A stretch of 33,041 nucleotides of DNA from Methanothermococcus sp. SCGC AD-155-E23 (GCA_019561615.1 JAHEQA010000027.1:1-33041), one strand, 5' to 3'. Positions 1-33,041 are shown, counted from the first letter of the stretch. Translations and numbers: made by a program. The notes: generated by a model from the sequence alone, not told the origin.

Positions 1-22
1 GGTGTTATCCTTTATTCTCTTT

Positions 23-118
23 TTATACACCCTTCTCCAATGTTCCTCTGAAAGGGGCTTTATAATATCCCTCTATCAACTCACCCTCGTAACCACACCT
101 GTAGCAGAATCCCTTCAT
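23..118 (-). pseudogene. Truncated NMD3-like Zn-ribbon protein N-terminus (31 aa)
   Basis: GGTGGGAG RBS then ATG at 118 gives MKGFCYRCGYEGELIEG-YYKAPFRGTLEKGV*. The first CxxC resembles the archaeal NMD3 start, but the expected second CxxC is missing and the frame stops at 23-25. Another frame stays open to the window edge. Confidence 0.45.
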
Positions 119-138
119 ACTCCCACCAGGGAAGGAGA

Positions 139-564
139 TTAGATCAACTTAATAGGTTTTATAGCTCCACAGGCCATACACTTGAGGAAGTGGAGTCTAC
201 CTTCTTTAATAATCTTGGTATCTGGTTTTCCACACTCATCACAAAGTACATACTCCTCTATGAACTCCCTGATCTTACTGTTTATAAGGTAGTTGCTAAA
301 CTTACCCTGGAGTATTAACCTCTGTCCCTCTACATTCCCGGCAGTACCTAACTCCCTCATTATATACTTTGCAAAGAACTGTACATCCCTGTTTATTATC
401 TTTGCAATATCCCTGAAGTTCTTTATTACAGTCCTGTTACCCTCTACAATACTTTCTGCAGGTGGTACCTCAAACCTTATATCCTTAAATACCTCCTCAG
501 GTAGTTGGCTAAATGCCCTCTTAAGTAGTGTCTCGTAATCGTAGTAAATCTTATACTCTCCCAT
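139..564 (-). CDS. eif2b: Translation initiation factor aIF-2 subunit beta
   Basis: 141 aa; YETLLKRA N-terminal helix, RELGTAG, C-terminal Zn ribbon CDECGKPDT...CMACGA; AGGTGA RBS. Confidence 0.96.
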   Translation of the reverse strand: MGEYKIYYDYETLLKRAFSQLPEEVFKDIRFEVPPAESIVEGNRTVIKNFRDIAKIINRDVQFFAKYIMRELGTAGNVEGQRLILQGKFSNYLINSKIREFIEEYVLCDECGKPDTKIIKEGRLHFLKCMACGAIKPIKLI

Positions 565-597
565 TTTATCACCTATAGTTTCAATCCCTTCTCCATC

Positions 598-615
598 TTA
601 CTATATAAATATAAT
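598..615. promoter_or_regulatory. AT-rich TATA region between divergent eif2b and gltX
   Basis: TATATAAATATAA lies between two divergent starts. Confidence 0.45.
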
Positions 616-659
616 GCTGTAAAACATTGTTCTTACCATAATTTTAGAGAGGTGGAAGG

Positions 660-2414
660 TTGAGGGAGATAATCCTTAAATATGTACTTCAAAGTGCCAT
701 TTTAAAAGGTGGGAAACCTAACCCCAAGGGTGTTATGGGGAAGGTAATGACAGATCATCCTCATCTGAGAGATAGGGCTAAAGAGATATACAAATTAATA
801 CTTGAGGTATCTAAGGAAGTTGAATCTATGTCCCTGGAGGAGCAGAGGAGAATGTTGGAGGAGATAGCCCCAGAGATGTTAACTGAGGAAGGTGGGGAGA
901 GGAAGAGGGAGTTGACACTGAGGAATGTAAAGGGTAGTGTAGTTATGAGGTTTGCCCCAAACCCCTCTGGTCCCCTTCACCTAGGTCACAGTAGGGCGGC
1001 AGTACTTAACGACTACTTCGTAAAGAAGTACAGGGGAAAATTCATACTGAGACTGGAGGATACAGATCCTAAGAGGGTACTTCCAGAGGCCTACGAGATG
1101 ATAGAGGAGGATCTGGAGTGGTTGAATATAGAGGTGGGGGAGAAGGTGATACAGTCTGAAAGGATGGAAATATACTACGACCACTGTAAGAGGCTAATTG
1201 AGATGGGGCATGCCTACGTATGCCAGTGTGACCCTGAAGAGTTCAGGAGACTTAAGAACAGGGGCGTACCCTGTAGATGTAGAGATAGACCTGTGGAGGA
1301 GAATCTGGAACTCTGGGAGAGGATGTTGGATAACAGTTTAGAGGGGGCTGTAGTTAGGTTGAAGACTGATATAAAACATAAAAACCCCTCTGTCAGAGAC
1401 TTCCCAATATTTAGAATGGAGGATACACCCCATCCTAGAACTGGAGACAGGTATATAGTCTATCCACTTATGAACTTCTCAGTTCCAGTTGACGATCACC
1501 TGTTAGGGATAACCCATGTTCTAAGGGGAAAGGATCACATAGTCAATACAGAGAAGCAAAGGTATATCTTCCAGTACTTCCAGTGGGAGATGCCTGAGTA
1601 TATACACTACGGTATCTTAAAGATAGAGGGGACAGTCCTAAGTACCTCCAAGATGTACGAGGGTATACTTAAGGGGGAGTACAGGGGATGGGACGATCCA
1701 AGGTTGGGAACCCTTAGGGCCCTTAGAAGGAGAGGTATAAGACCTGAGGCCATCTACAGATCCATGTTGGAGATTGGGATAAAACCTGCAGATGTAAAAT
1801 ACTCCTGGGAAAACCTCTACGCCATAAACAGGGAGATTGTAGATAAGGATGCAAAGAGGTTCTTCTTTGTGGAGAATCCTAAGAGGTTGAAGGTGTTGGG
1901 AGCAGAACCTAAGACTGTGTATCTGAGGATGCACCCAGATAGAGATCTAGGTACCAGGGAACTTCCCTTTGAGGGGGAGGTCTACATCTCAGACGATCTA
2001 GAGGTTAACAAGATGTACAGGTTGATGGAGTTGTGTAACATAGTTGTGGAGAAGATAGAGGGGGATGTAATATACGCCAGGTATCACAGTGAGGATTTCA
2101 TGATACTTAGGAGAAAGAGGGGGAAGATAATACACTGGGTACCAGTTAAAGATGCTGTAAAAACAGTGGTGGTGGATACAGAGGGTAAGGAACGCCTTGG
2201 ATTTGCAGAGAAGGACTTTAGAAAGGTAAAGGTAGATGAGATAGTTCAATTTGAGAGGTATGGATTTGCAAGGGTAGATGAAAAAAGAGAGAATGGGGAG
2301 TTGGAGATTACCTGCTACACAAGTAAATCTATCTTAGATGGATACAATCCCCAACACCGATATACCTTATACCCTCCAGGGTGGAGAGGTATATGCCCCC
2401 GTAGTCTATCTTGA
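660..2414 (+). CDS. gltX: Glutamyl-tRNA synthetase (archaeal type); natural end probably near 2326
   Basis: [14 protein letters not shown] (HIGH motif), [21 protein letters not shown] (KMSKS-like), [11 protein letters not shown]. The last ~30 aa are non-homologous and overlap birA (see findings). Confidence 0.96.
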
Positions 2415-3036
2415 AGGCTGTCCCTATAACCTCCTCCCTTGGTGTTATTACTTTAACGTATTTACCCAGGGTTTTTGAGTATCTCTCATATTTTTTTAGG
2501 ATCTCCCTGTCCTCTAGATGGAAGTTGTCTCTAAATCTATTTAGAAATTTATGGAGGATCTCAAATCTGTTATACTCTCTTTTACAAAGTTCCCTTAGAG
2601 AGGTGGCCCTCTCCCTTAGATCCTCTGGGATGGGGTTGTTGACGTTTATACCTATACCTAAGACTACAAATTTGTGATCCCAGTTTATCTCGGAGAGGAT
2701 GCCACATATCTTTTTATCTCCCACTACAACATCGTTGGGAAACTTTATACCCAGAGATTCCCTAAGTTCCTCTGGAAGGTAGTCTATCAAGGTCTCGTAA
2801 ACAGAGATGGAACCTATAAAGTTTAACCTACCAATACTTTCACTACCTTTTAAACCTAGTAGTAGGGAAAAATAGAGTCCACCGTAGTTGGAGTGCCATC
2901 TCCTTCCAAGCCTCCCCACTCCAGCACTTTGAACATCTGCAACAACAACTAGATTCCTCCTCCCCTCTTTCCCTAACCTGTAACAGTATCTATTTGTAGA
3001 GTCTATCTCCCTTAGATGGATAATTTTCAGATCCAT
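2329..3036 (-). CDS. birA: Biotin--protein ligase (BirA type, no HTH)
   Basis: [38 protein letters not shown]. Confidence 0.93.
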
Positions 3037-3058
3037 AATAATCTAGAAAAAAGAGATA

Positions 3059-3136
3059 TGGTGCTCCAGTCGGGATTTGAACCCGAGTCGCGGGCTCGAA
3101 AGGCCCGCATGATTGGCCGGGCTACACCACTGGAGC
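3059..3136 (-). tRNA. tRNA-Glu (TTC)
   Basis: Reverse complement GCTCCAGTGGTGTAGCCCGGCCAATCATGCGGGCCT-TTC-GAGCCCGCGACTCGGGTTCAAATCCCGACTGGAGCACCA; full cloverleaf, CCA encoded. Confidence 0.97.
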
Positions 3137-3160
3137 AATGCTAAATCTATAAAAAAGCAA

Positions 3161-3238
3161 TGGCGGACCCGGGGGGATTTGAACCCCCGACCCCCGGCTT
3201 AGAAGGCCGGTGCCGTATCCAGGCTAGGCCACGGGCCC
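3161..3238 (-). tRNA. tRNA-Arg (TCT)
   Basis: Reverse complement GGGCCCGTGGCCTAGCCTGGATACGGCACCGGCCT-TCT-AAGCCGGGGGTCGGGGGTTCAAATCCCCCCGGGTCCGCCA; tandem with tRNA-Glu. Confidence 0.97.
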
Positions 3239-3279
3239 ATAAAAACACTTCCAAGGCATACATTAGAATAGCAATTCTC

Positions 3280-3296
3280 CTATATATACTTTTCGG
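3280..3296 (-). promoter_or_regulatory. BRE/TATA promoter of the tRNA-Arg/tRNA-Glu pair
   Basis: Minus strand CCGAAAAGTATATATAG, about 42 nt upstream of the mature tRNA-Arg 5' end. Confidence 0.7.
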
Positions 3297-3300
3297 TATC

Positions 3301-4515
3301 TTAGGTAGTGTACTTGGAGTTTAGGGTTACATAGTCATGTCCTAGATCGCAGCCGTAGGAGGTATTCTCATACATCCCCATCTTCAGATCTACAATTATC
3401 TTTACCTTCTTCCCCTTCATAATCTCCCTTGCCATCTTCAACTCCTCCCCCTCCTCATCCACAGGATCCCCATCCTTAACTAAATAGACCTCCCTTCTAT
3501 AATCAGATATTGCAATATCCATAACCCTCATATCCATCTCCGCCCCACTGTATCCCACTGCAGCAGCTATTCTCCCCCAGTTTGGATCTCCACCGTAGAG
3601 GGCTGTCTTTACAAGGAGAGATCTAACAACACTTTTTGAGGCCTTGATTGCATCCTCCTTTGAGGCACAACCTTTAACCACAACCTCCATCATCCTTGTA
3701 CTTCCCTCCCCATCCATCACTATCATCTTGGCCAACTCTCTACATAGGTAGTGGAGAGCCTCTTTAAACAGATCTGGGCACTCCTCATACCTAACGCCAC
3801 TTTCACCATTTGCAAGGATAAATACAGTATCGTTGGTACTTGTATCCCCATCTACAACGGTGTTGTTAAAGGTCTCATCTACAGCATCCTGAAGTACCAC
3901 ACTTAGCTCCTCAGGGTCTATCTTGATATCTGTTGTAATAAAGGAGAGCATAGTTGCATGGAGCATGTTAGGTGCTATCATTCCAGCCCCCTTTGCAGTA
4001 CCTCCTATCCTCACCTTTTTACCCTCTACCTCAAACTCAAGGGCTAGGGTTTTTGGAAACCTGTCTGTGGTAAGTATGGAGAGGGCAAAGTTGTGATTAC
4101 TACTCTCCCTCTTCAACCTCCTACATGTCTCCTCTATACCAGAGAGTATTATATCCATGGGCATCTTCCTTCCAATAACTCCAGTGGAGGCTATTAGGAT
4201 GGAATCCTCTGGGATATTTAGTAGTTCTGCAGTTTTAGATATCATCCTCTTTCCATCTTCGTAACCATTCTTGGTAAAGCAGTTGGCATTCCCACTGTTA
4301 ACCACTATACATCTTAATCTATCCCTGTTTTTCTTCAACACCTCCTTGGATATTACAACAGGGTGGGCAACAACTTTGTTTGTGGTAAAGGTCCCTGCTC
4401 CAGTACAGTTTTTCTCAGAGTATACTATACCTACTCCATACTTACCTTTCCTCCAGCCGTTTGCCCTGAAACCCTTAGGGGCTGTGACACCGTTATCTAT
4501 TACTTTGAAGTTCAT
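3301..4515 (-). CDS. argJ: Ornithine acetyltransferase ArgJ
   Basis: APKGF, FTTNK, NSGNAN, STGVIG, KGAGMIAPNMLHA-TML autoproteolysis site, DGDTSTND, DPNWGRI. Confidence 0.97.
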   Translation of the reverse strand: MNFKVIDNGVTAPKGFRANGWRKGKYGVGIVYSEKNCTGAGTFTTNKVVAHPVVISKEVLKKNRDRLRCIVVNSGNANCFTKNGYEDGKRMISKTAELLNIPEDSILIASTGVIGRKMPMDIILSGIEETCRRLKRESSNHNFALSILTTDRFPKTLALEFEVEGKKVRIGGTAKGAGMIAPNMLHATMLSFITTDIKIDPEELSVVLQDAVDETFNNTVVDGDTSTNDTVFILANGESGVRYEECPDLFKEALHYLCRELAKMIVMDGEGSTRMMEVVVKGCASKEDAIKASKSVVRSLLVKTALYGGDPNWGRIAAAVGYSGAEMDMRVMDIAISDYRREVYLVKDGDPVDEEGEELKMAREIMKGKKVKIIVDLKMGMYENTSYGCDLGHDYVTLNSKYTT

Positions 4516-4687
4516 ATTTTCACCTGTTTTTAAAACCTACATATATGGGGACCACTTACCCTGTTACTATCTATAAAACAGCCCCATGATAAACTCCAGG
4601 ATATTCAAAACTTTCCCAACTTTATTTATAGATGAGATTATAATAATCATTATAAAAATAGCTTTTGTTTTTAGATGGTGTATCACC

Positions 4688-5683
4688 ATGATAGCCCTTA
4701 AATCTCCCTCCAGGATACACATTGGACTTATAGATCTTAACGGCAGTCTAGGTAGGGTGGATGGAGGGTTGGGTATTGCACTGGACTATCCAAACTTCTA
4801 CATTGAGGGTAGGGAAAGTTCAGAGATTGAGATAGAGATAGGGTGTAAGGGGATTCAGGAGGACACCTTAAAAAGTATAAGGGATAGGTTGTATCAGGTG
4901 TCTAGAAGAGTGCTAGACTACATTGGAGAGGAGGGAATCTATATCAAAGTTAGGGATACCATCCCCCTACACAGTGGACTGGGAAGTGGTACCCAGATGG
5001 CACTCTCTACAGGGATGTTGATATCCAAGGTGTATAACAGGGATCTAGATGTTAAAACCTTGGCCAGTATTACAGGTAGAGGTGGAACCTCTGGAATAGG
5101 TGTCTATGCCTTTGAGAGAGGGGGCTTCATAGTAGATGGGGGACATACCTTTGGGAGGGGTAAGGATAAGGAGGTATTTGCCCCTTCCTCCGCCTCGAAA
5201 AATGTAAGGGTACCTCCCCTGATATTTAGACATGACTTCAAGTGGCAGGTTGTACTTACAATACCTAAGGGGGAGAACATCCACGGTGATAGGGAGGTGG
5301 ATATCTTTAGAAGGTACTGCCCTATACCCCTGGAAGAGACCCAGAGGATATGTCACATAGTCCTTATGAAGATGTTACCTGCCATAGTTGAGGGGGATAT
5401 TAAATCCTTCGGTGAAGGTATCAACATACTTCAGTACCTAGGATTTAAGAGGGTGGAGTTGGAACTTCAGAGGGAGACAGTTAGGGAGCTTCTAAGGGAA
5501 CTCCAGAGGGTAGGCTACAGTGGACTCTCCAGTTTTGGACCTACCCTCTACTCCATCTGTGAGGGTAGAGAGGATGTTAAAAAAGTAGTGGAGACCTCCA
5601 GGGATTTTCTTGATAAAAGAGGTATAGAAGGAGAGATAATAGTTACCAGGGGGAATAATCAGGGCTATATTTTGAAATCCTAA
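4688..5683 (+). CDS. mptG: Beta-ribofuranosylaminobenzene 5'-phosphate (beta-RFAP) synthase, GHMP fold
   Basis: SPSRIHIGLIDL, GRVDGGLG, HSGLGSGTQ, GRGGTSGIG, SSFGPT. Start moved to ATG 4688, after a GATGGTG RBS. Confidence 0.9.
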   Translation: MIALKSPSRIHIGLIDLNGSLGRVDGGLGIALDYPNFYIEGRESSEIEIEIGCKGIQEDTLKSIRDRLYQVSRRVLDYIGEEGIYIKVRDTIPLHSGLGSGTQMALSTGMLISKVYNRDLDVKTLASITGRGGTSGIGVYAFERGGFIVDGGHTFGRGKDKEVFAPSSASKNVRVPPLIFRHDFKWQVVLTIPKGENIHGDREVDIFRRYCPIPLEETQRICHIVLMKMLPAIVEGDIKSFGEGINILQYLGFKRVELELQRETVRELLRELQRVGYSGLSSFGPTLYSICEGREDVKKVVETSRDFLDKRGIEGEIIVTRGNNQGYILKS

Positions 5684-6310
5684 CTATAAACATCTCGTTT
5701 TTCTCATGTCCCTCTCTATCTTGTCCACCTCCTCCCCGTATCTCCTCCCTATAGTTTCCATAATATCCAGGATGCTCTTCTCCCCAGTATCTATCCCCAA
5801 GTCCTCCAGGGAGGAGGTTTTAACATAGGGTGGTGTACCCTCCCTGGAGATGTTTATACCTAGGTGGATCTTTCCAGAGGATATACCTCTGGAGGCTATG
5901 GATACTGACAACTTACCTTCCCTGTAGTAGAGATCGTCACCTCTTCTTAATATCCTCCTTCCAGAGATCTCCTCCAATACCTCCTTGGCTACAAGTACTA
6001 GAAGTCTCTGTCTTAAATAGGTCATCTTCAGATCTGGGTTGTCAAAGTGTTCAACAACGAAGTTTATAGCATCTGAAGAGGTGATAAGTACATCTCCTCT
6101 AAAACCCTCCTCCTTCACATCCTTTAGATCCTTCATATTCTCCAGGGGCACCTCTATCTCCCCTCTAAATGCTACGATACTGTCCCTCTGGATGTTGTAC
6201 CTTTCAAAGGCCCAGAGGGGCTCCAACTCCTTCCCTGTATATTTCATCCTCCTTCCTTCCACTATCACCGAGATACTGTCCAGGTGTAGCACCTTCATCT
6301 CCTTCACCAA
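5684..6310 (-). CDS. DUF366 family protein (biotin/lipoate ligase-like fold)
   Basis: FVVEHFD, YLRQRLL, GDDLY...KLSVSIA, KIHLGIN; exact start uncertain. Confidence 0.75.
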   Translation of the reverse strand: MVKEMKVLHLDSISVIVEGRRMKYTGKELEPLWAFERYNIQRDSIVAFRGEIEVPLENMKDLKDVKEEGFRGDVLITSSDAINFVVEHFDNPDLKMTYLRQRLLVLVAKEVLEEISGRRILRRGDDLYYREGKLSVSIASRGISSGKIHLGINISREGTPPYVKTSSLEDLGIDTGEKSILDIMETIGRRYGEEVDKIERDMRKTRCL

Positions 6311-6316
6311 AATAGG

Positions 6317-6793
6317 TCACTTCTTAAACTTAATGAAGTCTCCCAGGGTGAGATCTCCCCCTCCTCCACCACTGAACTCCTCACCACCTTCCTCGTAGAG
6401 ACTTATCTTCAACTCCTTTTCCAGTCTCCTTATATACTTCTCCTCAGGTTCCAACTGACCACTTTCAATTTTTTGAAGTGTAGATACCCTTATACCTACC
6501 TTACGTGCCAACTCCTCTATACTCATACCCCTCTTTATCCGCGCCTCCCTTATAACCTCTCCATAGTCCTCAACTAGGGTTTTTAGTGTGTCAAATACAT
6601 CCCTCTTAGGTCTGTATACCCTCCTACCTCCAGTGCCTCTTGGAGTACTCTTTTTCCCTACCCTCTCTTTTCTCAGGGAGGTCTTTGGAGCTACACCGTA
6701 CTTGGCACAGTTGCTACATACCAGCATCTCCACCCCTTCTACCCTTACAGGTAGAAGTTTCTCTACCCTCCTACCACATAGTTCACACTGCAT
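6317..6793 (-). CDS. Archaeal multiprotein bridging factor aMBF1 (Zn ribbon + HTH)
   Basis: MQCELCG...VCSNCAKYG, HTH region IREARIKRGMSIEELA, TLGD tail; adjacent to pan. Confidence 0.92.
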   Translation of the reverse strand: MQCELCGRRVEKLLPVRVEGVEMLVCSNCAKYGVAPKTSLRKERVGKKSTPRGTGGRRVYRPKRDVFDTLKTLVEDYGEVIREARIKRGMSIEELARKVGIRVSTLQKIESGQLEPEEKYIRRLEKELKISLYEEGGEEFSGGGGGDLTLGDFIKFKK

Positions 6794-6888
6794 GGGATCA
6801 CCGTCAACTATATTAATAAACTATATATAGCCTGACCCCCATATAACAGTATCTGTTATCATATTTATCGAATCAGGAGGTAATAGTT

Positions 6889-8109
6889 ATGGTATTTCCA
6901 ACTTATGAGAATGAGGATGTTGGAGAGAAGAAGAATCCTGTAAAGGAATTTGAGAAAACCTACATTGCAGAGTTGGAGAGTAAGATACTAAAATTGGAAC
7001 TGGAGAATAAAAACCTTCAAAGGGAGAATCTCCAATTGAAGAAGGAGAATGAAATACTGAAGAGAGAGCTGGATAAACTTAGAATACCTCCTCTAATACT
7101 AGGTACTGTAACTGACAGGGTAGGAAAGAGGAAGGCAGTTGTAAAGAGTTCCACCGGTCCAAGTTTCCTTGTAAACATCTCCCAGTTTGTAGATGAGGAG
7201 GAGATAGTACCTGGTGCAAGGGTCTGTCTAAATCAGCAGACCCTGGTTATCGTAGATGTACTTCCAAGGGAGAAGGACTACAGAGCCCTGGCCATGGAGG
7301 TTGATGAGAGACCAAATGTATCCTTCAAAGACATCGGTGGTCTAGATGAGCAGATAAGGGAGATCAGGGAGGTTGTTGAACTTCCACTGACCCATCCAGA
7401 ACTCTTTGAAAAGGTAGGTATAGAACCACCTAAGGGAGTACTACTCTACGGACCACCTGGAACAGGTAAGACACTCCTTGCAAAGGCAGTAGCCCATGAG
7501 ACCAATGCAACCTTTATCAGAATAGTAGGATCAGAGCTTGTTAAAAAGTTCATAGGAGAGGGAGCCAAACTTGTAAAGGATGTATTTAAACTGGCGAAGG
7601 AGAAGGCACCTTCCATCATCTTCATAGATGAGATAGATGCCATAGCAAGTAAGAGAACAGAGGCCCTTACAGGGGGAGACAGGGAGGTCCAGAGAACCCT
7701 TATGCAACTTCTCGCTGAAATGGATGGATTTGACTCCAGGGGAGATGTAAAGGTTATCGCCGCCACTAACAGGTTGGATATATTAGACCCTGCAATCCTG
7801 AGACCTGGTAGATTTGACAGAATAATAGAGGTACCACCACCAGGAGAGGAGGGTAGACTGGAGATACTGAAGATACATACAAGAAAGATGAACCTAGCTA
7901 AGGATGTAGACCTGGCTAAGATAGCCAAGATGACAGAGGGATTCGTAGGTGCAGATCTAAAGGCCGTATGTACAGAGGCTGGTATGTTTGCCATTAGGGA
8001 CAACAGGGATTACGTTACAATGGAGGACTTTATAAAGGCTGTGGAGAAGATTAAGATGAAGAAGGGCAGTGGTACAACTACTCCAGCACTTAACGTAATG
8101 TACGGCTAA
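6889..8109 (+). CDS. pan: Proteasome-activating nucleotidase (AAA+)
   Basis: N-terminal coiled coil, PPL + OB domain, Walker A GPPGTGKT, Walker [17 protein letters not shown]-terminal HbYX (MYG); GGAGGT RBS. Confidence 0.97.
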
Positions 8110-8130
8110 TTTCTCTTTTTTTATTATTTT
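8110..8130 (+). terminator. Oligo-T archaeal terminator after pan
   Basis: TTTCTCTTTTTTTATTATTTT immediately after the stop. Confidence 0.5.
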
Positions 8131-8147
8131 ATAATTGGGAGGGGATT

Positions 8148-9353
8148 ATGAGGGTTGGGATAGTTGGAGGAGGATTAGGGGGATTGTTAGCTGGTGCACT
8201 ACTTTCTAGGGATAACGACGTAGTTATCTATGAAAAATTACCCTACCTAGGTGGGAGGTTTACAAATATTCCCTACAAGGGTTATCAACTTAGCACTGGA
8301 GCCCTCCATATGATACCCCATGGAGCAGATGGTTATCTGGCACAGTTACTATCTAGGGCAGGCTGTAAGGTAACTATTGTAAACTCCAACCCAGATGGTT
8401 TATTTAGAATAGGGAAAAGGGATTACAGGTACAGGGAGTTATTCAACCTTGTAGGTTTAAAGGATAAAATAAAGTGTCTAAAGAAAGCTGCTAACTTAAA
8501 GCTAGGTAGGGTGGATAAGAGTATATCCTTTGGAGAGTTCCTAGAGGATGTACCACTGGCGTTGAAGGTGGGAAACTCCTTCACTGGATGGGCCTTGAGT
8601 ATGGAGGCCTACAGTGTTCCCATGGATGAGATTGTTGAGATAGCTAGAAACTACCACAGGTTTGGAGGTCCTGGAGTACCAATAGGTGGATGTAAAAAAG
8701 TGATAGATGAACTTTCAAGGGTTATTGTGGAGAATGGAGGTAGGATACTTACAGGTTGTAAGGTTGAGAGGATAGAGGTAGAGGAGGATAGGGGATATAT
8801 CTATACAGAGGAGGGGTGTTCAGAGTTCCACCTAATTATAAGTAACCTCTCCCCTCTACTTACAGAGAGGATATCCAATGTAAAGGTTATAAAAGATAGA
8901 GAGCCTGTACCCTCTAGGGGTATAAAGATATCCATAGGTAGTAGGGAGAAGTTAATTAAACATAACGGGGTGCTCTTCACTCCAGAGTGTGAGAGGTTAT
9001 GTGGTTTAAACTGCCCCTCTAACGTAGATAGGTCCCTTGCAAAGGAGGGCTATAACTTAATAATGGCCCATGCCCTCCAACTTAGAGACAATGTAAAAAG
9101 GGAGATAGATATAGTGCTGGAGGATATTGAAAGGCTATTTGGAGATGCCAACTACGAGATACTTCACATTCAGACATTTAGGGATGAGATCCCTGTAAAC
9201 CACGCCTCAAGTGGTACAGATGTAGATCCCATAGTGGATAGGAGACTTTTCCTAGTAGGGGATGGAGCTAAAGGGAAGGGAGGAATAGAGGTGGAAGGTA
9301 TTGCATTGGGAGTCTCCAAGGTAGTTAGATGGATTGAGAATACCCTATCTTAA
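8148..9353 (+). CDS. FAD-dependent oxidoreductase, phytoene dehydrogenase-like
   Basis: N-terminal GIVGGGLGG...EK...GGR dinucleotide-binding motif; C-terminal LFLVGD; substrate unknown. Confidence 0.8.
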   Translation: MRVGIVGGGLGGLLAGALLSRDNDVVIYEKLPYLGGRFTNIPYKGYQLSTGALHMIPHGADGYLAQLLSRAGCKVTIVNSNPDGLFRIGKRDYRYRELFNLVGLKDKIKCLKKAANLKLGRVDKSISFGEFLEDVPLALKVGNSFTGWALSMEAYSVPMDEIVEIARNYHRFGGPGVPIGGCKKVIDELSRVIVENGGRILTGCKVERIEVEEDRGYIYTEEGCSEFHLIISNLSPLLTERISNVKVIKDREPVPSRGIKISIGSREKLIKHNGVLFTPECERLCGLNCPSNVDRSLAKEGYNLIMAHALQLRDNVKREIDIVLEDIERLFGDANYEILHIQTFRDEIPVNHASSGTDVDPIVDRRLFLVGDGAKGKGGIEVEGIALGVSKVVRWIENTLS

Positions 9354-10127
9354 TGTTAGTGCAACCCTCTCAAACCCCATCTCCTTAAATCTTTTATCTA
9401 TCTCCTTAAACTTGTTAACATCCAATATCTTGTGTATCTCTTTTTCCTCTATCTGGATAAGGGCGATGTTGTGAAAATCCCTCACCCTAAAGTATCCCTC
9501 CAACCCCAAATAGGAGGCTAAAAATCTCTCACCTTCGTATACCCTTTTCAACCTCTCCTCTGTAATAGGAGGGTTTAATATCCTCGTTGCTAAACAGGAG
9601 TCCTCCCTTGGAATGGGTACACCTAGAAATTTAAGTATCTCTTTAACCTCTTCCTTCCCTATCTCCAACTCTGCCAGGGGAGATGATATACCATACTCCC
9701 TGTAGGCCCTTATACCTGGTCTGTCCTCAGATAGGTCGTCGTAGTTAGTTCCATCCACTACTATTACCTCCCTGTTAAAGGTATTCCTTAATCTTTCCCT
9801 CTCCTCTAGAAGTATCTTGGCCATATGCCTCTTACATATGTAGCATCTATTTTTTAGATTCCTGTTTATCTCACATATCACCCTATTCCTCAGGTAGTTG
9901 AAATTTACAACCTTGTGATCTATACCATATCTTCTAGCTATTTCCCTACCTTTTTTAATAACCTCCTCTGGAAAGAATCCGTTATCCACAGTTACAGCCA
10001 AGGTATACCTCCCGTAGTATCTACTTACAAGGGCTACCAGTAAACTGTCCATTCCTCCAGAGTATGACACCAGAGATACCTTCCCCCTGAAGTACTCCTT
10101 CAACCTCCTAAACTTCTCCATTAACAT
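9345..10127 (-). CDS. larE: LarE-family PP-loop ATP-dependent sulfur transferase
   Basis: SYSGGMDS PP-loop, NRCYICK, DGTNYDD...RPG, SCLATRI, FRVR. Confidence 0.8.
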   Translation of the reverse strand: MLMEKFRRLKEYFRGKVSLVSYSGGMDSLLVALVSRYYGRYTLAVTVDNGFFPEEVIKKGREIARRYGIDHKVVNFNYLRNRVICEINRNLKNRCYICKRHMAKILLEERERLRNTFNREVIVVDGTNYDDLSEDRPGIRAYREYGISSPLAELEIGKEEVKEILKFLGVPIPREDSCLATRILNPPITEERLKRVYEGERFLASYLGLEGYFRVRDFHNIALIQIEEKEIHKILDVNKFKEIDKRFKEMGFERVALTLR

Positions 10128-11101
10128 AGAAACCCCATATCCCTTATCATCCTTATATCATCTTCTATAGATCTCCCCTTGGTAGTTAGATAGTTACCTA
10201 CCATAAGGCCATCAACTGCCAGGAGGGAGAGACATTGAAGGTCCCTCAACTTGTAGAGCCTACCTCCACATAGACGTATCTCCCTATCTGGCATAACTAT
10301 CTTCCCAAGTGCAATGGATTTTAGCGCCTCCTCTGGAGTGATCTCCCTTACCTCTCCCCTCTCTATCAGCTGGTGTATCCTTGTACCCTCTATGGGGTGA
10401 AGTATATTTAGGGGAACACTGTCTACCTTCAATTTCTTCAACTCCTCCAACATCTTTATCCTATCTATATAGGACTCACCTAATCCAAATATACCTCCAC
10501 TACATACCTCCAATCCCAGCTTCTTTGCATACCTTATAGTTCTTAACTTCTCCTCGTAGCTGTGGGTGGTACATACCTTCTCAAAGTACTCCCTGGAGGT
10601 CTCCAGGTTGTTATGTATCCTAACCCCTAACTCCTTTAAATCCTTAAGTTTATCCCTATCCAGTATACCAAGGGATACGCAGATCTTCAATCTTGTCTTC
10701 TCCTTCAACTCCTTTACAGTATCTACCACCCTTTCAAAGTCCCTCTCCCCTATAGACCTACCACTAACTACTATGGAGAACCTACTACAGTACTTCTCCA
10801 TATACTTTGCATATCTTAGGATCTCCTCCTTAGGTTTTAAACCGTATGTTGCTATAGCTGTTTTATGATAGATAGATTGGGAACAGAAGATACAGTTCTC
10901 AGGACATCTTCCAGATCTTGCATTTACTATGGAACATAGATCTATCTTAAGGGGGTTTTTACTGTAGTGTCTCTTAAGTGAGTAGGCCAGGTATAGTAGG
11001 TCGTAGGTATCACACTCATTCCAGAGATCCACTATATCCCTAAAAGAGAGTCCCCCACTTATGGCCTTACTGAAGTACTTCATCATATCCATAGCTATCA
11101 C
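10121..11101 (-). CDS. bioB: Biotin synthase (radical SAM)
   Basis: CSIVNARSGRCPENCIFCSQS, HNNLETS, VCSGGIFGLGE, LMVGNYLTT; true start may be one of the nearby downstream ATGs. Confidence 0.95.
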   Translation of the reverse strand: MIAMDMMKYFSKAISGGLSFRDIVDLWNECDTYDLLYLAYSLKRHYSKNPLKIDLCSIVNARSGRCPENCIFCSQSIYHKTAIATYGLKPKEEILRYAKYMEKYCSRFSIVVSGRSIGERDFERVVDTVKELKEKTRLKICVSLGILDRDKLKDLKELGVRIHNNLETSREYFEKVCTTHSYEEKLRTIRYAKKLGLEVCSGGIFGLGESYIDRIKMLEELKKLKVDSVPLNILHPIEGTRIHQLIERGEVREITPEEALKSIALGKIVMPDREIRLCGGRLYKLRDLQCLSLLAVDGLMVGNYLTTKGRSIEDDIRMIRDMGFLC

Positions 11102-11115
11102 AAAAATAAAAGTAA

Positions 11116-12012
11116 TTATCCTAACTTAATATCTTTAAAGTCCCTAAACATCCTGTACTCCTCCCTGCTAAGGGGATATACCCTGATCTCCACATCCCTG
11201 AATAGACAGTAATTCTTTATATACCTGTAGGCCTTATCCCCCCTGTATTTATCAAAAAAGGCGTAAACAGGTTTTCTATCCCTGGAGACGATGTACATCT
11301 TTCCATCGATTTCCAGTAGAGAGGGTTCTTCACTTAGTACATCCATAAGGGAGTGGTTGTGTATCACCTTACTAGGTCCTTTACTCCTTATCCTTTCTAT
11401 CAGCTCCTCCAGGGAGATGGACCTCTTTAGTACACCTTGAGGATATTTTCTCATATACTCCTCCATCTCCTCCTTAGATATCTCCCTTATGAAACCTTTC
11501 ATCTCACTAACTGCAAATACAGCCCTTATCTTACCTAGAGCCCTAATACCCTCTAGGGTTTTATCCCTGGTATAGTATAATGCCAAAACCTCCTCCCTAT
11601 CCTTAAATACTATTATACCCCTGTCACTACAGAACCTCTTAGGTATTAAAGTTACCTCGTAGCTGCCGTCGTCAATATGGTGATATATGGAGTTGTAGGA
11701 GTCCAGGAGGACTGATATAAGGGGGGATTCCTCCTCCACCTTGAATATATCCTCCCCTAACCTCTCCTTCAGTATCTCCCTTAACTCCTCCCTGGAGCAT
11801 CTATAGACCTCAATTAAAAACTCCTCTGGTAGTCTCTTAAAGATATCCCTTATATCTACAGGGTCATCCCTCCAGAGTGATACTATCAACTTTGAATCCA
11901 GGTAAAATAGCATACCCTCCTCTACCCTTATAAACCCGGTAAAATCCTGGAGAAAATCTGCAACCCTCCTAAGATCAGGGAGCCTCCCTAGCTTAGAATA
12001 TATCTTCTCCAT
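11116..12012 (-). CDS. Conserved hypothetical protein (DUF2226-like repeats)
   Basis: Start corrected to ATG 12012 (MEKIYSK) because the longer ORF runs through tRNA-Sec; FTGFIRV...GMLFY motif and repeated alpha/beta units. Confidence 0.65.
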   Translation of the reverse strand: MEKIYSKLGRLPDLRRVADFLQDFTGFIRVEEGMLFYLDSKLIVSLWRDDPVDIRDIFKRLPEEFLIEVYRCSREELREILKERLGEDIFKVEEESPLISVLLDSYNSIYHHIDDGSYEVTLIPKRFCSDRGIIVFKDREEVLALYYTRDKTLEGIRALGKIRAVFAVSEMKGFIREISKEEMEEYMRKYPQGVLKRSISLEELIERIRSKGPSKVIHNHSLMDVLSEEPSLLEIDGKMYIVSRDRKPVYAFFDKYRGDKAYRYIKNYCLFRDVEIRVYPLSREEYRMFRDFKDIKLG

Positions 12013-12037
12013 AGTTCCCCTAAAAAATAGTAAAAAA

Positions 12038-12125
12038 CGGCGCCGAGGGGGAATCGAACCCCAAGTTCCTAGGAACTGACGGATCTGAAGTCCGCCCCGT
12101 GCCACCAGGCACGGCACTCGGCGCC
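12038..12125 (-). tRNA. selC: tRNA-Sec (TCA)
   Basis: 9-bp acceptor GGCGCCGAG/CTCGGCGCC, 7-bp D stem CCGTGCC/GGCACGG with TGGT loop, anticodon loop CT-TCA-GA, long variable arm AGTTCC/GGAACT, 4-bp T stem GGGG-TTCGATT-CCCC, G discriminator. This is the archaeal 9/4 fold; CCA is not encoded. Confidence 0.95.
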
Positions 12126-12149
12126 ACTGTTCTACTTTAAGTAGTTTTT

Positions 12150-12170
12150 GTTATATATAATTTTTTCTCC
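12150..12170 (-). promoter_or_regulatory. BRE/TATA for tRNA-Sec, possibly shared with divergent tfrB
   Basis: Minus strand GGAGAAAAAATTATATATAA; the palindromic TTATATATAA sits 25 nt from the tRNA 5' end. Confidence 0.65.
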
Positions 12171-12183
12171 CGAGGTAGATAGT

Positions 12184-13632
12184 ATGGAGTGGGTGGCTAT
12201 AGCTGTTAAGAGAAAGGGTATCCTCAAGAGTTACAGAGTTCCAGAGGGTATAACTGTACTTGAGGCCTTGGAGTATATAAACAGTAACTATGGAGAGGGT
12301 ATACTCTACAGGGCCTCCTGTAGAGCTGGACAGTGTGGAAGTTGTGCCATGACTATTAACGGTGAACCAAGGTTAGCCTGTAAAACTAGGGTAGAGGATG
12401 GAATGGTTGTGGAACCCCTGGAGGGCTTTAACGTGGTGGAGGATCTTGTAGTGGATAGGTCTCCCTACTATAAAAAGATCCAGGGTCTGAGAAACTACCT
12501 ACACCATGAGGGGGACATCCCCAAGATCACCCCTGAAGATATAAGGGAATTCAAAGGTGTTAGGAACTGTATAGACTGTCTATGCTGTCTCTCCAAGTGC
12601 CCTGCTAGAAAGTTCTCCCAGTATCCAGGTCCTACATTTATGAGGCAATTGGCCAGGTTTGCCTTTGATCCAAGGGATAGAGAAGATAGGGAGAGGATAG
12701 CCTACTTTGAGAATCTACACAACTGCACCACCTGTGCCAAGTGTGTGGAGGTATGTCCTAAAGAGATAGATATAGTCCACAGGGCCATAGAGAGGTTGAG
12801 GGAGCTAGCCTTTAAAAAGGGATACTATCTAGAGAATCACCTAGTAGTAAGGGAGAATATATTGAAGGGTGGGAGGTCTGTGAAGAAGGAGGGGAGATCC
12901 TTTTTAGAGGAGGTAAAAGAGGAGTACATAGTAGATAATGAGAAGATGAGGTTGGCACTATTTACAGGGTGTCTCATCGACTACAGGTTGCAGGATGTAG
13001 GTAGAAGTGCAATAAAGGTGTTAAATGCCCATGGCATCTCCCTTGTAATACCTAAGGATCAGGTGTGTTGTGGATCCCCCCTCTTTAGAACTGGTCAGAG
13101 GGATGTTGCAGAGAAGTTAAAGGGGAAAAACCTCAAGGTGTTTAACAGTTTAGAGGTAGATGGAGTAGTTACCCTATGTGCAGGGTGTGGCTGTACCTTA
13201 AAGAGGGATTATAGGGAGAGGGAGTTTCAGGTGATGGATATAACCCAGGTGCTAGATAGGATACCTCTGGAGTATAAACCCCTGGATGTTAAAGTTACCT
13301 ATCACGACCCCTGTCATCTAAGGAGGGGACAGGGTATATATCTAGAACCTAGGAGGATACTGAAGAGGATTCCTAGACTAAAGTTTGTGGAGATGGAGAT
13401 ACCTGATCAATGCTGTGGTGCTGGAGGAGGGGTTAGAAGTGGAAGACCAGAGGTGGCCTATGCCATTGGAAGGAGAAAGGTTAGGATGATACACAAAAGT
13501 GGTGCAGATTACGTTATTACAGTATGCCCCTTCTGTGAGTACCATATAGGGGATACCTTGAAGAAGTTCAATGGGGGAGGGAAAAAAATAGAGGTGATGA
13601 ATATAGTCTCACTTTTAGAGAGGGTTGTGTAA
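12184..13632 (+). CDS. tfrB: Thiol:fumarate reductase (CoM/CoB) subunit B
   Basis: 2Fe-2S SCRAGQCGSC, two 4Fe-4S motifs (CIDCLCCLSKCP, CTTCAKCVEVCP), two HdrD-like CCG domains; start at ATG 12184 after GAGGT. Confidence 0.9.
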   Translation: MEWVAIAVKRKGILKSYRVPEGITVLEALEYINSNYGEGILYRASCRAGQCGSCAMTINGEPRLACKTRVEDGMVVEPLEGFNVVEDLVVDRSPYYKKIQGLRNYLHHEGDIPKITPEDIREFKGVRNCIDCLCCLSKCPARKFSQYPGPTFMRQLARFAFDPRDREDRERIAYFENLHNCTTCAKCVEVCPKEIDIVHRAIERLRELAFKKGYYLENHLVVRENILKGGRSVKKEGRSFLEEVKEEYIVDNEKMRLALFTGCLIDYRLQDVGRSAIKVLNAHGISLVIPKDQVCCGSPLFRTGQRDVAEKLKGKNLKVFNSLEVDGVVTLCAGCGCTLKRDYREREFQVMDITQVLDRIPLEYKPLDVKVTYHDPCHLRRGQGIYLEPRRILKRIPRLKFVEMEIPDQCCGAGGGVRSGRPEVAYAIGRRKVRMIHKSGADYVITVCPFCEYHIGDTLKKFNGGGKKIEVMNIVSLLERVV

Positions 13633-14019
13633 TTATTCTTCTTTTTCCTCTTTATCCTCCTCCTTCTCCTCCCTATCTTTACTCTTGTAGAAACCCTTCA
13701 ATACAGGCATCTTGGGAAGATCCCTCATTAGATGGTGGTAGGGTTCATACCTCTCACTTATTACCACTATATGTGCAGGGGGATGTATCTTCCTTATCCT
13801 GTCAATTGCCTTTGGAGCACTCTCCTGGATCTTAACTAGACAGGCCCTCTTACATGGCTTTTTAATATCTCCTAGTATATGTTTCAAAATCTCGTCTGCA
13901 GCCTCTGGAACTATAATCCTCGGTTTTCCAAGGATGGTAAGTTTCCCATGTCTGTGAATATCTGCAAGGGCGTTTTTTATCTTCTTGTAGTTATCTCCCC
14001 TTATCAGTAGTAGTACCAT
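13633..14019 (-). CDS. DUF356 family conserved archaeal protein
   Basis: LIRGDNY...NALADIHRH, IRKIHPPAHIVV. Confidence 0.8.
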   Translation of the reverse strand: MVLLLIRGDNYKKIKNALADIHRHGKLTILGKPRIIVPEAADEILKHILGDIKKPCKRACLVKIQESAPKAIDRIRKIHPPAHIVVISERYEPYHHLMRDLPKMPVLKGFYKSKDREEKEEDKEEKEE

Positions 14020-14028
14020 AGTTTCACC

Positions 14029-14775
14029 TTAAAAGTCCAGGGTTACTACCTCTAAACCTAACTCTTTAAGGTACTCTGAAAAGTGTCTCAATCCATAGAC
14101 CTCAGTACCGTAGTGCCCTCCATCTATAACACAGAGGTTGAGATCCTCTGCCAGTATCTTTGAGTGATGTGTTAGATCTCCAGATATGTACACCTCTGCC
14201 ACCTTGGATACGTACTCGATGTTCTTCTGGGATAACCCATAACCTGAGAGTACAGCCACCTTTAAAGTATCCTTCTCCTTAACAACGTCACCCCTTACAA
14301 CTGTGGGATTTTCACATATATACCTCTCTGTAATATCCAGTATCTCCTCTAGCCCTCCCTGGTAGACCCCTACCCTTCCCAGTCCATTTTCAAAGAGATA
14401 CTCCCTATCCTCTAGCTTGTAAAGTTCTGCCAGGGCGTCGTTTAATCCCCCTTCACAGATATCCAAATTGGTATGGGCGGAGTAAAGTAGAATGTCCCTA
14501 CTTAGCAGTATCTTTAACTTTTCATAGATCACTCCCTGGAAGGATTTTACACCCTCCTTTAAAAGTGGATGGTGAGTAAATAAAAAATCTACACCCTCCT
14601 TAACAGCCCTTCTTATCACCTCCAGTGAGGGATCCAAGGCCACACCTATCTTCTCAACAGGCCTCTCCAGATCCCCTCCAACCTGAAGACCTGTGTTGTC
14701 CCCCTCTATCGCCAGGGTGGGAGGGGCAAACTCCTCAATGAAGGATATTACATCCCTTGCCAGCACCCTCTCCAT
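14029..14775 (-). CDS. Nif3-like dinuclear metal centre protein (HcgD-like in methanogens)
   Basis: DNTGLQVG, FTHHP, SAHTNLD, GDLTHH, GHYGTE. Confidence 0.92.
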   Translation of the reverse strand: MERVLARDVISFIEEFAPPTLAIEGDNTGLQVGGDLERPVEKIGVALDPSLEVIRRAVKEGVDFLFTHHPLLKEGVKSFQGVIYEKLKILLSRDILLYSAHTNLDICEGGLNDALAELYKLEDREYLFENGLGRVGVYQGGLEEILDITERYICENPTVVRGDVVKEKDTLKVAVLSGYGLSQKNIEYVSKVAEVYISGDLTHHSKILAEDLNLCVIDGGHYGTEVYGLRHFSEYLKELGLEVVTLDF

Positions 14776-15416
14776 TACCTCACCCTCCAGGCAGTTATCA
14801 CTTGTATCTCCTCAAAGAAAAACCTTATAGATGCACTTTTTTCCCCTTTAAATCCATACCTCTTTAGCATATCAAGGGTTCTCCTCTCTCCAGTTAGGGA
14901 GGACTGTACTATCTGAATTACCCCATCCCTCTTTAAATACCTTCCAGCCTCTGAGATAAACCTATCTATTACCTCCCTTCCATCAACTCCTCCGTCAAAG
15001 GCGTAGTTAATATAACCCTCCAACCTCTCCTCCTGAGACGTTGGAAGGTAGGGGGCATTGAAGAGGATGACGTCAAATCTATCTATACCAAGTTCCTCCA
15101 CTATCCTATCCATGTCCTTAAACAGGTCACCCTGGAAGAAGAACACCTCCCTATCTACCTTTAAATTATTTAGCTCTGCATTTTCCCTACTTAACCTAAT
15201 GGCATAGGGGTTTATATCCACTCCAATTGCAATCTCACATCCCCTTTTCAGGGCATTTATAGCCTGTATACCACTACCTGTCCCCATGTCTAAAACTTTC
15301 TTACCCCTTACATCTACCAGGTTTTCCATGAGAAGGATACTGTCCTCCGCAGGCTCATAGACCAGGGGGTGAGTCTTTAAAACTATATCCCCTATCCTTA
15401 TCCTCTCCATAACCAT
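14775..15416 (-). CDS. HemK2/MTQ2-family protein methyltransferase
   Basis: VYEPAEDS, LDMGTGSG, FNAPYLP, DGGVDGR. Confidence 0.9.
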   Translation of the reverse strand: MVMERIRIGDIVLKTHPLVYEPAEDSILLMENLVDVRGKKVLDMGTGSGIQAINALKRGCEIAIGVDINPYAIRLSRENAELNNLKVDREVFFFQGDLFKDMDRIVEELGIDRFDVILFNAPYLPTSQEERLEGYINYAFDGGVDGREVIDRFISEAGRYLKRDGVIQIVQSSLTGERRTLDMLKRYGFKGEKSASIRFFFEEIQVITAWRVR

Positions 15417-15421
15417 CCCTT

Positions 15422-15898
15422 CTACTTAAGGTTCCATATAGGATCCCCAACGTGGTGAAGGGTTTTTATCGCCCTGCCTCTCCTGGCATTCTTCATTGTA
15501 GCACCATCCATCAAGGCCCTACCAACTATTAGAGGTTTGTTATGGGTCTCATCCACTGCAAAAACTATATCTCCCTCCTTAATACTCTCATCTGCATCCA
15601 CTATACCTGGAGCCATGACATCTGCCCCCTTGGCAAGAAACTTTACAGCACCCATGTCCACTACAACCCTCCCCCTCTCTACATTGTACCTCATGATACA
15701 GTGAAGTGTGGGATAGAACCTACCCTCCACCTTGAAAGCTGTAGGTTCTCCATCTATGAGTACTACCTCGTATTTATCCACCACTACCAACTCCCCCTTA
15801 ACCTTACCTGGAATCTCCACCCCAAGGGTATCCCTTAACTCCTCCAGAATCTTCTTTAACTCCTTCTTTTTTAAATAGTGTCTCCTCTTTATCTCCAA
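15422..15898 (-). CDS. PUA-domain RNA-binding protein (MCT-1/Tma20-like)
   Basis: VVVDMGAVKF...GADVMAPGI, GRAIKTLHHVGD. Confidence 0.9.
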   Translation of the reverse strand: MEIKRRHYLKKKELKKILEELRDTLGVEIPGKVKGELVVVDKYEVVLIDGEPTAFKVEGRFYPTLHCIMRYNVERGRVVVDMGAVKFLAKGADVMAPGIVDADESIKEGDIVFAVDETHNKPLIVGRALMDGATMKNARRGRAIKTLHHVGDPIWNLK

Positions 15899-15908
15899 TC
15901 TCTCACCG

Positions 15909-16490
15909 TTAAATCAACTCTTTTAATTTCTCCATTACCCTCCTATTTACCTCCTCGTAGATACTCCTTCCATGGGTATCCATGGCAACTATCAAGGGAC
16001 CAAAGTTTTCAACCTCAAGTTCCCATACAGCCTCTGGCATACCTAACTCAGGTAGATATACACCCTTCACCTCTACCACTGCATCTGCAAGTAGTGCCGC
16101 ACATCCTCCAGGGGCAGCTAGATAGACAACTCCATATTTTCTAAAGACATCTAGTAGATCCCCCTTCATCCCCCCCTTTCCAACTATGGCAGAGATACCG
16201 GTAACTTTTATAAAGTCCTCCTCTATATCGTTCATCCTGGCAGAGGTTGTAGGTCCTATAGATATACATCTCCATCTATCTCCTACCCTCTTCATTATTG
16301 GCCCTGCATGGTATATCACACCATCCTTTAACTTACTTACAACCTCTTTAACATCCTCCCTTTCACCCTCCTTAACAACGGTAAGATGGGCTTCATCCCT
16401 TCCAGTATAGATCCTTCCACTGAGGTAGACTACATCTCCAACCTTCAATTTATACACTGTATCCTTTGATATAGGGGTTTTTAGCTCCAC
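15909..16490 (-). CDS. Class I fumarate hydratase beta subunit (FumA C-terminal/TtdB family)
   Basis: TGRDEAH, IYHAGP, GPTTSARM, GKGGM, LGMPEAVW, MDTHG; GTG start. Confidence 0.92.
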   Translation of the reverse strand: MELKTPISKDTVYKLKVGDVVYLSGRIYTGRDEAHLTVVKEGEREDVKEVVSKLKDGVIYHAGPIMKRVGDRWRCISIGPTTSARMNDIEEDFIKVTGISAIVGKGGMKGDLLDVFRKYGVVYLAAPGGCAALLADAVVEVKGVYLPELGMPEAVWELEVENFGPLIVAMDTHGRSIYEEVNRRVMEKLKELI

Positions 16491-16559
16491 CTTTTCACCA
16501 TAGATTTATATATTTTTGCTGTGGTATTACTATTATTTAAATGATGATCAGGTGAGAAC

Positions 16560-17351
16560 ATGAGAAAGGATTTTCCAGAGGAGGGAGAGTTGGTTATAGG
16601 TACAGTTGTAGATGTTAAACCTTATGGAGCATTTGTACAACTGTTGGAGTATCCAAATAGGGAGGGGATGATACATATCTCCGAGGTATCCTCTGGATGG
16701 GTAAAGAATATAAGGGATCATGTTAAAAGGGGACAGAGAGTAGTGGCAAAGGTAATGAGGGTGGACAGGGAGAAGGGGCATATAGACCTCTCCCTGAAGA
16801 GGGTTACTGAACAGCAGAAAAAGGCTAAAATCCAGGAGTGGAAGAGATTCCAAAGGGCGGAGAAGTTGTTACAGTTTGCAGGAGAGAAACTTGGAAAGTC
16901 CCTTGAGGAGGCCTGGGAGGAGGTTGGTTATAAGTTGGAGGAGGAGTTTGGAGAACTCTACCATGCCCTGGAGTGTATCGCCATAGAGGGTAAGGAGATC
17001 CTGGAGGATCTGGACATCCCTGAGGAGTGGAAGGATGTACTCTACCAGGTGGCAGTTGAGAACATAGAGTTACCCACTGTAAAGGTAGACGGTATACTCA
17101 CCATCACTACAACGGAATCTAGAGGTATCAATATTATAAAGGAGGTACTAAAAAAGGCCCTAGAGGCCAACCCCTACGAGGATGTCCTTGTGGATATAAG
17201 GTACATTGGAGCTCCAAAGTACAGGATAGAGGTTGAGGCACCAGATTACAAGAGTGGGGAAGAGGTACTGAGAAAAGTTGCAGATGCCGCCATAAACTCC
17301 ATCAAGAAGTACAAGGGAGGAAAGGGTAGTTTTGTAAGGGAGTACCACTAA
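16560..17351 (+). CDS. eif2a: Translation initiation factor aIF-2 subunit alpha
   Basis: S1 domain PEEGELVIGTV...HISEVSSGWVKNIRD, KGHIDLSLKRV, YIGAPKYRI; AGGTGA RBS. Confidence 0.97.
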   Translation: MRKDFPEEGELVIGTVVDVKPYGAFVQLLEYPNREGMIHISEVSSGWVKNIRDHVKRGQRVVAKVMRVDREKGHIDLSLKRVTEQQKKAKIQEWKRFQRAEKLLQFAGEKLGKSLEEAWEEVGYKLEEEFGELYHALECIAIEGKEILEDLDIPEEWKDVLYQVAVENIELPTVKVDGILTITTTESRGINIIKEVLKKALEANPYEDVLVDIRYIGAPKYRIEVEAPDYKSGEEVLRKVADAAINSIKKYKGGKGSFVREYH

Positions 17352-17366
17352 TTAAGGTCAGAAAAC

Positions 17367-17543
17367 ATGAGGATAAGAAAGTGTCCAAGGTGTAAGAGGT
17401 ACACCTTGAAGGACATCTGTAGTGTCTGTGGGGAGAAAACTGTAACTGTTAAACCACCTAGGTTCTCCCTGGAGGACAGGTACGGGAAGTACAGGAGGAT
17501 GTTGAAGAGAAGTTTAAAGAGTAAGGAAAAATCCTCCCAATAA
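17367..17543 (+). CDS. nop10: H/ACA RNP protein Nop10 (58 aa, absent from the ORF track)
   Basis: Manual translation MRIRKCPRCKRYTLKDICSVCGEKTVTVKPPRFSLEDRYGKYRRMLKRSLKSKEKSSQ*; usual position after aIF2 alpha. Confidence 0.95.
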   Translation: MRIRKCPRCKRYTLKDICSVCGEKTVTVKPPRFSLEDRYGKYRRMLKRSLKSKEKSSQ

Positions 17544-17601
17544 ACTCTTTTTATGTGCTAGTTAATAAATTTTTAACTGGCACCTAAAGGGTTGTGAAAT
17601 T

Positions 17602-19038
17602 ATGGATAGTAGTGTTTTAATCAGAAGTTGTAATGAGTTTTTAGAGAAGTTGTCAAAATTTAGGGAGGAGATATCTTCAAAATTTTCAGAGGACTTAGAT
17701 AGTGATTTCTACAACAACCTCATAGAGATTTTAAGTAGAAATTTAAAAATTTTAGAGGAGTTTAAGGAGAGGATGGAATTACAGGGCTTTGACACCCCCT
17801 TGATAGGTGTGGGAAAGTTAAAGGGATGTGACGAGGAGGACCTCTACGAGATAAAGTCTTACGTCTCCTACCTGAGAAGGATGGTAGATGAGAAGAAGGG
17901 GTTACTGGAGAGGGTAAGGTATGCCATAGTATCCCACAGGATAGCCCTGGGACATCTGAAGGAGAGGGAGGGGAACAGGAGGATAGTACACTTTCTACCC
18001 TATGACGGTTCCAATAAGGATATACTCTTTAACATGCCAACAGTCTTTATCAGGACTTACAAGAGACTTCTAAGTATACTGGAGTCCCAGGGCAAGGGGA
18101 CACTTAGCTCTGTCACAGTCACCTTTATAGTAATAGAGGATGGGAAGAGGAAGTTGAAGAGGTTGAAGATAGAGGAAGAGGATTATGAGGAGTACCTTAA
18201 GAGAAACTACGGAGATGTACTTATAACCTCCATAAAGAAGAACTACACCAAGAGGAAGTTGATATCTGATGGCTACGTTAGAAGGACCTTGGCACTGACC
18301 TACCTACTGGCCTACTGGGATGAGATAGAGAGGAAACTAAAGAAGGAGTACGAGGAAAAACTCTCTGAATATCAGAGGGAATTGATAGAGAGGTACAGGA
18401 GTACAGTGTTGGATCTAAGGGAGGAGGTGGAGGAGGGGATGATAGATGTTAGAACATTGGACGAGTTGAAGGTAAAGAGGATTAGGATGAGAGAGGAGTT
18501 GGAGAAGTTGGGGCTCTACAAGGGGGGAAAGCCTGTGGAGGAGTTGGACTGTGCCCTGAGGATGGAGAGGGAGATCTCGGAAAACCTCCCCTACAGTATA
18601 GCAGTAAGGTACCTCTCCCAGGATATATTTAAGTACTACCTCTACAAGACTCCAGATGAGAGGGATAGATCCAGCATGTTTCCCTCCATCCTTACAACAC
18701 CCTCCCCTCTAAATCTCAAATGGATGAAGGTAGATGGTATAGATGCCGTAGAGGTTTTAGATGTTAAATTCCTCCTTGAGAGGGAACTTCCAAAGTACAG
18801 TATCCCCCTTAAGAATCTTGGAGGGGTAGCCCTATACCTTGTCCATGGATGGGAGGAGGTAGAGAGGTACGGGTTTAAGAGGGAGGAGATTGAGAAGATT
18901 CTCAGGGATATGGCGCCTATAGATAGGGTAAGGTCCCTCCTAAGTAAAAAGGGTATAGATATAGGGAAGTTGGAGAAATACAACTCTATAAAGAGGGAGA
19001 GAACTAAGAAGTTCCTAGATGCCCTAAGTAGGTTATAA
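17602..19038 (+). CDS. Conserved hypothetical protein (DUF530-like)
   Basis: 478 aa with host-like codon usage; RVRYAIVSHRIALGHL, LPYDGS, FPSILTTP; family assigned from memory. Confidence 0.6.
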   Translation: MDSSVLIRSCNEFLEKLSKFREEISSKFSEDLDSDFYNNLIEILSRNLKILEEFKERMELQGFDTPLIGVGKLKGCDEEDLYEIKSYVSYLRRMVDEKKGLLERVRYAIVSHRIALGHLKEREGNRRIVHFLPYDGSNKDILFNMPTVFIRTYKRLLSILESQGKGTLSSVTVTFIVIEDGKRKLKRLKIEEEDYEEYLKRNYGDVLITSIKKNYTKRKLISDGYVRRTLALTYLLAYWDEIERKLKKEYEEKLSEYQRELIERYRSTVLDLREEVEEGMIDVRTLDELKVKRIRMREELEKLGLYKGGKPVEELDCALRMEREISENLPYSIAVRYLSQDIFKYYLYKTPDERDRSSMFPSILTTPSPLNLKWMKVDGIDAVEVLDVKFLLERELPKYSIPLKNLGGVALYLVHGWEEVERYGFKREEIEKILRDMAPIDRVRSLLSKKGIDIGKLEKYNSIKRERTKKFLDALSRL

Positions 19039-19040
19039 CT

Positions 19041-19964
19041 ATGCTCAACCCTCTGATACTCTGGGGATCTGTGATACTTGACAGGATCCTTGGAGAACCC
19101 CCTGAGAGGGTACACCCTGTAGTCTGGATAGGGAAATTGATATATACCCTGGAGAATATATTTAGGTCCACCTATTCCCAGGATAAAATTAGAGATCTTT
19201 TTTTTGGATCCCTTATCACTATAATTACACTGACAGTGGTATTTTTGGCCTCCTATGGCCTAGAGATACTTGTATGTAGATTACCTGAGATCCTCCAGTA
19301 CCCCCTTTACTCCCTCGCCCTCTCAACTACCATTGGATATAAGTCCCTTCTGGACTTCTCAAGGAGACCTATGGATTGTATAAGGGAGGGGGATATAGAG
19401 GGGGCGAGAAAGCATCTCCAGTGTATTGTAAGTAGGGATACCTCGAAGTTAGATATAGAGCATATCCTATCTGCATCTGTGGAGAGCCTCTCTGAAAATA
19501 TAACAGATAGTATTATCGCCCCTCTTTTCTACGGGGCACTCTTTGGACTTCCAGGAGCCTTCCTCTACAGGGCTGTCAATACCCTAGATGCCATGATAGG
19601 ATACAGGAATAAAAAATACGAGTACTACGGTAAGTTAGCTGCCTACCTAGACGATCTACTGAATATTGTACCTTCACGTATTGCAGGGCTACTCCTTGTA
19701 TTAACCTCACCACTGTACGGGGGAGATATTAAGAGGGCACTTTACGGTTTCCTGAAGGAAGGTTCTAAAACACCCTCTCCCAATTCAGGTTATACCATGG
19801 CAACGGTGGCCAACAGTTTAAACATGACCCTGGAGAAGATAGGTTACTACAAACTGGGAAGGGGGAAAATAGATCTTAAAAAAGCCTATAATTCCCTGAG
19901 GGCTGTAGATGTAGTGGTGGTGACCTTCCTTCTACTTTACACCCTCCTCTACTTTATAATATAG
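19041..19964 (+). CDS. cbiB: Adenosylcobinamide-phosphate synthase CbiB/CobD
   Basis: DRILGEP...[40 protein letters not shown]; hydrophobic segments. Confidence 0.95.
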
Positions 19965-20662
19965 GGCTTATTCTCCAGATCCCTTATCAACCTCTCTAAC
20001 CTCTCCCTCTCTCCCCTGGAAATATCTACGAAGAACACCCTGCCACCTGGCTCCCCCCTCTCCTTCAAGTTTGTAATCCTAAAGTACCCCTTCCTAGTAG
20101 CTACATAACCTGTGGTATAGGAGGGGTTATCTGAGACACAGAGCTCTGCAACAACACCTAGATCTATAACCTTGGTGGCTATCCCTATGGCATCTACAGT
20201 CCTCTCTGTTCCCAACTTCTCTCTCAGTATCCTCTCCCTCAACTCCTCAGATGTGGATATACACTTCACCCTCACACCCCTCTCCTTATCAGGTTCCAAC
20301 CTCTCCCCCTGGAGATTCAGTATACTTGCCCCCCTCATACCTCCCCTCTCCACTATTCTGAAGGCCTCCTCTATAACCTCCTCTTTTATTCCCTCCCTCT
20401 TCAGGATACCCCTGGCAACCTCCCTGGCCTCCTCCTTGTTCCTACATTCAAGGGTTGTAATAGGGAGGTGAGGAACATACTCTATATCTTCCCTGATCTC
20501 CTCAATTTTTATATTTATAAAGTCTGGGGTTCCAAGCTCATGGGAGAAGGCCCTCCTTATAAACTTGAGAACGTACTCCTCCACCTTCTCCCTCTCTACA
20601 ATGGTCTCCGCCCCAGAGATATGTTTACCATTCCTTGAGGCCCTCATCTTTATACTGTACAT
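19949..20662 (-). CDS. bioW: 6-carboxyhexanoate--CoA ligase (pimeloyl-CoA synthase)
   Basis: MYSIKMRAS...[33 protein letters not shown]; start corrected to ATG 20662 after GGAGGGGGTG. Confidence 0.93.
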
Positions 20663-20741
20663 ATCCACCCCCTCCAAAAATATATATAAAGGATTAATTA
20701 ACAATAACAACTATGACTATAAAAGCTATAGGTGATAACCG

Positions 20742-21674
20742 ATGATACTCTTTGAGTGGGGTACCTACAACGCCCTCTCTACACTAAGACAGGCTGCACT
20801 CCTAGGTACAAGAATTACAGAGATACCACCTGCTGTCCTAGCCAGGAGGATGTCACCAGACTACTACGAGAACTACAGAGAGATAGGAGAGAAGTACTTT
20901 ACAATGATTATAGCCCATGGACCCTACTACAACGTAACATCTGAGAGGGGGTTGAAGGCCCACCTCACAGCAATAGAGAGGGCTACAATAGCTGGAGCTA
21001 AGATATACAACTACCACCTTGGTAGGAGGATAGGAGCTGGAGATCTAAATGTACAGTTGGAGATCTTGAAGAAGTTCAACGAGGTAAACAGTGAGATGAT
21101 ATACTCCCCAGAACCTGCTACAAACGAGGAGGGGTTTGGTACCCTAGATGAACTCGAGGAACTTGTAAAGGCTGCAAGGGAGGAGGGAATAAAGATAATA
21201 CCCTCCCTACAGTTGGAGAACATATTCCTCACTGAGTTAAAGGTCTATGAAACTGGCGACTTCATGGAGGCCTCTGAGAAGGCAGATACACAGTGGTGGC
21301 TAAATATCTTGGAGAGGATGGACAAGATATCAGAGAACATGGTACATATTAGGTTCTCCCAGGTAGTAGGTATCAAGTATGGGGACAGGTTCTATAAGAA
21401 GAGGATGCCCTTGGGAATGGGATATCCACCTTTTGAACCTCTTGCAGAGGCCCTCTCAACATACTTCGTAAATAACAGTATGGCAAAGGATGTTAAAAAG
21501 ATACTCTTCCTCTACACAGGACTACCTGAAGTTAAGTACAGGGATCTAATAGATATCTACGCTACAGTTATGAAGTTGTCCATAGATAAGTTGATGAGTA
21601 AGAGAAACCAGATGGAGTATGGAAGATTCTACGCCACTACTGGCAGAGGAGAAGAGGAAGACAGCGATCAATAA
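20742..21674 (+). CDS. Hypothetical protein, probable AP endonuclease 2 / xylose isomerase-like TIM barrel
   Basis: AHGPYYN, NYHLG, SPE...FGTLDEL and HIRFS echo archaeal EndoIV-like motifs; GGTGA RBS. Confidence 0.6.
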   Translation: MILFEWGTYNALSTLRQAALLGTRITEIPPAVLARRMSPDYYENYREIGEKYFTMIIAHGPYYNVTSERGLKAHLTAIERATIAGAKIYNYHLGRRIGAGDLNVQLEILKKFNEVNSEMIYSPEPATNEEGFGTLDELEELVKAAREEGIKIIPSLQLENIFLTELKVYETGDFMEASEKADTQWWLNILERMDKISENMVHIRFSQVVGIKYGDRFYKKRMPLGMGYPPFEPLAEALSTYFVNNSMAKDVKKILFLYTGLPEVKYRDLIDIYATVMKLSIDKLMSKRNQMEYGRFYATTGRGEEEDSDQ

Positions 21675-21706
21675 CTTTTTTACTATTTTTCTACCCTCTT
21701 TTTTTC
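21675..21706 (+). terminator. Oligo-T terminator region
   Basis: Three T runs directly after the stop at 21674. Confidence 0.5.
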
Positions 21707-21760
21707 ACAATTTTTATAAATTTTACCTTTATAATAAATTTTCACAAAGATTAAAAAGTG

Positions 21761-24040
21761 ATGGTTATGATAGACAAGTGTCCAATTTGCAGGGGCACTG
21801 GGAAGAAGATAGTAAGGTATAAGACATGTCCAGAGTGTGAGGGAAGTGGATACATATGCGAGTTTGATACAAAGTCTCACTTTAAAGGTATTTCTAAAAG
21901 ATCCAAGTACGACCTGGATCTTGCCGAGGTGCCCTGTCCAAACTGTGAAGGTAGTGGTAAGGTACCTGTCTATGACACCTGTGACTACTGTGGAGGTTCT
22001 GGAAAGGTTGTAAAGTGTGACAAGTGTGGTAGATACATTGGAAAGTATCCAGAGTATAAAGACGTTACCCTATGTGACATATGTAGAAGAGAGGAAGAGG
22101 AGAGGAGGAAGAATCTAAAGACTGTCTACGAGTTGGACAGTCTATGTAACGTTGGAGACGTAGAGACAGGTAAGTTTTACAAGGGGGTTGTATCCAGGAC
22201 TGAGAAGTACGGGGTATTTGTCTCCCTCAACGAGCAGACAAGGGGTCTACTTAAACCAAGGGAGATGGTAGGTAAGAAACTAAGTGACTTTAAAATTGGA
22301 GATGAGGTTATAGTGCAGGTCATAGATGTAAGACCTGAGAAGAGGGAGATTGACTTTAGATACATACCACTAACTGACTACACCGTGGAGAAGCTTGAGA
22401 AGGAGATACCTCTAACAACCATTAAGGAGATCATAGATAAGGGATTAGTGGAGATGATAGATGAGATCGTTCACATCAGGGGGGAGGTTATCCAGATAAC
22501 CCAGACACCTGGACCAACTATCTTCACAGTGACAGATGGTACTGAGACCGCCTGGGTTTCAGCCCTGGATGTTGCAGGTCTAAGGGCACATCCCGAGGTA
22601 ATGGTTGGAGATATCATAGACGTTATTGGAACTGTATCTATAAGGGAGGGAAGGCTCCAGATCGAGAGGTTGAAGTTGAAGAAGTTAGAGGGTGAAGAGG
22701 CTGAGAAGGTTAAGAGGGAGATAGAGAGGAAGTTAGATGAGAAGTCAGAACCCTATGGAGATATAGACTTCCTGGTAGAATCTCCAGTTTTGGAGAAGTT
22801 GAGACCTAGGATGGCCCATGTGGCAAAGAAGATTAGGAGGGCTATATTAGATGGAAAACCTGTCATTATAAGGCACCATGCAGATGCAGATGGGTACTGT
22901 GCAGGCTTAGCCCTGGAGAGGGCTATACTCCCAATACTTAGTAAGTTCTCCATAGATGTAGATGCCCAGTGGCACTACTTTAAGAGAAGTCCTTCAAAGG
23001 CCCCATTCTACGAGTTGGAGGATGTGACCAAGGATCTAGTACACTCCCTAGAGGATAAGTTGAGATTTGGCCAGAAGATGCCCCTTGTAGTACTTACAGA
23101 CAACGGTAGTACAGATGAAGACATCCCTGCCATCTCCCAGGCTGTAGCCTTTGGAGTAGATGTACTTGTAATAGATCATCACTACCCTGGAGAGGTTGTC
23201 AACGGCAGAGTTGAGGTAGACGAGTACATCTCTGGCCATGTAAACCCCTACCTCGTTGGAGGGGACAGTAACCTTACAGCAGGGGTGCTGGCAACAGAGG
23301 TTGCAAGGATGATAAACAAGGATGTAACTGAGGAGATAAATCACCTTCCAGGTATAGCGGTAGTTGGAGATCACGCCAAGGGTAGGGAGGTGGAGGAGTA
23401 TATAAAGATAGCCCTTAAGGACCTTACAAAGTGGAGTAAGAGGTACGGTAGTGGTAAGGAGTATACCGTAGAGGATCTTGAGAAGATAGCCCTATGTATG
23501 GACTTCGAGGCCTTCTATCTAAGGTTCATGAGTGGAAGGGGAATAGTGGAGGAGATCCTGGCCACAAACAAGAGGGAGATATACAGACATGAGAGGTTGA
23601 TAGACATCCTCTATAAGAGGGCTATGGAGATGATAGACAGGCAGATGAGAGCTGCACTACCTGCCCTAAAAACCCAAAAACTGGAGAATAACATTATACT
23701 GAATACCCTGGACGTGGAGAAGTACACCCATAAGTTTACCTTCCCGCCACCAGGGAAAACCTGTGGATTTGTACATGATACAGTAGTTAAAAAGTACGGG
23801 GAGGAGACCCCTATTATAACCATAGCCTATGGGCCAGATTTCTTGGTGGTTAGGGCTACAGATGTGGTAAGTGAGAGGTTCAACTTCAACCTAAACCATA
23901 TAGTGGAACAACTTATGAGGGAGATTCCTGAGGCCTCCATAGACGGAGGGGGACATGAGTGTGCAGGTAGTATGAAGTTCGTAGAGGGTCTAAGGGATAA
24001 GGTACTTACCAGGTTTATAGACATCCTTAGAAGTATGTAA
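21761..24040 (+). CDS. Archaeal RecJ-like DHH phosphoesterase with DnaJ-type Zn finger, S1 and OB domains
   Basis: Repeated CxxCxGxG, S1 (YGVFVSLN), OB fold, HHADADG, DNGS, IDHH, GGGH; start within 21758-21767. Confidence 0.9.
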   Translation: MVMIDKCPICRGTGKKIVRYKTCPECEGSGYICEFDTKSHFKGISKRSKYDLDLAEVPCPNCEGSGKVPVYDTCDYCGGSGKVVKCDKCGRYIGKYPEYKDVTLCDICRREEEERRKNLKTVYELDSLCNVGDVETGKFYKGVVSRTEKYGVFVSLNEQTRGLLKPREMVGKKLSDFKIGDEVIVQVIDVRPEKREIDFRYIPLTDYTVEKLEKEIPLTTIKEIIDKGLVEMIDEIVHIRGEVIQITQTPGPTIFTVTDGTETAWVSALDVAGLRAHPEVMVGDIIDVIGTVSIREGRLQIERLKLKKLEGEEAEKVKREIERKLDEKSEPYGDIDFLVESPVLEKLRPRMAHVAKKIRRAILDGKPVIIRHHADADGYCAGLALERAILPILSKFSIDVDAQWHYFKRSPSKAPFYELEDVTKDLVHSLEDKLRFGQKMPLVVLTDNGSTDEDIPAISQAVAFGVDVLVIDHHYPGEVVNGRVEVDEYISGHVNPYLVGGDSNLTAGVLATEVARMINKDVTEEINHLPGIAVVGDHAKGREVEEYIKIALKDLTKWSKRYGSGKEYTVEDLEKIALCMDFEAFYLRFMSGRGIVEEILATNKREIYRHERLIDILYKRAMEMIDRQMRAALPALKTQKLENNIILNTLDVEKYTHKFTFPPPGKTCGFVHDTVVKKYGEETPIITIAYGPDFLVVRATDVVSERFNFNLNHIVEQLMREIPEASIDGGGHECAGSMKFVEGLRDKVLTRFIDILRSM

Positions 24041-24051
24041 GGGAGGGTTAA

Positions 24052-24834
24052 ATGATATTGAAGTTAAATGTCCCCCAGTGGCACTACAGTATGCTCCAGG
24101 ACAGGGAGAGGTTAGGTGTATTCAGGTGGGCTATAGAGAGAAGTGTTAAACCTGAGGATATACTCTACGACGTAGGCACTGGCAGTGGAATACTGGCCAT
24201 GATAGCAGCGAGAATTGCAAGGAAGGTATACGCCATTGAGTTGGATCCTATAACCTACCAGTACGCCCTGGAGAATATAAGGATAAACAGGTTTAAAAAC
24301 ATAGAACTTATTGAGGGTGATGCAAGGGAGTATATCCCAGAGGAAGAGGTAGATGTAGTAGTTATGGAGATGTTGGATACTGCACTTATTACAGAGCCTC
24401 AGGTTCCAGTTATGAATGCCATACTTAAGAGAGGGATTCTAAAGGAGGGTGGAAGGGTTATACCTCAGAGGGTCTACAACACAGCCCAGGTAGTGGTATC
24501 CAAGATGAACCATATCTACTACGACGAGGAGGTAACATCGGAACCCCTATCCCAGGAGATACTTTACAGTACAGTGGATTTCCACAGGATAAACAGGGAG
24601 GAGGTCTCCTACTACCTGGAGTTCAAGATACCTCCTGAAGTTAATGAGGATAGGCTAGGTATAAGGTTAAACACCTACACCCAACTGAGAGAGGATACAG
24701 TGGCTGGAAGCACCCCTATGTTAAATCCACCTCTTATTATACCTGTGGAGAATCCTAGGATAGAGGACAACATATTGAAGGTTAAACTGTCCTACAGAAT
24801 GGGGGGAGATCTAGAGAGTATAAAAGTAGAATAA
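24052..24834 (+). CDS. Class I SAM methyltransferase (PRMT/PrmA-like)
   Basis: HYSMLQDRER, YDVGTGSGILA, DVVVMEMLDT...E (double-E-like loop), GGRVIP. Confidence 0.82.
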   Translation: MILKLNVPQWHYSMLQDRERLGVFRWAIERSVKPEDILYDVGTGSGILAMIAARIARKVYAIELDPITYQYALENIRINRFKNIELIEGDAREYIPEEEVDVVVMEMLDTALITEPQVPVMNAILKRGILKEGGRVIPQRVYNTAQVVVSKMNHIYYDEEVTSEPLSQEILYSTVDFHRINREEVSYYLEFKIPPEVNEDRLGIRLNTYTQLREDTVAGSTPMLNPPLIIPVENPRIEDNILKVKLSYRMGGDLESIKVE

Positions 24835-24851
24835 TTTTTATTGGTGGGAGT

Positions 24852-25682
24852 ATCAGGGTAGGTATACTATGTTGTAGAAAGACCCTTGAAAACCTACTTA
24901 TCTACAGGTACCTGTCAAGGAGATATCCCACTACTTTTATAGATCCTAGAAAGTTAAGATTAGATGTTGATCTTATTCTCTCAAGGGTTGAGAGAGACTA
25001 TTTAAAAGAGGGTCTAGAGGCCCTGAAGTATATTGAGGAGACTACAGATATTGAAGTTATTAATCCAGGGAGAGCTGTGAAGATATGTCAAAATAAATAC
25101 CTCACATATCAGGTGCTAGGGGAGTACATGCCAGTTTCCATCCAGGTGTCTCCAGATAACTTCCAGGATGTAGATTACCTCATGGAGGAGGTAGGTTTAA
25201 AATTCCCTGTAGTAGTAAAGCCAGTCTATGGGGGCTACGGTGATGGGGTTTTAAAGTTAGAGGGAATGGAGGATCTAAAGGGTTTTTTAAATAGATACTA
25301 CGAGAGGAACTCCAGTAACCTTATCCTTCAGGAGTATATACCCTATAGACATGATGTAAGGGTCTTCGTTATCGATAACAGGGTAGTATGTGCCATGGAG
25401 AGGATCCCTAAAAATGACTGGAGGGCAAATTGCTCCCTTGGAGCAGAAACCAGGAGATTCTCTATAGGGGAGGATGTTGAGGATCTTCTTTTAAAGGGTG
25501 TTAAAAAAGTAGGTGCCCACATAGTTGGAGTGGATGTGTTGATAGATGAAGAGGGCAACCACTACATACTGGAGTTGAATATAACCCCTCAATTTAGAAA
25601 CATTATGAGATATGTAGATATTCCCCTGGAGATAGTGAAGTACATAGAAGAGAGGTTAAGTTCCAACAACCATAGGTTCTGA
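24852..25682 (+). CDS. RimK-family ATP-grasp alpha-L-glutamate ligase, probable ATC start
   Basis: Frame is open well upstream of GTG 25077: (I)[10 protein letters not shown]...LILSRV...VINP; then [40 protein letters not shown]. Confidence 0.85.
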
Positions 25683-26456
25683 AAGATCCTTAATAAGTCT
25701 TATAACGGAGTAGGCTGCCAGCGCTGAGGTCTTAGGATTCTCCCTGGAGGGCACATTCTCCACAACTGTTCTTATAGTACCAGTGGAGCCTCTAACTGTC
25801 ACCTCATGTCTATTTACAGAGATCTTTGGATCCACCACTATCTTAACCTTTGTTGGAAAGTTAGATGCCAGATAGAGTACTAGAGAGACATTTATATTCT
25901 GAGGAAATTTCTCTATAGCCTCTGAGAAAGAACCTTCAAAGACGGTAGTAGGTTCTGAAATAGCATCTATATCAAACCCCAACCTCTCCAGTGCATCCCT
26001 TAACCCCTCTAGAGGTTTTACCGTTGTCAATGTCACCTCGTATATCTCCCCTAGAGAGGCTGCCTTGATTGCATCTATCCCTGCAATAGCCCCTGAAGGT
26101 ATGTATATCCTTCTGTTGTGTTTCTTTGCAAGGTTGTAGAGTTTCTTGTAGAGGTTAAGGTCTTTAAAGGCACCTACACTCATTATTATTACATCCTTTC
26201 CCCTTTCTATAGCCCTCGTTGCCACCTCCTCCACCGCCTGGATGGAGGCACACTCTATCACCAGGTCCAGATCCTTCTCTACTAACTCCTCTATGGAGTG
26301 ACATACTTCAGCTCCTACCAACCTCCCAAGTTTCTCCGCCTTGTGGATGTGCCTGTCGTAGAGGGCTACAACCTTAGGGTTAATAATACCCTTTAAAATG
26401 GCATTAACTATGGAGGTTGCAATGGCTCCACAACCTACCATCCCTATCCTAAGCAT
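25656..26456 (-). CDS. nadX: L-aspartate dehydrogenase
   Basis: [49 protein letters not shown]. Confidence 0.94.
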
Positions 26457-26468
26457 CTATAACCCCAG

Positions 26469-26714
26469 TTATTTTTTTGGTAGTTTTACCAGTACAATAT
26501 TTCCTATGGCCTCTACGATTCTATAGGGTATAACAATCTTCTTGGAGGGGTCGTCTATCTTATCCTTTAAACATCCCCTGTAGACGTCACTTACCACTAT
26601 ACCACTTACTACACCTTTCTCAGTATCTATCATGGCGTCGTAGACCTCTCCAACGTAGTAACCCTGGGTGGTGTAGATCTTCTTTTTTAAAATCTCACTA
26701 ACCTTAATTGGCAT
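26469..26714 (-). CDS. PRC-barrel domain protein
   Basis: [16 protein letters not shown]...[15 protein letters not shown]; start corrected to ATG 26714. Confidence 0.88.
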
Positions 26715-26736
26715 AACAATCCCCTGTATTTTTAAC

Positions 26737-26798
26737 ACCTGTCAGACAGTGCCGGTATCATCATCTTAGATCAGTGGGGGTAACTCTCATCATCCAGG

Positions 26799-26799
<1 letters not shown>
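26737..26799 (-). ncRNA. Box C/D methylation-guide sRNA (dual guide)
   Basis: ACCTG-G-[ATGATGA]-GAGTTACCCCCA-[CTGA]-TCTAAG-[ATGATGA]-TACCGGCACTGT-[CTGA]-CAGGT: perfect C, D', C' and D boxes, two 12-nt guides, 5-bp terminal stem. Confidence 0.93.
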
Positions 26800-28343
<1,544 letters not shown>

Positions 28344-28399
28344 TTATTTTAAAAGGGTAAAAAAGAGATTAAAGGGGTTAATCATCGATTAAAAAAGTG

Positions 28400-30271
28400 T
28401 TACTTAAAGGTAGGTTGCAGGGAACAGTACATAGGTAGGGTCAAAGGTCTATATGGATACCCCTCTGCCTCCTCCTTTATCCTTCTAATCAACTCCTCCA
28501 CATCCATCCTCTCCCTATAACTACCCTTCAGTGTAGACCTCTCCCTAAGTGTAACTGTCAAGGTGTTCTCCTCCACCTCCCTATCTCCCACCACTACCAC
28601 GTAGGGAATCCAATCCTTTCCAGCATTCCTTATCTTTTTACCAACACTTTCCTCCCTGTCATCAAGATCCACCCTGATGTTACTCTCCCTCAGCCTCTTA
28701 ACAACATTTAAGGCGTACTCCCTATGGGCCTCAGATACAGGTATTACCCTAACCTGGACTGGGGATAGCCAGAGAGGTAGCATTGGAAGTTTACCCCTCT
28801 CAAGATCCCTGTAGGCCTTCTCTAGTAGGGCACATATCACCCTCTCAATACTACCAGTTGGGGAGCAGTGAAGTATCACCGGGTATACCTCTCTATCTCC
28901 CTGGTGTACCTTTATCCCAAACCTTTTAGCACTCTCTATATCTATCTGTACAGTGGGGTTTTCAATAGGTCTACCAAGGCTGTCAATTACAGCCATATCC
29001 ACCTTTCCAACCCAGTAGTGTTTCCTCTCAGGTAGTAACTCAATAAGTACATCCCTCTTATACTTCTCCTTATACTTCTTCGCAAGTTTGAAGAACCACT
29101 CCCTGTTCTCCTGGAAGAAGTCCTCTGTAAATCTGAATATTACAACATAGGGTATGTTCAGATCCTCTCCAGTTTTCAGACACATCCAGAATTGATGCTC
29201 AAACTCCTCCATCGCCTGTTCCATATCTAGGCATACCGTATGCATATCAGGCATTGTAAAGGCCCTAAGTCTCTTTAGACCAACAAGTTCTCCCCTCTGC
29301 TCATATCTAAAACTGTAGGTGGAAAGTTCATACAACTTAAGAGGTAGATACCTTGGAAGTATGTACATGTCTCTCTTCATCATGAACTGGCCAAAGCATG
29401 CTGCAAATCTAAGCATCAACTCCCTATCTCCCTGGGTAAACCTATATTGCCTCTCTCCAAACTTATCTGCATGCTCCCTTATAGCCCTGTTCTCCAAATT
29501 GTACATAACTGGTGTCTCTACAGGCATCCCCCCATACTCCACAACTAGGTTGTACACGTAATCTGCCAGGAGATCCCTAATAAGTTTCCCCTTTGGATAC
29601 CATCTGAAGTGACCATGATCTGAGGAGGGCTCGTAATCACAGATCTCCTTCTCCCTTATATACTTCACATGGGCAGGTTCCCCCCTCTCCTCCTTACCCT
29701 TTATACCTAGTTCCTTGTAGGCCAGAGCCTTTAAATCCTCATCTCTTACAACCTCCTGGATATTCCCCTCTTCCAACTCTATAAGTCTCTCCCCCTCTAC
29801 ATCTAGGAGGTAGAGTTTTGACTCCCTTTTCTCTTTCTCCTCCTTCTCCCCTGTATCACAGGTGATCCTCCTGGACAACTCACTTAGTGGATGTCCCTTA
29901 CAACTTATCTTAAAGGACTTATACCATCCAAAGGGTGCCCTCAATACGTTGTAACCCCTCTCCCTTAACCTCTCCTCCATCTCTACAAGTATCTCCCTTG
30001 CAACCTCTGGAGAGGCCAGATCACTTGATAGATGGGCATAGGGGTATACCACTATGTTGTCAACCTTGAGATTTTTGGCAATTTTTGTTATCTCCTCCAA
30101 GGCCTTTTCTACAATGGCCTTTGGATTTGCCTCATCCCCCCTTTCAACTGCGGTAAATACTGTTAAACACTCCTCCATTCTTCCCTCTAACTTGTTAGTA
30201 TCCTCGGCAATTTTTGTCTTCTCAGTGGCCTTAAATTCTAGATAGTCAGCGTGTATCAGTAGTAACCTCAC
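28400..30271 (-). CDS. thrS: Threonyl-tRNA synthetase (archaeal type)
   Basis: Archaeal editing domain LLIH...YPYAHLS...RAPFGWYK...CKGHPLSELSR; LRFAACFG, FTMPDMH, ILHCSPTGSIER; GTG start. Confidence 0.97.
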   Translation of the reverse strand: MRLLLIHADYLEFKATEKTKIAEDTNKLEGRMEECLTVFTAVERGDEANPKAIVEKALEEITKIAKNLKVDNIVVYPYAHLSSDLASPEVAREILVEMEERLRERGYNVLRAPFGWYKSFKISCKGHPLSELSRRITCDTGEKEEKEKRESKLYLLDVEGERLIELEEGNIQEVVRDEDLKALAYKELGIKGKEERGEPAHVKYIREKEICDYEPSSDHGHFRWYPKGKLIRDLLADYVYNLVVEYGGMPVETPVMYNLENRAIREHADKFGERQYRFTQGDRELMLRFAACFGQFMMKRDMYILPRYLPLKLYELSTYSFRYEQRGELVGLKRLRAFTMPDMHTVCLDMEQAMEEFEHQFWMCLKTGEDLNIPYVVIFRFTEDFFQENREWFFKLAKKYKEKYKRDVLIELLPERKHYWVGKVDMAVIDSLGRPIENPTVQIDIESAKRFGIKVHQGDREVYPVILHCSPTGSIERVICALLEKAYRDLERGKLPMLPLWLSPVQVRVIPVSEAHREYALNVVKRLRESNIRVDLDDREESVGKKIRNAGKDWIPYVVVVGDREVEENTLTVTLRERSTLKGSYRERMDVEELIRRIKEEAEGYPYRPLTLPMYCSLQPTFK

Positions 30272-30285
30272 ACTACCCCTCTTGA

Positions 30286-30316
30286 ATGTTTAACAGTTAG
30301 GTATGTTAAACAGTTA
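30286..30316. promoter_or_regulatory. Inverted plus direct repeat at the thrS leader
   Basis: TGTTTAACA-N8-TGTTAAACA is a perfect 9-bp inverted repeat; ATGTTWAACAGTTA also occurs twice 17 nt apart; TATA-like TTTTATA (minus strand) at 30329-30335. Confidence 0.45.
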
Positions 30317-30374
30317 AAAAAGTTAAACTATAAAAATAATTTTTAAAAAAGAGAAGACTTTAACTACTTAAACT

Positions 30375-30520
30375 CCGTTCTGGTTATCTGCTACTTTTAA
30401 AAATATCGTAGCGATAACCTTCCCTCTTATCTGAGGGCTTTCGGGGAAAGAGGAACTCCCCACATCTTCAGGGAATACCTGTAACCATTAGGGCTTAAGT
30501 ACCCATATAGCGGGCATAGG
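30375..30520 (-). ncRNA. Structured ncRNA, HgcC-like / TnpB right-end (omega, sot) RNA-like, with no tnpB ORF
   Basis: Consecutive hairpins TGCCC/GGGTA, CAGG/CCTG, GGGGA/TCCCC, CCCTC/GAGGG and GGTTATC-GCTAC/GTAGC-A-GATAACC, ending AGAACGG. CTGAAGATGTGGGGAGTT reads LKMWGV, as I recall from Thermococcales-type TnpB C-termini. Confidence 0.65.
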
Positions 30521-30536
30521 GAAATATCTCAATGTT

Positions 30537-31001
30537 TCACTTGTTGCTATCTATAAAATCCCCTCTCTTCCATCTCTCAATGATCTCCTTAACTATATCG
30601 TAGGAGCTGTGGAAGGGACACCTTACATACTCCTTACATCTTACAACATCCACCTCTAAGTTGTGTCTCTTCAACTCCTCTTTCAACTGATCTGGATCAA
30701 AGGTCTGCTGATCAGGGCCTAAAACGATAACATCTGGTTTAATATTTAAAATAGGTTCCAACTTGTTATTTAAACTACCAAGTATGGCCTTGTCCACAGG
30801 TTTAAGTGCCTCTACCATAAACCTTCGCTGCTCCTCTGGTATAACAGGTTTCCTACCCTTTATCTTCTTAACAGTCTCATCCCTGGCCACTATAACTATA
30901 AGTTTATCCCCTAGACTCTTGGCATACTTAAGGATGTGGTAATGCCCTGGATGTAAAAGGTCGAAGGTACCGGCAGTTACCACTATCTTCTCTTTTTTCA
31001 T
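30537..31001 (-). CDS. ribL: Archaeal FAD synthase (cytidylyltransferase family)
   Basis: [43 protein letters not shown]; alternative GTG start at 31010. Confidence 0.9.
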
Positions 31002-31029
31002 AGTGCTCACAAAAAAGTTAGTAAAAAAG

Positions 31030-31683
31030 TTAAAGGTCTAGACACTCCCCAACCTTAGGTACAACTACCTTAACACCCATCTCCTCCACTTTCTTTACAA
31101 GCTCTGATATATCCTGCTCTATTAGAGGGAAGGTGTTGTAGTGCATAGGTATGAATACCTTTGGATTTAGATACTCAACAGCCTTCACAGCCTCCTCTGG
31201 TCCCATGGTGTACCTTCCACCTACTGGAAGGAGTACTACCTTTGGGCTGTATATCTCCCCTATAAGTTTCATATCCCCAAAGAGTCCAGTATCTCCTGCG
31301 TGATAGACTCTATCGTTAACTATATATCCTGCAGCCACTCCACCAGGGGTGTTCTCATCTATATCCGAGGAGTGTTCTGCCTTAACCATAGTCAACTTTG
31401 AGTTCTTTATCTCAATGGTCCCTCCTATGTTCATACCCTCTGCAGCAACCCCCTGTCTCCCCAGGTATACAGAGATCTCGTGGTTGGATACCACAGGTAT
31501 GTTGTACCTCTTGGATATCTCCACTGTACTTCCAAGGTGGTCACTGTGGCCATGGGTTACAGCTATAACTTCAACCCCCTTAACAACTTCCTCGTAGCCT
31601 ATGTTACAAAGGGGGTTTGGGACGAAGGGATCTACCAGTACCTTATCTATTTTGAAACATGCATGGCCGTACCAGCATATCAT
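31030..31683 (-). CDS. Metallo-beta-lactamase-fold metal-dependent hydrolase (UPF0173/UlaG-like)
   Basis: WYGHACF, THGHSDH, AEHSS, YHAGDTG, PMHYNTF; start corrected to ATG 31683 because the longer ORF runs into a tRNA. Confidence 0.92.
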
Positions 31684-31707
31684 GTTAGCACCCTCTAGAG
31701 TTGTAAA

Positions 31708-31784
31708 TGGTGCCCCTGTCGGGATTTGAACCCGAGTCTGCGAATCCGCAGTTCGCAAGCATATCCAGGCTAGCCCACAGGGGC
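31708..31784 (-). tRNA. tRNA-Arg (GCG)
   Basis: Reverse complement GCCCCTGTGGGCTAGCCTGGATATGCTTGCGAACT-GCG-GATTCGCAGACTCGGGTTCAAATCCCGACAGGGGCACCA. Confidence 0.97.
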
Positions 31785-31822
31785 ATGCATCCTATCTAAT
31801 AGTCTCTATTGATATATTAATC

Positions 31823-32536
31823 TTATTCCTCCTTACACAGTTTCACAAACTCCTCAACTAACTCCTTTTTTATCCTCCCGTTGTTTCTATCCCCTCTGGT
31901 ACATACCGCCCCCCTAACACCTACTATATCACAGCCTATCTCCTTTAACACAGGTATATCCTCCTTTCTTATAGATCCTGCCAATGCACACTTCAACCCG
32001 TAGGTGTGAACCTCCTCTACAAACTCAGAGAGTAACTCCTTACTTAGATGATCAAATAACCTTTTACCGTCTTTAAGGGCAGTGTCTAACATTGCAACAT
32101 CACAGCCAGCATCCCTGGCAACCTTAGGTATTACAAGGGGATCTACAGCACCTACCCTATAGGCATCGGCATATCCTGCAGCCACAACTAATTTACTCTC
32201 GTCCATATCTTTAACTGCCCTTACTACATTCTCCATTACATCCAAGGCCTCCCTGTAGGATCTTGTTCCATAGAGTCCAACTTTTATATAGTCTGCTCCA
32301 CTAACAGCAGCTCCAAGTGCTGCAAGGGTTACTGTTCCAGGCTTATAAGGTACATCTCCCACCGTTGCACTAACTAGACGATCCTCTGGAGTGATATCTC
32401 TAATCTCCCTGATAACCCAGGGGAAGTTTGCACCTAGGGACCCTTCCAGGGGATTTTTAACATCTATAATATCTGCTCCACCTTCAATAGCCTCTTTAGC
32501 CTCCTCCCTATCCTTTGGACTGATAAGAACTATCAT
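31823..32536 (-). CDS. mfnB: (5-formylfuran-3-yl)methyl phosphate synthase (methanofuran biosynthesis)
   Basis: LISP...[54 protein letters not shown]. Confidence 0.94.
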
Positions 32537-32591
32537 CCCTTCACCTAAAGGGTGTTTTAATAAAAAATTTTTTAAAAATAGTATTTAAAGG

Positions 32592-33041
32592 TTATTTAAG
32601 CTTTACATGGTACTTTAAGTTGTTATCTCCATCTGGGAACAACTCAGGGTGTATCATCCTGGCGTAATCCTCCATGTAGCCTATAGGGTCCCTTGTCTCC
32701 CATACGTAGTAGTCAGGTTTTGATACGTAGAACCTCCCCTCTTTAAAGGCTTTAAAGTTCTCAAACCCTGAAGTGGGATAGACCTTTAGGAGATCCTCCT
32801 TACTTGTAATGTTTTTAGTTGTTCTAAGTATAACAACATCTGCATCTTTCGCCCTCTCTATAAAGGTTTCAATATCTATCTTTCTAGACCCTGTCCCAGG
32901 TAGATCACTGAATATGTATTTACCATGGAGTTGATTTATTAAAGTTACCCGGAAGTTCTGGGCCTCTGGAACAGAAGGCGGATGTGTGTCACTCAATTTA
33001 AAGACATTTACTACTGTTGGATAATCCTCTGCCTTCCTTAC
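32592..33041 (-). CDS. ABC transporter substrate-binding protein (iron/cobalamin type), C-terminal part; the gene starts beyond the window
   Basis: Frame is open to the window edge (VRKAEDYPTVVNVFK...); IDIETFIERAKDADVVI, FKAFKEGRFY, ARMIHPELF. Confidence 0.8.
   Translation of the reverse strand, partial: VRKAEDYPTVVNVFKLSDTHPPSVPEAQNFRVTLINQLHGKYIFSDLPGTGSRKIDIETFIERAKDADVVILRTTKNITSKEDLLKVYPTSGFENFKAFKEGRFYVSKPDYYVWETRDPIGYMEDYARMIHPELFPDGDNNLKYHVKLK

Follow-up and report, generated by a model that had tools for sequence, protein, structure and literature searches.

The intergenic gap between ribL and thrS in Methanothermococcus sp. SCGC AD-155-E23 raises the question of whether the structured stretch within it is an RNA gene serving the cell or the relic of a mobile element. 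In the window (the whole 33,041-nt stretch analysed, JAHEQA010000027.1:1-33041 of GCA_019561615.1), the two genes lie on the minus strand. The ribL gene (30537-31010) encodes a cytidylyltransferase-like FAD synthase (PF01467, E = 6.1e-24), and its downstream neighbour thrS (28400-30271) encodes an archaeal threonyl-tRNA synthetase (PF08915, PF03129 and PF00587). A first-pass annotation interpreted the gap as an orphan, HgcC-like TnpB omega-RNA with a candidate guide and with its own promoter and terminator, either domesticated to act in trans or forming a minimal non-autonomous element. The gap was described as unusually long, which is only roughly true: at 265 nt (thrS start at 30271, ribL stop at 30537), it ranks third among the 31 gaps of a crude ORF map of the window, behind gaps of 886 and 342 nt that contain tRNAs and a C/D-box sRNA, with gaps of 250 and 242 nt close behind. 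The G+C content is 0.39-0.46 across 30350-30549, versus 0.24-0.27 immediately downstream.

At gathering thresholds, a search of the whole window against Rfam returned only tRNAs, a tRNA-Sec and the sRNA sR12, with no family on the stretch of interest, and at E<=10 over 30200-30650 it returned only chance-level matches to Yfr1, U3 and OxyS. The tRNA-Sec gene is located at 12039-12125 (minus strand, 68 bits), and the C/D-box sR12 match, at 26741-26795 (minus strand), scores 38.7 bits against a threshold of 38. Another tRNA match, at 31711-31784 (minus strand), overlaps the 5' part of a mechanically listed ORF (31030-31758), which is probably shorter than listed, or spurious, where the two overlap.

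The stretch belongs to a repeat family. Five other places in the AD-155-E23 assembly (G000) match a 206-nt stretch of the gap, with E-values of 1.4e-49 to 1.8e-4 and 85-95% identity, and the assembly holds five to six copies; matches to other copies of the genome at E = 1e-49 to 1e-21 place the feature far beyond chance. All the full ends of these copies finish at ...CAGAACGG, with the sequences diverging immediately afterwards, and the sequence following ...ACGG varies between all copies from its very first base, as would a variable 3' guide. Of 41 related genomes, 11 gave a match to the element in a DNA search, frequently at the end of a contig. A covariance model (R1) built from 20 copies found 65 matches in 14 of 40 genomes of the order, the 20 training sequences included. 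As judged by eye, only three of these 65 matches lie on a long TnpB match, which is intact in two genomes (G015 and G032) and carries three stops in another (G031). In three metagenome runs, contigs break at the element and none joins across it, and the runs are thus uninformative about empty-site alleles. Summed depth in one of them (X3) was 770-1589 over 30381-30491, against about 200-220 in the flanks; this excess is not a copy number, but fits a repeat. The single metatranscriptome considered has no contig on the element, and says nothing about expression.

Comparison with relatives shows the repeat to be an insertion. The ribL and thrS genes are adjacent in eight genomes of the genus, and six relatives with this synteny (G009, G005, G001, G004, G008 and G002) lack the element between them, R1 giving no match at any of these six loci. 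The interval in G009 is 58 nt long and reads ...AGGGGAGAGTTTAAAGATTAG..., followed by a T7 run, and those of the other five are different A+T-rich sequences, also lacking the element. The filled site in the window reads ...AGAGGGG(A TTTTATAG...CAGAACGG)AGTTTAAGTAG, with the insertion in brackets, and the sequence past the right end runs AGTTTAAGTAGTTAAAG...TTTTTT. Excision of 185 bp restores a RibL terminus of ...R G E F K and stop, as in the relatives; the ribL genes of G009, G005, G001 and G004 end in ...RGEFK(D) and stop, or similarly. The RibL proteins of relatives stop aligning at residues 147-154 of 157, the last 6-7 codons now being supplied by the element. The insertion thus changed the end of RibL from GEFK-stop to GDFIDSNK-stop, and the 24 nt put forward as a guide (30351-30374, minus strand) are the last codons (..E F K), the stop codon (TAG, 30366-30364) and the start of the 3' UTR of ribL as it was before the insertion. 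Archaeal terminators are oligo-T runs. Given the T7 run at the empty site in G009, the T6 run at 30345-30350 is most simply the pre-existing terminator of ribL, rather than one belonging to the element.

The whole element extends over 30375-30561 on the minus strand, as the 185 inserted bp (30559-30375) plus a shared GG, on the basis of the comparison of the filled site with the empty sites of G009 and the five other relatives. The presence of GGA at both junctions leaves an uncertainty of up to about 4 nt in its left boundary. The left junction also deviates from the family consensus, with GG-ATTTTATAG (GG-ATTTT) here and GG-GCTGTTTTATAG (GG-GGATTTT) elsewhere, making the exact crossover uncertain. 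The element is preceded by GGGG (30560-30563), comprising the target or core GG and a TAM-like G-rich flank, and the empty sites read ...GGGGAG... at this place. The junctions are therefore GGGG-A on the left and ...AACGG-A on the right of a GGGGAG target, with no duplication beyond the shared GG(A), and most other copies are likewise bounded by GG, immediately ahead of the left end and at their terminus.

The closest relative, G011, with a RibL 94% identical to that of AD-155-E23, also carries an insertion at exactly this ribL junction, from which a deletion of about 24 nt spanning the right end has removed that end together with the first ~8 nt of the flank. The interior of the insertion belongs to another subfamily of the element, whereas the sequence on either side is about 97% identical to the window; this pattern requires either gene conversion between copies or a second insertion at one site. 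The G011 insertion is found at G011:C35:1-240 and at the end of G011:C93 (loci L066 and L037). A ribL–thrS element whose flank is conserved with it throughout the genus was looked for and was not seen. The idea of a domesticated guide fares badly against these observations: the guide is the old ribL stop region, six orthologous sites are empty, and the G011 copy lacks the right end.

The element begins with a left-end segment, ATTTTATAGATAGCAACAAG TGAAACATTGAGATAT (30524-30559, minus strand), with a motif common to other copies. This segment provides ribL with its new last codons (DFIDSNK) and stop codon, and its sequence, (A)TTTTATAGATAGCAACAAG..TGAAACATTGAGATAT (30559-30524), recurs on the 5' side of the C29 and C46 copies from the same assembly and of copies from G011 and G017. 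The left end of the intact G015 element contains TGAAACATTAGAAAT, but the likeness, TGAAACATT.GA.AT, is short (about 14 of 16 nt, judged by eye). The TATA-like TTTTATAG (30558-30551), which does lie within the 3' end of ribL and had been taken for a promoter, is part of this conserved transposon left end, where other copies have TTTCATAG or TACTATAG. As read from the sequence, each of the three frames meets a stop codon within about 30 nt in the left end. At least seven copies close a co-oriented upstream ORF in this way, with endings such as AVL, FIDSNK and CFLK before the stop, and insertions at the extreme 3' ends of genes are seen for the left ends of copies in G000 (C27, C29, C46 and C36), G011, G015 and G017.

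The remainder of the element, 30375-30523 on the minus strand, is an omega-RNA scaffold derived from the 3' end of a TnpB gene. It is 89-95% identical to the other copies in the assembly, homologous to G015:C119:3540-3650, and scores 93.4 bits with R1, the window copy having been part of the training set of that model. It consists of degenerate zinc-finger codons (CPLYG..SPNGYRYS), followed, after a deletion relative to the G015 TnpB, by PEDVGSSSFPES... as far as the right end. The right-end terminus GATAACCAGAACGG (30375-30388), which ends in the core GG (30376-30375), is identical in the C4 and C46 copies and in the intact G015 element, and has one mismatch in C36.

In G015, the homologous sequence is made up of the final ~110 nt of a TnpB ORF, intact and 401 aa long, and of the transposon right end. 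This ORF (G015:C119, 2436-3638) encodes the Cas12f1-like TNB domain (PF07282, E = 1.1e-21), with a sub-threshold OrfB_IS605 match, and its 3' end is overlapped by the R1 match at 3532-3650. The protein ends in ...KISG, its stop codon falling in the 3' arm of the terminal hairpin of the RNA, with the terminus GATAACCAGAACGG 12 nt further on, and G032 has an intact gene 85% identical to it. The scaffold therefore overlaps the tnpB 3' end and runs to the right-end boundary by homology, and its attribution to the TnpB 3' end in the first-pass annotation holds. The peptide evidence then adduced does not: LKMWGVPLSPKA is readable but lies in the wrong frame, the cognate TnpB reading KDVGSSVPPES where the window has PEDVGSSSFPES, and the LKMWGV..PP motif is not in the frame of the cognate protein. 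Zinc-finger coding sequence had been reported to be lacking upstream, yet CPLYG..SPNGYRYS is what remains, in decayed form, of CPICGGRMSPNGHRV, which makes up the first half of the zinc finger in TnpB (CPLYG from CPICG). The ~80 nt that follow this half zinc finger in G015 are absent from all the protein-less copies.

The five consecutive minus-strand hairpins described earlier are present in the minimum-energy fold, at 30511-30484, 30480-30451, 30450-30438, 30437-30422 and 30419-30382. The fold has a z-score of -2.89, and 3 of 200 shuffled sequences fold as well. The terminal AGAACGG (GAACGG at 30380-30375), the 24 nt beyond it and the T6 run are where they had been placed, but the 24 nt are not quite unstructured, a weak A/U hairpin being predicted at 30376-30355. 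Covariation was assessed for four helices in an alignment of 20 copies from 12 genomes, in which 94.7% of the paired cells can pair, against 25.6-54.8% when the partners are slid. Compensatory changes affect six pairs, all in two hairpins: two of the six pairs of H4 (CCCUC AGAUAA GAGGG, 30422-30437) and four of the 13 pairs of the terminal hairpin H5 (GGUUAUCGCUAC...GUAGCAGAUAACC, 30382-30419), both on the minus strand, with AUCC/GGAU, CUCC/GGAG and ACUC/GAGU as examples in H5. A four-pair GGGG/CCCC helix (H3) and a six-pair long-range helix are conserved, without covariation. The long-range helix joins CCGUUC to the terminal GAACGG and is mismatched at two of its six positions in the AD-155-E23 copies; the pairing of GTTC with GAAC suggested previously is possible, but CCGUUC is the better-conserved partner in the family. 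The element is thus a real structured-RNA family with a scaffold supported by covariation, although relatedness among sequences can inflate covariation counts, and the covariation itself may go back to ancestors that had TnpB. The window copy retains intact H4 and H5 stems, and this particular copy may therefore not have decayed; the C36 copy has mismatches in H5, judged by eye.

Searches for the enzymes of such an element found none intact in the assembly. As the earlier annotation noted, no nuclease gene adjoins the scaffold, and no intact TnpB was found in the AD-155-E23 assembly (86% complete, 51 contigs), in which the only PF07282 match over the cut-off is a remnant at the C4 copy, beyond which the G015 TnpB finds nothing as a query. 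This remnant, of about 51-55 aa (56% identity, E = 4.6e-14; 40 bits with PF07282), precedes the C4 copy, and, with the G015 ORF, it identifies the TnpB of the parent element as one with the RuvC/TNB domain. Also upstream of the C4 copy is a 35-aa remnant with 51% identity to the C-terminal end of a G015 TnpA of IS607 type (E = 1.5e-5); the intact cognate TnpB gene of G015 has no TnpA beside it. A TnpB or TnpA gene could be missing from an assembly of this completeness, repeats and insertion sequences often remaining unassembled. However, none of the five other carriers in the genus (G011, G009, G004, G001 and G005, with 9, 8, 7, 3 and 1 R1 matches, respectively) has a PF07282 match over the cut-off, and four of the five are 96-99% complete, with G004 (5 contigs) and G005 (1 contig) at 99%. 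The serine transposase domain PF00239 gave no match in G000, G011, G009, G004, G005 or G024. G017 has five nearly identical long copies, together with four IS607-type TnpA genes located beside unrelated TnpBs (33% identity or less); mobilisation in trans is plausible in that genome.

The gap stretch is very probably a fossil non-autonomous element, derived from IS607, with an orphan omega-RNA scaffold. Its parent would be an insertion sequence of the IS607 family (serine-recombinase TnpA plus TnpB), of which internal deletion would have left 185 bp without a protein gene, and its target would have been a GG dinucleotide among the final codons of ribL. About 36 nt of left end would have been joined directly to the last ~150 nt of the parent, the tnpB 3' end doubling as omega-RNA (reRNA) scaffold as far as ...CAGAACGG. 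In an active element, the RNA would continue into the flank, which would serve as the guide, and TnpB would cut the empty donor site (G-rich motif plus flank), with restoration of the transposon; the "guide" of the window would be exactly such a flank, the old ribL stop region. Any RNA would most likely result from read-through of ribL, as a structured 3' UTR ending at the old T-run of that gene. The GG at both junctions and the lack of target duplication match descriptions of IS607, the accessible part of one of which gives a GG core at junctions and target and no target duplication (Chen et al., 2018, PMC6188088); in the part available of another, IS607 TnpB has a TGGG TAM and a scaffold ending in ...UCGG (Zedaveinyte et al., PMC10690162). 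The system looks dead in the AD-155-E23 genome, given that intact TnpB and TnpA genes were not found in its assembly, its copies differ by about 10% and have broken stem pairs, and the copy in G011 is devoid of a right end.

A different reading would make the stretch a working stand-alone omega-RNA, transcribed and serving in trans a compatible TnpB whose gene would lie in the 14% of the genome left unassembled, or on a plasmid, a virus or an incoming insertion sequence. Partial accounts indicate that stand-alone omega-RNAs work in trans with compatible effectors (PMC10691335) and that PATEs encode omega-RNAs (PMC10055086), and the intact H4 and H5 of the window copy and the 86% completeness of the assembly are consistent with such a role. 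It nonetheless seems unlikely, given the presence of only a short TnpB remnant in the assembly, the five same-genus carriers without a TnpB domain over the cut-off, and the mutation of the CCGUUC/GAACGG pairing at two of six positions in the assembly's own copies. The first 20 nt of the guide have no second match with two mismatches or fewer in the assembly, the closest differing at 3 of 20 positions, and the guide's own target, the empty site, is gone from the genome. Alternatively, the scaffolds of the family may have been kept for a TnpB-independent host role (3'-UTR/terminator module or small RNA) or as a guide reservoir for an incoming cognate TnpB. This idea draws on intact covarying stems in genomes of the genus free of TnpB and transposase and on the co-oriented position of the copies at gene 3' ends, but such retention appears improbable.

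Exaptation of this copy as a host RNA independent of TnpB (a structured ribL 3' UTR, a thrS leader or a small RNA) is very unlikely. The element is co-oriented with ribL, precedes its T-run and is probably included in its transcript; the family displays compensatory changes, and several copies lie at gene 3' ends, where the left end brings stop codons for every frame. Overexpression of a PATE-derived RNA, according to the portion of the report available, improved the growth of Halobacterium (PMC4615843). However, covariation can be inherited from TnpB-bearing ancestors, a position at gene 3' ends is expected from purifying selection against disruptive insertions, and, of the eight genomes with ribL–thrS synteny, six have an empty site and G011 a truncated copy. 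A thrS leader or riboswitch was considered separately and rejected, the orthologous intervals lacking the element. Membership of the HgcC family (RF00062) may be considered extremely unlikely. HgcC occurs in the same habitat, in multiple copies and with a G+C content above that of its surroundings, and it shares a right-end-like tetraloop with tnpB-overlapping RNAs in the accessible part of one study (PMC4615843). The suggested likeness to HgcC is nevertheless contradicted by the failure of RF00062 to match the region at E<=10 or to match anywhere in the genome, with 67 candidates scored, and in relatives HgcC matches loci other than those of the element, G017 having six HgcC matches and matches to the element at different coordinates. 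HgcC membership was rejected on the 50-bit gathering threshold, which was not reached.

The fossil IS607-derived element, the "minimal non-autonomous element" of the first-pass annotation, is of the same kind as known protein-less omega-RNA-bearing derivatives. Like the omega-RNA (reRNA) of IS607 TnpB, its scaffold overlaps the tnpB 3' end, runs to the right end, finishes in ...CGG next to the core GG and has several hairpins with covarying stems, with the flank in the position of the guide and a G-rich flank at the other junction. Unlike that RNA, it has no tnpB in cis or found in the genome, it has lost part of the tnpB 3' region relative to the G015 gene, and it matches no Rfam family. As in the stand-alone omega-RNAs and PATEs described in the accessible parts of the reports of Altae-Tran et al. 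and Meers et al., the ends are fused without an ORF, the element is multi-copy and the scaffold is kept. VNG_R0052 of Halobacterium is likewise a protein-less left-end/right-end fusion, and is transcribed, according to part of the report of Gomes-Filho et al. (2015, PMC4615843). The parent here would, in contrast, be an IS607-type element with a serine recombinase and a GG core, rather than a Y1/HUH IS605 element, and the host is a vent archaeon; furthermore, the stand-alone omega-RNAs in the available portion of PMC10691335 are found in genomes also encoding the effector, whereas no effector was found here in the genome itself or in five others of the genus. The element resembles MITEs in its 185-bp length, the absence of an ORF, the retention of both ends of the parent insertion sequence, its several copies and the existence of filled and empty sites. 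It differs from them in lacking terminal inverted repeats and target-site duplication, as expected for IS607. The resemblance to HgcC, in copy number within the same archaeal group and in G+C content relative to the surroundings, extends neither to sequence nor to structure. No description of this element family was found in searches of the literature for Methanocaldococcus MITEs and for orphan or stand-alone IS607 guide RNAs, subscription journals and supplements lying outside the scope of these searches.

These results allow a conspicuous structured repeat, found between genes in vent archaea and lying outside Rfam, to be annotated correctly. They also indicate that a guide-like 3' tail and a T-run beside a scaffold need not mean domestication, as both belong here to an old gene end. 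Across 14 of 40 genomes, the family of protein-less scaffolds derived from IS607 has 65 model matches, of which two fall on intact cognate TnpB genes; the family persists where no TnpB or transposase was found, and constitutes a natural data set for scaffold covariation and element decay. The intact TnpBs of G015 and G032, with their scaffolds and G-rich flank motif, are candidates for biochemical study.

Several minor observations concern fragments and neighbours of the family. A solitary left-end-like fragment, GGGGCTGTTTTATAGATAGTAACAGG, with two mismatches to the left-end motif of the ribL copy, is present at 4560-4582 (minus strand) of the window, in a 70-nt divergent promoter region between ORFs 3301-4515 (minus strand) and 4586-5683 (plus strand), with no right end nearby. 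In C36 (G000:C36:88515-89464, plus strand), about 950 bp separate the scaffold and right end from an upstream left-end motif, GGGCTGTACTATAGATAGCAAC, with which an ORF ends (...CTIDSNI and stop). The interior between these ends has no long ORF and no TnpB similarity, and this copy may be a longer degraded element or a carrier of other cargo. As judged by eye, five strong RF00062 matches in relatives have a TnpB-like match on the opposite strand, with its 5' side roughly 100-300 nt away (G026:C1:23835-23963, G039:C25:2705-2833, G037:C67:29641-29767, G015:C116:37031-37142 and G017:C1:1053350-1053476). Of the other 21 HgcC matches above the cut-off, most are without a neighbouring TnpB match, and some occur in tandem pairs. 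HgcC may, thus, belong to another TnpB-linked family of mobile elements.
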